From positions 1-62,349 of the forward strand of contig JALFKB010000102.1 of assembly GCA_022775805.1 (NCBI GenBank): a DNA stretch of 62,349 nt, read 5' to 3'. This document shows, in pieces, positions 1-62,349 of this stretch. The stretch is from Clostridiales bacterium (GTDB taxonomy: Bacteria > Bacillota > Clostridia > Peptostreptococcales > Anaerovoracaceae). The notes beneath the pieces were generated by a model that saw only the letters and a program-made list of their open reading frames with translations, was not told the DNA's origin and did not search any database. Made by a program: the position numbers and the translations under genes. Positions within the stretch are counted from its first letter, which is position 1. Each line of letters starts with the position of its first letter.

Positions 1-255
1 AGGGCAAGAAGCGGACTTGCAGTTAAGCATGGAATAGGCCTGATAAACGGAATCGGAACCATAGATTCCGATTACAGAGGTGAAATCGGGGTGGCTCTCA
101 TAAACCTTGGCAGGGAGGATTTCACCATACACAGCGGTGACAGAATAGCCCAGATGGTTGTATCAAAACTGGAGAAAGTCGAAATCGAAAGGGCCGATTC
201 ACTGGATTCCACAGAAAGGGGAAGCGGAGGCTTCGGACATACAGGTGTTAAATAA
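1..255 (+). CDS. dut: dUTPase, 3' part (truncated by window edge)
   Basis: Frame 1 reads RSGLAVKHG...[10 protein letters not shown]...GDRIAQ...[10 protein letters not shown] (dUTPase motifs 2-5). Stop overlaps the next ATG (TAATG). Confidence 0.95.
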
Positions 256-1265
256 TGATTAACAGAATTGATACGGAAAACAGAGAAAGAATGTATCTCT
301 CCCGGTATGCCGCAAAGGCAGCGGAATCAAAGGGAAGACTGAAGGATGAGAAAAAATGCGATGTTCGCACCGACTTTCAGAGGGACAGGGACAGAATAAT
401 CCACTCAAAGGCCTTCAGACGCCTTATGCACAAAACCCAGGTGTTTCTCTCTCCGGAGGGTGATCATTTCAGAACAAGGCTCACCCATACGATTGAAGTA
501 TCCCAGATAGCAAGAACCATTGCCAGGGGACTGGCGCTTAATGAGGATCTCACTGAGGCCATTGCCATGGGACACGATCTGGGTCATACTCCCTTCGGCC
601 ACAGCGGAGAGGCAATTCTTAACAGAATATACAGCAAAGGCTTCAGGCACAATGTTCAGAGCCTGAGGGTTGTGGACTGTCTTGAGATAAGCGGAAGCAA
701 GAGGGGAATGAACCTTACAATGGAGGTAAGGGACGGAATTCTGAATCATACAGGTCCGGACATGCCCTTCACCCTTGAGGGGCAGATAGTAAAAACCAGC
801 GACAGAATAGCATATATCAACCATGATATCGATGATGCCATAAGAAGCGGTGTCATAACGGCGGAGGATCTTCCTGCAGAAAGCATTGAAATTCTGGGAT
901 CAACCCACAAGCAGAGAATAGATACCCTCGTCAAGGACATGATTTCCTTCAGTGACGGGAAACCGTTTGCCGCCTTAAGCGACGAGAAGCTGGAGGCAAT
1001 GAACAACCTCAGATCCTTCATGTTTGCCAACGTGTACCATAACCGGGAGGTTAAGCAGGCTGAAGATATCATCATGGTGGAAAAGATAATCTGCAGTCTA
1101 TTTGATTATTACATGACAAACCCAAGGGAACTTCCGGCTGAGCTTCTTGGCATGGAGGAGGAGTGCGACCTTGAGGAGCTTGTTAAGGACCATATTGCGG
1201 GAATGACTGACAGATATGCCTACAACAAGTACAGGGAGCTGTTCATGAAGACCGACTGGAAATAA
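255..1265 (+). CDS. dgt: Deoxyguanosinetriphosphate triphosphohydrolase (HD family)
   Basis: Motifs FQRDRDRIIHSKAFRRL.KTQVF, RTRLTH, GHDLGHTPFGH, HDIDDA, IAGMTD. Confidence 0.93.
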   Translation: MINRIDTENRERMYLSRYAAKAAESKGRLKDEKKCDVRTDFQRDRDRIIHSKAFRRLMHKTQVFLSPEGDHFRTRLTHTIEVSQIARTIARGLALNEDLTEAIAMGHDLGHTPFGHSGEAILNRIYSKGFRHNVQSLRVVDCLEISGSKRGMNLTMEVRDGILNHTGPDMPFTLEGQIVKTSDRIAYINHDIDDAIRSGVITAEDLPAESIEILGSTHKQRIDTLVKDMISFSDGKPFAALSDEKLEAMNNLRSFMFANVYHNREVKQAEDIIMVEKIICSLFDYYMTNPRELPAELLGMEEECDLEELVKDHIAGMTDRYAYNKYRELFMKTDWK

Positions 1266-1311
1266 TGCATAACAATCATACAGAAAATTACAATTCAATA
1301 AAGGAAATCAT

Positions 1312-1348
1312 AAACCCTTGTCGTACATAATAGTGATAAGGGTTTTTT
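1312..1348 (+). terminator. Terminator-like hairpin between dgt and dnaG
   Basis: AAACCCTTGTCG-N10-TGATAAGGGTTT followed by further Ts. Confidence 0.55.
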
Positions 1349-1362
1349 AATAAGGGGTTCAT

Positions 1363-3102
1363 GTGGCAGATAATAGAATTTCCTACAACTACAATACTGT
1401 TGATGAAATAAAAAGCAGGTGTAACATCGTCGATATCATCGGCGAGGTGGTAACACTTAAGAAGGCGGGCAGCATTTACAAAGGTGTCTGTCCCTTTCAT
1501 AAGGAGAAAACACCTTCTTTTGTTGTTTATGAACAGACTCAGACATACAAATGCTTCGGATGCGGAGAAGGGGGAGATGTTTTCAGCTTCGTGATGAAAC
1601 ACTATAATCTGGATTTTTCCGAAGCGCTGGAAATGCTTGCTAAAAAATGCGGCGTAGAGATAACAAAGAACACCGGCAGAAAACGTATAAACAAGGAGCT
1701 GTACGAGATAAACAGACTGGCAGCAAGATATTATTACAGAGCCTTGAGAGAAAAGCCGAATCCCGGTTTGGCCTATATGAGAAATCGCGGACTGTCGGAT
1801 GATACATTGAACAGCTTCGGCATCGGATATGCAGATGACAGCTGGACAGGCCTTACCGATTATCTTACGGGAGAGGGCTTTAATCCCGACGACCTTGTGG
1901 AGGTGGGGCTGGCGTCAAAAAAGAACGGCAGGTATTTTGACTACTTCAGGGACAGGGTCATGTTTCCCATACAGGACACCTCAGGTAAAGTAATAGGATT
2001 CGGAGGGAGAATTATCTCCGACGGAACACCGAAGTACCTTAACTCCAAGGAATCCTCGGTATTTCAGAAGAAGTTCAATCTATACGGGCTTAATCTTACA
2101 AGGGAGTATGCCGCCAGGGAGGACAGAATATTTCTTGTTGAGGGATATATGGATGTTATTTCCCTGTACCAGGCCGGGGTGCGCAATGTATCCGCATCAC
2201 TGGGCACGGCACTGACGGAGGGTCAGGCAAGGCTTATCAAGAGGTACACTTCAAATGTTGTCCTATCCTATGATGCTGATGCGGCAGGGCAAAATGCAGC
2301 ATTGAGAGGTCTGGATATCCTCTACGGGGAGGACTGCAGAGCCAGAGTTCTGGTGGTTTCCGACGGCAAGGATCCCGATGAATTTATCAAGACTCATGGC
2401 AGAGGAGAATACCTGAATCTTGCGGACAAGGCTCTTCCATACGGTGATTTCAAGCTGAAAAAGATAAAAGAAAAATACAACCTCCGGGACAGGCAGGAAA
2501 AGCTGCTGTACCTTGAGGAAGCCTTGAAAATGCTGAAGGAAATGAAGCCGGTGGAAGCTGATATGTACATGGGTCTCCTGTCAGAGGAAACAGGGATATC
2601 GGAGGCGGCAATACGGACTCAGTTTACCGGCGCAAAGGCAGATAGCCCTGTCCGGGGAGACTACCGGAGGTGGGAGGAACAGCAGTCCGGAATATCTGCA
2701 GGAGAGGAAGATCTTCTTAAGCTTATGCTGATAGATCACGAATATACCAATATTCCTGAGGATATCATGGACGAAGTGTTTAATGACCCGGTTTCCTCGG
2801 CACTGTATGAAGCAATAACGGAGAACGACAGAGGTGAGAGACCTCTAAACATCGGGAAAATCCGTGACAGCCTTGATGTTAACGGTTCTGAGCTTCTGAA
2901 GAAAGTCTCAGATAAAGCAATAAGCATTGACAGGGAAAGAAAAATATTTGATGACTGCATTTCCCATTTCAGAAGAAGAAAACTCAAACGGGAGGAGGCG
3001 GAAATAAGACAGCGGCTTAATTCCGACGGAGAAATAGACAATGATGAAGCCAACAGCCTCATGATGAGACTGATGGAGATACAGAAACAGTTAAAAGGAT
3101 AA
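1363..3102 (+). CDS. dnaG: DNA primase
   Basis: CPFH...CFGC zinc finger, KYLNS, TOPRIM EGYMDV and YDADAAG. GTG start. Confidence 0.97.
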
Positions 3103-3112
3103 AGGAGAAAAA

Positions 3113-4372
3113 ATGGCAAAAGCTAATGATGTTGAAAAAAAATCACAGCAGGACATTGAACTTGAGAGATTCAGAAAGAGGTTATCCTACATAAAGGACA
3201 ATTATTCAGGGGAGGATGACGGCAGCTTTGGAGCATCCGATGAGAAAATCGAAGAAATAATCAACGAGTTGGCAACAAGAGTTGAGGACAGCAGCAAAAC
3301 ACTTACTTTTTATGATGTTGCAGAATTTCTCGGAGATGTGGAACTGGATAAAAACCAGATTGAGGATATCTACAGCGCCCTGGCCGAAAAGGGAATCCGG
3401 GTCATTAACGATAATGAGCCAAACGATAACGATCTTAAGGAAATCGATGAAGAAAACCTGGAAGATCCTGAAATGGAGGAAGAACTGTCGAAGCATCCCG
3501 ATGCCAAGGAAATCGACCTTGAGTCCGCAATATCAAAGACCGTGGCAGTTGACGACCCGGTAAGAATGTATCTCAAGGAAATCGGTAAAGTGCCTCTCCT
3601 CACTGCAGATGAGGAGGTTGAGCTCGCCAAGAGGATGGAGGCGGGAGACGAGTATGCCAAGCAGAAGCTATGTGAGGCAAACCTTAGACTCGTGGTATCA
3701 ATTGCCAAGAAATATGTGGGCAGAGGAATGCTTTTCCTTGATCTGATTCAGGAGGGGAACCTGGGTCTCATCAAAGCAGTTGATAAGTTTGACTATACCA
3801 AGGGCTACAAGTTCAGTACATATGCAACCTGGTGGATAAGACAGGCGATTACAAGATCCATTGCAGATCAGGCCAGAACTATAAGAATTCCTGTTCACAT
3901 GGTTGAAACAATAAACAAGCTGATTAGAGTTTCCAGACAGCTTCTCCAGGAAAACGGCAGAGAGCCTACCCCGGATGAAATAGCTGAGGAAATGGGAATT
4001 ACCGTTGAAAAGGTCAGAGAGATACTGAAGATAGCTCAGGAGCCCGTTTCTCTTGAGACGCCGATAGGTGAAGAGGAGGACAGCCATCTTGGAGATTTCA
4101 TTCCTGATGATGACGCTCCGGCGCCTGCAGAGGCTGCAGCCTTCAGCATGCTGAAGGAACAGCTGGTGGAGGTGCTCAGCACCCTGACGGACAGAGAACA
4201 GAAGGTTCTCAAGCTCAGATTCGGACTTGAAGACGGCAGAGCCAGAACTCTTGAAGAGGTGGGCAAGGAATTCGAGGTTACCCGTGAGAGAATAAGACAG
4301 ATTGAAGCCAAGGCTCTCAGGAAACTCAGACATCCTACCAGAAGCAAGAAATTAAAGGATTATCTGGAATAA
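3113..4372 (+). CDS. rpoD: Primary sigma factor
   Basis: [49 protein letters not shown]. Follows dnaG. Confidence 0.98.
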
Positions 4373-4373
4373 C

Positions 4374-5090
4374 ATGAACAGACTGACAGATAGACTGCAG
4401 CTTTTGGCAGATCAGATTGAAAATGGAGAAACCATGGCCGATATCGGTACCGACCATGGTTTTTTACCTCTATATCTTTGGCAGCAGGGGATTTCTCCCG
4501 CTGTAATAATGTGTGACATCAGCGAGCCTTCTCTTGCAAAGGCAAAGGCCGCAGCCGGCGCCCTTCAATTCGGCAGGGAGCTTGACTTCAGAGCCGGAGA
4601 CGGTCTTAATGTGCTGGCTCCGGGAGAGGTTGATGTGATTGTCATCGCCGGAATGGGGGGACTGCTCATACGGGACATTCTTTCAGATGATCTCGAAAAG
4701 ACAAGAAGCTTCTCCAAGTTCATACTGCAGCCGAGAAACAATTCAGGACAACTAAGATACTGGCTTGCTGCAAATGGATTTGAAATCAGGTCAAATCACC
4801 TGGTACGGGAGGGAAAATTCATATGTGAGGTAATCATTGCCTTAACTCCCAAAAGCCATGAGAACGGAAATGAAAGCCCGGAAGAGGCATATCCTGACCA
4901 GAAGGACCCATACTGGGAATTCCCGCCGGACATGGCACTGACAAATCCGGAGCTTGCATCCGAGTTTGCCCTGACAAAAATTGAAATTGAAGAAAAGATA
5001 AAAGCCGGAATCATGAGAAGCTGCAACATCAACAATCTTGACATCCACGCTGTGGATAGGCGAATTGAATATTTTGGGAGATTCATATGA
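4374..5090 (+). CDS. trmK: tRNA (adenine(22)-N1)-methyltransferase
   Basis: ADIGTDHGFLP, GDGL, IAGMGG.LI..IL, ILQP. Conserved position after rpoD. Confidence 0.9.
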   Translation: MNRLTDRLQLLADQIENGETMADIGTDHGFLPLYLWQQGISPAVIMCDISEPSLAKAKAAAGALQFGRELDFRAGDGLNVLAPGEVDVIVIAGMGGLLIRDILSDDLEKTRSFSKFILQPRNNSGQLRYWLAANGFEIRSNHLVREGKFICEVIIALTPKSHENGNESPEEAYPDQKDPYWEFPPDMALTNPELASEFALTKIEIEEKIKAGIMRSCNINNLDIHAVDRRIEYFGRFI

Positions 5091-5866
5091 AATACAGAGA
5101 ATTGATAAATCTGCTGGAGGTAATCGCCCCGGTTGAACCATACCGGGACATTGACAATTCAGGAGAGCAGATATATACAGGCAAAGAGGATATTAACAGA
5201 GTGCTTGTCTGCCTTGAAATAAACAGGGATATTATTAAGGAAGCCCTTGAGAAGGGCGCAGACATGATTATCACCCATCATCCTCTGATCTTTACACCGG
5301 AGCACAGAATAAGCAGCGACGAATTTCCGGGACGTTACGCAGTAGATGCAATAAAGAATGACATTAGCGTATACTCATCCCACCTCTCCTTTGACTTTGC
5401 ACCTGAGGGAAACAACGATTATATAGCGAAACTGCTGAATCTGTTTGTTAATGAGAAGGGCTCAATGGAGAGGGGATACTACGGAATGCTGCCTGAACCC
5501 ATGGATTTAAAGGGCGCATGCAGACATGTGGAGGAGTGCCTGTCACTTCCGAAAAACTACATCCGGGCAGTAGACGGGGGAAAAGACAGTCTTGTAACTG
5601 TAGGATACTGTACAGGTGCAGGGGGAAGCTACATAATTGACGCCGCCGACAGAGGCTGCGATCTTTTCATAACAGGGGATGTGAAACTTCACGAGGCTCA
5701 GTATGCAAAGGCAAGAGGCATGTCTGTAATAGACGCAGGTCATTACGGAACTGAGAAGATATTCACTGAGAACATGGCTCATCAGATTTATTCACGAGCC
5801 GCTCAGAAGGGGTTGACAGTTGATGTTATAATGGCAGAGGCTAATACAAATCCATATATTCTCTAA
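5087..5866 (+). CDS. Nif3-like dinuclear metal centre protein
   Basis: DNSG, ITHHPLIF, TGAG, ITGDVK.H, DAGHYGTE. Usual neighbour of trmK. Confidence 0.92.
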   Translation: MKYRELINLLEVIAPVEPYRDIDNSGEQIYTGKEDINRVLVCLEINRDIIKEALEKGADMIITHHPLIFTPEHRISSDEFPGRYAVDAIKNDISVYSSHLSFDFAPEGNNDYIAKLLNLFVNEKGSMERGYYGMLPEPMDLKGACRHVEECLSLPKNYIRAVDGGKDSLVTVGYCTGAGGSYIIDAADRGCDLFITGDVKLHEAQYAKARGMSVIDAGHYGTEKIFTENMAHQIYSRAAQKGLTVDVIMAEANTNPYIL

Positions 5867-5881
5867 TTTATAAGTAAAATC

Positions 5882-6231
5882 GTTTGGGTAAGACAGGCAA
5901 TCGCGCAGAGTTAAGGGCTCTGTGAGGAAAGTCCGGGCTCCGCAGGGCAAGGATGCCGGATAACGTCCGGCGCAGGTAACTGTAGGGAAAGTGCAACAGA
6001 AACATACCGCCATTATGGTAAGGGTGAAATCGTGAGGTAAGAGCTCACGGAGATTCATGGTAACATGAGTCTCGTGTAAACCCCATCCGGAGCAAGACCA
6101 AGCAGGCTTTAGGGCTTCGGCCTGATGGCTGCCCGTCATCGCCGGAAGGTAGGTCGCTTGAGCCTGGTGGTAACATCAGGTCGAGATAGATGATTGCCGA
6201 ATACAGAACCCGGCTTATGTCTTGCCCAAAC
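5882..6231 (+). ncRNA. rnpB: RNase P RNA (type A-like)
   Basis: Conserved GAGGAAAGTCC, AGTGCAACAGAAA, GGTGAAA, GTAAACCCC..GAGCAAG and ACAGAA.CCGGCTTAT. P1 helix: GTTTGGGTAAGACA pairs with TGTCTTGCCCAAAC. Confidence 0.97.
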
Positions 6232-6289
6232 TTTTTAAATCAGGTATGTATTTGTGAATTTGTATGAAACAAAAAGGAGTAAACGGATT

Positions 6290-7411
6290 ATGGAATTTTC
6301 AAAGAACTCGGCAAGGAATCTGCTGGGAGTAATTATTATATCTCTTCTCGCAGTATGGATCCTGTTCAGAACGGACAGCTTTTTCGAAACTGTCAGAACT
6401 GTGATTTCTGTAATAACACCTTTTCTGATTGGCGGATGTATTGCATTCGTTATGAATGAAGTGCTGAAAAAAACAGAAAAGGGCTGGAACAGGCTCACGA
6501 AGAACTCAAGTAAAGGCAGGAGACCGGTATGCCTGTTTATCAGCTTTATTGCAGTATTGGCAGCCTTATCGGTGATTATTCTGATTATCATTCCCGAACT
6601 GAAAAAAACAGGGGTGCTTCTTGTTGAATCCATGCCTGCCTATGTGGATCAGCTGAAAATATGGAGTGACAATTTCCTTGATTTTCTGAGCCATAAGGGG
6701 ATACGTATCTCTGAAAATGCAATTGATTTCAACAATCTGAAGGAAAAAGTAACTAAAATTGTGATGTCAGGAGGCGGAGATTTTATTAATGCCACGGTAT
6801 CAGCTACATCGTCGGTAATCGGCGTTATTGTAAATGTATTTCTTGCCTTGGCGTTTTCGGTGTTTATTCTGTCAGGAAAAGAAAGGCTGGCTGATCAGAT
6901 TAAAAGGCTTATGAAGGTTACTCTGCCTGAAGAAAAAAACAGCAGGGTTATGCATGTTCTTACTGTTGCTAACAAATCATTTTCAAGCTACGTAACCGGT
7001 CAGCTTCTTGAGGCAGTAATTATCGGAGTGCTTTGCTTTATTGGAATGAGCATATTCAGAATTCCATATGCATCTGCAGTTTCGGTACTTGTGGGATTTA
7101 CTGCCCTTATTCCCATGTTCGGTGCTTTTATCGGTACGGCAATAGGTGCGATTCTGATTCTTTTCGTTGCACCTGTAAAGGCCTTCTGGTTTATTGTATT
7201 TATAATAGTGCTTCAGCAGATTGAGGGGAATCTCATCTATCCTAAGGTTGTAGGCAAGTCAGTCGGACTTCCGGGAATATGGGTTCTGGCTGCAGTAACA
7301 ATCGGCGGCAGCACATTTGGTATTATTGGAATTCTGATAGGAGTACCGCTGTTTTCGACTATATATGAGCTTACCCGGGAATTTGTGCTTGTTAAAGAAG
7401 AAAGGCTTTAG
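6290..7411 (+). CDS. AI-2E family transporter
   Basis: Multi-TM protein with LIPMFGAFIG and QQIEGNLIYPKVVGKSVGLP. ATG 6290 follows AAGGAG. Confidence 0.9.
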   Translation: MEFSKNSARNLLGVIIISLLAVWILFRTDSFFETVRTVISVITPFLIGGCIAFVMNEVLKKTEKGWNRLTKNSSKGRRPVCLFISFIAVLAALSVIILIIIPELKKTGVLLVESMPAYVDQLKIWSDNFLDFLSHKGIRISENAIDFNNLKEKVTKIVMSGGGDFINATVSATSSVIGVIVNVFLALAFSVFILSGKERLADQIKRLMKVTLPEEKNSRVMHVLTVANKSFSSYVTGQLLEAVIIGVLCFIGMSIFRIPYASAVSVLVGFTALIPMFGAFIGTAIGAILILFVAPVKAFWFIVFIIVLQQIEGNLIYPKVVGKSVGLPGIWVLAAVTIGGSTFGIIGILIGVPLFSTIYELTREFVLVKEERL

Positions 7412-7447
7412 TCATTTCCCTGGGTTTTGAGGTAAATATACATAATT

Positions 7448-7477
7448 AAAATAGAGCCGTATACACGGCTCTATTTC
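7448..7477. terminator. Bidirectional terminator hairpin between the AI-2E gene and tRNA-Gly
   Basis: AAATAGAGCCGT-ATAC-ACGGCTCTATTT perfect stem between convergent genes. Confidence 0.75.
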
Positions 7478-7480
7478 AGT

Positions 7481-7554
7481 TGGAGCGGATGATGAGAATC
7501 GAACTCACAACCTAAGCTTGGGAAGCTCATGTTTTACCACTAAACTACACCCGC
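7481..7554 (-). tRNA. tRNA-Gly(CCC)
   Basis: Reverse complement GCGGGTGTAGTTTAGTGGTAAAACATGAGCTTCCCAAGCTTAGGTTGTGAGTTCGATTCTCATCATCCGCTCCA folds as a cloverleaf with anticodon CCC and encoded CCA. Confidence 0.96.
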
Positions 7555-7575
7555 ACACAGCATTTCGCTTGTATA

Positions 7576-7603
7576 AGTTTAACACATAATCAAATATCGT
7601 CAA
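7576..7603 (-). promoter_or_regulatory. Sigma-A promoter for tRNA-Gly
   Basis: TTGACG-16 nt-TAAACT with extended TGn on the - strand. Confidence 0.55.
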
Positions 7604-7649
7604 GTAAGGGATGCATTAAGGAAAAAATGAAAAAAATAAAAAATACCTC

Positions 7650-7677
7650 TTGAAATATGCCGGAAATATAGTATAAT
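7650..7677 (+). promoter_or_regulatory. Sigma-A promoter for tRNA-Leu
   Basis: TTGAAA-16 nt-TATAAT preceded by an A-rich UP-like tract. Confidence 0.65.
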
Positions 7678-7711
7678 GAAAAAGTCGCTGGGAAAAAGCG
7701 ATGCCATATAT

Positions 7712-7798
7712 GCGGATATGGCGGAACTGGCAGACGCGCACGGTTCAGGTCCGTGTCGGAGCAATTCGGTGGAGGTTCGAATCCTCTTATCCGCACCA
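7712..7798 (+). tRNA. tRNA-Leu(CAG)
   Basis: GCGGATATGGCGGAACTGGCAGACGCG, anticodon arm CACGG-TTCAGGT-CCGTG, long variable arm, GGTTCGAATCC, 3' ACCA. Confidence 0.96.
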
Positions 7799-7802
7799 GA
7801 TT

Positions 7803-7834
7803 AAGCAGGACATCTCAGGTGTTCTGTTTTTTTT
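7803..7834 (+). terminator. Terminator after tRNA-Leu
   Basis: AGCAGGACATC-TCA-GGTGTTCTGTT plus T run. Confidence 0.7.
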
Positions 7835-7868
7835 ATCAATTGTTTGTAATGTTTGAGAGGGAAGACAT

Positions 7869-8279
7869 ATGAGAAATTTCATTAAAGAATTCAAAGAATT
7901 TGCAATGCAGGGAAATGTAATGGATATGGCTATTGGTATCGTTGTAGGTGCTGCCTTTACGGCCATTGTTACATCACTTGTGAATGACATTATTTCACCG
8001 GTAATCGGTCTCTTCGTTCGTGTTGATTTTACCGATCTTGCGGCTACTGTAGGAGGAGTGGATATCAAGTACGGAGCCTTCATTATGGCAGTTATCAACT
8101 TCCTCATTGTTGCCTTTGTTCTTTTCCTTATTGTTAAAGCCATGAACAAGGCAAGAACACTTGGGGCCAAACCGGAAGGGGAGGAGGCACCGACAACAAA
8201 GACATGTCCTTTCTGCAAGTCGGAGATTTCAATTGAAGCAACAAGATGTCCACACTGCACATCTCAGCTTGAGAAATAA
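7869..8279 (+). CDS. mscL: Large-conductance mechanosensitive channel with C-terminal zinc ribbon
   Basis: EFKEFAMQGNVMDMAIGIVVGAAF, YGAFI..VINFLI. Tail CPFC...CPHC. Confidence 0.95.
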   Translation: MRNFIKEFKEFAMQGNVMDMAIGIVVGAAFTAIVTSLVNDIISPVIGLFVRVDFTDLAATVGGVDIKYGAFIMAVINFLIVAFVLFLIVKAMNKARTLGAKPEGEEAPTTKTCPFCKSEISIEATRCPHCTSQLEK

Positions 8280-8311
8280 CCGGAACACTGATTTATACAG
8301 ATACTGCTTGG

Positions 8312-8347
8312 AACTGCTGCGCTGATATGCCGGTGCAGCAGTTTTTT
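8312..8347 (+). terminator. Terminator after mscL
   Basis: AACTGCTGCGCTG-N6-CGGTGCAGCAGTT plus Ts. Confidence 0.75.
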
Positions 8348-8444
8348 ATTGCGTGCAGACCGGCATTTTTGTTTCAAATAAACTGTACTAAATTAGCCCA
8401 TTTTGTGATATAATGATTTCGAATTTGGAGTATTAAGGTAAAGT

Positions 8445-9830
8445 ATGATTGCAAGTTATTTCGTGAAAGATAAAAGAAAACTGTTGTCTGCCGTTGTGTG
8501 CCTTGTCTTAGCAGCTGTTTTTATCATCGCTGCATCGGGATGCAGCAGCAAGTCCCGGTACATGGATGAGGCAGGATTTATCGCCTTTGCAGAGGATGAA
8601 TTTAAGACACATGAACTTGTGAAACCGGCAGGGGAGCAGACTGTATCATATTATTACGGTGAGGAATTTTCATATGCTGTTCGCTCCGAGGAGTGCCCCG
8701 GAGATGCGGTGAAGGCTTTTATTGATGAAAGAGTCGCGCAGATTGCAGAAGACTCCGTGAACAGTTCCGGATCAGCCCTGCTGATTGATGTGGCAGTACG
8801 AAGGACGGAGAACGGAGCCCTGAGTATAATGATTTCCAGGTCCGAATATGACAAGGATTCGGAAGAAAACCCGATATTCGCAGGTCAGAAGGTTGAAACC
8901 TATCTTCTCAAGGATGACGGTACACTATTGCAGCCGCTTCAGGTACTGAATGTAAACTACAGGGCAAAGGCTTCCGAGTTTACCGAAAAATACATTGAGA
9001 ATACCTACAGCAGAGAAGAAAAAACTCCCGGCTGGAGACTGTTTGTGACACCGGATTCCCGAAACTACAAGAAGTTCCTAATGGACGGAAGCAGCATTGA
9101 TTTTTTCTTTGATGACAACACAGTCCTTCAGGAAGGCCGGGGAATAGTAAGTGTGAATCTTGGCTCACTGCCAATGGAAACTGCTATAAGGCCGAAGGTG
9201 CTTGACAGATATGTTGACAGATCCCTGCCTATGGTGGCTGTAACCTACGACGACGGTCCCGGAGGCAAAAGCGAAGCAGCTATACTTGATACGCTAAAGA
9301 AATACGGAAGTGTGGCAACCTTCTTTTATCAGGGATACAGACTTGATATGGAGTCGGAGAATGCCCGCAGGGCCGCAGAACAGGGATGTGAAATAGGCAA
9401 TCATTCCTGGAATCACCCTCTGTACTCGTCCTTAACATCTAAGGAAGTGGCGAAACAGATCAGCAGGACGAATTCTAAGATTACGGAAATATGCGGGGTT
9501 GAACCTGCAGTTTCCAGGCCGCCATACGGGGATTATAACACAAAGGTACTGAAGGCTGCCGGAATGGCTCAGATTCTGTGGACAGTTGATACGCTGGACT
9601 GGAAGACCAGAAATCCCCGGAAAATCTTTAAGGCAGTGAAGGCTGCCGGTAATCTGGACGGCAAAATAATCCTTATGCACTCCATTTACAAGGAAACCGC
9701 CAAAGCCACCGAATACATCATTCCATGGCTCAGGCAGCAGGGATATCAGACGGTTACAGTCAGTGAGCTTATTAAATACAAAACAGGAGATGCCCCTAAA
9801 CCAGGCACTGTTTACAGAAAACTGCCTTAG
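8445..9830 (+). CDS. Polysaccharide/peptidoglycan deacetylase (CE4), probable lipoprotein
   Basis: NodB motifs TYDDGP, NHSWNHP, RPPYG, DTLDW, LMH. Signal peptide ending AASGC. Extended -10 TGaTATAAT at 8406-8414. Confidence 0.88.
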   Translation: MIASYFVKDKRKLLSAVVCLVLAAVFIIAASGCSSKSRYMDEAGFIAFAEDEFKTHELVKPAGEQTVSYYYGEEFSYAVRSEECPGDAVKAFIDERVAQIAEDSVNSSGSALLIDVAVRRTENGALSIMISRSEYDKDSEENPIFAGQKVETYLLKDDGTLLQPLQVLNVNYRAKASEFTEKYIENTYSREEKTPGWRLFVTPDSRNYKKFLMDGSSIDFFFDDNTVLQEGRGIVSVNLGSLPMETAIRPKVLDRYVDRSLPMVAVTYDDGPGGKSEAAILDTLKKYGSVATFFYQGYRLDMESENARRAAEQGCEIGNHSWNHPLYSSLTSKEVAKQISRTNSKITEICGVEPAVSRPPYGDYNTKVLKAAGMAQILWTVDTLDWKTRNPRKIFKAVKAAGNLDGKIILMHSIYKETAKATEYIIPWLRQQGYQTVTVSELIKYKTGDAPKPGTVYRKLP

Positions 9831-9852
9831 GCAGTCACAGGGAGGATAAAAC

Positions 9853-10254
9853 ATGCTGATAACAAGAAGAAGCGACTATGCTCTAAGAATATGCAGAGCC
9901 TTAAAGGACGGTAAAACCCACAATGTTCGGGAAATTTGCGAAACAGAGGACATCCCTAAGGCATTTGCATACAAGATAATCAGGGAAATGGAACTGAACG
10001 GAATTGTCAAGTCCGAAAGGGGTAACAAGGGAGGATATTTTCTCAATAGAAGCCTTAAAGATTTAACGATGTATGACATAGTAAGTACAACAGAGGAGGA
10101 TCTGGCCATAGTTCATTGCATGAAAGAGGAATGCGGACGAAACACCAACGATGTGCCATGCAAAATGCACAACGAAATGGAGAGAATACAGCAGATTATT
10201 GAACAGGAGATGAAGGGCAAAACCATCTCCGAGATAATAGGTGACATAAACTGA
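9853..10254 (+). CDS. Rrf2 family transcriptional regulator
   Basis: SDYALR, RG..GGYFL, three C-terminal Cys. Confidence 0.9.
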   Translation: MLITRRSDYALRICRALKDGKTHNVREICETEDIPKAFAYKIIREMELNGIVKSERGNKGGYFLNRSLKDLTMYDIVSTTEEDLAIVHCMKEECGRNTNDVPCKMHNEMERIQQIIEQEMKGKTISEIIGDIN

Positions 10255-10263
10255 AAACAAAGG

Positions 10264-11151
10264 CTATCGAAGTGCTTCGATAGCCTTTTTCATGTCTTCG
10301 GGCAGGTCAGCCCTGTATTCCGTTTTTTCTCCCGTAATCGGATGGGTGAATGTGAGGGATGCTGCATGAAGAGCCTGACGGCTGATCAACTCTTCATTCT
10401 CTCCTCCATATAGTGTATCCCCCAGTACAGGGTGTCCCATGTGGGACATGTGAACCCTTATCTGATGTGTCCGGCCAGTTTCAAGAAGGAGCTCAACTAA
10501 GGTGTGTTCTCTCAGTCTTTCCAGAACACGGTAGTGGGTAACAGATGGAGAGCCACCCTCCATGACTCCTCTTCGTACATCATCGGGATCCGGTCTTCCT
10601 ATTGGAAGATCCACCGTTCCTTTCTCTTCAGGGATAACTCCTCTGACGATTGCCAGGTATTTTTTGCTCACCTGATTTTTTCTCATCTGATTTGTAATGT
10701 TATTCTGGCAATATGAATTCTTGGCAATAAGGAGAAGTCCTGAGGTGTCCATATCCAGCCTGTTTACAAAACGGATTTTCCATTTTATGCCCCGGGTTTC
10801 CATGTAATGGGTCAGGGCATTTGCAACTGTTCCTGCCGGGTGGCCCTTTGTAGGGTGAACCACCAGGTTCGGCTGCTTGTTTATCAGCATAATGTTATCG
10901 TCCTCAAACACCACATCCAGCGGAATGTTTTCGGGAGGAAAGTGGCTTTCCTCCTCAGGAAGGGTAATGCTAATTACATCCCCGGCCGTCACCTTGTGCC
11001 ATCCTTCGGTCTTTTCCCCGTTTTTCAAGGTGATTTTTTCGCGCTTTATGCGGTTTCTGAGCCTTGCAGAAAAGTCAAAATATGTCCGGACTATATCCCG
11101 AACCTGAAGGCCTTCGTCTTCAATTGTCACTGTATGTCTGAACTCGGTCAT
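10264..11151 (-). CDS. RluA family pseudouridine synthase
   Basis: NKQP...VHP, NRLDMDTSGL, TGRTHQIRVH. Confidence 0.93.
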   Translation of the reverse strand: MTEFRHTVTIEDEGLQVRDIVRTYFDFSARLRNRIKREKITLKNGEKTEGWHKVTAGDVISITLPEEESHFPPENIPLDVVFEDDNIMLINKQPNLVVHPTKGHPAGTVANALTHYMETRGIKWKIRFVNRLDMDTSGLLLIAKNSYCQNNITNQMRKNQVSKKYLAIVRGVIPEEKGTVDLPIGRPDPDDVRRGVMEGGSPSVTHYRVLERLREHTLVELLLETGRTHQIRVHMSHMGHPVLGDTLYGGENEELISRQALHAASLTFTHPITGEKTEYRADLPEDMKKAIEALR

Positions 11152-11954
11152 TAGAGGAACTTATCCTTTACTTTATTCCAGAAGTCATAATTGTTGAAAC
11201 GTATGAGGTTAACATGCTTGTCGGAGGCGGACACTTCAATGCTCTTAACATCGGAGTAGCAGGTTTCTATTCCGTCATTTGTAATGTATATGCGGTTCTC
11301 AGGCTTCTCCGGCACTACTCCGAGGCAGAGATCGTCCGGAAGAAGTATGCTTGAAGTAAACGATCTGTAGGCGGTGGTGTTCATTGGTGCCAGCGGTGTC
11401 ACCTGCAGAAGCTGGAGCCGCGGATCAACTATCGAACCCCCCAGGGAATAGTTGTAGGCAGTGCTGCCTGCCGATGTGGCCACGAGTATGCCGTCTCCGC
11501 TGAACTTCTCAATGGGTTTGCCTCCTATGGAAATATCGAAGTGAACCGAATAGGATTTCCTGCCGGTTATGGTAATCTCGTTAAGACCTGTATGGCTGTT
11601 GATAACTCCGTCGGAAGTTGTGACGGTACACTGAACCGTATTGAGCTTCTGGAGGGAATAGTCTCCCTTCTCGTAATCGCAAATGAACTTGTCAAAATCC
11701 TCCGGCAGAACCTCCTGGAAGAATCCTAGATGGCCTGTGTTTATTCCCACAATTGGTGTACCCGGGAAGTCGCAGTTGTGTATTGTTTCAAGAAAAGCTC
11801 CGTCACCGCCGATACAAATCAGAAGAGTTGCTTCCCCGGAGTATTCGCTCATGACGGTATAGCCTCTGTTTATCAGCTTTCTCGTCAGCAGAGTCTTAAC
11901 ATCTGCAGACAGCTCGGTACCGTTTGTAAAAATTGAAATAATGCCGTTGTTCAT
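11151..11954 (-). CDS. nadK: NAD(+) kinase
   Basis: GGDG, G.LGF, NE, GDG...T..GSTAYN.SLGG. Confidence 0.93.
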   Translation of the reverse strand: MNNGIISIFTNGTELSADVKTLLTRKLINRGYTVMSEYSGEATLLICIGGDGAFLETIHNCDFPGTPIVGINTGHLGFFQEVLPEDFDKFICDYEKGDYSLQKLNTVQCTVTTSDGVINSHTGLNEITITGRKSYSVHFDISIGGKPIEKFSGDGILVATSAGSTAYNYSLGGSIVDPRLQLLQVTPLAPMNTTAYRSFTSSILLPDDLCLGVVPEKPENRIYITNDGIETCYSDVKSIEVSASDKHVNLIRFNNYDFWNKVKDKFL

Positions 11955-13760
11955 CTATTTCACCAGTTCCTCAAATTCATCGAGTATGGACTCGAATTTT
12001 CTCATTGCAGCCTTTATCGGTTCCGGACTTCCCATGTCCACTCCAGCAATTTTCAGAAGCTCGATAGGGTAGTCAGATTCCCCGGTTTTAAGGAATTCAA
12101 TGTAATCCTCAGCAGCGGTTTTGCCCTGGGAGAGTATCCTGCTGCTGATTGCAGTTGCGGCTGAGTAACCCGTAGCGTACTTGTACACATAGAAGGCGTT
12201 GTAGAAGTGAGGTATTCTTGCCCATTCGTACCTGATTACATCATCCCGCTCCACAGCCGGACCATAATACTTGTCATTGAGTGCCTGGTATTCGTCGCAC
12301 ATCCAGTCACCGGTAAGCACCTGACCCTCCTCAATTGCTCTGTGGGTTATGTCCTCAAACTCCGCAAACATCGTCTGCCTGAAAAGAGTGGTTCTGAATT
12401 CCTCAAGATGAAGATTCAGCAGATATTTCCTCATTTCAGGATCACCCTCATTCTCAAGGAGGTAGTTCATGAGAAGAGCCTCGTTTACAGTTGAGGCAAC
12501 CTCTGCGGTGAAAATGGAATGACCTCCGTAAACGTAAGGCTGTGTCTGCCTCGTATAAGTGGAGTGCATTGAATGACCCATTTCATGAATGATTGTGAAA
12601 ACATCCTTGAGAGTATCCGTGTAATTAAGAAGAATATAAGGATAGCTGTCATAGCAGCCGAAGCTGTAGGCTCCGCTGGTCTTGCCCTTGTTTTCATACA
12701 CATCCATCCAGCCCTCACTTATTCCCTTGTTCATCTTTTCGATGTATTCTGCACCAAGGGGAACAAGAGCCTTTCTTATAATATCAAGACCCTCCTCAAA
12801 GGAGATGTGCTTTTCGGGAATAGAGATAAGGGGAACATACATATCGTACATGTACAGCTTATCCAGACCCAGAAGCTCTTTGCGAAGAGCGGTATATCTG
12901 TGAAGCAAAGGCAGACTGTCGTTTACCACAGCCACCAGATTGTCATACACCTGTGCAGGAATGTTGTCGCCGGAAAGGGCGGCAGCTCTGGCTGATTCGT
13001 GTTTTCTGATTCTGGCACCTACAACATCTGTCTTGGTATTGTAATTGTAGGCAGTAGAGATGGTATTTATCATGCCCTTGTAGCCGTCGTACATGGCGTT
13101 GTAGGCCTCTTTGCGAACATCTCTGTTATAACCCTCCATGAACTTTATGTAGTTCCCGTGGGTCAGTTCAACAGAATCACCGTCTGAATCGGTTATCTTG
13201 CCGAACTTGAGATCCGCGTTGTTCAGCATGGTGAAAATATCATTTGTTGCCCCGGTTATTTCTCCCATCTGAGCCATGAGAGTTTCCTCAGCTGATGACA
13301 GAACGTGCTTCTTCTGTCTCAGAGCATCTTTAATAACAAACTCGTAGGTGTCAAGTCCCGGGGTTTCTTCCGTGTATTTCAGAAGCACAGCCTCATCGGC
13401 AGCCAGAAGCTCCGGTGTGAAGAAGGACATTGCGGCACCGACTGCGGCAATCACCGATACGGCCTTGTCGGTCATGCCCTGGTATTTGCTGCTGCCGTTA
13501 TCCTCATCCCGCTTCATGTGGGCATAAACATAAATCTTTTCAAGCCTTCTCCATATGCTGTCCTTTTCTTCAAAGGCAGCAAGGAGGGTTTCTCCGCTGT
13601 CTGCAAGATGGCCTGAGAACCTTTCGGTGTATGCCCGGGCAGCATCTTTTATTTTTTCAAGCTCACCGTCTATTATTCCTTCATCAGGCATCATTGCCTC
13701 AATGTTCCACTTGTATCTGCTGTCAATCTGATCCCTTGTTTTAAGCTCCTTTGATCCCAT
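11955..13760 (-). CDS. pepF: Oligoendopeptidase F
   Basis: HEMGHSMH, GKTSGAYS, AEVAS, WARIPHFY. ATG 13760 follows GGAGG. Confidence 0.96.
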   Translation of the reverse strand: MGSKELKTRDQIDSRYKWNIEAMMPDEGIIDGELEKIKDAARAYTERFSGHLADSGETLLAAFEEKDSIWRRLEKIYVYAHMKRDEDNGSSKYQGMTDKAVSVIAAVGAAMSFFTPELLAADEAVLLKYTEETPGLDTYEFVIKDALRQKKHVLSSAEETLMAQMGEITGATNDIFTMLNNADLKFGKITDSDGDSVELTHGNYIKFMEGYNRDVRKEAYNAMYDGYKGMINTISTAYNYNTKTDVVGARIRKHESARAAALSGDNIPAQVYDNLVAVVNDSLPLLHRYTALRKELLGLDKLYMYDMYVPLISIPEKHISFEEGLDIIRKALVPLGAEYIEKMNKGISEGWMDVYENKGKTSGAYSFGCYDSYPYILLNYTDTLKDVFTIIHEMGHSMHSTYTRQTQPYVYGGHSIFTAEVASTVNEALLMNYLLENEGDPEMRKYLLNLHLEEFRTTLFRQTMFAEFEDITHRAIEEGQVLTGDWMCDEYQALNDKYYGPAVERDDVIRYEWARIPHFYNAFYVYKYATGYSAATAISSRILSQGKTAAEDYIEFLKTGESDYPIELLKIAGVDMGSPEPIKAAMRKFESILDEFEELVK

Positions 13761-13778
13761 TTTCGCCTCCGTTATCAA

Positions 13779-13826
13779 TTTACTTTGTTTTCGATATATT
13801 GTATAATAACAAAGTTAATTATTCAA
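13779..13826. promoter_or_regulatory. Overlapping divergent sigma-A promoters (murI +, pepF -)
   Basis: + strand TTTACT-17-TATAAT (13779-13807). - strand TTGAAT-17-TACAAT (13826-13798). Confidence 0.55.
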
Positions 13827-13848
13827 TAATTGAAGGGACTTTTGGCAT

Positions 13849-14679
13849 ATGGACAACAGACCTATCGGTTTTTTCGATTCGGGACTTGGGGGACTGACCT
13901 GCATACCATACCTGATGAGAGAACTTCCAAGGGAAAAGATTATATATTTCGGAGATACAGCACGGACTCCATACGGTTCCAAGGCAATAGGAACCATAAG
14001 AAATTTCAGCAGGGAAATAGCTGATTTTCTTGTTAAATCCGATGTCAAGATGATTGTGATTGCCTGCAACACGGTAAGTGCAACCTGCATGGAGGATCTT
14101 CAGAAGAGATTTCCTGATATTCCTATAATCGGCATCATCGAGCCTGCGGCAAAGAAAGCCGCCGAAACCTGCAAGACAAACAGCAATCTGGGAATTATCG
14201 GCACCAAGGTTACCATTGGTGCCCACGCTTACAGGGATACCATCAGCAAATACAACAGCTTTCTGAACATATTCGAGCACCCCTGTCCTGCCTTTGTGCC
14301 TCTCATTGAAGAGGGCATCATAGACAACGAGATTATGGATCTGACAATAAGGTATTACATGGATAGCTTCGTCAGGGATAACAAACTTGACACGGTAATA
14401 CTGGGATGTACCCATTATCCTCTGATAAAGGAAAACATAACCAGGCTTTATCCCCACCTTACTGTAATAAATCCTTCAAGCATTGTGGTAAGCAGAATTC
14501 ACCATGTGCTGGAGGACAACGACATGCTGGCTGAAGACTCGGAATTCACAAATGTATTCTATGCCAGCGACTTAAGCGAGAATTTCCTCAACATGATTGA
14601 TCACATATTCGCAGATGAGGAGGAGGACAAGAAAGTAAAGTTTCTCAATTTTGATTTCGAAAAGGATAACATGAAATGA
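13849..14679 (+). CDS. murI: Glutamate racemase
   Basis: FDSGLGGL, PYGSK, IACNT, LGCTHYP. Confidence 0.97.
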   Translation: MDNRPIGFFDSGLGGLTCIPYLMRELPREKIIYFGDTARTPYGSKAIGTIRNFSREIADFLVKSDVKMIVIACNTVSATCMEDLQKRFPDIPIIGIIEPAAKKAAETCKTNSNLGIIGTKVTIGAHAYRDTISKYNSFLNIFEHPCPAFVPLIEEGIIDNEIMDLTIRYYMDSFVRDNKLDTVILGCTHYPLIKENITRLYPHLTVINPSSIVVSRIHHVLEDNDMLAEDSEFTNVFYASDLSENFLNMIDHIFADEEEDKKVKFLNFDFEKDNMK

Positions 14680-15221
14680 ACTACGAAGAACTTTTGAACT
14701 ACCTTGATATAGAAGATCCTGCCGAATTCGAGTATTTCGAGGCCATGGCAGATTTGGTGGAATGCGATGAATACATTGAACAGGAAGCACTGTTCGAAGT
14801 ATTCGCAAAGGCAGACAAAGAGATGCTTTCCGGCCTGCTGGATGAATACTTTGAAGAGATAACCGACGGACTGCCCGATGATTCAGATGACATGTATACA
14901 CTGCTTGATCAGATCAGGCTGTGTCTCACGGGACTTTCGGCAAACGCTGAGGATGAGGGAGACATCAGAATGCTTACCGATGAGTTTAACAGGTTCAGAA
15001 CCTGGTACTCCTTTGAATCCCAGGTAGAATTAAGTCCCGAGGACGGGGGCTACGGTGATACGGTCTGTCTGAGAGATGCCATTACCTCAGCCAGGATAGA
15101 AAAGCTGGGTGGAGAAAAATACAGATATGACTTTAACAGTGCTCTGGATTACGAAATAGACAGCTACACAATGTCATTCGCAGAGCTGGCAGCAATTGAG
15201 GAATATGAAGATGAGCAGTAA
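14676..15221 (+). CDS. Hypothetical, highly acidic protein
   Basis: 181-aa ORF with ATGA overlap with murI; co-oriented in the operon; no family recognised. Confidence 0.8.
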   Translation: MNYEELLNYLDIEDPAEFEYFEAMADLVECDEYIEQEALFEVFAKADKEMLSGLLDEYFEEITDGLPDDSDDMYTLLDQIRLCLTGLSANAEDEGDIRMLTDEFNRFRTWYSFESQVELSPEDGGYGDTVCLRDAITSARIEKLGGEKYRYDFNSALDYEIDSYTMSFAELAAIEEYEDEQ

Positions 15222-16128
15222 ACCATTTGGCAGCGACTACGACAGATTTGAATTTCCATGCAGAATAGATAGAGTAACTGCCGGTCACGGAGGTGAGGCC
15301 CTCCTCATTCTTGGAAGTGAGAAGAATGCCCTGCTGGACTGCGGCATGGCTTACTGCGGACCTAAAACGGTAAACAACATTCTCAAGGCATGCAGCAGCC
15401 TCGATTACATTCTTCTCAGCCATTCCCATTACGATCACATAGGTGCGCTTCCTTATATACGGGAAGCATTTCCACAGGCGGTGGTGTGCGGAAGCGAGAA
15501 GTGCAGCCGAGTCCTGCCGCGGGAAAACGCCCACAGGCTCATGAAGGAGCTGGGAACTGCGGCTCGGGATCTCTACGACCCCGACAGTGCCGAGGAAATC
15601 AGAACAGACGGTCTCAGTGTGGACCGTGTTCTGAAAGATGGGGATGTTATCAGTCTGGGCAGAGAAACCATTACAGCTTATGAGACAAAGGGACACACCG
15701 ACTGTTCCATGAGCTACATGCTGGAGCCTGTAAGACTTCTGTTTACAAGCGAAAGCACCGGGATTCTGGAGGGTGAGAATTACATCCATACACCTCTTCT
15801 CAAGAGCTTTTCCCAGGGACTGGAGTCCCTTGAAAAGTGCAGGAGGCTGAATCCGGAATACATCTGTCTGCCTCATTTCGGCATGCTGCCGGCAGCCTTT
15901 AACAGCAAGTACTTTGAGATGTTCGAACAGGAATGTGATTCCAAAGCCGGCTTTGTCCGGGAAATGGTGTCAGAGGGTCTGAGCCGGGAAGAGATGTTAA
16001 AACAATACATTAAGAGGTACTGGAAACCTGAAAAGCTGGAAGAGCAGCCCTTTGAGGCTTTTGAAATAAATTCGGGACACATACTGGATGCCCTGATAAG
16101 GTATATAGGAGAGTCAGAAAATGTTTGA
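15211..16128 (+). CDS. MBL-fold metallo-hydrolase
   Basis: LLDCG, HSHYDH, GHT, PH.G. Start chosen by RBS spacing. Confidence 0.88.
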   Translation: MSSKPFGSDYDRFEFPCRIDRVTAGHGGEALLILGSEKNALLDCGMAYCGPKTVNNILKACSSLDYILLSHSHYDHIGALPYIREAFPQAVVCGSEKCSRVLPRENAHRLMKELGTAARDLYDPDSAEEIRTDGLSVDRVLKDGDVISLGRETITAYETKGHTDCSMSYMLEPVRLLFTSESTGILEGENYIHTPLLKSFSQGLESLEKCRRLNPEYICLPHFGMLPAAFNSKYFEMFEQECDSKAGFVREMVSEGLSREEMLKQYIKRYWKPEKLEEQPFEAFEINSGHILDALIRYIGESENV

Positions 16129-16867
16129 TGCAGAAAAAACAAAAAACGATATTGTGAACTGGATAAGAGAATGGTTCAGAGAGAACGGTGAAGGATGCAG
16201 AGCTGTAATCGGAATTTCAGGAGGAAAGGACAGCTCCGTTGTTGCGGCTCTTTGCGCTGAGGCCCTGGGCAAGGATAGAGTGCTTGGTGTCATGATGCCA
16301 AGAGGGGAACAGTTTGACATAGATGTTTCCCGGGCCCTTATAAAACACCTGGGAATTGAAGGAATTACCGTTAACGTGGAGGAAGCCTGCAACGCAGTGG
16401 AAAAGCAGGTACAGGAAGTTTTCGGAGAGATTTCGGTTCAGACAAAGACAAACATTCCGCCTCGGGTAAGAATGACAATGCTTTATGCTGTCTGCCAGAC
16501 TGTGGGAGGCAGAGTTGCCAACACCTGCAATCTTTCAGAGGATTATGTTGGTTACAATACGATTTTCGGAGACAATGCTGGGGATTTCAGCCCTCTGTCA
16601 AGGCTTACGGTTCAGGAGGTTAAAGCTGTGGGAAGAGCTCTTGGCCTTCCTTCAATGTTTGTGGACAAGGTGCCTATTGACGGACTTCAGGGAAAAACTG
16701 ATGAGGATAATCTGGGCTTTACATACGCAGTTCTGGACAGATACATACGCACCGGTGTGTGTGATGATCCTGCCGACAAGGAGAAAATCGACAGAAAGCA
16801 CAGAACAAATCTGTTCAAGCTGAAGCCTATGCCTACTTTTGAATACGAGGGGGAAATACATGAGTAA
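16121..16867 (+). CDS. nadE: NH3-dependent NAD(+) synthetase
   Basis: GISGGKDSS, N..PRVRM..LY, TCNLSE..VGY.T.FGD, TDEDNLG. No glutaminase domain. Confidence 0.94.
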   Translation: MFDAEKTKNDIVNWIREWFRENGEGCRAVIGISGGKDSSVVAALCAEALGKDRVLGVMMPRGEQFDIDVSRALIKHLGIEGITVNVEEACNAVEKQVQEVFGEISVQTKTNIPPRVRMTMLYAVCQTVGGRVANTCNLSEDYVGYNTIFGDNAGDFSPLSRLTVQEVKAVGRALGLPSMFVDKVPIDGLQGKTDEDNLGFTYAVLDRYIRTGVCDDPADKEKIDRKHRTNLFKLKPMPTFEYEGEIHE

Positions 16868-17102
16868 CGGAATCACTAAGGAAATGATTGACAGAATAAA
16901 TCAGCTGGCTGCAAAGAAAAAGGCAGAGGGGCTGAATGAAGATGAAATCAATGAGCAGAAAGCTCTGTATAAAGAATATCTGGCCGCTATCAGAGGACAG
17001 GTAAGGGCAAATCTTGAGAGGGTAAGATTTGTTGAGGACATGACAGAAGAAGAGCTAATGGAAGAAGAAGTAATTATTGAAGAGACAACAAAGGTAAATT
17101 AA
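16860..17102 (+). CDS. DUF896 (YnzC-like) small protein
   Basis: MIDRINQLAAKKKAEGL...EQKAL..EYL..IR. Confidence 0.85.
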   Translation: MSNGITKEMIDRINQLAAKKKAEGLNEDEINEQKALYKEYLAAIRGQVRANLERVRFVEDMTEEELMEEEVIIEETTKVN

Positions 17103-17111
17103 GTTAGGCTA

Positions 17112-17140
17112 TTGCAAAGGCATGATTTTAAGTGTAAAAT
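17112..17140 (+). promoter_or_regulatory. Sigma-A promoter for the nifS operon
   Basis: TTGCAA-17-TAAAAT. Confidence 0.6.
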
Positions 17141-17189
17141 GTATTTAGACCTAATTAGTATAGATTAAGTAAAGGAGATGTTGCATAAC

Positions 17190-18365
17190 ATGAAAAACGT
17201 ATATATGGACTATTCAGCCACAACTCCCGTAAAACAGGAAGTTGCGGAGGCGATGATACCATATTTTACTGAAATATTCGGAAACCCTTCTACTCTCTAC
17301 GGTCCCGGACTTAAGGCTAAGGAGGGACTGGAAAATGCCCGCTGCCAGGTGGCGGGTCTTATCGGAGCCGAGCCGAGGGAGATATTTTTCACCAGCTGCG
17401 GAACTGAAGCTGATAACTGGGTTCTTGAGGGTGTTGCCGATGCTTTCAGCAAGAAAGGTAATCACATAATAACAACAAAGATTGAACATCACGCTATACT
17501 TCATACCTGCCAGTATCTTGAAAAGCACGGAATTGAAGTTACGTACCTTGACGTCGACAGTGAAGGCTTTGTTGATCCGGCAGATTTCGAAGCCGCAATC
17601 AGGAGCACTACAATACTTGCTTCCATCATGATGGTTAACAATGAAATAGGCACACTGCAGCCAATTAAAGAACTTGCGGCAATTGCAAAGGCCCACGGCA
17701 TTCTCTTTCATACAGATGCCGTTCAGGCTCTGGGCAACTTTCCTATTGATGTGAATGACCTTGGGGTAGATTTCATTTCAATGTCGGCTCACAAGATTTA
17801 CGGTCCTAAGGGAGTCGGCGCTCTCTATAAGAGGGCAGGCATACAGATTCCGAGCTTCGTACACGGCGGGGCACAGGAAAGAAAAAAAAGAGCCGGAACT
17901 GAAAACACCGCCGGTATCGTGGGATTCGGCAAGGCTGCTGAACTTGCGGGAAAAAATCTCGAAGAACACCACCGCCATGCGGATTCTTTGAGAAGAATGC
18001 TCTGGGACAGATTGAGCAGTGAGGTTCCAGATGTAAGCCTGAACGGACCTGCAGACTTTACCAGAAGACATCCCGGTAATCTGAACGTGTCCTTCTCATA
18101 TGTTGAGGGAGAGGCTATTCTGCTGCTTCTGGACAGCTTCGGCATAAGTGTTACAACCGGATCTGCATGTTCGTCGGGATCCCTTGGAACTTCCCACGTG
18201 CTGAATGCGATAGATGTACCTGTTACAAGGGCTAACGGTGCAATAAGATTTACAACCGGGGATTTTACAACAGAAGAGGATATAGAATACGTAGTTGAAA
18301 CAGTTAAGAAGGTTATCGGAAGGCTTAGAGAGCTTTCGCCGGTAACCGGAGAGGAAGGATGGTAA
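17190..18365 (+). CDS. nifS: Cysteine desulfurase (NifS/IscS type)
   Basis: YMDYSATTP, HTDAVQ, SAHKIYGPKG (PLP Lys), GSACSS. Start could be 17178. Confidence 0.95.
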   Translation: MKNVYMDYSATTPVKQEVAEAMIPYFTEIFGNPSTLYGPGLKAKEGLENARCQVAGLIGAEPREIFFTSCGTEADNWVLEGVADAFSKKGNHIITTKIEHHAILHTCQYLEKHGIEVTYLDVDSEGFVDPADFEAAIRSTTILASIMMVNNEIGTLQPIKELAAIAKAHGILFHTDAVQALGNFPIDVNDLGVDFISMSAHKIYGPKGVGALYKRAGIQIPSFVHGGAQERKKRAGTENTAGIVGFGKAAELAGKNLEEHHRHADSLRRMLWDRLSSEVPDVSLNGPADFTRRHPGNLNVSFSYVEGEAILLLLDSFGISVTTGSACSSGSLGTSHVLNAIDVPVTRANGAIRFTTGDFTTEEDIEYVVETVKKVIGRLRELSPVTGEEGW

Positions 18366-18369
18366 AAAC

Positions 18370-18840
18370 ATGGCTTTATATAACGATACAGTAATGGAGC
18401 ATTTCATGAATCCCCACAATGTGGGTGAAATTGAAAATGCAGACGGTAAGGGTATATACGGAAGTCCGGTGTGCGGTGACATGATGCAGATTACGCTGTC
18501 AGTCGATGAGAATGAAGTTATAACTGACGCCAAATTCAAAACCTTCGGCTGCGGCAGTGCCATCGCATCATCAAGCATGGCAACAGACATGATAAAGGGA
18601 ATGACTGTTGAGCAGGCACTGGAGCTGAGCAATGAGAAAATCGTAGAGGAGCTTGGAGGTCTTCCTGCAATAAAGATCCACTGTTCTGTTCTGGCTGAGC
18701 ATGCTATCAAGAATGCAATTTATGACTATGCTCAGAGACACGGCAAGGAGTATGCAGGTCTGGAAGGATATGATCCAAACGCAGAACACCATGACGACTG
18801 TGAAGATGGTGAGGATGGATGCGCAAGCTGTGAAAACTGA
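18370..18840 (+). CDS. nifU: Fe-S scaffold NifU/IscU with Cys/His-rich tail
   Basis: HFMNPHNVG, PVCGD, FGCGSAIASSS, LP..KIHCS. Confidence 0.94.
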   Translation: MALYNDTVMEHFMNPHNVGEIENADGKGIYGSPVCGDMMQITLSVDENEVITDAKFKTFGCGSAIASSSMATDMIKGMTVEQALELSNEKIVEELGGLPAIKIHCSVLAEHAIKNAIYDYAQRHGKEYAGLEGYDPNAEHHDDCEDGEDGCASCEN

Positions 18841-19906
18841 TAATTTAGATAAAAACAAAGTAATACTCGGACTCAGCGGTGGTGTGGACAGCACCGCCGC
18901 TGCTTTGGTTTTAAAGGAACAGGGCTATCACGTTACCGGCCTTTATTTTAATGTGCTGGGCAGCTATTGCAGAAATCATGAGGAGAATATCAAAGCAGGA
19001 CGGGAAAAAGCTGAGCGGACTGCCCGGCAGCTTGGAATAGACCTGATTTATGCAGATGTATCCCGGGATTTTGATGAGAAGGTGGTGCTGCCTTTCTGCA
19101 GGGCATACATGTCAGGAAGGACGCCTAATCCCTGTGTTCTGTGCAATCCTGCGGTGAAATTCAAAACCCTGATAGATGCTGCCAACGAAGGGGGAGCCTA
19201 TCATATCGCCACGGGACACTATGCAGGGACTTATTATGATGCAAAGGCTGACACCTGGTTTATAAGAAAATCAGCAAATTCAGCCAAGGATCAGTCTTAC
19301 ATGCTCTACAGGCTTAACCGGGAACAGATATCACGGCTCATTCTGCCCCTTGAGCAGTTTGCTGACAAGGAGGATGTCAGGGCTTTGGCAAGGGCTGCGG
19401 GAACCGACAATGCAGACAGGGTGGACAGCCAGGAAATCTGCTTTGTTGACAGCAGCGACACATACCTTGATTTTCTTAAGCGAAGAGGTTTCAGCTCTCC
19501 GGAGGGGGATTTCGTAGACTCAGAGGGAAATGTTCTGGGAAGGCACAAGGGAATAAGCAGGTACACAATAGGTCAGAGAAAGGGGCTGGGGATAGCCCTG
19601 GGCAAGCCTGCCTTTGTAACAGAAATCGACGAAAGGAAGAACAGGGTGGTATTAGGTGATAACAGGGAGCTGTTCAGAAAAACCGTTATATCAACCGAAA
19701 ATATATTATGTAAACAAGTGAGCAGTGTTAAGGCAAAAATCCGTTACGCTGCTTCTCCGTCTGATGCTGCACTTGAATTTAACGAAGACGGCACAGTGAC
19801 TGCGGTTTTCACTGAACCTCAGAGGGCGGCAACACCGGGGCAATCCATTGTATTCTATGAGGATGATCTTGTTATCGGCGGTGGAATTATCAAAGAGGTG
19901 AAATGA
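18815..19906 (+). CDS. mnmA: tRNA 2-thiouridine(34) synthase
   Basis: SGGVDS, TPNPCVLCN, ATGHYA, KDQSY, SQEICF, TIGQRKGLG, TPGQ. Exact start uncertain (18806-18830). Confidence 0.95.
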   Translation: MDAQAVKTDNLDKNKVILGLSGGVDSTAAALVLKEQGYHVTGLYFNVLGSYCRNHEENIKAGREKAERTARQLGIDLIYADVSRDFDEKVVLPFCRAYMSGRTPNPCVLCNPAVKFKTLIDAANEGGAYHIATGHYAGTYYDAKADTWFIRKSANSAKDQSYMLYRLNREQISRLILPLEQFADKEDVRALARAAGTDNADRVDSQEICFVDSSDTYLDFLKRRGFSSPEGDFVDSEGNVLGRHKGISRYTIGQRKGLGIALGKPAFVTEIDERKNRVVLGDNRELFRKTVISTENILCKQVSSVKAKIRYAASPSDAALEFNEDGTVTAVFTEPQRAATPGQSIVFYEDDLVIGGGIIKEVK

Positions 19907-20877
19907 TGAAAACTATCCCAATAGGAAATACAGACATAATGATAACACCTGTAGGAATGGGTGTTCTTACCATTGGAAACACACAGCTGAACCTGCCCCT
20001 TGCTGAGGGTGCGAAAATTGTCAGATATGCCTACGATAAAGGCATTAGGCTCTTTGACACAGCTCAGTTTTATGAGACGTATTCTTATATCAGAGAGGCA
20101 TTCAGAGACATTGACATGTCTTCTAACAATCCCGACAGGCCTGTTATTGCAAGCAAGAGCCTTGTTCTCTCCTACGGGGAAATGGAGGATGCAATTCAGG
20201 AATGCCTTGAGGTTCTTGACATTGAAACCATTGATATTTTCAAGCTTCACGAGGTCAGGGAGGATCCCGACTTTGACGAAAGAGCAGGAGCATGGCAGTG
20301 TCTTCTGGATTACAAAGAGAAGGGAATTGTCAGAGCCATTGGCGTTTCAACTCATAATGTGGATGTTGTTAACAGGATGGCGGATATTCCGGATTGCGAC
20401 ATAGTTTTTCCTCTGATTAACTATGCTGGTCTGGGAATCAGAAGGGGACCGGGACCGGGAACAGCTGATGAAATGGCTGCTGCAATTAGGAACTGCCTGG
20501 ATAATGGCAAAACAGTATTCGGAATGAAGGCCTTCGGAGGAGGAAATCTCACAGGTTCATACATGAAGGCTCTGAACTATGTTCGGGATACAGGGGTTCA
20601 GACCATGATGATAGGCTTCGGCAAAAAGTCGGAAATCGATGATATAGTCAACTATGCAGAGGGGAAACTCCCTGAGGACTATCAGCCTGAGGTGAGCTTC
20701 AAGAAGATTCGCATCGATCAGGGAGACTGTGAGGGCTGCGGTGCCTGCATTGAGAAGTGCGAGAGCAGAGCAATATTCAGAAACGAGCTTGGACTGGCTG
20801 ATGTGGATCACGACAAGTGCCTTACCTGCGGTTACTGTGCACCTGTTTGTCCCGTTAGAGCAATAATCATGTGGTAG
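19903..20877 (+). CDS. Aldo/keto reductase with C-terminal 2x[4Fe-4S] ferredoxin domain
   Basis: FDTAQFY, IGVSTH, MKAFGGG. CEGCGAC...C and CLTCGYC...CP. Confidence 0.88.
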   Translation: MMKTIPIGNTDIMITPVGMGVLTIGNTQLNLPLAEGAKIVRYAYDKGIRLFDTAQFYETYSYIREAFRDIDMSSNNPDRPVIASKSLVLSYGEMEDAIQECLEVLDIETIDIFKLHEVREDPDFDERAGAWQCLLDYKEKGIVRAIGVSTHNVDVVNRMADIPDCDIVFPLINYAGLGIRRGPGPGTADEMAAAIRNCLDNGKTVFGMKAFGGGNLTGSYMKALNYVRDTGVQTMMIGFGKKSEIDDIVNYAEGKLPEDYQPEVSFKKIRIDQGDCEGCGACIEKCESRAIFRNELGLADVDHDKCLTCGYCAPVCPVRAIIMW

Positions 20878-20913
20878 CTGCAGACACGTTGTGTATACAT
20901 ACTTTAATGTATT

Positions 20914-20951
20914 AAAAGTCCGTTGTTATGGCGGGCTTTTTATGTTATATT
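20914..20951 (+). terminator. Terminator hairpin with overlapping promoter for the DUF1015-gcv operon
   Basis: AAAAGTCCGTTG-TTA-TGGCGGGCTTTTT. TTGTTA-17-TATATT with extended TGn overlaps it. Confidence 0.65.
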
Positions 20952-20998
20952 TTTATATATTATTAAACGATAAATTGGATTAGAAGGAGACGATTATC

Positions 20999-22222
20999 AT
21001 GAGCAAAACAGGTTTTTCGGCAGCTGATATTCTGCTGCCCTCAAATGGAAACTACGAGAAATGGGCTGTTGTAGCATGTGACCAGTTCACATCACAGCCT
21101 GAGTACTGGGAAAGAGTTGAGAAGAATGTCGGCGACAGTCCTTCTACCTTCAGAATAATTCTTCCGGAAGCACAGCTTTCCGACGGCCATACGGAAGAGC
21201 ACATAGCCAAGATAAATGCCACCATGAAGCAGTATCTTGAAGATGGTGTTTTCACTGAACACCCTGATACCATGATTTATCTTGAAAGAGTTCAGTCGGA
21301 CGGCAAGGTGAGAAAGGGACTTATAGGCAAGATAGATCTGGAGGAATACGATTATTCCGTTGGTTCCACTTCTCTTGTTAGAGCTACCGAGGGAACGGTT
21401 CTTGACAGAATCCCTCCTAGACAGGCTGTAAGAAGAGACGCTGCCGTTGAGCTTCCTCACGTTATGCTGCTCATTGATGATGTTGATAATACAGTAATAG
21501 GACCTCTTAAGGACTGCACCGAAGTTGTATATGACTTCGACCTCATGGAGGGAGGCGGACATGCCAAGGCATGGTTTGTTCCTGAAGAGCTTAAGGCTTC
21601 AGCAGCTGCTGCCCTGGAGAAGCTTGCAGATGAACAGCCTCTTCTCTTCGCTGTTGGAGACGGAAACCACTCCCTGGCATCAGCCAAGGCTCTCTACGAA
21701 GAGGAAAAGGCAAAGTTCGGTCCTGGAAGCGAAAACACACTTCCTTCAAGGTATGCACTTGTTGAAATAGTGAATCTCTACGATACAGCTCTTGAATTCG
21801 AGCCTATTCACAGAGTTCTCTTCGATGTGAATCCTGAGGCTCTTATGGATGCTCTTAAGGCTGAATATCCGGGTACATATGAAGGTAAGGGTGAAGGCCA
21901 CGTAATTCAGTATGCATATGACGGTGCTGAAGGCTTTATTACAATTCCTGATCCGAAGGCTCAGCTGGAGGTGGGTACACTTCAGAGCTTCCTTGACAAG
22001 TACATAAAAGAAAACGGCATAGGCATCGACTATGTTCACGGTGATGAGATTACAATAGAACTCGGCAAGAAGCCGGGATGCATGGCATTCCTTCTTCCTG
22101 CAATGGACAAGGGTGACCTGTTCAAGTCCGTTATCAATGACGGTGCACTTCCGAGAAAAACTTTCTCCATGGGTCATGCCGAGGACAAGAGATACTACAT
22201 CGAAGCAAGAAAGATAAAATAA
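20999..22222 (+). CDS. DUF1015 family protein
   Basis: WAVVACDQFTS, RATEGT..DRIPPR, GDGNHSLA, LPRKTFSMG. Confidence 0.85.
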   Translation: MSKTGFSAADILLPSNGNYEKWAVVACDQFTSQPEYWERVEKNVGDSPSTFRIILPEAQLSDGHTEEHIAKINATMKQYLEDGVFTEHPDTMIYLERVQSDGKVRKGLIGKIDLEEYDYSVGSTSLVRATEGTVLDRIPPRQAVRRDAAVELPHVMLLIDDVDNTVIGPLKDCTEVVYDFDLMEGGGHAKAWFVPEELKASAAAALEKLADEQPLLFAVGDGNHSLASAKALYEEEKAKFGPGSENTLPSRYALVEIVNLYDTALEFEPIHRVLFDVNPEALMDALKAEYPGTYEGKGEGHVIQYAYDGAEGFITIPDPKAQLEVGTLQSFLDKYIKENGIGIDYVHGDEITIELGKKPGCMAFLLPAMDKGDLFKSVINDGALPRKTFSMGHAEDKRYYIEARKIK

Positions 22223-22252
22223 TGCAAGTTTGATATGAATACGGAGGATATT

Positions 22253-23341
22253 ATGGAACTCAAAACACCACTGTACGAAAAACATCTTGAATACGGCGGC
22301 AAAATGGTACCTTTCGGAGGATACATTCTGCCGGTACAGTACAAGGATTCAGGCGTTATCAAGGAACACATGGCTGTTCGTACCGCCGCTGGCATGTTTG
22401 ATGTTTCCCATATGGGAGAAATTATATGCGAGGGACCTGATGCACTTGCAAACCTTCAGATGCTCCTTACAAACGATTTCACAAACATGGTTGATGAGCA
22501 GGCAAGATATTCACCTATGTGCAACGAGAAGGGCGGCACAGTTGACGACTTGATTGTCTACAAGATGAACGACAACAAGTATTTCCTGGTTGTAAATGCT
22601 GCAAACAAGGATAAGGATTACAAGTGGATGTGCGATCATCAGTTCGGCGACGTAACATTTACAGATGTTTCCGACCAGTATGCACAGATAGCAGTTCAGG
22701 GTCCAAAGGCAAAGGATATCATTTCAAAGATCTGCAAGCCGGGAAGCATTCCTGAGAAGTACTACTATTCTGTAATGGGTGCTGAGGTTGCCGGCATTCC
22801 TTGCATCTTCTCCACAACCGGCTATACGGGAGAAGACGGAGTCGAACTCTATCTTCCGGCAGCGAAGGCTCCTGAGATGTGGGATGCAATTTACGAGGCA
22901 GGTAAGGATGATGGCCTCATTCCATGCGGTCTGGGTGCCCGTGATACCCTGAGAATGGAAGCAGGCATGCCTCTCTACGGTCATGAAATGGATGACGATA
23001 TCTCACCGAGAGAAGCAGGACTCATGTTCGCAATCAAGCTTAAGAAGGAAGAGGACTTCATCGGTAAAAAGCCTATGGTGGAAGCAGGCAAACCTGCTGT
23101 TGTAAGAGTGGGACTTAAGATTACCGGCAGAGGAATTGCCCGTGAGCATCAGGACATCTATGTTGGTGACGAGAAAATCGGATACACAACCTCCGGAACC
23201 AAGTGTCCTTACTTCGACTATCCTATCGCCATGGCCAGAGTTCCTAGAGAATACAAGGAAATCGGCACTAAGGTTGAAATCGATGTAAGAGGCAGAAGGG
23301 TAGAGGCTGAGGTCATCGAGCTGCCGTTCTACAAGAGATAA
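22253..23341 (+). CDS. gcvT: Glycine cleavage aminomethyltransferase T
   Basis: TPLY, FDVSHMGE, TGYTGEDG, GLGARDTLRMEAG..LYG. Confidence 0.97.
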   Translation: MELKTPLYEKHLEYGGKMVPFGGYILPVQYKDSGVIKEHMAVRTAAGMFDVSHMGEIICEGPDALANLQMLLTNDFTNMVDEQARYSPMCNEKGGTVDDLIVYKMNDNKYFLVVNAANKDKDYKWMCDHQFGDVTFTDVSDQYAQIAVQGPKAKDIISKICKPGSIPEKYYYSVMGAEVAGIPCIFSTTGYTGEDGVELYLPAAKAPEMWDAIYEAGKDDGLIPCGLGARDTLRMEAGMPLYGHEMDDDISPREAGLMFAIKLKKEEDFIGKKPMVEAGKPAVVRVGLKITGRGIAREHQDIYVGDEKIGYTTSGTKCPYFDYPIAMARVPREYKEIGTKVEIDVRGRRVEAEVIELPFYKR

Positions 23342-23395
23342 ATTATTGTTCATCATTGTTTTCATTCATCAATTAATTTATAAAGGAGAATAAAA

Positions 23396-23776
23396 ATGGA
23401 ACTTAAGAAAGACGCACTTTATGCAAAATCACATGAATGGGTAGTTATTGACGGCGATACTGCTACAATCGGCATTTCAGACTTCGCACAGTCAGAACTG
23501 GGAGATCTGGTATTCGTAAACCTGCCTGAACCGGGTGATGAAGTGGAAGCAGGAGAAAGCTTCGCAGACGTTGAATCAGTAAAGGCTGTTTCAGATATCT
23601 ACTCTCCTGTATCCGGAACTGTTGCAGAAATCAACGAAGAGCTTCTGGATGCTCCTGAACTCATTAACGAAAACGCAAACGATGCATGGTTCATTAAGGT
23701 TGAAGGAATTACTGCAAAGGCAGAGGAGCTTCTTTCACCTGAGGAATACGAAGCATTCTGCGCAGAGGAAGCATAA
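23396..23776 (+). CDS. gcvH: Glycine cleavage H protein
   Basis: SHEW, GISDFAQ..LGD, lipoyl-Lys motif ESVKAVSD. Confidence 0.97.
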
Positions 23777-23808
23777 ACATATCTGAGTAAACAAGAAAGG
23801 TGGCACAA

Positions 23809-25119
23809 ATGGGCACTTTTGTTCCTAATACCAAAGAGCAACAGCAGGAAATGCTGAAGGAAATCGGCTTCGAAAAGCTGGATGACCTGTTTGAACACAT
23901 TCCCGATGCTGTTAAATTCCAGGGAGAACTGAATCTCCCGGACGGAATGTCGGAGATGGAAGTCAGCAGAGCCATGAAAAAGATCGCATCAAAGAACGTA
24001 GTATTTGATTCGGTATTCCGTGGCGCCGGCGCATACAGACATTATATTCCGTCAATTGTAAATACTGTAGTAAGCAACGAAACCCTCCAGACGGCATACA
24101 CACCGTATCAGGCTGAAATCAGCCAGGGCATCCTCCAGTCAATCTTCGAATATCAGACAATGATATGCGATCTCACCGGAATGGATGTTTCCAACGCATC
24201 AGTGTATGACGGAGGCACCGCAGCCGGAGAAGCTGTAGCAGCCTGCAGAGGCCGCAAGGCAAACAAAGCTATAGTATCAGCCTGCATCCAGCCGTCGGTA
24301 ATGAGAGTTATCGAAACATACTGCTTCGGAAATGAGATGGAGCTGGTTGTTGCTCCTGAAAAGGATGGAGTAACAGATGTTGAGGCTCTCAAAGAACTGA
24401 TGACTGACGACACTGCCTGCGTTCTTATCCAGCATCCGAACTACTACGGAAATCTGGAGGACGCTAAAGCAATTGGAGAGATAGCTCATTCCGTTAAGAA
24501 CTGCAGATACATCATGTCCGTAAATCCTATAACCCTGGCAATCATGAAGACTCCTAGAGAATACGGAGCAGATTTCGCCATAGGTGAAGGACAGCCTCTG
24601 GGTATGGCACCGGCCTTCGGCGGTCCATATCTTGGATTCATGGCAAGCGTTGATTCCATGAAGAGAAACCTGCCGGGCAGAATCGTAGGCCAGACTGTAG
24701 ACCACAACGGCAAGACAGGCTACGTTCTGACTCTCCAGGCCAGAGAGCAGCATATCAGACGTGAGAAGGCCTCCAGCAACATCTGTTCAAATCAGGCACT
24801 CTGCGCTCTGACAGTTGGCGTATATCTGTCGGCAATGGGTAACACAGGTCTCACCAAAGTGGCAACCCAGTGCTATTCCAAGGCACACTACATGGCACAG
24901 AGATTTGCTGAAATCGGTTTCGAAGTACCTTCTGTTGAATTCTTCCACGAATTCGTTACAACCTCAGACAAGTCATCTGACGCCATTCTGAAGGCTCTTG
25001 AAGAAAAGGGAATTCTCGGCGGACTTGCTCTTGACGACAACAGAATTCTCTGGTGCTGCACAGAAATGAACAGCAAGGCAGATATTGACGAAGTTATAGC
25101 TATTGTGAAGGAGGTGTAA
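23809..25119 (+). CDS. gcvPA: Glycine dehydrogenase subunit 1
   Basis: TAYTPYQAEISQG, NASVYDG, GGPYLG, REQHIRREKASSNICSNQAL. Confidence 0.97.
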   Translation: MGTFVPNTKEQQQEMLKEIGFEKLDDLFEHIPDAVKFQGELNLPDGMSEMEVSRAMKKIASKNVVFDSVFRGAGAYRHYIPSIVNTVVSNETLQTAYTPYQAEISQGILQSIFEYQTMICDLTGMDVSNASVYDGGTAAGEAVAACRGRKANKAIVSACIQPSVMRVIETYCFGNEMELVVAPEKDGVTDVEALKELMTDDTACVLIQHPNYYGNLEDAKAIGEIAHSVKNCRYIMSVNPITLAIMKTPREYGADFAIGEGQPLGMAPAFGGPYLGFMASVDSMKRNLPGRIVGQTVDHNGKTGYVLTLQAREQHIRREKASSNICSNQALCALTVGVYLSAMGNTGLTKVATQCYSKAHYMAQRFAEIGFEVPSVEFFHEFVTTSDKSSDAILKALEEKGILGGLALDDNRILWCCTEMNSKADIDEVIAIVKEV

Positions 25120-25122
25120 GTA

Positions 25123-26562
25123 ATGCTGGTATTTGAAAAATCAAGACCCGGTAGAGGAATAAGCGCACTTCCTGAGTGTGATGTTGATATCTACACACTT
25201 CCCGATGAGGATATGAGAGAAACAGATCTGCACCTGCCGGAAATGGCGGAGGTTGATCTGTCCAGACACTATACAGAACTGGCAAAGAAGGCTCACGGCG
25301 TAAATGACGGTTTCTATCCGCTGGGTTCATGCACAATGAAGTATAACCCTAAGGTAAACGAGAAAACCGCTTCCTTCGATGAATTCACCCAGATTCATCC
25401 TCTTCAGCCTGAGCACACTGTACAGGGATGTCTTCAGGTTATCAAGGAAACTGAGGAATCACTGGCAGAGATTACAGGCATGTCGAATTTCACACTTCAG
25501 CCTGCAGCGGGAGCTCACGGAGAGTTTACTGGACTTCTTCTCATCAAGGCTTATCACCTGGCTAACGGAGATACCAAGAGAAAGAAGATTATCGTACCTG
25601 ACTCCGCTCACGGAACAAATCCTGCTTCGGCGGTAATGGCCGGAATGGATGTTATCAATGTTGACTCCACACCTGAAGGACTTGTGGATGTAGCCAAGCT
25701 GAGAGAGGTGTGCGAAGGAAACGATGAAATCGCCGGTCTCATGCTGACAAATCCAAACACTGCAGGATTATTCGACCCTAACATCAAGGAGATTACCGAT
25801 ATAATCCACGAGTGCGGCGGACAGTGCTACTACGACGGAGCAAACCTCAATGCCATTATGGGATGGGCAAGACCCGGAGACATGGGCTTTGACTGTGTTC
25901 ACCTGAATCTCCACAAGACATTCTCAACTCCTCACGGCGGCGGCGGTCCGGGATCAGGTCCTGTTGGCTGCAAGGAGCATCTGGCAAAATTCATGCCTGG
26001 CCTGACAGTTGAGGGAGAAGAGGGCAGCCTTGCCTTTGCGAAGGCATCCGAAAGTCTTGGCGAGATGAAGAATTTCTACGGAAACTTCCTGGTTGTTGTG
26101 AAGGCGCTGACTTACATCAAGATGCTTGGCAAGCAGGGAATTCCTGAGGCATCAAAGAATGCTGTTCTCAATGCAAACTACATGATGAACAAGCTTTCAG
26201 CCAAGTACGACATAGCATTTAACCCTAAGGTTTGCATGCATGAATTCGTTATGGATATCGCTCGTCAGGCGAAGGAAACAGGGGTAACAGCAATGGATAT
26301 TGCCAAGGGACTCCTTGACAATAACATTCACCCGCCTACAATGTACTTCCCGCTGACTGTTCACGAAGCCCTTATGGCAGAGCCTTGTGAAACAGAATCA
26401 AAGGAAACACTTGATGAGGCCATCAAGGTGTTCCTGGAGCTCAACGATCTGGCATATTCGGATCCTGAAGCACTCCATGCGGCACCTGTGAAAACTCCTG
26501 TTACAAGACTGGATGAGGTCGGAGCAGCGAGACATCCGGTTCTCAAATACGAATTTGAGTAG
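25123..26562 (+). CDS. gcvPB: Glycine dehydrogenase subunit 2
   Basis: PLGSCTMKYNP, QPAAGAHGE, SAHGTNPAS, NLHKTFSTPHGGGGPG. Confidence 0.97.
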   Translation: MLVFEKSRPGRGISALPECDVDIYTLPDEDMRETDLHLPEMAEVDLSRHYTELAKKAHGVNDGFYPLGSCTMKYNPKVNEKTASFDEFTQIHPLQPEHTVQGCLQVIKETEESLAEITGMSNFTLQPAAGAHGEFTGLLLIKAYHLANGDTKRKKIIVPDSAHGTNPASAVMAGMDVINVDSTPEGLVDVAKLREVCEGNDEIAGLMLTNPNTAGLFDPNIKEITDIIHECGGQCYYDGANLNAIMGWARPGDMGFDCVHLNLHKTFSTPHGGGGPGSGPVGCKEHLAKFMPGLTVEGEEGSLAFAKASESLGEMKNFYGNFLVVVKALTYIKMLGKQGIPEASKNAVLNANYMMNKLSAKYDIAFNPKVCMHEFVMDIARQAKETGVTAMDIAKGLLDNNIHPPTMYFPLTVHEALMAEPCETESKETLDEAIKVFLELNDLAYSDPEALHAAPVKTPVTRLDEVGAARHPVLKYEFE

Positions 26563-26575
26563 ACTGTAATCAGCT

Positions 26576-26610
26576 GTGGCAGAGATAACATTATCTCTGC
26601 CACTTGTTCT
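26576..26610 (+). terminator. Perfect 13-bp inverted repeat after gcvPB
   Basis: GTGGCAGAGATAA-CA-TTATCTCTGCCAC followed by TTGTTCT. Confidence 0.65.
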
Positions 26611-26649
26611 ATGATGCACGAACTCACGGAATTGATGGAGGATATGTCA

Positions 26650-27111
26650 ATGAAAGCGTATTTAGATGCGAAATGCAATGTGTTTACCGAACACATGGAG
26701 GTTCCGCCTGAATTTCAGGGTGAGTACGAACTGCTGTGCGAGGATATTTATTCACTGGGAGACCTATGCGGTGAAGACTATAACAAATTTGAAGAGCAGT
26801 TTGTTTCAACAGGGCTTTCTGAACGTTATAACAGCCTTCTTGCGAGATGCAAGCCAAAAGCTGTGAAGATGACCCGTGAACAGAAATTGACATCAATGAA
26901 GGGTTATTCCCAGATCTTCACACCTAAGAATATTGCCAAGGAGGCGGCAGGCATGGCTGTTACAGAACTTCAGGAAGAAGCCATCGCCATGAGGCGGGAG
27001 AAGATGATTGAGGACGGAGTCTTCGATGATTATACCAGGGCGAGCAACAGTGTCGAAGCCGCCGTAAGTACCGGCAAATTCATTTTTGACAAATTCAGAA
27101 AGAGAAAATAG
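26650..27111 (+). CDS. Hypothetical protein
   Basis: ORF with GGAGG 8 nt before ATG 26650, between gcvPB and lpdA; no family recognised. Confidence 0.7.
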   Translation: MKAYLDAKCNVFTEHMEVPPEFQGEYELLCEDIYSLGDLCGEDYNKFEEQFVSTGLSERYNSLLARCKPKAVKMTREQKLTSMKGYSQIFTPKNIAKEAAGMAVTELQEEAIAMRREKMIEDGVFDDYTRASNSVEAAVSTGKFIFDKFRKRK

Positions 27112-27118
27112 AGGAGAA

Positions 27119-28552
27119 ATGATGAACAATAAATTTGATCTTGTGATAATAGGTGCAGGCCCGGGAGGATATGTTGCTGCCATCAAAGCAGCCAAGGCAG
27201 GAATGAATACTGCCATCGTTGAGAACATACGGGTTGGGGGAACATGCCTTAACAGGGGCTGCATTCCTGCAAAGGCAATGATACACGCTTCATCACTGTA
27301 TGAAGAGATGCACAGCGAAGCCGAACTTGTCGGTATCAAAGCCGATGGAATTTCCTATGATTACAGCAAAATCGTTGATTATAAGCAGGGAACTACCGAT
27401 GAACTTGTTGCCGGTATAGAAGGACTGCTGGAGGGTAACGGAGTTACAAGATTCAACGGCAAGGGAACACTGGAGAAGGACGGCAGCGTAACGGTTAAGC
27501 TTAAGGAGGCTGACGAAGATGGCAATGAATCCATAAGTCTGGAATCGGGAAAGGTTCTGCTGGCTACAGGCTCAGTTCCGTCACTTATTCCTATTCCGGG
27601 CATCGATCTTAAGGGTGTTGTTACAAGCGACGGCGTTTTCGCTCTGTCAAAGATGCCTGAAAGCATGGTTATTATTGGCGGAGGCGTAATAGGTGTTGAA
27701 TTCGCAACAGTATATGCCAACCTGGGTGCCAAGGTAACCATTATTGAAGCCCTTCCAAGAGTTCTTCAGAACATGGACAAAGAAATATCCCAGAATCTTA
27801 AGATGATATTCAAGAAAAAGGGAATCGATATCCACACAGGGGCTTCAGTTAAGTCCATAGAAGAAATAGATGAAGGCCTTCGCGTTAACTACGAAGAAAA
27901 GGATAAGCCTGCCTCCGCCACAGGAAAGCTGGTAATCTGCGCTGCCGGAAGAAAGCCTAATCTTGACGGTCTCTTCGGAGAGGGTGTTGAAATCGAAATG
28001 GACGGAAAGTTCGTTGCGGTTAATGACAGATTTGAAACAAGCATTCCTGATGTATATGCCATAGGTGATATCATCAACGGCACACAGCTTGCCCATGCGG
28101 CCAGTGCCCACGGCAGCTGTGCTGTGGATTTCATGAACGGAAAGGAACCGGAGCTTAAGCTCAGCTCAATTCCTGGCTGCGTTTATACAGATCCAGAGAT
28201 AGCCCAGGTTGGAATTACCGAAGCTGACGCCAAGGATCAGGAAATAGATGTTATTACCGGTAAATTCATCATGAGCGCCAACGGCAAGTCCCTTATTACA
28301 CATGAGGAGAGAGGTTTTGTAAAGGTTGTTGCTGATGAAAACACTCACAAGGTTCTGGGTGCTCAGATGATGTGCGCCCGGGCTACGGATATGATTGCCG
28401 AGTTTACAACCGCCATCGCTAATGACATGACAGTGGAACAGCTTCTTTCCGGCATCAGACCTCATCCTACCTATAATGAAGGTATTGCAGAAGCACTTGA
28501 AGATTGTATAGGTGAATCAACTCATACAATGCCGAAAAGACGCAGGAAATAA
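27119..28552 (+). CDS. lpdA: Dihydrolipoyl dehydrogenase (GCS L protein)
   Basis: GAGPGGY, GGTCLNRGCIP, GGGVIG.E, HPTYNE. Confidence 0.96.
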   Translation: MMNNKFDLVIIGAGPGGYVAAIKAAKAGMNTAIVENIRVGGTCLNRGCIPAKAMIHASSLYEEMHSEAELVGIKADGISYDYSKIVDYKQGTTDELVAGIEGLLEGNGVTRFNGKGTLEKDGSVTVKLKEADEDGNESISLESGKVLLATGSVPSLIPIPGIDLKGVVTSDGVFALSKMPESMVIIGGGVIGVEFATVYANLGAKVTIIEALPRVLQNMDKEISQNLKMIFKKKGIDIHTGASVKSIEEIDEGLRVNYEEKDKPASATGKLVICAAGRKPNLDGLFGEGVEIEMDGKFVAVNDRFETSIPDVYAIGDIINGTQLAHAASAHGSCAVDFMNGKEPELKLSSIPGCVYTDPEIAQVGITEADAKDQEIDVITGKFIMSANGKSLITHEERGFVKVVADENTHKVLGAQMMCARATDMIAEFTTAIANDMTVEQLLSGIRPHPTYNEGIAEALEDCIGESTHTMPKRRRK

Positions 28553-28567
28553 TAATCTGCATTAATT

Positions 28568-28598
28568 AAGGGCTTTTCCTTTGGGAAAAGCCCTTTTT
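28568..28598 (+). terminator. Terminator after lpdA
   Basis: AAGGGCTTTTCC-TTTG-GGAAAAGCCCTT plus Ts. Confidence 0.85.
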
Positions 28599-28629
28599 CA
28601 TACATGTAAAGCAAATAAATCATACTAAT

Positions 28630-28670
28630 TGTAAAATATACTTGACATATAGTAAAGTATGGCATATACT
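28630..28670 (+). promoter_or_regulatory. Sigma-A promoter with overlapping palindromic operator
   Basis: TTGACA(28642)-17-TATACT(28665). TGTAAA-N6-TTGACA imperfect palindrome at 28630-28647. Confidence 0.7.
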
Positions 28671-28694
28671 CTAATTGTTAAAGGGAGGTAAGAT

Positions 28695-29201
28695 ATGAAT
28701 ATAGCATATGGTATAGGTTTTATTTGCGGATTGATTTTTGTAGTCGCTGCAGCGTTTATCATTAGGAAACTTATATTTAGGAAAAAGGCTGTATATGATG
28801 AGAGACAGAAGATTGAACAGGGTAAAGCCTGCAAGGCGGGATTCTATTTTCTCCTGGCATACTGTCTTTGCTTCGGATTTGCGGACAATATATTTGATTT
28901 CCGGTTTACACAGCTGCCGATTATGTTTGGAGGAGCTCTGATTTCCGTAATGATTTATGCGGTGTACTGCATTTGGAAGGAAGCATATTTCCCGATTAAC
29001 CAGAGCAGCATCAAGTGGATTGTCCTGCTGATTGCAATAGGAGGAATTAACATTTTCGTAGCCGTAATGAACAGATCGGTTAATATGGAATCCTCGATAA
29101 TTAACGGAATGTGTGCTGCCATGATACTGATTATCAGTGTGATATCCCTGATAAAACTGCTTATTGTAAGGAGAAGCTGCCATGAAGAATCTGAGACTTA
29201 A
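28695..29201 (+). CDS. Multi-pass membrane protein of unknown function
   Basis: About 5 hydrophobic segments, YDERQ motif after TM1, RBS GGGAGG. Overlaps the XRE gene. Confidence 0.8.
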   Translation: MNIAYGIGFICGLIFVVAAAFIIRKLIFRKKAVYDERQKIEQGKACKAGFYFLLAYCLCFGFADNIFDFRFTQLPIMFGGALISVMIYAVYCIWKEAYFPINQSSIKWIVLLIAIGGINIFVAVMNRSVNMESSIINGMCAAMILIISVISLIKLLIVRRSCHEESET

Positions 29202-29394
29202 AGCGGCACGAGCCGCCAAAGACCTGTCACAGCAGGCCCTTGCAGAGAAAGTTGGAGTAACAAGACAGACAATAAACGGAATAGAAAAAGGGGATTACAA
29301 TCCTACAATAAAGCTGTGCCTGTCAATATGCAGGACCCTTGACAAGACTCTTGACGACTTGTTTTGGGAGGATTCCCATGATAGTGAGGAATAA
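29182..29394 (+). CDS. XRE/Cro-C1 HTH transcriptional regulator
   Basis: LKAAR...LSQQALAEKVGVTRQTI..IEKG.YNPTIKL...LDDLFW. Confidence 0.92.
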   Translation: MKNLRLKAARAAKDLSQQALAEKVGVTRQTINGIEKGDYNPTIKLCLSICRTLDKTLDDLFWEDSHDSEE

Positions 29395-29455
29395 CGCCAC
29401 CAATGATGTCTGCACAGACTATATATAAGCTGTCAGACCATCAAAATGCTTCTAA

Positions 29456-29846
29456 GATGCCCTCTAAGGTTGAGTCCTGGAGGGTTTTGTTGTATACTTA
29501 AATAAGTCTTGCAATTAACCCGTTATACCGGGATATCATAAGAAAGGAAACGATAATCACATGGAAAAAATGGGCTTAAACAAAATTAGGGAAGAGTTCC
29601 TCAGCTTTTTTGAATCTAAGGATCACTTCAGGAGACAGAGCTATTCACTTGTACCTGAAAATGACAAGAGTCTGCTGCTGATTAATGCTGGCATGGCACC
29701 CCTGAAGCCGTATTTTGCCGGAATAGAAACACCTCCGTCAAAGAGAATGACAACCTGTCAAAAGTGCATCAGAACAGGTGATATCGAAAACGTGGGCTTC
29801 ACTGACAGACACGGCACTTTCTTTGAAATGATGGGAAATTTCTCCT
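29456..29846 (+). repeat. Diverged direct repeat, copy 1: alaS promoter, leader and first 95 codons
   Basis: Aligns to 30103-30493 (offset ~647 nt). About 88% nucleotide identity in the coding part by manual comparison. Confidence 0.95.
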
Positions 29847-29848
29847 AG
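29561..29848 (+). pseudogene. alaS: Truncated alanyl-tRNA synthetase N-terminal fragment (95 aa)
   Basis: 92 of 95 aa identical to the N-terminus of the full alaS. Ends with TAG where the full gene continues TTT GGT. Confidence 0.88.
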
Positions 29849-29861
29849 GGAGGGGAGCAAC

Positions 29862-30047
29862 ATGCTAGCATTTACAATCATAATACTTGTCTGTGCGATA
29901 CCTGTTTCCGTATTTATGGTTCGAGGTTGTCTTGACAGGAGTAAAAGCAATAAAACCAGTTTATTTGGTTCATTTAATTCGGAGTATCGAGATGATCCAT
30001 TGTGGAAAAGCAATCGTACCATGAAAGAGAAAGAGAAAGAGAATTAG
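29862..30047 (+). CDS. Small single-TM hypothetical protein (61 aa)
   Basis: Strong RBS (GGAGGGGAG) before ATG, N-terminal hydrophobic helix, AT-rich. Confidence 0.6.
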   Translation: MLAFTIIILVCAIPVSVFMVRGCLDRSKSNKTSLFGSFNSEYRDDPLWKSNRTMKEKEKEN

Positions 30048-30102
30048 AAATTATATATTTGTATTGTCACAAACATATAATGTGACCTCGTGTACATATA
30101 AT

Positions 30103-30493
30103 GAAGCCCCGGATATTGAGTCTTCCGGGGTTTTGTTGTATACTTTAATAAGTATTTGCAATTTTACCCGTGAACCGGGATAACATAAGAAAGGAAACGA
30201 TAATCACATGGAAAAAATGGGCTTAAACAAAATCAGAGAAGAGTTTCTCAGTTTCTTTGAATCAAAGGAACACTACAGAAGACAGAGCTATTCACTTGTA
30301 CCGGAAAAGGACAAGAGTCTTCTTCTGATAAACGCGGGAATGGCACCGCTGAAGCCGTACTTCGCGGGTATAGAGACACCGCCGTCAAAGAGAATGACAA
30401 CATGCCAGAAGTGTATAAGAACAGGTGATATCGAAAACGTGGGGTTCACTGACAGACACGGTACCTTCTTCGAAATGATGGGAAATTTTTCCT
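30103..30493 (+). repeat. Diverged direct repeat, copy 2 (5' end of functional alaS)
   Basis: Partner of 29456-29846. Includes TTGAGT(30116)-17-TATACT(30139). Confidence 0.95.
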
Positions 30494-32838
30494 TTGGTGA
30501 TTATTTCAAAAAAGAAGCTATCTCCTGGGCCTGGGAGTTTATTACTGAACACCTTCACATGCCTGTTGACAGGCTCTGGGCAACTGTATATGAAAATGAC
30601 GATGAAGCATACGCGCTCTGGAGAGACATGATTGGTATGCCTGAAGAGAGAATCGTAAGGCTTGGCAAGGATGATAACTTCTGGGAAATCGGTACCGGAC
30701 CATGCGGCCCTTGTTCTGAAATATATTTCGACAGGGGAGAAGCACACGGATGCGGCAGCCCTGACTGCAAGCCGGGCTGCGAGTGTGACAGATATGTTGA
30801 GTTCTGGAATCTTGTTTTTACCCAGTTTGACAGAGATGAGGATGGAAATTACACCGATCTGCCTCATCCGAATATCGATACGGGACTGGGTCTTGAGAGA
30901 ATGGCCTGCGTAATGCAGGATACAAGCTCAATATTTGACGTTGATACCGTTAAGTTCATCAGAGAGGGCGTCGAAAAGGTTTCCGGCGTTAAATACTGCG
31001 ACGGAGCGGAAGCAACAGATGTATCAATCAGAATAATCACAGACCATCTGAGATCCATGACATTCATGATCAGCGACGGAATTCTCCCGGGCAACGAGGG
31101 CAGGGAGTATGTTCTCAGAAGACTCATAAGAAGAGCCGCCATGCACGGACGGAAGCTGGGAATTACAGGACCGTTCCTGTCAGAGCTCTGTGACAGGGTA
31201 ATCGACACCTCAAGCGGCGCTTATCCTGAGCTTGAAAAGCGCAGAATAATGATTAGACGTGTTGTTAATTCCGAAGAGAACAAATTCGCATCAACAATCG
31301 AACTGGGAATGAGCATCATCGATGAATACATTGCTGACATGGTTGTTGCAGGAAGCAAGGTATTAGAGGGTGCAAAGGCCTTCAAGCTTCATGACACCTA
31401 CGGCTTCCCAATTGACCTGACAAAGGAAATACTCTCCGAAAAAGGTTATGAAGTTGATGAAGAGGGCTTCCGCAGGGAAATGGAACAGCAGAAGCTTCGC
31501 TCAAGAACAGAACAGGATATGGAGGGAGCCGGCTGGAAAAACGATGACAATACCCTTGAATTCTCCGGAGAAACTGAATTTGTGGGTTATGTATCGCTGG
31601 ATGCATCAGCTGTAATCAAATCCCTTGTGCTGGATGATGACTTCGTAGATTCCGTAAGGGAAGGGGACACCTGCCTTATGGTTCTGGATAAAACACCTTT
31701 CTATGCCGAAAGCGGCGGTCAGGTGGCAGATGACGGTTTCATCTTCAATGAGAATGGGGGCATTGCCAGAGTTGATGACGTTAAAAAGTCAGGAAAGGTA
31801 TTCACCCACCAGGTATTCATTCAGAAGGGTGAATTCAATACTGGCGACAAGACTGACGCCATGGTTACTGCACCACACAGAAACATGACTGCTGCCAACC
31901 ACTCGGCAACTCATATGCTCCACAAGGCCCTCCAGGAGGTTCTTGGGGATCATGTCAAGCAGTCAGGTTCCCGTGTGGACAGATACGGCCTCAGATTTGA
32001 CTTCTCCCACTATCAGGCTATGACAGATGAGGAAATAGCAAGGGTAGAGGAAATAGTCAACGATAAAATCAGACACTTCATTCCTGTTACTACGAAAGTA
32101 ATGGATATAGATGAAGCCAAAAAAGATGGTGCTATGGCACTCTTTGACGACAAATACGGTGACAAAGTTCGAGTTGTTTCAATCGGTAACTTCAGCAGAG
32201 AGCTGTGCGGCGGTACCCATGTAGCGAACTCAGGAGATCTTGGCGCATTTAAAATTGTAAGCGAAACAGGTGTTGCTTCAGGTGTAAGGCGTATTGAAGC
32301 CATAACAGGTCAGCAGATTCTCGCAAATTATGTTTCCGACCTTGATACAATTAATTCAATAGCGGCAGCCCTGAAATCAAACAAGGATATTATTGCTGAA
32401 AGAGTGTCCGCTCTTATGGATGAAAACAAGGCTCTCAAGAAGGAGCTTGAGGAACTGAAAAGGGCAGAAATGAGCAAAGGCCTTGGTTCTCTCATTGACG
32501 AAGCCGAGGAAATTAACGGAATCAGACTTATTACAAAGGGTTTCGAGGATTACGGCATTAATGATTTAAGAGAGCTTTCAGACCAGATAAAAGCCGACAA
32601 CAAGAATGTTGTAATGGTATTCGCAGCAGTATCCGGCGGCAAGGTTACATTCCTTGTATCAGTAACAGATGATCTGGTTGACAAGGGTCTCCATGCCGGC
32701 AAGATGATTAAGGAAATTGCAGCTGCTGCAGGAGGAGGCGGCGGAGGCAAGGCCGACATGGCCCAGGCCGGTGCCAAGGATCCTTCGAAGATTGATGCTG
32801 CCTTCGAGAAGGCTGTAGAACTTATGAATAAGGCTTAA
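30208..32838 (+). CDS. alaS: Alanine--tRNA ligase
   Basis: [36 protein letters not shown], editing motifs HSATH and ELCGGTH, GGGG tail. Confidence 0.98.
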   Translation: MEKMGLNKIREEFLSFFESKEHYRRQSYSLVPEKDKSLLLINAGMAPLKPYFAGIETPPSKRMTTCQKCIRTGDIENVGFTDRHGTFFEMMGNFSFGDYFKKEAISWAWEFITEHLHMPVDRLWATVYENDDEAYALWRDMIGMPEERIVRLGKDDNFWEIGTGPCGPCSEIYFDRGEAHGCGSPDCKPGCECDRYVEFWNLVFTQFDRDEDGNYTDLPHPNIDTGLGLERMACVMQDTSSIFDVDTVKFIREGVEKVSGVKYCDGAEATDVSIRIITDHLRSMTFMISDGILPGNEGREYVLRRLIRRAAMHGRKLGITGPFLSELCDRVIDTSSGAYPELEKRRIMIRRVVNSEENKFASTIELGMSIIDEYIADMVVAGSKVLEGAKAFKLHDTYGFPIDLTKEILSEKGYEVDEEGFRREMEQQKLRSRTEQDMEGAGWKNDDNTLEFSGETEFVGYVSLDASAVIKSLVLDDDFVDSVREGDTCLMVLDKTPFYAESGGQVADDGFIFNENGGIARVDDVKKSGKVFTHQVFIQKGEFNTGDKTDAMVTAPHRNMTAANHSATHMLHKALQEVLGDHVKQSGSRVDRYGLRFDFSHYQAMTDEEIARVEEIVNDKIRHFIPVTTKVMDIDEAKKDGAMALFDDKYGDKVRVVSIGNFSRELCGGTHVANSGDLGAFKIVSETGVASGVRRIEAITGQQILANYVSDLDTINSIAAALKSNKDIIAERVSALMDENKALKKELEELKRAEMSKGLGSLIDEAEEINGIRLITKGFEDYGINDLRELSDQIKADNKNVVMVFAAVSGGKVTFLVSVTDDLVDKGLHAGKMIKEIAAAAGGGGGGKADMAQAGAKDPSKIDAAFEKAVELMNKA

Positions 32839-32934
32839 CCCTAGGTTAATTATCATTATAAACAATCTTTAACTTGTAATGAATTGTATTTTAATGGTAT
32901 ACTTTTAACAACAAGATGGTTGGAGGAAATAATA

Positions 32935-33183
32935 ATGGATAGACAGACAAGAATGTACGATAGTTTCGATAGAGTCGAGCAGAAAACAATCGAAGAAATC
33001 CTTACTATCGTTTATGATGCTCTCGAAGAGAGGGGATACAATGCGATAGACCAGATGGTTGGTTACATTTTATCGGGAGATCCGTCTTACATTACCAGTC
33101 ATAACAATGCCAGAAACATTATCGGCAGAATCGAAAGAGACGATCTGGTAGAGGAACTCATTAAGGCATACCTGCACAAGTAA
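32935..33183 (+). CDS. IreB/ReoM family (UPF0297) protein
   Basis: VY.AL.ERGYN...Q.VGY.LSGDP.YIT.H.NAR..I...ERD. ATG follows GGAGG; alaS-ireB-ruvX synteny. Confidence 0.93.
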   Translation: MDRQTRMYDSFDRVEQKTIEEILTIVYDALEERGYNAIDQMVGYILSGDPSYITSHNNARNIIGRIERDDLVEELIKAYLHK

Positions 33184-33203
33184 TTAAACGGGAAGGTTTT
33201 TTC

Positions 33204-33635
33204 ATGAAAAAAATCGGTCTGGATGTAGGAGATAAAACAATAGGCGTCGCTGTAAGTGACGCCTTAAATATTACCGCTCAGGGAATAATGACCATAGAGA
33301 GAATAGGCATTAAGAAGGATACAGCTGCAGTAATCGACCTGATAAAAGAACATCTGTGCGACACTGTTGTTATGGGCCTTCCGCTGAAACTTGACGGCAC
33401 AGACAGCCCCCAGACAGAAAAGGTCAGGCAGTTTGCAACTAAGCTTGAAAACAAGCTTAGAGCCGAAAGAATGGGAGATGTTAAAATAGTGTATCAGGAT
33501 GAGCGTCTCACCACGGTAATGGCCGAGAGAGTGCTGATCGATGCCGACTTGTCAAGAGCCAAGCGAAAGAAGGTAATCGACAAGCAGGCTGCTGTGATAA
33601 TTCTTCAGAGTTATCTTGACAGCAATCCTGCATAA
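33204..33635 (+). CDS. ruvX: YqgF/RuvX family RNase H-fold nuclease
   Basis: GLDVGDKTIGVAVSD, GLP, DERLTT, ID..AA..ILQ.YLD. Confidence 0.95.
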   Translation: MKKIGLDVGDKTIGVAVSDALNITAQGIMTIERIGIKKDTAAVIDLIKEHLCDTVVMGLPLKLDGTDSPQTEKVRQFATKLENKLRAERMGDVKIVYQDERLTTVMAERVLIDADLSRAKRKKVIDKQAAVIILQSYLDSNPA

Positions 33636-33663
33636 CAATATAACTCACTTATGAAAAGGAAAG

Positions 33664-33693
33664 GGCCTGAGATACCGAAGAGTGTTTCAGGCC
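33664..33693. terminator. Hairpin left of the dif-like site
   Basis: GGCCTGAGATAC-CGAAGA-GTGTTTCAGGCC. Pyrimidine tail on the - strand. Confidence 0.6.
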
Positions 33694-33712
33694 ATCTACA
33701 TTTATTTACAAC

Positions 33713-33740
33713 TATTCCGATAATCATAATTTTGGGAATA
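33713..33740. other. Putative dif (chromosome dimer resolution) site, 11-6-11
   Basis: TATTCCGATAA-TCATAA-TTTTGGGAATA. Arms match 9/11 as an inverted repeat. Intergenic, at the gene-orientation switch, 2.7 kb from an XerS-like recombinase. Confidence 0.7.
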
Positions 33741-33759
33741 GATATAGCCAAAGAAGTAA

Positions 33760-33795
33760 GGGATAGGCCAAAAAGTGCGGAAAACGGCCTATCCC
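33760..33795. terminator. Hairpin right of the dif-like site (probable yneA terminator)
   Basis: GGGATAGGCC-N16-GGCCTATCCC. Followed by TTACTTCTTT on the - strand. Confidence 0.6.
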
Positions 33796-33902
33796 AGTAG
33801 TTTGTACCATTTATAACCATTCTGTCATTTACCCCGAAAATATCGAGGCTCTATTATTCGATTTAAGGGATTTTATTTTACCCTTTTGATATATGATACC
33901 TG

Positions 33903-34229
33903 TTAAAGACTTACCGGAATATTGAGTTTCATTCCTTCTTCAATATATCCATCCTTAAGATTGTTTTCACGACAGATTTCATATACAGCTTCTCGGGTAT
34001 CCTTATTAGTGCTCTTGTATTCGTAGGCAATGTCCCAGACTGTATCACCGGAAGCAACTTCCACAACGATTTTGTCCTTAGGCTGTGAATCCAATGCCGT
34101 AGCTGAATATAATCCTGAAATCATTCCGAACGCGCCTACAGTGAGTCCAACAACAATTACAAGGAAAACTGTAAATCTTACCGGTGATTTGATTCTGTAT
34201 TTTTTTCTGCCTTTGCTGTTGTTTCTCAT
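33903..34229 (-). CDS. yneA: SOS cell-division inhibitor YneA-like (TM + LysM)
   Basis: Basic N-terminus, one TM helix, LysM (V.SGDTVWDIA...NNL....I..G..L.IP). SOS boxes upstream. ATG follows GAGGTG. Confidence 0.85.
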   Translation of the reverse strand: MRNNSKGRKKYRIKSPVRFTVFLVIVVGLTVGAFGMISGLYSATALDSQPKDKIVVEVASGDTVWDIAYEYKSTNKDTREAVYEICRENNLKDGYIEEGMKLNIPVSL

Positions 34230-34254
34230 GTGACACCTCACTTTCCTACCCTAT

Positions 34255-34325
34255 GAACAACTGTTCGTAGTATTAATATAGCAGAATGTTTGTTCGGTGT
34301 CAACAGTATTTGCGAAAATTTGTTC
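34255..34325 (-). promoter_or_regulatory. yneA promoter with three LexA (Cheo) boxes
   Basis: GAACaactGTTC (34255-66), GAATgtttGTTC (34284-95), GAAAatttGTTC (34314-25). - strand TTGACA(34303)-17-TATATT. Confidence 0.85.
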
Positions 34326-34419
34326 TTTTTTGTTCTGCCTGTTCGTTTCCTTGTTTTCTTGCTCCTTTATCCTTTTATCTCTTGCTGACTCACTCACTAT
34401 CTTTCCGGCTGCTTGCCGG

Positions 34420-35154
34420 CTACATTTCAAGAAGCCTGTCGGTTGCCCTGTGAATAAGATCTATTATTTTCTTTCTGAAAATAACTCCCAGCACGCAGAG
34501 CACAACTGCTGCTGCTGCGATTATTCCGGCACTGAGATATCCCCCTGCGCCCACCTGATGTCCTATTATCAGGCTCCCCACCATTCCCGGAATTCTGCCT
34601 ATGAGAGACACAATAAGATAGGGCTTCAGCTTCAGATCGGATAGGCCCGCCGCATAGCTGCAGAGGTCCTTAGGTATTCCGGGAATCAGAAATATCACAA
34701 AGGTTATTATTAAACCCTTGGGACTGTTCATATTGTCTATCATCTCCGTTACCTTCTTCTCTCCGAAGAGCATATGAACAGCATCCTTTCCCAGAAGTCT
34801 TGCCATGTAGTAAACGATAACGGAGCCAATCGCAGCACCTGCAATGGAAAGAAGCATGCTTGGAACAAATCCAAATAGATATCCTGAGGCAAACTGCAGA
34901 GCCTGTCCCGGAATAATGCATATTATAATCTGAAGCACCTGGGCTCCAATATATACAAGCATGCTCACGTGCTTGTACTGTTCAAGCCACAGCCTCATGT
35001 CCTTGATGCTTGTAAAACCAGAAAAGAATTCCCTCTGAAAAAAGTAAATGTATGCCGGTATACCAATGAGTATCACAGCAAAAACAAGCAACTTCAGTAC
35101 TGCAGATATTTTTTTAAATTTATTGTTTCGCTTTTCTTTTATAGTTTCATCCAT
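34420..35154 (-). CDS. TVP38/TMEM64 (VTT/DedA-like) membrane protein
   Basis: QIIICIIPG, FLIPGIPKD...Y.AGL, GRIPG. Multi-TM. Confidence 0.88.
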   Translation of the reverse strand: MDETIKEKRNNKFKKISAVLKLLVFAVILIGIPAYIYFFQREFFSGFTSIKDMRLWLEQYKHVSMLVYIGAQVLQIIICIIPGQALQFASGYLFGFVPSMLLSIAGAAIGSVIVYYMARLLGKDAVHMLFGEKKVTEMIDNMNSPKGLIITFVIFLIPGIPKDLCSYAAGLSDLKLKPYLIVSLIGRIPGMVGSLIIGHQVGAGGYLSAGIIAAAAVVLCVLGVIFRKKIIDLIHRATDRLLEM

Positions 35155-35169
35155 AGTCGTAAAATCAGC

Positions 35170-36462
35170 TTATAAAGAAACTGTTCCTCGGTCACAAAGC
35201 TCCTGGAGGGCCTTGATTACACCGAACTTCGAGTGTTCATAAGTAAGACCTCCCTGGAAATATACTATATACGGCTCTCTGATTGGAGCGTCGGCAGAAA
35301 GCTCAATTGAGGAACCCTGAACGAAGGCACCTGCAGCCATTATTACAGGATCTTCATATCCCGGCATTGCCCAAGGCTCAGGTGAAACATGGGAGTCAAT
35401 TGGAGCCGCAGCCTGTATGCCTTTGCAGAAGCCTATGACAGCCTCAGGAGACCCCAGTTTAACAGCCTGAATGATATCGCTTCTCAGATCCTCCGATTTC
35501 GGACATACCTCATAGCCCAGTTTTTCGAATACACGTGCACAGAGTACAGCTCCCTTGACTGCTCCGTTTACAGTCTTCGGTGCTATGAAGAGCCCCTGAA
35601 GCATTGTTCTCGTCTGTCCGAAGGTCAGACCACATTCGCCGCCGATTCCCGGTGTTGTGAGCCTGTAGCTTACTTTATCAATCAGATCGGCTCTTCCTGC
35701 AATGTATCCGCCGGTGAGAGCTAGACCGCCGCCGGGGTTCTTGATCAGAGATCCCGCCATTATGTCTGCACCCACATCAGTAGGTTCCTTCACATGAAGG
35801 AACTCCCCGTAGCAGTTGTCCACCATACGCACAATATCAGGGTTAATATTTCTGACAAATTCTGCCCACTCCTGTATTTCTTCGATTGAAATGGCCTTTC
35901 TCCAGCCATAGCCTGTTGCCCTCTGAAGGCAAACCATTCTAGTGGCAGGGGTAATTGCCTTTGCAACAGCTTCAAGGTCGATTCTGCCATCCGGTGTGAG
36001 CTCAACCTGGGAATAGGTCACACCGTAGTCCTTAAGAGAGCCCTTGCCCTCTCCACGAATTCCTATTGTTTCCTCAAGTGTATCGTAGGGTGCTCCCGTG
36101 CAGTAAATCATGTGATCCCCGGGACGAAGAACCCCTGTGAGGGCCAGACTCAAGGCATGGGTGCCGTTTACGATTATAGGTCTTACAAGAGCAGCCTCCG
36201 CATGGAATATGTCTGCGAAAACCCGTTCTGTGGCGTCCCTGCCCGCATCATCGTATCCGTAACCTGTGTTCCAGGAAAAGTGTCTGTCACAGATGCCGTT
36301 CTTCTGGAATGCATCAAGAACCTTGTACTGGTTGTAGGCCATTATGTCGTCAAGCTTTGTGAAACAGTCGGCTACCTCCCTCTCGGCCTCATCAATTATG
36401 TTAAGCACCTTTTCTGATATATTGAAGTTGTTAATAAGAAGATTGTGTGTATTTTTCTGCAT
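35170..36462 (-). CDS. YnbB-like PLP enzyme (methionine gamma-lyase/aluminium-resistance family)
   Basis: TGYGYDD.GR, GTHA, VDNCYGEF, GSLIKNPGGG, MAAGAFVQGSSIELSAD. Confidence 0.93.
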   Translation of the reverse strand: MQKNTHNLLINNFNISEKVLNIIDEAEREVADCFTKLDDIMAYNQYKVLDAFQKNGICDRHFSWNTGYGYDDAGRDATERVFADIFHAEAALVRPIIVNGTHALSLALTGVLRPGDHMIYCTGAPYDTLEETIGIRGEGKGSLKDYGVTYSQVELTPDGRIDLEAVAKAITPATRMVCLQRATGYGWRKAISIEEIQEWAEFVRNINPDIVRMVDNCYGEFLHVKEPTDVGADIMAGSLIKNPGGGLALTGGYIAGRADLIDKVSYRLTTPGIGGECGLTFGQTRTMLQGLFIAPKTVNGAVKGAVLCARVFEKLGYEVCPKSEDLRSDIIQAVKLGSPEAVIGFCKGIQAAAPIDSHVSPEPWAMPGYEDPVIMAAGAFVQGSSIELSADAPIREPYIVYFQGGLTYEHSKFGVIKALQELCDRGTVSL

Positions 36463-37596
36463 TTAGTCCCTTTCCTTTCTTTCAAGCTCCCATTCCATGT
36501 CGCTGACAAGGTCTCTCTTAACATTCATCTTATGGGAAGCATACAGCTGTGTTGTTGTAACCTGTTCGTGATCAAGCAGCTCCTGGACATCGAATATGGA
36601 ATTTCCCCTTCCAATGAGACTCGTGGCGGCAGTTGCCCTGAGCTTGTGAGGGCTGTAGCCCCCCTTTCTTGATGTTGCCAGACCGATGGAGGTGTATTTC
36701 TTAACAAGATCCCGGATTGCCCGTTCCGTCATTCTTCTGCCCTGAAGGGACAGAAACAGCGCATCATGATGTCCTTCTTTGATCTTTTCGTCTGAAGGTC
36801 GTTCATTGTCCAGATAGTCCCTCAGTACCTCAGTAACGGACTTGTTCATAGGCATAATTGCTTCCTTGTCCCGCTTTCGGTATATCTTGAACTCTCCCCT
36901 GTTAAAATTGAAGGAAGACACGTTGAGCTGCTGCAGCTCGAAGAGCCTGAGCCCGTAGGTGAGAAAGAGGATAAGTATGGCCTTGTCCCGTTTCCTTGTT
37001 TTCTCCCAGTACTGATGCTCCTTGGGGGTAAGGCTGGCGCCTGTGGTGACAGCATCCAGCATTATCATAACCTCATCATCCTGGAGTGCCTTGATTTCCC
37101 GTTCTCCCGGCTTGGGAACACGGATTGGATCGAAGCCGTCAGTTATGTTTTTATCCAGAAGCTCATCCCTGTACAGCTGTTTAAACAGCACCGAGACAGA
37201 TGATTTCTTCCTGGCAAGGGTCTTGTTGGTGTTTTCGAAAACAACGATTTCATTTTCCTTTTCAACCCTGTAGCTGCGGCAGTAATCAATAAACAGGTTA
37301 ACATCAGCAGCTCTGATATTCCTGAATTCATCCAGCTTGATTTCTCTTGTTTCCCGGGCTTCTGTAAGATCCGTTTCGTTAATAAGATACTGGCAGAAAA
37401 ACCTGATATCCGTCAGATAGGCCAGCCTTGACATTGGGAGAACATTTCCCCTGAGGTAAGCAAAAAAGCCTCTCATGAAGCTGGGAAGCTGCCTTTGCAG
37501 CTCCTCGCATCTGGAGACTATTTCATGTTCTTTAAGGATAATATTATCCGGTTTGTCGCTTCTGTTGTGAAGCTTTACAGTTTTTTCCTCAGCCAC
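36463..37596 (-). CDS. Tyrosine recombinase, XerS-like
   Basis: Catalytic set R217, K241, H317-K-L-R320, H343, Y352. Segments LT.KE..YW.K...RD.AI, ALFLSL and SPHKLR resemble XerS as recalled. GTG start overlaps miaA. Confidence 0.9.
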   Translation of the reverse strand: MAEEKTVKLHNRSDKPDNIILKEHEIVSRCEELQRQLPSFMRGFFAYLRGNVLPMSRLAYLTDIRFFCQYLINETDLTEARETREIKLDEFRNIRAADVNLFIDYCRSYRVEKENEIVVFENTNKTLARKKSSVSVLFKQLYRDELLDKNITDGFDPIRVPKPGEREIKALQDDEVMIMLDAVTTGASLTPKEHQYWEKTRKRDKAILILFLTYGLRLFELQQLNVSSFNFNRGEFKIYRKRDKEAIMPMNKSVTEVLRDYLDNERPSDEKIKEGHHDALFLSLQGRRMTERAIRDLVKKYTSIGLATSRKGGYSPHKLRATAATSLIGRGNSIFDVQELLDHEQVTTTQLYASHKMNVKRDLVSDMEWELERKERD

Positions 37597-38510
37597 TCCT
37601 CTATATCCTCAAAGGCCCTTTCATCATTCAAGTATTCCGATAAATTGTACCATCTCATTTTATCATATCTTCTGAACCAAGTTAACTGTCTTTTCGCATA
37701 ATGCCTGGTGTTTTTCTTTATCAGCAGAATTGTCTCATCAAGGCTCATTCTTCCCTCAAGGTACTCGAATATTTCCTTGTATCCTATTCCCTTCATGGAA
37801 ATGTCTTCCTTATCAAGACCCATGTTCATAAGCTGGCGCACCTCATCCACAAGACCCATTTCCATAAGCTTGTCCACTCTTGAATTTATCCTCTCATAGA
37901 GAAGCTCTCTGTCCCTGGTAAGCCCCAGGAGAACAGCTTCAAACTCCTGTCGCTTCCTGCACACGCTGCTGAAGGGTCTGAGTGAAGACTCCCCGCTGTT
38001 CAGCCTCTCTAGGGCTCTGATAATCTTCTTGCGGTTGTTGGGATGTATATTCTCCGCCCCTACAGGATCCCTGGCCCTGAGCATATCATGCAAAACCGGG
38101 TCACCCTTTTCCTCCGCAAGCCTTTCCAGATAACTCCTGTATTCAGAATCCGCTCCCTCGCCGCCGAAATCCATATCGTAAAGGATTGAGTTAAGATAAA
38201 GTCCCGTACCGCCGGAGATTACCGGAAGCTTTCCCCGGGACAGTATGTCATGGATTGCCTCCAGAGCCAGCTTCTGATATTCAGCCGCCGAGAAGTTTTC
38301 CCGGGGATCCACAAAGTCAACCAGATGGTGAACGGCTCTATCTCTTTCCTCGGCAGTGGGCTTGGCACTTCCGATGTCCATGAACCTGTAAATCTGCATG
38401 GAGTCGCAGGATACAATTTCGCCGTTAAATGCATTACAGGCCCTTATGGCGTATTCTGTTTTTCCAACGGCTGTAGGGCCGGCAATCACAAGTACTTTGG
38501 CAGTATTCAT
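37575..38510 (-). CDS. miaA: tRNA dimethylallyltransferase
   Basis: GPTAVGKT, DSMQIY..MDIGSAKP, GGTGLY, TR.YAKRQ.TW. Confidence 0.97.
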   Translation of the reverse strand: MNTAKVLVIAGPTAVGKTEYAIRACNAFNGEIVSCDSMQIYRFMDIGSAKPTAEERDRAVHHLVDFVDPRENFSAAEYQKLALEAIHDILSRGKLPVISGGTGLYLNSILYDMDFGGEGADSEYRSYLERLAEEKGDPVLHDMLRARDPVGAENIHPNNRKKIIRALERLNSGESSLRPFSSVCRKRQEFEAVLLGLTRDRELLYERINSRVDKLMEMGLVDEVRQLMNMGLDKEDISMKGIGYKEIFEYLEGRMSLDETILLIKKNTRHYAKRQLTWFRRYDKMRWYNLSEYLNDERAFEDIEEWLRKKL

Positions 38511-38514
38511 AATC

Positions 38515-40359
38515 TCAGACTCTCTTGAACATCCTTTCTATTTCGTGCCTGGTCATTCTGATAAAAGTAGGTCTGCCGTGGGGACATGAGAAGGGATTGT
38601 CACAGCACTTAAGCTGTCTGAACAGTTCCCTGCTTTCCTCATCCGATAGCACATCCCCTGCCTTTACGGCCGATTTGCAGGAACGTCTGATTATCTTTTC
38701 CAGAACAGCCCTGTTTGTCAGATCAGGCTTTTGGGCGAATTCATCAAACAGATCCCTAAGAAAGCTCTCAGCTTCAGGCTGCTCCATGAAGGCAGGTATT
38801 TCTCTGACCAGATATGTATTATTTCCGAAGTATTCTACACTGTAACCCATTTCAGTAACACCGGTGATCCACATGTCCTCCGATGCCGTCACATCGGCAG
38901 AAACGCTGAAGCTCAGGGGAATGAGCATCTGCTGCATCATTTTATCCCGGGAATTGTAAAGGGACATCAGCTTTTCATAAAACACTCTCTCATGGGCTGC
39001 ATGCTGGTCGATTAGATAGAACACGTCCCCTGACTGTGCGGCAATATATGTGTTAAAGAGCGTTCCCACAAGCTCCAGTGAATCAAAATCAAAGGGTTTC
39101 GGTTTTTCTTCAGGAATAACAACATCCTGAACCCGGGTGCCGGAGCTTCGGCTTTCCCTTAAGTTAGACAATATATTATTTATGTCAAACTTTTCTTCTG
39201 TTCTCGGTGTCTCAGAGGCCTTTGACCTTTCGGAAGTTTCCTCCCCATTATATGATAATTCTCCATCTTTAATAGAATCCGGAGAAGTCTTTAACGAAGG
39301 TCTGCTGAAGGTTATCTGTTCACCGGATTCAGTTTTTTCTCTTTTCCTGCCGGTGCTGCGAATCTGAGGTATCGCCTCCTGTGACATCAATGCATCCCGG
39401 ACAGCCATCTGAACAAAGTCTTCAACCTCACCGTTATCATCAAACCTGATTTCTCGCTTTGTAGGGTGAATGTTAACATCCAGCTTCTCAGGGGGCATCG
39501 CCAGAAACAGGAAAGCCACAGGGAATCTGCCGGTAAAAAGCCTTTCGCTGTATGCCCTGTCAAGGGCCCGTTCCATCACCCCTGAGGCTACTATTCGTCC
39601 GTTGACGCAGAATACCTGACGGTTTCTTGAAGGCATTGATGTTCCCGGTCCCGATACGAAGCCCTTAAGGGTGAAGCCTTCGGCTGTTTTGTCAACGGGA
39701 ATCAGATCATTGCCGATATCAGCACCGTAAACACTTATTATCGCCGCTCTGATATCTCCCCTTCCGGGGGTGGTAAAGACATTTTTTGAACCGTTAATCA
39801 CGCTGAACCTGACATCCGGGTACGCCAGAGCTATTCTCGATGCGAAATCGATGATTCTCCTTGCCTCCGCTCCCTCTGAATTAAGAAATTTATATCTTGC
39901 AGGAACATTAAAGAACAAATCCTTAACGGTTATGGTGGTGCCGTCAGGACATCCGCAGACGCTGTTTTCAAGCACACTGCTGCCCTCAACCAGAAGGCGT
40001 TTTCCTGCCTTTGCATCTGCTCTCTTTGTTATCATTTCAACCCGGCTGACAGCGCAAATGCTGGCCAGAGCCTCTCCTCTGAAGCCAAGGGTTCCTATTG
40101 TTTCCAGATCCTGCTCACTTGTGATTTTGCTTGTGGCATGACGAAGAAAGGCTGTCTCCGCCTCATCACCCTCAATTCCGCATCCGTCATCGGTGATGCG
40201 TATGTATGAGCAGCCGCCCTCTCTGATTTCGATGGTTATTGATGAGGCTCCCGCGTCAAGGGAGTTTTCCACAAGCTCCTTTACTATGGACACAGGTCTG
40301 TCTATAACCTCACCTGCAGCAATCTTATCTGCAGTTTTCTTATCAAGAACTCTTATCAT
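38515..40359 (-). CDS. mutL: DNA mismatch repair endonuclease MutL
   Basis: KIAAGEVIDRP, ELVENSLDA, GFRGEAL, DQHAAHER, SCK, CPHGRP. Confidence 0.97.
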   Translation of the reverse strand: MIRVLDKKTADKIAAGEVIDRPVSIVKELVENSLDAGASSITIEIREGGCSYIRITDDGCGIEGDEAETAFLRHATSKITSEQDLETIGTLGFRGEALASICAVSRVEMITKRADAKAGKRLLVEGSSVLENSVCGCPDGTTITVKDLFFNVPARYKFLNSEGAEARRIIDFASRIALAYPDVRFSVINGSKNVFTTPGRGDIRAAIISVYGADIGNDLIPVDKTAEGFTLKGFVSGPGTSMPSRNRQVFCVNGRIVASGVMERALDRAYSERLFTGRFPVAFLFLAMPPEKLDVNIHPTKREIRFDDNGEVEDFVQMAVRDALMSQEAIPQIRSTGRKREKTESGEQITFSRPSLKTSPDSIKDGELSYNGEETSERSKASETPRTEEKFDINNILSNLRESRSSGTRVQDVVIPEEKPKPFDFDSLELVGTLFNTYIAAQSGDVFYLIDQHAAHERVFYEKLMSLYNSRDKMMQQMLIPLSFSVSADVTASEDMWITGVTEMGYSVEYFGNNTYLVREIPAFMEQPEAESFLRDLFDEFAQKPDLTNRAVLEKIIRRSCKSAVKAGDVLSDEESRELFRQLKCCDNPFSCPHGRPTFIRMTRHEIERMFKRV

Positions 40360-40376
40360 GGTATCAACAAAACACG

Positions 40377-43013
40377 TTAAATCATTGATTTTATCTCCTC
40401 CAGAAGCCGGAGGGCCTCGGAAGGTGTGGTGTTCATTAAATCTATATCTCTCAGGCGACATACAGCCTCATTTGGTAAACTGTCGAATATTGAAAGCTGC
40501 ACACCTGTATCCCGGGATTCTTCATGGCCTGATTTCTGATTGCTGCCGGCCATTGCTCCCGGATTCTTTTCATTTCCGCTGTTCAGTTCATCAAGATGAA
40601 TTGATGCGTTCTCAAGGAGCTCAGCCGGAGCCCCGGCAAGTTTCGCCACATGAATTCCGTAGGATCTGCTGGCGCTGCCCTCCACTATTTTGTGAAGGAA
40701 TACTATGTTTCCGTCGTCCTCGGAAACATCAACATTGAGATTTCTTGCGCCCTTGAGGGTTTCCTCCAGCACCGTCATCTCGTGATAGTGGGTGGCAAAT
40801 AGGGTTCTCATTCTCCTATCGGGACTGCACAGGTATTCAGCGGCAGCCCATGCAATTGACAGGCCGTCATAGGTGCTTGTGCCCCTGCCTATTTCATCAA
40901 GAATAACAAGTGATTTTGATGTGGCGGTGTTCAGTATATATGACAGCTCGCTCATTTCCACAAAGAAGGTACTCTGCCCCTGGGCAAGGTTATCCGAGGC
41001 ACCTATTCTTGTAAATATTTTGTCGCATATTCCGATATGGGCTTTTCTGGCGGGAACAAAGCAGCCAGCCTGGGCCATGAGAACAATGAGGGCCGTCTGT
41101 CGCATATATGTAGACTTGCCGGACATGTTCGGGCCGGTTATTATCATCAGACTCGACCCATCTCTGTCAAGGTAGGTGTCGTTGCTGACGAAAATGCCGT
41201 CTCTTATTGTGGTTTCGATTACCGGATGTCTTCCCTTTTCAATGGAAATCACATCCCCTCCGTCAATTTCAGGACGTCTGTAGTCGTTTTTCTCGGAAAC
41301 CTGTGCAAAGGCAGCAAGCACATCTACAGCAGCAATTGCGGCAGATGTTTTCTGTATTTCACCTATACGAAGCCGGAGCTGATCTCTCATTTCGCAGAAC
41401 AGATCGTACTCCAGTCTGTTTATTTCCGTTTCCGCATTGAGAACGAGTCTTTCCGTTTCCTTCAGCTCAGGTGTTATGAATCTCTCGCAGTTTACCAGAG
41501 TCTGCTTTCTGATATAGTCCTCAGGTATAAGGTCGTAATAGGATTTGGTAACCTCAAGATAGTAACCGAAAACCTTGTTGAATCCGACCTTAAGGTTCTT
41601 TATTCCTGTTCTCTCCCGCTCTGAACCCTCAAGGGAAGCTATCCAGTGCTGAGCATCTGCAATGGAAGCCTTGAGATCGTCGAGCTCACGGGAGAATCCC
41701 GGTTTAATGAGTCCACCCTCCTTTACTGTATAAGGGGGTTCATCAACTATGCCTCTGTCAATGATTTCAAATACGTCCTCAAGGGGGCTTATCATGTTAT
41801 GAAGCTCCGAAAGAAGGTTTCCTCCCAGGCTCTGGAGCTCGTATCTTATTTCAGGCAGAACACTGCAGGATTCCTTCAGGGCGATAAGATCCCTTCCGTT
41901 AGCCTTTCCCGTGGCTATTCGTCCTGCCAGCCGCTCGAAGTCGTAAACCTGCTTCAGGCACTCTCTGATATTGTTCCGCTGTATCGGATAATCCAGGAAA
42001 AGCTGAACTCCTTCAAGTCTGCCGTTAATCAGGTCAACATCCTTGAGAGGTTCCCTGAGCCACTGCTTCATCTTACGGCTTCCCATGGCCGTATTCGTCT
42101 TGTCCAGCACCCCCAGCAGTGAGCCCTGGAGCTTCTTTTCAAAGAGAGTTTCTGTAATTTCCAGATTCCTTATTGTGGACTTGTCCAGAGACATGTGCTG
42201 CTCCATGGAGTAAACACTCAGTTCTCTTATATGTGAAAGCTCATTTCTCTGGTTGTCATGGAGGTAAAGGAGCAATGCTCCCAGTGCGGATTCAGCCGCT
42301 GAACCCTCCTCTATCCCTATACCATGTAGGGCTCCCACCTTGAACTGTCTCAAAATGGCATCTCTTGCTGCTTCCTCTCTGTAGCAGAAGCTTCCTGCAA
42401 TATTAAAACAGGCCTCACAAATCGGCCTGATGTCTTCAATGTCAATGGCATCGGCAGTTTCCTCATTCATGATAACCTCTCTGGCGTTTATCTTCACCAG
42501 CTCGTTAACCAGGGCTTCACGCTTCCCCGGATTTGTTATTGAGGTCAGTCTGATTTCACCTGTGGAAACATCACAATAGGACAGCCCTATTGATTCACTG
42601 TCTGCAAATACCGATGCGATGTAGTTGTTCTCGTCTTCCTTCAGCATTCCGCTGCTGATTACCGTGCCTGGGGTTACAATCTGAATAACCTCTCTGCGCA
42701 CGATGCCCTTTGAAGCGGCAGGATCCTCAACCTGCTCGCAGATTGCGACCTTGTAGCCCTTTTCAATGAGCCTTCCAATATAGGTTTCTGCGGCATGGAA
42801 AGGGACTCCGCACATGGGAGCCCTTTCCTCTAAACCGCATTGTTTACCTGTAAGTGTCAGCTCAAGTTCCCTTGAAGCTGTTTCGGCATCATCAAAAAAC
42901 ATTTCATAGAAATCACCCAGCCTAAAGAACAGGATTGAATCCTGATGTTCCTTCTTAATATCAAGATACTGCTGCATCATGGGTGACAGCTTCGATTTTG
43001 CCTCTTTCTTCAT
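40377..43013 (-). CDS. mutS: DNA mismatch repair protein MutS
   Basis: PMMQQY, GDFYEMF, TGPNMSGKST, DEIGRGT, SYGIHVA. Confidence 0.98.
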   Translation of the reverse strand: MKKEAKSKLSPMMQQYLDIKKEHQDSILFFRLGDFYEMFFDDAETASRELELTLTGKQCGLEERAPMCGVPFHAAETYIGRLIEKGYKVAICEQVEDPAASKGIVRREVIQIVTPGTVISSGMLKEDENNYIASVFADSESIGLSYCDVSTGEIRLTSITNPGKREALVNELVKINAREVIMNEETADAIDIEDIRPICEACFNIAGSFCYREEAARDAILRQFKVGALHGIGIEEGSAAESALGALLLYLHDNQRNELSHIRELSVYSMEQHMSLDKSTIRNLEITETLFEKKLQGSLLGVLDKTNTAMGSRKMKQWLREPLKDVDLINGRLEGVQLFLDYPIQRNNIRECLKQVYDFERLAGRIATGKANGRDLIALKESCSVLPEIRYELQSLGGNLLSELHNMISPLEDVFEIIDRGIVDEPPYTVKEGGLIKPGFSRELDDLKASIADAQHWIASLEGSERERTGIKNLKVGFNKVFGYYLEVTKSYYDLIPEDYIRKQTLVNCERFITPELKETERLVLNAETEINRLEYDLFCEMRDQLRLRIGEIQKTSAAIAAVDVLAAFAQVSEKNDYRRPEIDGGDVISIEKGRHPVIETTIRDGIFVSNDTYLDRDGSSLMIITGPNMSGKSTYMRQTALIVLMAQAGCFVPARKAHIGICDKIFTRIGASDNLAQGQSTFFVEMSELSYILNTATSKSLVILDEIGRGTSTYDGLSIAWAAAEYLCSPDRRMRTLFATHYHEMTVLEETLKGARNLNVDVSEDDGNIVFLHKIVEGSASRSYGIHVAKLAGAPAELLENASIHLDELNSGNEKNPGAMAGSNQKSGHEESRDTGVQLSIFDSLPNEAVCRLRDIDLMNTTPSEALRLLEEIKSMI

Positions 43014-43016
43014 TCG

Positions 43017-44222
43017 TTATTTACCAAGTTTTTTGTTATATGCTTCAATTCCGAGTTTAATAAGTTCTGCGCCTCTTCTCATCTTGTCCGGAGTCAGTAC
43101 ATATGCAATACGCATTTCATTCTTGCCCAGGCCCGGTGTAGCATAGAATCCCGATGCAGGAGTGAACATTACTGTCTCGCCGTTATCATCAAATTCTGTA
43201 AGCATGAACATGAGAAAATCTTCAGTACTGTCAACAGGCAGCTTAGCTGTAAGATAGAATGCGCCGCCAGGCTTCTGGCATACAACACCCGGAATCTTTG
43301 AGATTTCTTCATATGCTGCATCTCTTCTTGCGCAGTATTCAGCCTTTGCTTCATCATAGTAGCTCTTGTCCAGTCTGTACAGAGCCGCTGCCCCAACCTG
43401 TTCAAGAGTAGGACAGCAGAGTCTTCCCTGAGCCAGCTTGAGGATCCCGCTCATAAGCTCCTTGTTCTTTGAAATAACAGCGCCTACTCTGGCACCGCAG
43501 GCAGAGTATCTCTTTGATACAGAATCAACAAGAATTACTCTGTCAGCAAGGTCTTCAAGCATACCAAAGGATGTAACCTCCCTGTCATCATAAGCAAATT
43601 CTCTGTATACTTCGTCGGAGATAATCCACAGATCGTGTTCCTTTGCTATCTCTCCTATCAGCTTCATTTCATCAAGAGTCAGAACTCTTCCGGTAGGATT
43701 TCCCGGGCTGATGCAGCAGATTGCCTTGGTGTTAGGTGTTATTGCTGCTTCAATGAGATCTCTCTTTGCCCATGCATATCCATCCTCAGCACTTGTTGTG
43801 AGCGGAACCAGCTTGCCGTTAACCTGATTGCAGAAAGTGTTGTAGTTTGTGTAGAATGGTTCAGCAATTAATGCCTCTTCTCCCGGATTCAGAAGAGAAG
43901 TGAAAATCAGAGTAAGAGCTTCCGATCCGCCATTTGTAATCAGAATGTCTTCTCTTTCATAGTTCATGTCATAAAGCTTCATGTAATCGATCATCGCATC
44001 CAGCAGTTCGGTAACGCCGCCTGATTCTGCATATGCGATTACCTTCTTGTCGAAATTGTTGATAGCTTCCTTGAAGCATTCAGGAGTTTCAACGTCAGGC
44101 TGACCGATGTTCAGTCTGTACACAGTCTTGCCGTTGGCTTCAGCTTCAAAGCCGTACTTGTTGAACTTTCTGATTGGTGAGAACTGCATGCTTGCGACTC
44201 TTTTTGCAATTTCCATTTCCAT
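43017..44222 (-). CDS. Class I/II PLP-dependent aminotransferase
   Basis: NIGQPD, PGNPTG, DEVY, SVSKRYSACGARVG. Confidence 0.92.
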   Translation of the reverse strand: MEMEIAKRVASMQFSPIRKFNKYGFEAEANGKTVYRLNIGQPDVETPECFKEAINNFDKKVIAYAESGGVTELLDAMIDYMKLYDMNYEREDILITNGGSEALTLIFTSLLNPGEEALIAEPFYTNYNTFCNQVNGKLVPLTTSAEDGYAWAKRDLIEAAITPNTKAICCISPGNPTGRVLTLDEMKLIGEIAKEHDLWIISDEVYREFAYDDREVTSFGMLEDLADRVILVDSVSKRYSACGARVGAVISKNKELMSGILKLAQGRLCCPTLEQVGAAALYRLDKSYYDEAKAEYCARRDAAYEEISKIPGVVCQKPGGAFYLTAKLPVDSTEDFLMFMLTEFDDNGETVMFTPASGFYATPGLGKNEMRIAYVLTPDKMRRGAELIKLGIEAYNKKLGK

Positions 44223-44280
44223 ATCCTCCTATTTTATTTAATAATACACAATTGGTTAAATTATATAAAAGCTGTCGCTT

Positions 44281-45072
44281 CTAATCCAGAGTTTTATGTG
44301 AATCATCAACAATTTTATTCACATCTACAGTATTATCGCACTTTTTCTTCTTCATGAAAAGAAGATATTCAATATTTCCCTTTGTTCCCGTTACCGGAGA
44401 ATATTCCAGTCCCCAGGAATAGAGTCCGTTTGCCTCTCCGTAGCCAATTACATTCTCTATTACCTGTCTGTGAACAGCAGGATCCCGTACAATACCCTTC
44501 TTGCCAACCTGATCCCTGCCGGCTTCGAACTGAGGCTTCACCAGACACACGAGACATCCCTCATCCGAAAGGAGTTCTGATGCCACAGGGAAAACAAGCC
44601 TGAGGGAAATGAAGGATACATCGATGCTGATAAAGTCCACATCCCTTCCTATCTCGTCAATGTCAAGGTACCTTACATTGCACTTTTCCATGTTTACCAC
44701 TCTGGGATCGTTTCTCAGCTTCCAGTCCAGCTGTCCGTAGCCTACATCAATGCAGTAAACCCTGGAGGCACCCCTCTGGAGCATGCAGTCGGTAAAGCCG
44801 CCGGTGGATGCTCCTATATCCACTGCCTTGGCGCCCTGAAGGCTGAAATTCCACGTATCAAGTGCTTTTTCAAGCTTAAGCCCCCCACGGCTCACATATG
44901 GACAAAGAACCTCCTTCAGGCTTATTTCGGACTCTTCATCCACGCTTGTACCGGGCTTGTCAATAACCTGACCGTCCACAAGTACAAGACCGGCCATTAT
45001 GCTTGTCTTGGCCTTTTCACGGGAATCAAACAATCCCTTTTCAGTTGTGAGAACATCTAATCTTTTTTTCAT
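44281..45072 (-). CDS. tlyA: TlyA family RNA methyltransferase
   Basis: RLD S4 domain, YVSRGGLKL, DIGASTGGFTD, DVSFISL, KPQFE. Confidence 0.95.
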   Translation of the reverse strand: MKKRLDVLTTEKGLFDSREKAKTSIMAGLVLVDGQVIDKPGTSVDEESEISLKEVLCPYVSRGGLKLEKALDTWNFSLQGAKAVDIGASTGGFTDCMLQRGASRVYCIDVGYGQLDWKLRNDPRVVNMEKCNVRYLDIDEIGRDVDFISIDVSFISLRLVFPVASELLSDEGCLVCLVKPQFEAGRDQVGKKGIVRDPAVHRQVIENVIGYGEANGLYSWGLEYSPVTGTKGNIEYLLFMKKKKCDNTVDVNKIVDDSHKTLD

Positions 45073-46934
45073 TTTCTTTTCAGTCTTTTTTCTATACAGG
45101 CTGCAATGCCCTCTCCGTCAAGTCCGTATTTGGCATAAAGCTGCTGCTGTGTGCCGTGTTCGATAAACCTGTCGGGCCAGCCGAGGTTTATCACCGATGC
45201 ATCCGAGCCGGACAGCAGTGCTGAGATGGATTCTCCTATTCCTCCGGAAATTACTCCATCCTCTACAGTTACTATTAACGGATATTTCTTTCCGGCAGCC
45301 CGGATTTTCTTCTCGTCAAGGGGCTTCAGCGATGCAAGGTTCACAACGCTGATGCTGTATCCCCTTTCCTTCAGTATCTCGGCTGCACTGATTGCCTGGG
45401 ATACCATGGATCCGGCTGCCCATATCTGGCATTGAGTTCCTCTCTTAACAGTTACGGCATTACCGGGCTGAGGTTCACAGCTGCCCTTCAGCTTATGTCC
45501 TGTACCCCTTGGATACCTGATGGCGCAGGGACCCTCAAGAGTAAGGGACAGCTCAAGCATTTTCTCAAGCTCTTCAGGCTCTGAAGGTGCCAGTACAGTC
45601 ATGTTAGGCATTGACTTCAGATATGAGATATCGAAGATTCCGTGATGGGTCTCTCCGTCTGCACCAACTACACCTGCTCTGTCTATGCAGAAGGTAATTG
45701 GCAGATTTTGAAGACATACATCCTCGATTATCTGGTCGTATGCTCTCTGAAGGAATGATGAATATATTGCCACATATGGTCTGAGTCCCGCCTTTGCCAT
45801 GCCTGCACTGAAGGTTACGGCATGCTCCTCGGCAATGCCCACATCAAAAATACGTTTTGGATAGGAACTTCTGAATCCTTCAAGACCCACACCTGAAACC
45901 ATGGCGGCGCTGACTGCAACAATGCGGTTGTCCCTGCCTGCCATTTGAGTAAGCTTCCTGCCAAAGACTTCAGAATATGATTCACCCTTGGACTTTGATG
46001 TCGGCTTGCCTGTCTCAACATCAAATGCGCCGATACCGTGAAAAACATCAGGATTTTCTTCCGCCTTTGAATAGCCCTTGCCTTTGCGGGTTACGGCGTG
46101 TATGAGAACAGGACCCTTTATGCTTTTGGCATGTTCCAGAGTTTCACACATTTCCTTAATATTATGACCGTCCACCGGGCCTATGTACTTGAAGCCCAGT
46201 TCTTCAAAGAGAATTCCGTCTATAACCGCATATTTTATATTTTCCTTGGCGTTGTGAATTCCGGAAATCATGCTCTCTCCGATTACGGGAACCTTGGAGA
46301 ATCCCTTCTTAACCTGGGTCTTCATGTGAATGTACTTGTCTGTGCTTGTAATTCTTCCCAGTGATCTTGACAGGCCTCCCGTATTCGGTGAAATGGACAT
46401 GCCGTTATCGTTAAGAACCACAATGAAGTTAGTGTTCATGTTTCCGGCATTGTTAAGGGCTTCGTAGGCTATGCCCCCTGTCATGGCACCGTCTCCGATT
46501 ACTGAAACCACCTTATAGTCTTCACCCTTCATGTCCCTGGCAGCAGCAAGTCCCAGACCCAGAGAAAGAGATGTGCTGCTGTGACCTGTATCAAACAGGT
46601 CGTACTCGCTTTCGGAGGTTTTAGGGAAGCCGCTCATGCCTCCAAGCTGTCTGAGATTCTCAAAGCCCTCCATCCTGCCTGTGAGAATCTTGTGGACATA
46701 GGTCTGATGACCCACATCCCAGACAATTTTGTCCTCCGGTGTATTGAAGCACCTGTGAAGTGCTATTGTCAGCTCAACAATTCCCAGATTTGATGCAAGA
46801 TGTCCTCCTGTCCTGGAAACGGAATCAACCAGGAAGTCTCTGAGCTCATATGAAAGAAGTTCGAGCTCATCGTAACTCATCTCTCTTAACTCATCCGGGA
46901 AAACGTGTGAGGCTATGTATTTGTTCATGTTCAA
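45069..46934 (-). CDS. dxs: 1-deoxy-D-xylulose-5-phosphate synthase
   Basis: GGHLASNLG, WDVGHQ.Y.HK, GDGAMTGG, DRAG..G.DG.THHG. Confidence 0.97.
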   Translation of the reverse strand: MNMNKYIASHVFPDELREMSYDELELLSYELRDFLVDSVSRTGGHLASNLGIVELTIALHRCFNTPEDKIVWDVGHQTYVHKILTGRMEGFENLRQLGGMSGFPKTSESEYDLFDTGHSSTSLSLGLGLAAARDMKGEDYKVVSVIGDGAMTGGIAYEALNNAGNMNTNFIVVLNDNGMSISPNTGGLSRSLGRITSTDKYIHMKTQVKKGFSKVPVIGESMISGIHNAKENIKYAVIDGILFEELGFKYIGPVDGHNIKEMCETLEHAKSIKGPVLIHAVTRKGKGYSKAEENPDVFHGIGAFDVETGKPTSKSKGESYSEVFGRKLTQMAGRDNRIVAVSAAMVSGVGLEGFRSSYPKRIFDVGIAEEHAVTFSAGMAKAGLRPYVAIYSSFLQRAYDQIIEDVCLQNLPITFCIDRAGVVGADGETHHGIFDISYLKSMPNMTVLAPSEPEELEKMLELSLTLEGPCAIRYPRGTGHKLKGSCEPQPGNAVTVKRGTQCQIWAAGSMVSQAISAAEILKERGYSISVVNLASLKPLDEKKIRAAGKKYPLIVTVEDGVISGGIGESISALLSGSDASVINLGWPDRFIEHGTQQQLYAKYGLDGEGIAACIEKRLKRK

Positions 46935-46951
46935 CCTCGATTTCCAGTTAT

Positions 46952-47848
46952 CTATTTGCTTCTTGTAGCAAGATCCTTCGCAAGCTGAACAAATAGTTCG
47001 GCATTGTCATAATAATCTGCTAAAGCGTTAATTGCTGCATCTGTCAGTTCTCTCAGTCTTGCCTTTGATTCCTCAAGACCGTATACCTCAGGGTAGGTTG
47101 CCTTTTTCTTTTCTGCATCTGCCCCGGTTTTCTTTCCCATCTCCTCTTCACTGCCTTCAATGTCCAAAATGTCGTCGCATATCTGAAAAGCCAGCCCAAG
47201 GTTCTCGGCATAAACGGAAAGATCCTCCAGTTCCTTCTCGCTGCAGCCTCCCAGCATTGCACCTGAACGTACAGAAGCCCTTATGAGGTCCGCAGTTTTT
47301 GTTATGTGAATATAATCGAGAAGCTCCTTTGAGCAGTTCTTGTCCTCGGCTTCTATGTCGGCAATCTGTCCTGCCACCATTCCCTTAACTCCGGAGCCCT
47401 TCACAATTTCAAGGCCCGCTCTGATTCTTCTCTTAAGCGCATCGGGATCATCGAAGTAAAGGAGCATGTCCTTGTAGATTACTTCATAGGCAACAGACTG
47501 GAGTCCGTCTCCGGCAAGGGTTGCAACTGCTTCACCGTATACCTTGTGGTTAGTTGGTATTCCTCTCCTCAGATCATCGTCATCCATGCATGGCAGATCG
47601 TCATGGATCAGGGAATATGTATGGATGTATTCAATCGCACAGGCATATGGCAGCGCCTCCGCAACCTTGCCGCCGCAAAAGTCACAGGCAGCCATAAGAA
47701 GAACAGGCCTGATTCTCTTGCCTCCTGCATTGATACTGTATTTCATGGATTCATAAAGAGTTATGCTCTTCTGGTCAACATCCGGAATGAAATCCGTAAG
47801 ATGTTCCTCAAGCATGTTTCTGTAATCAGCAAATGTCAGATCGTTCAT
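46952..47848 (-). CDS. ispA: Polyprenyl (farnesyl) diphosphate synthase
   Basis: GGKRIRP, HDDLPCMDDDDLRRG, FQI.DDILD. ATGA overlap with xseB. Confidence 0.95.
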   Translation of the reverse strand: MNDLTFADYRNMLEEHLTDFIPDVDQKSITLYESMKYSINAGGKRIRPVLLMAACDFCGGKVAEALPYACAIEYIHTYSLIHDDLPCMDDDDLRRGIPTNHKVYGEAVATLAGDGLQSVAYEVIYKDMLLYFDDPDALKRRIRAGLEIVKGSGVKGMVAGQIADIEAEDKNCSKELLDYIHITKTADLIRASVRSGAMLGGCSEKELEDLSVYAENLGLAFQICDDILDIEGSEEEMGKKTGADAEKKKATYPEVYGLEESKARLRELTDAAINALADYYDNAELFVQLAKDLATRSK

Positions 47849-48033
47849 TTTGTAAGCACCTCGACTTTCTGTTCTGCCTCCTTGAGTATCCTGCTGCATT
47901 CCTTGTAATGCTTCAGCCCCTCCTGATAGTTGTTTATGGCCTCCTCCAGGGATGTATCCTGAGACTTCAGCTTCTCTGAAGCGGCCTCAAGCTTCTTGAG
48001 GGATTCTTCAAATGTTGTTTTCTTTTCGCTCAT
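47845..48033 (-). CDS. xseB: Exonuclease VII small subunit
   Basis: FEESL..LE....L......LEEAI..Y.EG......C...L..AEQKV. Confidence 0.93.
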   Translation of the reverse strand: MSEKKTTFEESLKKLEAASEKLKSQDTSLEEAINNYQEGLKHYKECSRILKEAEQKVEVLTK

Positions 48034-49250
48034 GGATATTCCTCCCCTTTCTTTATTCCTGTAATAACTGCCTCAGCAGTTCCGTTACCTGTTTCAATGT
48101 TTACACCAAGGCCCTCACTCAGCTCATCGGTGCTGCGAATAATCTTCCCGCTGTTATCCGTTACCACAGAATATCCTCTGGCAAGTATAGCCTTCGGATT
48201 TGAAGATTCTATGAATTCCCTCAGCATTTCCACTCTGTTCCTTGCCGAAACAAGACGATTATTCATGGCATCGCCCATCGCCTCAATTAATCTGTCGGCA
48301 TTTACCTGTTCGTAGAGAATTCGAGACTTGAGATTTCTGGCAAATGCTGTGGGATTCAAAGCCTCCAGCCTCTCTTTTCTCCTGGCAATTGCCAGACCCA
48401 GATCCGAAGTCATCTCCAGGGAGATTCTGTCAAGCTCTGCCTCGAGCTCTCCCGTATCCGGAACCGCCATCTCCGCTGCAGCAGTAGGTGTTGCCGCTCT
48501 TCTGTCAGCAATGAAATCCGAAATGGTAAAATCCGTTTCATGTCCCACCGCGGATATGACAGGTATTTCAGATTCATATATGCTGCGGGCAACGGTCTCC
48601 TCATTAAAGGCCCATAGCTCCTCCATAGAGCCCCCGCCTCTTCCTGTGATAATCACGTCTACATCTTTATGGTTAACATTGATATCATCTATGGCTGATG
48701 ATATTTCCCCGGAGGCTGCCGGCCCCTGGACAAGCACGGGATAAACGAGAATATCCACTACTTTGTTTTTGTTCTTGATGGTTCTGATAATATCTCTTAC
48801 AGCCGCTCCGGTTTCAGAGGTTACTACAGCTATCTTCAAGGGAAAGAAAGGAAGTTCCTTCTTGTGCTCCTCTCGGAAGAGGCCTTCTTCTCCCAGTTTG
48901 GCTTTCAGTTTTTCAAAGGCAGCCGCTAGCTGTCCCCTGCCGTTCACCTCGATGTCACGCACGTTCAGTGAATAGTAGCCTCCCCGCTCATATACGGAAA
49001 TGAAGCCGGCAGCTACTACCTCCATTCCCTCCTCAAGGGGACATGAGATATTCTGCAGGTTTCCCCATGAGAGAAAACAGTTTACCCTGCTGCTGTCATC
49101 CTTCAGTGAAAAGTACACATGGCCGGAGCTGTGGTACTTGAGGTTGCTTATTTCTCCCACAACCGATATGTTGCTCAGTATTGGGTCAGTTTTCAGCACC
49201 CTTCCTATGTAATTGTTAAGCTGTCCCACCGGTACAGGTTTTAATCCCAT
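48030..49250 (-). CDS. xseA: Exonuclease VII large subunit
   Basis: GEISN...SSGHVYFSLKD, RGGGS.EELW.FN, SAVGHETD, TPTAAAE. Confidence 0.96.
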   Translation of the reverse strand: MGLKPVPVGQLNNYIGRVLKTDPILSNISVVGEISNLKYHSSGHVYFSLKDDSSRVNCFLSWGNLQNISCPLEEGMEVVAAGFISVYERGGYYSLNVRDIEVNGRGQLAAAFEKLKAKLGEEGLFREEHKKELPFFPLKIAVVTSETGAAVRDIIRTIKNKNKVVDILVYPVLVQGPAASGEISSAIDDINVNHKDVDVIITGRGGGSMEELWAFNEETVARSIYESEIPVISAVGHETDFTISDFIADRRAATPTAAAEMAVPDTGELEAELDRISLEMTSDLGLAIARRKERLEALNPTAFARNLKSRILYEQVNADRLIEAMGDAMNNRLVSARNRVEMLREFIESSNPKAILARGYSVVTDNSGKIIRSTDELSEGLGVNIETGNGTAEAVITGIKKGEEYP

Positions 49251-50197
49251 AGATATCTACCTCCCAGAAAGGCTGTGCCCACAGCGTTGTCTGAGGAAAG
49301 ATTCGATCCGTCAAAGTACAGATTCAGTTCAGCAAGCTGTCCTCTAAGGCTGTCTCTAATGAATCTGCTGGAGGATACTCCTCCTGAAAGGAGTACATCT
49401 TTCAGACCCGATAGCTCAGTAACCTGACGCAGCATCAGAGCCATGGCATCTGCGGTTTTACGAAAAACCTCCCGGAAGAGTTTGTCCCTGGAAACGCTTT
49501 CTATGTTTCTCATTATCTGAGTTTCGATTCCTGAAAGGTTCACCCAGCCATCCTTTACCTTTATCAGCGATAAAAGGTTTTCATCTGCCTCCGACTCTAC
49601 TGCTATTCGATCCATTTCCTCCCCGCATGGAAAGGCAAGCCCTGAGGCAACTCCCGTTCTGTCGAGAAGCTGCCCGAAGGAAATGTCCCTGGATCCGCCA
49701 AGAGTTTCCAGATCAAAGGCGGACCTCTCTGTTACCTTTTTCTGTTTCACTCTCATTATCTCACATGTACCGCCGGAAAAATGACAGGCAATGAAATCCC
49801 TGTCACCGGGAATTCCGCTGCTGTGTCTCACCGCCTCGATATGTCCCTCCTGATGGGAATACCCCAGTGCAGGAACTCCCAGTACAGATGCCAGGGATTC
49901 AGCAAAGCTTTTTCCCGCAAGAAAACAGGGCATGTATGAGCCCTCAACAGGTCTCGGTCTTTCGGAATAGGATACGGCAGCTATTGAGTCTCCATAGCCG
50001 CCCCTCATTTCACCGAAAAGCTCCGGTAAATTCTTCACATGCTGAAACAGCGCCTCGGACTGTCTGAGTCCCCGGGTTCCCTGTTTCACCGTGAGAAACC
50101 TTCGCAAATCACATACTATGCCCATTTCATCCGTGAGGGCAATTGAGGTTTTGTAGTTGCTTGTATCAATTCCCAGGATGTATCTTTCTCTTTTCAT
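49241..50197 (-). CDS. TsaD/Kae1-like ASKHA protein (divergent paralogue)
   Basis: LGIDTSNY, SHQEGH, SGGT, D.SFGQ.LDR, GGVSS, SDNA.G.A. Confidence 0.8.
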   Translation of the reverse strand: MKRERYILGIDTSNYKTSIALTDEMGIVCDLRRFLTVKQGTRGLRQSEALFQHVKNLPELFGEMRGGYGDSIAAVSYSERPRPVEGSYMPCFLAGKSFAESLASVLGVPALGYSHQEGHIEAVRHSSGIPGDRDFIACHFSGGTCEIMRVKQKKVTERSAFDLETLGGSRDISFGQLLDRTGVASGLAFPCGEEMDRIAVESEADENLLSLIKVKDGWVNLSGIETQIMRNIESVSRDKLFREVFRKTADAMALMLRQVTELSGLKDVLLSGGVSSSRFIRDSLRGQLAELNLYFDGSNLSSDNAVGTAFLGGRYLWD

Positions 50198-50199
50198 TT

Positions 50200-50622
50200 T
50201 TATTTGCCGGTAACAGCGCCCAGAATTCCGTGAATGAATCTGGCTGAGTTGTCTGTGCTGAATTTCTTTGCCAGGTTAATGGCTTCATTGACAGACACCG
50301 GTTCAGGGATGTCTTCGCTGAATCTGATTTCACCAATAGCCAGTCTCATTATTGCCAGATCTACCTTAGGCATCCTTGAGGTCTTCCACTTGGCGCTGAA
50401 TTCGTTTATGGAGCTGTCAATGTCCTTAAGATTGTCCAGTATTGAACATATCAGATCCGTTCCCCTCTTGATATGTCCCCCCGACAGTCTTTCCGATGCC
50501 AGGGCGGCTGCCTTTGCACGGGCGTCTGCCAGATTGTCTGTCTTGTCCTTTTCGATGGTCTTTGATGCATCAAGCTCATAGAGGATCTGCATCATTATTT
50601 CTCTTGCCTCATTTCTGGTCAT
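50200..50622 (-). CDS. nusB: Transcription antitermination factor NusB
   Basis: R..ARE..MQ.LY, W...R...VD.AI.R, NEAI.LAK.F, FI.GIL. Confidence 0.95.
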   Translation of the reverse strand: MTRNEAREIMMQILYELDASKTIEKDKTDNLADARAKAAALASERLSGGHIKRGTDLICSILDNLKDIDSSINEFSAKWKTSRMPKVDLAIMRLAIGEIRFSEDIPEPVSVNEAINLAKKFSTDNSARFIHGILGAVTGK

Positions 50623-50965
50623 CTTTTTCTACTCCCTGTACGTGAATGTTTACGGCATTTACCTTCAGATCGGTAATTTCCTTAACCTCAGTCTTTACGT
50701 TTTCCTGAATGTCCCAGGCAACCTGGGGTATTTTGCACCCGTATCTGGCAATGATGTTTACATCGATTTCGATTCGGCCGCTGCTCTGGCTGACTTTAAC
50801 TCCCTTTGAAAGAAGCTCCTTTCCCAGAAGGTTTCTGCTCAGGGCATTCGAAAGTCCCCCGGCCATTCTCAGGACGCCTTCGGTCTTGAGAGCCGCGTTC
50901 ACAGCGCATATCGCAATCACTTCGTCAGATACCGACGTTGTTTCTCTGTTCTCAGCCATTTTCAC
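50609..50965 (-). CDS. Asp23/Gls24 family protein
   Basis: EVIA..A..AA....GV, KGVKV, IQ..VK..V..IT.L.V..VN.HV. Usual nusB neighbour. Confidence 0.9.
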   Translation of the reverse strand: MKMAENRETTSVSDEVIAICAVNAALKTEGVLRMAGGLSNALSRNLLGKELLSKGVKVSQSSGRIEIDVNIIARYGCKIPQVAWDIQENVKTEVKEITDLKVNAVNIHVQGVEKDDQK

Positions 50966-52292
50966 TTACCTTGTCGTTAATGTCGTTAATCTTTATTGTA
51001 ATCTGTTCTATTCGCCTGTCCTTAACTGTTTTAATTGTGAAAACACAATTTTCGAAGAATATTTCCTTGCCGATGTTTTCCTCATCAGGAATTTCACCCA
51101 GGAGCTCTATCAGGAAACCTCCGATGGTTTCAGAATCCTCGGATTCCAGATTGAGACCCAGTTCCTCGTTAAGGTCATCGATATCCATGCTTCCCTCTAC
51201 AATGTAGAGGTTTCTGCCGATTTCTCTGATTTCCTCTTCCTCTTCATCGTATTCGTCATCGATATCACCCATAACCTCTTCGATGATATCCTCCATGGTT
51301 ACGATGCCGCAAAAGCCGCCGTATTCGTCGATTAGAATGGCTATATGCTGTTTCGTCTTCTGAAGCTCGAAGAACAGGGAATCTATGTTTTTGGTCTCAG
51401 GGACGAAATACGGAGTTCTTAGTATTGATTTGATGTCAACGTTTTCGAAACCGTCCTCCCTGGCCTTTATCAGGTAGTCCTTAATGTAGAGAATACCGAT
51501 AATGTTGTCGCTGTCATCTTCGTATACAGGAATTCTGGAGTATCTGAGTTCCATGAGCTCGTCTATATACTCATCGGCGGGATCGTTGATATCGATGGCA
51601 AAGACATCTGTTCTCGGAGTCATTATCTCGTAAGCCAGAATGTCGTCAAAGGCAAAGACGCCGGTAATCATCTTCTTGCCCTCTTCCTTCAGCTCACCGC
51701 TTTCTCGTCCTGCCTCAAGCATTTCCACAATGTTTTCTTCACTGTACTCATTGTCGTTAAGATCAGTACGCTGACGAAGCACCTTCAGAACAACAAATGA
51801 CAGAGCCCACACGAGAACCATAAAGGGTTTCATTACAACATTGAGTATTCCCACAGGCACTGCCCCGTTAACGGTAATGCCCTCCGTATGCTGCAGTGCG
51901 ATTCGTCTGGGAACCATTTCTCCCAGCGCCATCAGGAACACGGTTGATATCAGGAATGTCAGTACGGCGGCCACACCGAAGGCAGCGCCGGGGTTTCCAA
52001 TAACCCTGTCCAGCAATCCTGAAACAGGCCCCACATAGGAGTACAATGCCGTGAGACAGAAAAGCATGTAAAGAAAGACATTGAGGCATCTTATGGACAG
52101 CTTGCTGTCCGGAAGCTTCTCTATTATCTTCAATGCCTTCTCCGCTCTGGAATTGCCCTCCTCAGCCATCTCTCTGATATTGGCCTTGTTTACTGAGGCA
52201 ATTGCCTTTCTGACAGCACTGAAATAAGCATTAATCAATATTATTACAAGTAATACTATAGTGCCCCATAAGGGTAAAGGGTCAGCAGTCAT
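50952..52292 (-). CDS. HlyC/CorC (CNNM-CBS) family membrane protein
   Basis: N-terminal TMs with GE..P, MTPR, SRIPVY, DEYGG..GIVT.ED..EE..G.I.DE.D. Confidence 0.92.
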   Translation of the reverse strand: MTADPLPLWGTIVLLVIILINAYFSAVRKAIASVNKANIREMAEEGNSRAEKALKIIEKLPDSKLSIRCLNVFLYMLFCLTALYSYVGPVSGLLDRVIGNPGAAFGVAAVLTFLISTVFLMALGEMVPRRIALQHTEGITVNGAVPVGILNVVMKPFMVLVWALSFVVLKVLRQRTDLNDNEYSEENIVEMLEAGRESGELKEEGKKMITGVFAFDDILAYEIMTPRTDVFAIDINDPADEYIDELMELRYSRIPVYEDDSDNIIGILYIKDYLIKAREDGFENVDIKSILRTPYFVPETKNIDSLFFELQKTKQHIAILIDEYGGFCGIVTMEDIIEEVMGDIDDEYDEEEEEIREIGRNLYIVEGSMDIDDLNEELGLNLESEDSETIGGFLIELLGEIPDEENIGKEIFFENCVFTIKTVKDRRIEQITIKINDINDKVSENG

Positions 52293-52295
52293 GAA

Positions 52296-53519
52296 TCATT
52301 TCTCCTTTCTCAACATGTAATTCGGACCTGCCGGTTTATCCAGTTTTATCTTTAACATCTGCTGAGGATGGGGTGCCGACTGAAGGCTGTTCCCCTCCTC
52401 ATCCGTCATGTATTCCAGTTTCTGAGTGAAGAAGCTGCCGGTTGGACCGAAAACCTCAATTGTATCACCGATTTCCATCTTGTTTCTCTGCTCCACCAGC
52501 GCGATGGATGTGTCTTCATCATAGCTTCTGACAATCCCCGTGAAGCTGTAGTCTCTGGTATATGCACTTGTAAGGTAATTCTGATCCTCGTTTGTGGGCT
52601 TTCTGAAATAGAAGCCAGTGGTGAATTCCCTGTGGCTTGCCTTGCACATTTCATCGTACCACTCCCTTTGGAATGTGTAGCCGTCGGGATCCTCACAATA
52701 GGTGTCAATTGCCCTTCTGTAGGCCTTGATAACGTGAGCCAGGTAGAATATGCTCTTCATTCGTCCTTCGATTTTGAATGAGGTGATTCCCGCATCCATC
52801 AGCTGGGGAATGTGTTCCAGGAGGCAAAGGTCCTTGCTGTTGAAAATGTAAGTGCCTCTGTCATCCTCATCAACTGGCCAGTATTCTCCGGGGCGTTTTT
52901 CCTCTTCCAGTCTGTATTTATATCTGCAGGGGTGAGCGCACTCTCCTCTGTTGGCATCCCTTCCCGTCATGAAATTTGACAGAAGACATCTTCCTGAATA
53001 GGAAATGCACATTGCTCCGTGAACGAACCCCTCAAGCTCAAGGCTTTCAGGCGTTTTTTCTCTTATTTCACGGATTTCATCAAGCATCAGCTCCCTGGCC
53101 AGAACGACCCGTTTAACGCCCATTTTATGCCAGAAACCGGCTGTTACATAATTGGTCATATTGGCCTGGGTGGAAAGATGCAGCTCGGCATCCGGTATTG
53201 CTTCCTGTATCGCAGCCATAACGCTCGGATCAGATACTATGAAGGCGTCTATGGGAATATCCCGAATTTCCTTCAGATAAGCCTTGAGAGGAATTATATC
53301 CTCGTTGTGTGCATACACATTCATGGCCATGTGACATCTCACACCACGGCTGTGGGCATATTCAACACCTCTGCGTATCTCTTCCACAGTCATGTTTCCG
53401 GCTCCGGAACGAAGCGAAAACATTTCGCCGCCGAAATACACGGCATCAGCTCCGTACTCAACCGCTATCTTCAGTTTTTCCAAATCGCCTGCAGGTGCAA
53501 GCAGCTCTACCTTTTTCAT
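52296..53519 (-). CDS. Peptidase U32 family (TrhP-like tRNA hydroxylation)
   Basis: ELLAPAG, GADAVY, HGAMCISYSGRC.LS, C.HPCR, KIEGR. mltG-trmR-U32 synteny. Confidence 0.92.
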   Translation of the reverse strand: MKKVELLAPAGDLEKLKIAVEYGADAVYFGGEMFSLRSGAGNMTVEEIRRGVEYAHSRGVRCHMAMNVYAHNEDIIPLKAYLKEIRDIPIDAFIVSDPSVMAAIQEAIPDAELHLSTQANMTNYVTAGFWHKMGVKRVVLARELMLDEIREIREKTPESLELEGFVHGAMCISYSGRCLLSNFMTGRDANRGECAHPCRYKYRLEEEKRPGEYWPVDEDDRGTYIFNSKDLCLLEHIPQLMDAGITSFKIEGRMKSIFYLAHVIKAYRRAIDTYCEDPDGYTFQREWYDEMCKASHREFTTGFYFRKPTNEDQNYLTSAYTRDYSFTGIVRSYDEDTSIALVEQRNKMEIGDTIEVFGPTGSFFTQKLEYMTDEEGNSLQSAPHPQQMLKIKLDKPAGPNYMLRKEK

Positions 53520-54193
53520 CTGTTCCTTTCTATTATGCTTACCGAAATCCCGTCACCTGAAGCCAGTACTGCAGTCTTCGCATACTCAAGTCCGGTGATG
53601 TAATCGAGAAACTCTCTCATCTTTCTGATTGATGTCTTGTATCTTCCTCTGGTGTCAAATTCATCTGATGCGGTCATGCCCTTCATCAGGACGTTGTCGC
53701 ATACAATCAGAGCATCAGGCTTAAGCAAAGGCAGGGAAAGATCCCAGAACTCCCTGTAATGGCTCTTGGCGGCGTCTATAAACACCATGTCGTATTTCCC
53801 GTCTTCAACTTCGGACTCCTCACGGTGAAGCCGCCTCAGAACATCTCTGCCGTCTCCTCTCAGCACCCTGATGTGAGATGCGAAACCAAGGCTTTCTATG
53901 TTCCTGACTGCCTTATCCGCCATTGCCTCATCTGCCTCAATTGAGGTAACCCTGCAGCCGCAGGTATCGGCAAACACACACGCTGAATAGCCCACTGCAG
54001 TGCCTATTTCCAGCAGCTGCGCAGGCTTTTTCAGTCTCAGAAGGCTTTTGAGAAGGCCCTCTGTCTCCCGGAGAATAATAGGAACTCTATTCTCTTCGGC
54101 GTTCCTTCTGAACTCCTCCAGTATTCTGTTTTCTGTGACATTCATTTTATCTATGAATGCCCCAACTCTCCTGTCTGTAATATTACTGTTCAA
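53516..54193 (-). CDS. O-methyltransferase (TrmR/YrrM-like)
   Basis: LEIGTAVGYS, FIDAAK, DNVL. Probable TTG start after GAGGA. Confidence 0.88.
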   Translation of the reverse strand: MNSNITDRRVGAFIDKMNVTENRILEEFRRNAEENRVPIILRETEGLLKSLLRLKKPAQLLEIGTAVGYSACVFADTCGCRVTSIEADEAMADKAVRNIESLGFASHIRVLRGDGRDVLRRLHREESEVEDGKYDMVFIDAAKSHYREFWDLSLPLLKPDALIVCDNVLMKGMTASDEFDTRGRYKTSIRKMREFLDYITGLEYAKTAVLASGDGISVSIIERNR

Positions 54194-55238
54194 GATCTTC
54201 CTCTGACCAAGGATGAGCCGATACATTTTTCTCGTGCTCTTCATTTGTCTTGGCGTAATAAATTGTTCCGTCAGGACCTGCATAGAAGAACAGATCATCT
54301 GTCTTCTCGTAGTTCAGAACTCCATCCATTGCTATTGCAGGTACAGTGCAGATCGGTCCCGGAATCAGACCCTGAACCTTTCTTGAATTGTAAGGTGATT
54401 CGGAATCAAGCTGTGAAACCTTAAGATCCACTCTGTCCTCATCAAATATGTAGCACACTGTAACATCGCTGCCCAGTGACATGTCTTTTTTGATTCTGTT
54501 AACAAACACTCCGGAAATGTGAGCTGCATCCTTCTCCGTTGCACAGCCTTCCTTCGTAACTATGGAAGAAATGGTGAGGAACTCATGGATGCTGAACTCT
54601 GATGACTCTATTTCACTCCTTCTTTCCGAAAGGGCTTTGTCCATCTCATCAAGTGCAAGCCTTGTAACGCTGTCAATGGATGGCTCTGTCTCTGTAATGA
54701 AATATGTATTCGGGTAGAGATAGCCCTCCAGCGGATGAATGATGTCCTTATCCAGAATATCATCTGTAAGGAACCAGTAATCCTTTATCAGTTTCTTAAG
54801 ATAATCTCTGTCATCCCAAGTTGCCATTATTTCCTTCTTGGAATATGGAGTCACCTCCGAAAGGGCCTCCGCACACTGGGTGAGTCTGTATCCCTCATTC
54901 AGCTGGAATGATGTTTTTGATATGTATTCAAAATCACCGGTATTGATTGCCTTCATCATTTCAGGAAGGGTCATGGAGCCTTTGAAAATGTAGGTGTTGG
55001 CCTGAAGTGAATCGTAGCCTCCTATTCTGGCATTAATCTTGGCACAGGTCATGTTCTTTATCAGGCCGTGTTCATCAAGGATAGCCACAATCGCCGATGC
55101 ACCGCTTCCGTTAGGAATTTCAACGGTTATCTCCTCATCGTTTCCCGGATCGGCAGCACCTATGCCGGAAAGATAGAATATAATTCCGCCTGACAGAGCC
55201 ACCACGAGAATTATCAGCACTACAAGTATCTTTTTCAT
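54183..55238 (-). CDS. mltG: Endolytic transglycosylase
   Basis: N-terminal TM, LEGYLYPNTY, SIVTKE, SGVFVNR, SPYN, PGPI. Confidence 0.92.
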   Translation of the reverse strand: MKKILVVLIILVVALSGGIIFYLSGIGAADPGNDEEITVEIPNGSGASAIVAILDEHGLIKNMTCAKINARIGGYDSLQANTYIFKGSMTLPEMMKAINTGDFEYISKTSFQLNEGYRLTQCAEALSEVTPYSKKEIMATWDDRDYLKKLIKDYWFLTDDILDKDIIHPLEGYLYPNTYFITETEPSIDSVTRLALDEMDKALSERRSEIESSEFSIHEFLTISSIVTKEGCATEKDAAHISGVFVNRIKKDMSLGSDVTVCYIFDEDRVDLKVSQLDSESPYNSRKVQGLIPGPICTVPAIAMDGVLNYEKTDDLFFYAGPDGTIYYAKTNEEHEKNVSAHPWSEEDLEQ

Positions 55239-55249
55239 TTTTACCTCCG

Positions 55250-55276
55250 AAAAAAGGGACGCCCGGCGTCCCTTTT
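55250..55276 (-). terminator. Terminator after efp
   Basis: - strand AAAAGGGACGCC-G-GGCGTCCCTTTTTT. Confidence 0.85.
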
Positions 55277-55289
55277 CATGCAAAACTGA

Positions 55290-55850
55290 TTATTTGGATC
55301 TTCCAAGATATTCACCGGTTCTTGTATCTATCTGGATTCTTTCTCCCTCTTCGATAAAGATAGGAACCTTTACTACCGCACCAGTTTCAACTGTGGCGTC
55401 CTTTGTAACGTTTGTGGCAGTGTCTCCCTTGACACCGGGTTCTGTTTCCGTAACAACCAGGTCCACGAAATTAGGTGCTTCAACCAGGAACGCATTGCCC
55501 TTGTAGAATTTGATTGTTGCCTCGTCATTCTCTCTGAGATACTTCATGGCTTCTTCCACCTGATCTGCTGAAAGCGGAATCTGATCATATGTTTCAGGAT
55601 CCATGAAGTAGTAAAGCTCGCCGTCTGAATACAGATACTGCATTGTCTTTGTTTCGATATGAGCCTTCGGGAACTTGGCATCAGGGTTGAAGGATTCTTC
55701 CTTGATGGCACCTGTCAGAATGTTCTTGTGCTTTGTTCTTACGAAGGCAGCGCCCTTTCCGGGCTTAACATGCTGGAAATCAATTACTACGTGTGGATCA
55801 CCATTAATTTCAAATGTAATACCTTTTCTGAAATCGCCTGCATAAATCAT
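55290..55850 (-). CDS. efp: Elongation factor P
   Basis: [26 protein letters not shown]. Confidence 0.98.
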
Positions 55851-55877
55851 AAATCTGTTCTGCCTTTCTCTAATTTA

Positions 55878-56591
55878 TTATAGAATAATTAATTCTTTAA
55901 CGGATTTAGTCGCGTTTATTATACCAAAATCGGTAATGATTGCCAAGTCCTCAATACGCACCCCGAACCTGTCAGGAATGTATATTCCCGGTTCCACTGT
56001 AACTGCCATGTTCGTTGTCAGCACATCAGGGCTGTTTCCCGCAAGACGAGGTGCCTCGTGAACCTCCCTGCCCACGCCGTGGCCTGTTGTGTGGATGAAA
56101 AAGCTGCCATAACCCTCGGCATCAATAATGTCCCTTGCTGCAGCGTCAGCATCTGCACAGGTTACTCCGTCGCAGCATCTGCCCAGGGCTGCCAGCTGAG
56201 CTCTCAGAACCACATCATACACGTGAATCTGCTCCTGGGAGAGGCACCCGATTCCTACAGTTCTTGTCATGTCACCGCAAAAGCCCTTGTAAACACCTCC
56301 GAAGTCCATGGTCAGCAGGTCACCCTCTTCAATAACCTTGTCCGACGGCATTCCGTGGGGCAGACATGTGTTCGCACCGGAAACACATATGGTGTCAAAT
56401 GCCAATGCTTCAGCTCCCAGTGCGAAGAGAGTTCTCTCTATTTCCTCAGCAACCTGAAGCTCTGTCATTCCAGGTCTGATAAATCCCAGAATATGCTCAA
56501 AACACTTGTCCCCCATGGCTTCTGCCGTAAGTATATTCAGAAGCTCCTCAGGGCTCTTTATCATGTTGTCTCTGTTTAACTGTTCAGCCAT
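55878..56591 (-). CDS. M24 Xaa-Pro peptidase, catalytic domain only
   Basis: PHG, D.G......D.TRT, H..GHGVG..VHE.P, TVEPGIY, GVRIED. 237 aa. Confidence 0.88.
   Translation of the reverse strand: MAEQLNRDNMIKSPEELLNILTAEAMGDKCFEHILGFIRPGMTELQVAEEIERTLFALGAEALAFDTICVSGANTCLPHGMPSDKVIEEGDLLTMDFGGVYKGFCGDMTRTVGIGCLSQEQIHVYDVVLRAQLAALGRCCDGVTCADADAAARDIIDAEGYGSFFIHTTGHGVGREVHEAPRLAGNSPDVLTTNMAVTVEPGIYIPDRFGVRIEDLAIITDFGIINATKSVKELIIL
55918..55946 (-). promoter_or_regulatory. Internal sigma-A promoter for efp
   Basis: TTGGCA-17-TATAAT with extended TGn, inside the 3' end of the M24 gene. Confidence 0.7.
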
Positions 56592-56953
56592 TATCTCATG
56601 TTACCTACATCCCCCATGGGGCCGATTCCAAAGTCTGCAGCGTCGCCTATAATCTTGTAAACATCAGACATCATCTGGCTGAAAACCATCTGATTCTGAA
56701 AATATCTTCCTGTGAGAGGATCCTGCATGAGAACAGCACTGAGCTGCTGGAGCTTAAGGAATTCCTCCTGATCCAGTTCCTGTCCCATCATCTGTGATGC
56801 CTGAAATTCAAACTGCTTTTTCATGAAATCCTTGATGGCAGCATCAAGATCCGGATTTGCTTCAACCTGTTCCTTTACCTCGTTGAACTGCTTGCATTCC
56901 TCTGATTCTTTAATTGCCTTGGCTAACTGATGAGCCTGATCGTATACGTTCAT
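56591..56953 (-). CDS. YlbF/YmcA/YheA family protein
   Basis: MNVYD.A..LA.AIKES.E; helical, Q-rich. Confidence 0.88.
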   Translation of the reverse strand: MNVYDQAHQLAKAIKESEECKQFNEVKEQVEANPDLDAAIKDFMKKQFEFQASQMMGQELDQEEFLKLQQLSAVLMQDPLTGRYFQNQMVFSQMMSDVYKIIGDAADFGIGPMGDVGNMR

Positions 56954-56971
56954 AATTTACCCTTTCTGTAA

Positions 56972-58798
56972 CTAAACCTCCATGAATATCGGAAGAATAA
57001 TCGGACTTCTCTCGGTTTTGCTATAGATGTACTTCCTGAGGCCTTCTCTCACCGCTGTCTTAATTCCGTTCCAGTCCTTCATGTTCTTTGCAAGACAGTC
57101 AATTATTATTGACTCCGCCCTTTCACAGGCTGCATCTATGAGATCTTCATTCTCTCTCACATATACAAAGCCTCTGGAAATGATATCAGGTCCGGCAACA
57201 ATCATCCCCGCCTCCTTATCTATGGATGCCACCACAATGATAAGTCCTGACTCAGAGAGCAGCCTTCTGTCTCTCAGAACGATATTTCCAACATCGCCCA
57301 CTCCCAGACCGTCAACAAATATGCCCTCTGCATCTGCAACCTTCTCGGTTTTCACAGCTCCCTTATTGGAAAGTGTCAGAGCATCACCGTTATTCAGAAT
57401 GAAGATTCTGTCTCTCGGCATTCCAAGATCATGTGCCAGGTCCGCATGGGTCTGAAGGTGACGTGCCTCACCGTGAACAGGCATGAAATACTTCGGCCTG
57501 ATAAGGGAATGCATCAGCTTCAGTTCCTCCCGGCATGCATGTCCTGATACATGGGTCTCCGCAATGTCGGAGTATATAACCTCGGCGCCCTTTGCCACAA
57601 GCTGGTTAACAACATTTGCAACGGTAAGCTCATTACCCGGCACCGGTGTCGATGAGAGAATGACCATGTCATTGGCTCTGATGTTAATAGCCTTGTGATC
57701 GTTTGAGGCCATCCTTGCCAGAGCCGACATCGGTTCCCCCTGGCTGCCGGTTGTGATTACTACAAGCTCCCTGTCCGGAATGTTTCCTGCCTTGTTAAGG
57801 TCTATGAGTCTGCTTTCAGGAATCTTGATGTAACCCAGCTCCCTGGCAAGTTCCACCACATTCACCATGCTTCTTCCGGATACCGCAACCTTTCTGTTGC
57901 ACTGGAGAGCGATATCTATTATCTTCTGAATTCGGTGGACATTTGAAGAAAATGTTGCAATGATGATTCTCTTCTTGGATCTTCTGAATATGCCGTCAAG
58001 GGTTTCTCCCACCACCATTTCCGACTGGGCATATCCGGGACGTACAACATTGGTGCTGTCTGCCATCATCAGCATCACACCCTCTGAGCCTATCTGTGCC
58101 AGCCTGGCGAAGTCAATCGGATTACCGTCAACAGGTGTGAAGTCTATCTTGAAGTCTCCTGTATGAAATACCCTGCCTGCCGGAGTCTTGATGCTGTAGC
58201 ATACCGAATCCGCAATGGAGTGGGTAATCCTTATGGGTTCTATGGTGAAATACCGTCCCAGACGGAATTCCTTTCCTGCTTCAATAACATGGAAATCTCC
58301 ACGTATTCCGTGCTCCTTCAGCTTGTTCTCAATAAGACCAAGGGGGAATCTGAGCCCATATATCGGAACGTTTATTTCCTTCAGCAGATACGGAATTGCA
58401 CCGATGTGATCCTCATGTCCATGTGTAATAATAAGTCCCTTAATCTTTTTATCGGTATTTACTATGTAATCGAAGTCGGGAATTACCTTATCGATTCCGA
58501 ACATGTCATCGTCGGGAAAGGACAGACCGCAGTCTATAAGAATTATTTCATTCTCATATTCAATGGCTGTCATGTTCTTTCCGATTTCACCCAGACCGCC
58601 AAGAGGGATAATCTTAACCTCTGCAGGCTGTTTCTTTTCCTGTTTTGCCTTTCTGATCTGTTTCTTAGGTGCCGACTTTGACTTTCTGGTATCTGTTTTG
58701 CCCGCCGCCTTTGATACAGCCTTCACCGCTGACTTTGCAGCGGGCTTTCTTGTCTGTTTTGTTTTCTTTTGTTTTGTTTTATTCTCTTTATCTCCCAT
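56972..58798 (-). CDS. rnj: Ribonuclease J
   Basis: LGGLGEIGKNM, THGHEDHIG, HTGDFK, TGSQGEP, HVSGHA, PVHGE. Confidence 0.97.
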   Translation of the reverse strand: MGDKENKTKQKKTKQTRKPAAKSAVKAVSKAAGKTDTRKSKSAPKKQIRKAKQEKKQPAEVKIIPLGGLGEIGKNMTAIEYENEIILIDCGLSFPDDDMFGIDKVIPDFDYIVNTDKKIKGLIITHGHEDHIGAIPYLLKEINVPIYGLRFPLGLIENKLKEHGIRGDFHVIEAGKEFRLGRYFTIEPIRITHSIADSVCYSIKTPAGRVFHTGDFKIDFTPVDGNPIDFARLAQIGSEGVMLMMADSTNVVRPGYAQSEMVVGETLDGIFRRSKKRIIIATFSSNVHRIQKIIDIALQCNRKVAVSGRSMVNVVELARELGYIKIPESRLIDLNKAGNIPDRELVVITTGSQGEPMSALARMASNDHKAINIRANDMVILSSTPVPGNELTVANVVNQLVAKGAEVIYSDIAETHVSGHACREELKLMHSLIRPKYFMPVHGEARHLQTHADLAHDLGMPRDRIFILNNGDALTLSNKGAVKTEKVADAEGIFVDGLGVGDVGNIVLRDRRLLSESGLIIVVASIDKEAGMIVAGPDIISRGFVYVRENEDLIDAACERAESIIIDCLAKNMKDWNGIKTAVREGLRKYIYSKTERSPIILPIFMEV

Positions 58799-58817
58799 TT
58801 AATTCCTTTCCGGAACT

Positions 58818-61322
58818 TTAACCTTTAACAACAACGTTTATGAGTCTTCCCGGAACAGCTATCACCTTCACAACGTTCATGCCGGCGGTAAGTTCCTTAA
58901 TTGTTTCGTTATCCTCTGCTATCTTCAGCATTTCCTCTCTTGTTGCTTCACCGGGGATGTTGATCTTTTCCTTGTTCTTGCCGTTAATCTGAACAACAAT
59001 TTCAACCTCATCCTTTACCAGTGCTGCTTCATCGTATGAAGGCCAGCTCTGTTCATGCACCGAACCTTCATATCCGAGATCCTGCCAGATTTCCTCTGTA
59101 ATATGAGGTACAAACGGCGCCATGAGAACAATTACAGTTCTGACAGCTGTGCCGAAGAGAGCCTGATTGACATCTCCTTCTCTGTACTTGTACAGCTCGT
59201 TCACAAGCTCCATAACTGCACTGATTGCAGTGTTAAAGTTGAATCTCTCTTCTATGTCGTTTGATACTCTTCTGATTGTGTCATTAAGAACCCGGTTAAG
59301 TTCCTTGTCTTCTTTGTTTCTTATTTCGTAGTCGCCGCAGTCTGCGCATCCTGTTTCTGAGAAATCATATGCCAGTCTCCATATTCTGTTGAGGAATCTG
59401 AAGCAGCCCTCAACACCCTTGTCTGACCAGTCAAGCTCCCTTTCAGGAGGAGCAGCAAACAGAATGAAGAGTCTTGCGGTATCTGCACCGTACTTTTCTA
59501 TTATTTCTGCCGGGCTTACAACGTTTCCGAGAGACTTACTCATCTTCGCCTTGATATATTCACCCTCGGCATTCTCATAGCCCTTAATTACCATGCCCTG
59601 AGTAAGAAGGTTCTTAAACGGCTCATCGTCCTTAACCAGACCCAGGTCATGAAGTGCCATCTGGAAGAATCTGGCGTACATGAGGTGCATGATGGCATGT
59701 TCAACTCCGCCGATATACTGATCAACATTCATCCAGTAATCAGCCTTTTCCTTGGAGAACACTTCCTTATCGTTTCTGGCGTCACAGTATCTGAGGAAAT
59801 ACCATGAGGAATCCAGGAATGTATCCATGGTGTCAACCTCCCTCTTGGCAGGCTGTCCGCATACTGGACAAACTGTATCAACGAAGGTCTTGCTTGTTAC
59901 AATCGGTGATTCTCCCTTGCCGGTGAACTCAACATCCGTAGGAAGCATAACCGGAAGGTTTTCTTCCTTTTCAGGCACCCATCCGCAGTGTTCACAGTAA
60001 ATCATAGGAATAGGTGTTCCCCAGTATCTCTGACGTGAAATGAGCCAGTCACGAAGTCTGTAATTTACAGTCTTGTGTCCGATTCCTCTCTCCTCTGCAA
60101 CCTGGGCAATCTTTTCGATTGCATCCTTGTTGTTCATTCCCGTAAACTCACCTGAATTGATTACAGTACCTTCCGCAGCGCATGCCGCCTGGAGATTGTT
60201 CAGATCAATTTCAGGATCATGCGGGTCGATTACCGGAATGATCTCGATTCCGAACATTTTAGCGAAATCAAAGTCACGCTGGTCGTGGGCAGGTACACCC
60301 ATTACAGCTCCGGTTCCGTATCCCATAAGAACATAGTCTGAGATGTATATAGGCATTTCCTTTCCTGTGAAAGGATTTACAGCATACTTTCCGATGAAAA
60401 CACCAGTCTTCTCATTTGCAGTAGATGTTCTGTCGATTTCGCTCATGTGTGAACATCTTTCGATGTACTCCTTAACAGGAGCTTCATATTCAGTACCCTC
60501 AACCATATCAAGAACCGACGGATACTCCGGAGCCAGCACCATAAAGGTTGTTCCGTATATGGTATCCACACGGGTTGTGAATACAGTCAGTGTCTCGTCA
60601 TAATCCTTCACCTTGAAATCAACCTCGGCACCGTGGGACTTGCCAATCCAGTTTCTCTGCATTGTCTTAACCTTTTCAGGCCATCCGTCCAGCTTGCCGT
60701 TGTCCAGGTTTTCAAGAAGATGCTCTGCATAATCCGTAATCTTAAAGTACCACTGGGAAAGATTCTTCTTTCCTACTGCAGTGCCGCACCTTTCACAGCA
60801 GCCGTCAACAACCTGCTCGTTGGCAAGTACAGTCTGGCAGCTTGGACACCAGTTTACTGGGTTTTCTTTCTTGTATGCCAGTCCTGCCTTGTAGAACTGA
60901 ATGAAAATCCACTGCATCCACCTGTAGTAGTCAGGATGACATGTAGCACATTCTCTGTCCCAGTCATATGAAAGACCCAGCTCCTTAAGCTGTTCCTCCA
61001 TTTCATGTATGTTTGCCCAGGTCCACTCTGCAGGAGGTGTTCCGTTCTTGATTGCAGCATTCTCTGCAGGAAGTCCGAATCCGTCGAAACCCATAGGGTG
61101 AATAACGTTGAAGCCCTTCATTTTCTTGAATCTGGCAATAACATCTCCAATGGAATAGTTTCTCACATGTCCCATATGAAGCTTGCCTGAAGGATAAGGG
61201 AACATTTCAAGGACATAGTATTTTTCCTTGTCCGGATCCTCAACTACCTTAAAGGCCTTGGTATCCTCCCAGTTTTTCTGCCACTTTTTTTCGATTTCGC
61301 TGAAATTGTATCTTTCCTGCAT
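58818..61322 (-). CDS. leuS: Leucine--tRNA ligase
   Basis: [31 protein letters not shown] follows GGAGG. Confidence 0.98.
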
Positions 61323-61335
61323 TGTTAACCTCCAT

Positions 61336-61680
61336 CTATTCAACTTCTGTGAGCTCACAATCGCCCCAGATTCTTTCAATATTGTATTTCTCCCTCATTT
61401 CAGGGGTCATAACATTAACAACAACATCGCCGTAGTCCATCAGTATCCAGCCTGATGTCTTTCTTCCCTCCACGCTTTTGGGGAATACTCCCTGTGGCTC
61501 CATGAGATCCTCCACGCTTTCAACAAGGGCTGCAACCTGTCTGTCGCTTCCCCCCGATGCAAGCACGAAGAAATCCGCGAAGCTGGCCTTAGGTGAAATG
61601 TCTATAACAGCAACATCCATTCCCTTCTTGTCGCTTAGAACCTTGGCGATTGCTTCGGCTTTTGCTCTTTCTTCATTCAT
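61336..61680 (-). CDS. rsfS: Ribosome silencing factor
   Basis: DKKG.D, D.FV.ASG.S.RQV, W.LMD.GDVVV, R..Y..E..W. Confidence 0.95.
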
Positions 61681-62258
61681 CCGATTTTCTCCTTAATATC
61701 ATTAAATGCTTCTATTGTGTCATTATCAATGAACTTGTCTGCGGCTTTAAGAAACTCAATCGTTCCCTCAAGGGATTTAAGGCATCCTCTGTCAAGGCTT
61801 TCCTCTGCAGCATCCCTGATTGCCTCCACACCAGGGTAATCTCTCCCCGGTTCTATGGCATCCGCCAGAAAGACAATCTTCTCAAGAGTCGTCATTCCGG
61901 ATCTTCCGGTCGTATGGTAAGAAACAGCATCCAGGATTTCTCTGTCGTCAATGCCGAATAAGCTCTGTGCAAAGGCAGCCCCCACCTTGCTGTGAGCCAG
62001 GTTTACATTATTCCTGTAGCGCTCCGGCAGTCCAAGTTCATCAACCAGGCTGTTTAGCCTCTCAGCAGGAAGGTTTCTGGCACAATCGTGGAGCAGAGCG
62101 GCAATTTTAGCCCTTCTCTCATCAGCCCCCTCCCTTCCGGACATGGCCACTGCTGTCTCTGCAACTCTAAATGTGTGCTGCAGCCTTGACTCCTTCAGGT
62201 TGTTTCTTATGTATTCAAGAATCTTCGCCTTCAGTCTTTCATAGTCTGTAGAGTTCAT
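61677..62258 (-). CDS. yqeK: Ap4A hydrolase YqeK (HD domain)
   Basis: R..H...V, ALLHDCA, H...GA, YHTTG, AD.IEPGR. nadD-yqeK-rsfS synteny. Confidence 0.93.
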
Positions 62259-62349
62259 TCTCCCTAATATACCTTTCCACAGCCGGAGGAACCAGATGGG
62301 CTATTGATCTGCCCTCAGCTATTCTCTCCCTTATTTCCGTTGAAGAAAC
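62239..62349 (-). CDS. nadD: Nicotinate-nucleotide adenylyltransferase, 3' end (truncated by window edge)
   Basis: Reverse complement reads [36 protein letters not shown]. Confidence 0.9.

Follow-up and report, generated by a model that had tools for sequence, protein, structure and literature searches.

A candidate dif site of a single XerS-related recombinase at the replication terminus of an Anaerovoracaceae genome

A 34-bp element located where the GC skew of this Anaerovoracaceae genome flips is very probably the dif site of one XerS-related recombinase that is encoded 2.7 kb away, as judged from sequence comparison. The window (the whole stretch of 62,349 nucleotides that was analysed) carries the following features.

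33204..33635, + strand: RuvX/YqgF family gene, the last + strand gene ahead of the site
33497..34032, no strand: cumulative GC-skew plateau with its peak at 33787, where the genes converge, taken as the replication terminus
33710..33743, no strand: dif-like site of 14-6-14 geometry, from column conservation (56 family sites), PWM and uniqueness
33710-33723: left arm of the dif-like site, AACTATTCCGATAA
33724-33729: spacer of the dif-like site, TCATAA
33730-33743: right arm of the dif-like site, TTTTGGGAATAGAT
33903..34241, - strand: YneA-like LysM protein
34420..35154, - strand: VTT/DedA membrane protein, an intervening housekeeping gene
35170..36462, - strand: PF06838 Met_gamma_lyase family protein, an intervening housekeeping gene
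36463..37596, - strand: 377-aa tyrosine recombinase of the XerS-sister clade, with intact RKHRHY, single copy across the order
37630..37643, + strand: one-arm match AAGTATTCCGATAA, score 12.9, 47 nt upstream of the recombinase start and within the miaA 3' end

The preliminary description of this DNA reported a 28-mer at 33713-33740 with 9/11 arm complementarity, and both observations were confirmed. The 11-6-11 geometry that it assigned holds for the presence of the repeat but not for its extent. Conservation over the columns of the 56 family sites spans 33710 to 33743 and falls sharply on either flank, so the element is 14-6-14, with 11/14 arm pairing in the source genome. The 11-6-11 geometry alone is weak evidence because the 1.49-Mb assembly contains 439 inverted repeats of this form that pair at 9/11 or better, and the window alone contains 19. 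The properties of the site that go beyond chance are its uniqueness, its position and its conservation. The 28-mer, for which a uniqueness test had been proposed, is single copy in the genome with the next best match at 8 mismatches, and the PWM score is 56 at the site versus 7 at the runner-up place. Arm positions 3-9, 13, and 14 are paired in most sites, positions 10-12 are often true mismatches (47 and 50 of 61 phage sites), and compensatory changes are seen at position 2. The base sequence of the site is conserved over 12 families. The arms are constant and the spacers vary among families and on phages, as is typical for the overlap region of a recombinase. XerH scarcely reads its 6-bp centre, according to the accessible part of PMC5241119.

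The site lies ~60 bp from the cumulative GC-skew peak of the source genome. It had been proposed to test whether relatives with the orthologue conserve the site at their terminus, and they do: the distance to the local skew peak has a median of 101 bp and is at most 300 bp in 33/42 evaluable family loci. The site is 183 degrees (G037) and 176 degrees (G046) from dnaA in two chromosomes that are closed or near-closed. In G548, where 57 kb separate site and gene, the skew peak tracks the site and is 43 bp off. Local skew is confounded by the orientation of genes, and in loci whose site directly precedes the gene the local peak is often 1-3 kb away. A KOPS search of the window returned general purine skew only, and the E. 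coli KOPS motif is found there 5 to 0 toward the site, numbers that are too small for use.

The distance of 2.7 kb and the three genes between site and recombinase (YneA-like LysM, VTT/DedA, and Met_gamma_lyase family) were as described. The ruvX-side flank is variable since the RuvX/YqgF gene is present in only 38/57 family loci. The site had been described as displaced to the downstream side of its recombinase, which is true here (2.6-9.6 kb downstream in Anaerovoracaceae). However, this is a family-level state and not a general one because, of the gene-proximal sites detected in other families, 9/14 are at most 600 bp upstream of the gene; the distance in those families reaches ~100 kb. The site may instead bind another dimeric protein that acts at the terminus (a fork trap, a terminus organiser, or a repressor) and share only its location with the recombinase. 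Palindromes are common as operators, and the site adjoins the SOS-regulated yneA-like gene in all 57/57 site-holding family loci. This explanation is nevertheless improbable, since the site is single copy, lies between gene ends here but in other families directly precedes the recombinase gene, has disappeared along with that gene in genus g9 (0/6 for each), and is duplicated alongside recombinase paralogues. An 808-kb plasmid of Peptoclostridium, for instance, encodes a paralogue of its own, directly preceded by a separate site with a different spacer.

The association of site and gene was followed at three taxonomic levels, where the counted genomes are related and the counts are not independent. 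The site is present within 3 mismatches in 28/36 same-genus genomes (reversed control 0). It is present in 57/80 family loci, where the best control match has 7 mismatches, and absent from 5/80 that each have >5 kb of downstream sequence. In the order Peptostreptococcales, the intact recombinase is single-copy among housekeeping genes in 186/201 genomes, and the site pattern is found in 135/201 (reversed control 0). The site is present in 133/186 gene-positive versus 2/15 gene-negative genomes, and the latter two are fragmented (380 and 460 contigs). The strict site pattern missed 53/186 gene-positive genomes; rescoring of seven missed loci gave five clear variant sites and two weak ones (L338 and L339). 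In G592 (L342), neither a skew flip close to the gene nor a clear site was seen. The switch to XerCD that was expected in genomes that lack the orthologue was not seen: G044, G045, G578, G587, and G595 have no canonical dif above control; G044 and G045 have other recombinases of 329-339 aa.

The recombinase contains a core-binding domain and a catalytic domain with RKHRHY, the mark of tyrosine recombinases, and R217, K241, H317, R320, H343, and Y352 are all present in the 377-aa ORF as reported. Foldseek and VIA-align confirmed the recombinase fold but could not rank XerH, XerA, and Cre. The protein search returned close relatives only, under generic names. The description of the protein as XerS-like is correct in that it lies next to XerS in the tree, but it scores 148.2 bits with the XerS profile (NCBIfam NF003462; cut-off 267), is thus not a XerS family member, and falls outside the XerS clade. 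The first tree, with 79 rows, was run as a quick search only, and a 38-row subset was completed. In that subset the protein joins XerS with a support of 100/96 and stands away from XerC/D; the support values are 100/99 for XerS and 96/89 for the clostridial group, which makes it a sister clade. XerS in this tree is represented by NCBI-labelled plasmid and bacilli sequences, with streptococcal chromosomal XerS and XerH absent. Plasmid XerS served as a stand-in because the five genomes (4.6-7.3 Mb) with XerS above cut-off in a 300-genome phylum draw were evidently not streptococci. The recombinase is therefore placed as sister to XerS and not within it. The one-arm match upstream of its start is possibly an autoregulatory half-site. 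A match with a score of at least 10 is present at the same place in 13/79 family loci versus 0/79 in a control stretch, and such matches are weak genome-wide (45 places score at least 12). FtsK is complete in the genome, with 4TM, motor, and gamma domains.

A canonical XerC/XerD pair with its dif elsewhere had been named as what would overturn the reading. Neither XerC nor a canonical dif was found in the source genome (G000), which is 94% complete in 139 contigs so that their absence there is unproven; XerC over the cut-off was found in 0/5 genomes tested, three of them single-contig. The claim that the site has no XerD arm was borne out by 0 matches within 2 mismatches in G000. The single-recombinase claim stands as to XerC but has to be qualified, because a catalytically degenerate XerD orthologue is present. 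This nudF-linked orthologue scores 300-380 bits with TIGR02225 in 51/61 genomes of the order. It is possible in principle that the dif site is worked by both proteins, given that most genomes of the order keep the XerD orthologue, with its tyrosine retained, and that the two arms are non-identical. However, 30/31 XerD orthologues lack at least one catalytic residue (1/31 retains RKHRHY), with R-to-K 148, K-to-D 172, and H-to-N 244 in G000. Neither arm resembles the XerD arm of the Firmicute dif sites in the available portion of Kono (2011; PMC3025954), most arm positions pair, and G056 and G059 keep gene and site with no XerD-level match. Two-protein use of the site is thus quite improbable. 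The XerD orthologue has likely lost catalysis, to judge by these substitutions, and may be kept for a non-catalytic role such as SMC unloading; work by Karaboja from 2021 is said to have found SMC unloading independent of catalysis.

The same arms with other 6-bp spacers were identified on 61 phage contigs (30 clusters) with a wide arm pattern, in many cases a short way ahead of the terminase gene. One such phage-type site is the target of a CRISPR spacer. The narrow pattern made from the site and the CRISPR spacer gave 0 viral contigs, a blastn search of cultured phage records with the site yielded chance-level matches only, and a XerS-family query against those records found nothing. The orthologue is not encoded near the site at the phage loci, and 14/20 near-complete phage records have their own integrase elsewhere. 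The shared arms, on phages and prophages alike, would also suit a domesticated integrase with its att site and no role in dimer resolution. This is very improbable in view of the single-copy gene among housekeeping genes across the order, the fixed terminus position, the phage loci without the orthologue, and only two matches among 72,556 plasmid records, one of them chromosome-sized. An RNA hairpin, for example a bidirectional terminator between ruvX and yneA, would fit the convergent genes on both sides and the compensatory changes at position 2 but is largely excluded by the mismatches at positions 10-12, the location upstream of a gene in other families, the base sequence conservation, and the lack of a terminator-like call or an Rfam match above noise.

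The clostridial XerS-like/dif pair first proposed is supported by the terminus conservation, the tree position near XerS, and the lack of XerC or canonical dif. By analogy with XerS/difSL and XerH/difH, one recombinase monomer would bind each 14-bp arm and two sister sites would synapse at the septum as a homotetramer. FtsK, translocating toward the terminus, would license an ordered pair of strand exchanges where the 6-bp spacer meets the arms, and a chromosome dimer would thereby become two monomers. The order of cleavage may be set by the mismatches that are conserved at arm positions 10-12.

The pair resembles XerS/difSL of Streptococcus and Lactococcus, as far as the accessible parts of the sources go (Le Bourgeois 2007, PMC1914069; Nolivos 2010, PMC2965235; review PMC5357621), in having one recombinase of ~355-380 aa and a near-symmetric site, unique in the genome here, at the skew shift. 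As in that system, the site directly precedes the gene in many genomes of the order, though not here. TTCCGA is common to the left arm and the printed left half of difSL, TTTCCGAAAA, as had been pointed out, and an arm of similar sequence lies upstream of a plasmid-borne XerS in Streptococcus salivarius. The pair differs from XerS/difSL in its arms, which are both 14 bp long and lack the extra base of difSL, its separate sister clade, and the retained degenerate XerD orthologue. XerH/difH of Helicobacter and Campylobacter (Bebel 2016, PMC5241119, in part) is similar in its single recombinase, two arms, and 6-bp centre. The predicted model aligns with XerH over 294 residues (Z 20.1, rmsd 5.0), tied with XerA; identity is 17-18%, and the profile E of 2.6e-17 is weaker than for XerD or XerA. 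XerC/XerD-dif (E. coli; Firmicute dif in the accessible part of Kono 2011) shares the terminus position, the 6-bp spacer, and FtsK, whereas here there is no XerD arm and no XerC, the arms and the protein are longer, and the protein lies on the opposite side of the tree. IMEX elements and plasmid/phage resolution sites (gokushovirus dif motifs, in the excerpt of PMC7062461) are likewise mobile-element sites for a tyrosine recombinase, but the carriers here are tailed dsDNA phages without a cognate recombinase beside the site. The 19 Clostridia rows in the accessible part of the main genome-wide dif survey (Kono 2011) include none from Peptostreptococcales, and for Clostridium they give either none at all or sites that lie 137-176 degrees away from the skew shift. 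The literature search found no description for Peptostreptococcales, in agreement with the earlier remark that no characterised example was known in this lineage.

The tailed phages may use look-alike sites to borrow the host enzyme. The phage spacer is unlike any of the four main host spacers in 60/61 cases, and integration at dif would thus be blocked. A spacer-incompatible copy behind the packaging start would let the host enzyme circularise the injected, terminally redundant phage genome, or alternatively resolve phage-plasmid dimers. The combined picture, in which one order-specific Xer resolves dimers, XerD is non-catalytic, and many of the tailed phages use the host enzyme in either way, is offered tentatively, as a possibility rather than the expected outcome. 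In P1, loxP lies next to pac and is used for genome circularisation. If the picture is true, these phages would follow the Cre-lox strategy of P1 but rely on the host to supply the recombinase.

We have identified a candidate dif site and recombinase at the level of an order that includes C. difficile. The site would provide a terminus landmark and is a candidate for marker excision or integration tools. The system may also offer a testable case of XerD catalysis lost after takeover by a single recombinase, and possibly a new route by which tailed phages exploit host Xer.

The features around the site in the window are as follows.

33710-33743, dif-like site with the spacer TCATAA and a 28-mer core at 33713-33740
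33903-34241, minus strand, yneA-like LysM gene adjoining the site
36463-37596, minus strand, gene of the 377-aa tyrosine recombinase

The analysis confirmed the 28-mer and all six catalytic residues (R217, K241, H317, R320, H343, and Y352) at the positions assigned by the preliminary description. The GC skew is positive nearly throughout the first 33 kb and negative in the last 29 kb, the genes converge on the site, and the cumulative G-C curve peaks at 33787, which is roughly 60 bp away from the middle of the site. The 28-mer is unique in the source assembly (G000), where the runner-up match has 8 mismatches. Skew peak and uniqueness support the location of the claimed 11-6-11 site, but its geometry carries little weight by itself since the whole 1.49-Mb assembly holds 439 inverted repeats of that form with at least 9/11 pairing; it is the position that carries the meaning. 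The claimed 11-bp arms did not stand either. The conserved columns of 56 sites span 33710-33743 and drop on both sides, thus the site consists of two 14-bp arms around a 6-bp spacer.

Two LexA-box-like sequences (34255-34266 and 34284-34295) lie upstream of the yneA-like gene, and no lexA adjoins that gene in that part of the window. The full alaS gene (30208-32838) is preceded at 650 bp by a short ORF (29561-29848) that is almost identical to its first 95 codons; this ORF is either a partial duplication or an assembly artefact.

The 28-mer was found with up to 3 mismatches in 28/36 genomes of the same genus and in 0/24 genomes from other families (reversed control 0). The site is also kept at the terminus of relatives that have the orthologue. 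With up to 6 mismatches allowed, it is present downstream of the gene at a distance of 2.6-9.6 kb in 57 of the best 80 protein loci (titles include Lentihominibacter, Anaerovorax, and Anaerovoracaceae), which are related and probably overlap with the genome draws, so that the counts are not independent. The local skew peak lies close by (median 101 bp; within 300 bp in 33 of the 42 loci that have 3 kb of flanking sequence on each side). Downstream of the gene, less than 5 kb of DNA is available in 18 of the 23 loci without the site, and more than 5 kb in the other 5.

The orthologue was identified in 186 of 201 genomes under Peptostreptococcales, in single copy every time (E 1e-90 or better), and the strict site pattern in 135 (control 0). 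Under other families, a family profile identified the same arms with the spacer TGTATA in 14/20 loci, 9 of which have this site no more than 600 bp upstream of the gene. Measured from dnaA, the site lies at 183 degrees (G037) and 176 degrees (G046). In G548, 57 kb separate the gene from the site, and the skew peak falls 43 bp away from the latter. Two loci of the order have only weak sites after rescoring, and neither a clear site nor a skew flip was found near the gene in G592. The gene-site pair is real and well supported. NZ_CP154629.1 (L245, 2.63 Mb), which is filed as a plasmid, has miaA, mutL, the orthologue, the site, and a skew flip, and is probably a chromosome. In a draw of 201 genomes from the class, 24 other genomes have a more distant recombinase family (30-37% identity, about 350 aa), often with a related 14-6-14 site upstream; its site pattern occurs in 14/201 class genomes (control 0). 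G044 and G045 lack the orthologue and hold a different recombinase of 329-339 aa (L331:8914-9900 and L330:8978-10060, respectively). That of G045 lies roughly opposite dnaA with an XerD-arm-like sequence upstream, and is a possible replacement of the missing orthologue.

No description of such a pair for Peptostreptococcales was found in the consulted parts of the open literature (PMC1914069, PMC2965235, PMC5357621, PMC5241119, PMC3025954, PMC8136486, PMC8138268, PMC7062461, PMC12342839, PMC12322038, PMC12479847, PMC11769102, and one preprint). The examined parts of the XerS review (PMC5357621) do not mention clostridia, and the Kono 2011 supplement (PMC3025954) has 19 Clostridia rows.

The recombinase had been called XerS-like. 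Its best NCBIfam profile and its tree neighbour are indeed XerS, but its score of 148 bits is below the XerS cut-off of 267 (XerA 127, XerC 125, XerD 120). In a 38-row tree, its clade and a wider clostridial family are joined at 96/89, both join NCBI-labelled XerS at 100/96, and XerC/D stand apart at 100/99; a quick 79-row tree agrees. RKHRHY is intact in all orthologues aligned. The predicted structure (pLDDT 88.9) resembles tyrosine recombinases generally, with XerA (Z 20.5, rmsd 16.6) and XerH (Z 20.1, rmsd 5.0, 294 aligned) tied. The recombinase appears to work like XerS, yet it is no XerS member. Symmetric palindromes of XerD-type arms (L228:567-600, L230:463-496) lie about 1 kb upstream of XerS-family genes. 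On the promoter side of the recombinase gene (37630-37665), a one-arm match lies within the end of miaA, as in 13/79 family loci, beside a conserved stretch that is extended -10-like.

G000 has four tyrosine recombinase loci.

1, the 377-aa recombinase
2, a 432-aa integrase-like protein
3, a split integrase adjoining a tRNA-like sequence
4, a nudF-linked XerD orthologue (318 bits, cut-off 329.6)

The 34-bp site is very probably an FtsK-licensed dimer resolution site. A homotetramer of the single recombinase would recombine such sites, and FtsK, which is complete, would license the resolution. A two-protein Xer system at the site is disfavoured. A canonical XerC and dif elsewhere were not found: XerC was absent over the cut-off in 5/5 genomes tested and canonical dif within 2 mismatches in G000, and the recombinase and the XerD orthologue are the only Xer-like matches of the single-contig G034 and G603. 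Binding by some other terminus-binding protein is likewise disfavoured; the strict pattern occurs in 133/186 gene-positive and 2/15 gene-negative genomes, both of the latter highly fragmented, and gene and site are both missing in 6/6 genomes of genus g9. A domesticated integrase is also disfavoured. An RNA hairpin is disfavoured as well.

RKHRHY is kept in only 1 of 31 XerD orthologues (the 30 best-scoring and that of G000, aligned to E. coli XerD; L001:1180-2061 and L197-L226) and in 8/8 control XerC/D, which were taken from E. coli and a further three genomes. The XerD-like proteins of L323 and L324 are likewise degenerate, in genomes with a chromosomal XerS and no second XerC/D match. Gene and site occur with no XerD-level match in G056 (100% complete) and in G059 (96%). 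Bacillus XerD unloads SMC at the terminus, according to PMC12322038. SMC is encoded in G000, and SMC unloading may be why the degenerate XerD orthologue is kept.

With the spacer left free, the arm pattern was found in 61 IMG/VR contigs (L247-L307) of 30 clusters (reversed pattern 0); the search fixes arm identity by design, and spacer variation is free of it. These sites have 28 different spacers, and 1/61 is identical to one of four main host spacers. Sixty of the 61 lie outside ORFs of at least 100 aa, and none of the 7 host neighbour genes was found at any of these loci. The site often lies between terminase genes or just upstream of them. The terminase large subunit is present at the locus in 18/30 clusters. 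In 11 of them the site precedes the start of this gene by 0-1.2 kb, and in 5 it lies downstream by up to 4.5 kb; a crude binomial estimate gives 2e-9, with clusters not independent (PHROG labelled 86 of 149 listed ORFs). ParA is near the site in three clusters, a distant tyrosine recombinase lies within 5 kb at 2 loci, and the related contigs L250 and L289 have two sites each, about 74 bp apart. A tyrosine recombinase is encoded in 21/46 records searched and in 14/20 of the near-complete ones. Of four extra chromosomal site copies examined, three adjoin terminase genes and have no skew flip nearby. G034 has a CRISPR spacer (L067:1500-1532) that aligns to the site with 3 mismatches, which indicates that some invader carried such a site. 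A paralogous recombinase clade has its own site upstream.

L149:3940-5522, G038 chromosome, 5 kb from the main gene
L246:9770-11116, 808-kb plasmid of Peptoclostridium acidaminophilum

Since the phage spacers differ from those of the host, integration at dif should be blocked, which makes circularisation after injection or dimer resolution the better guess for their putative role. This would be comparable to phage P1, whose genome is circularised via loxP near pac. The weight of the finding lies in how far the pair reaches across the order, in the degenerate state of XerD, and in the sites on phages.
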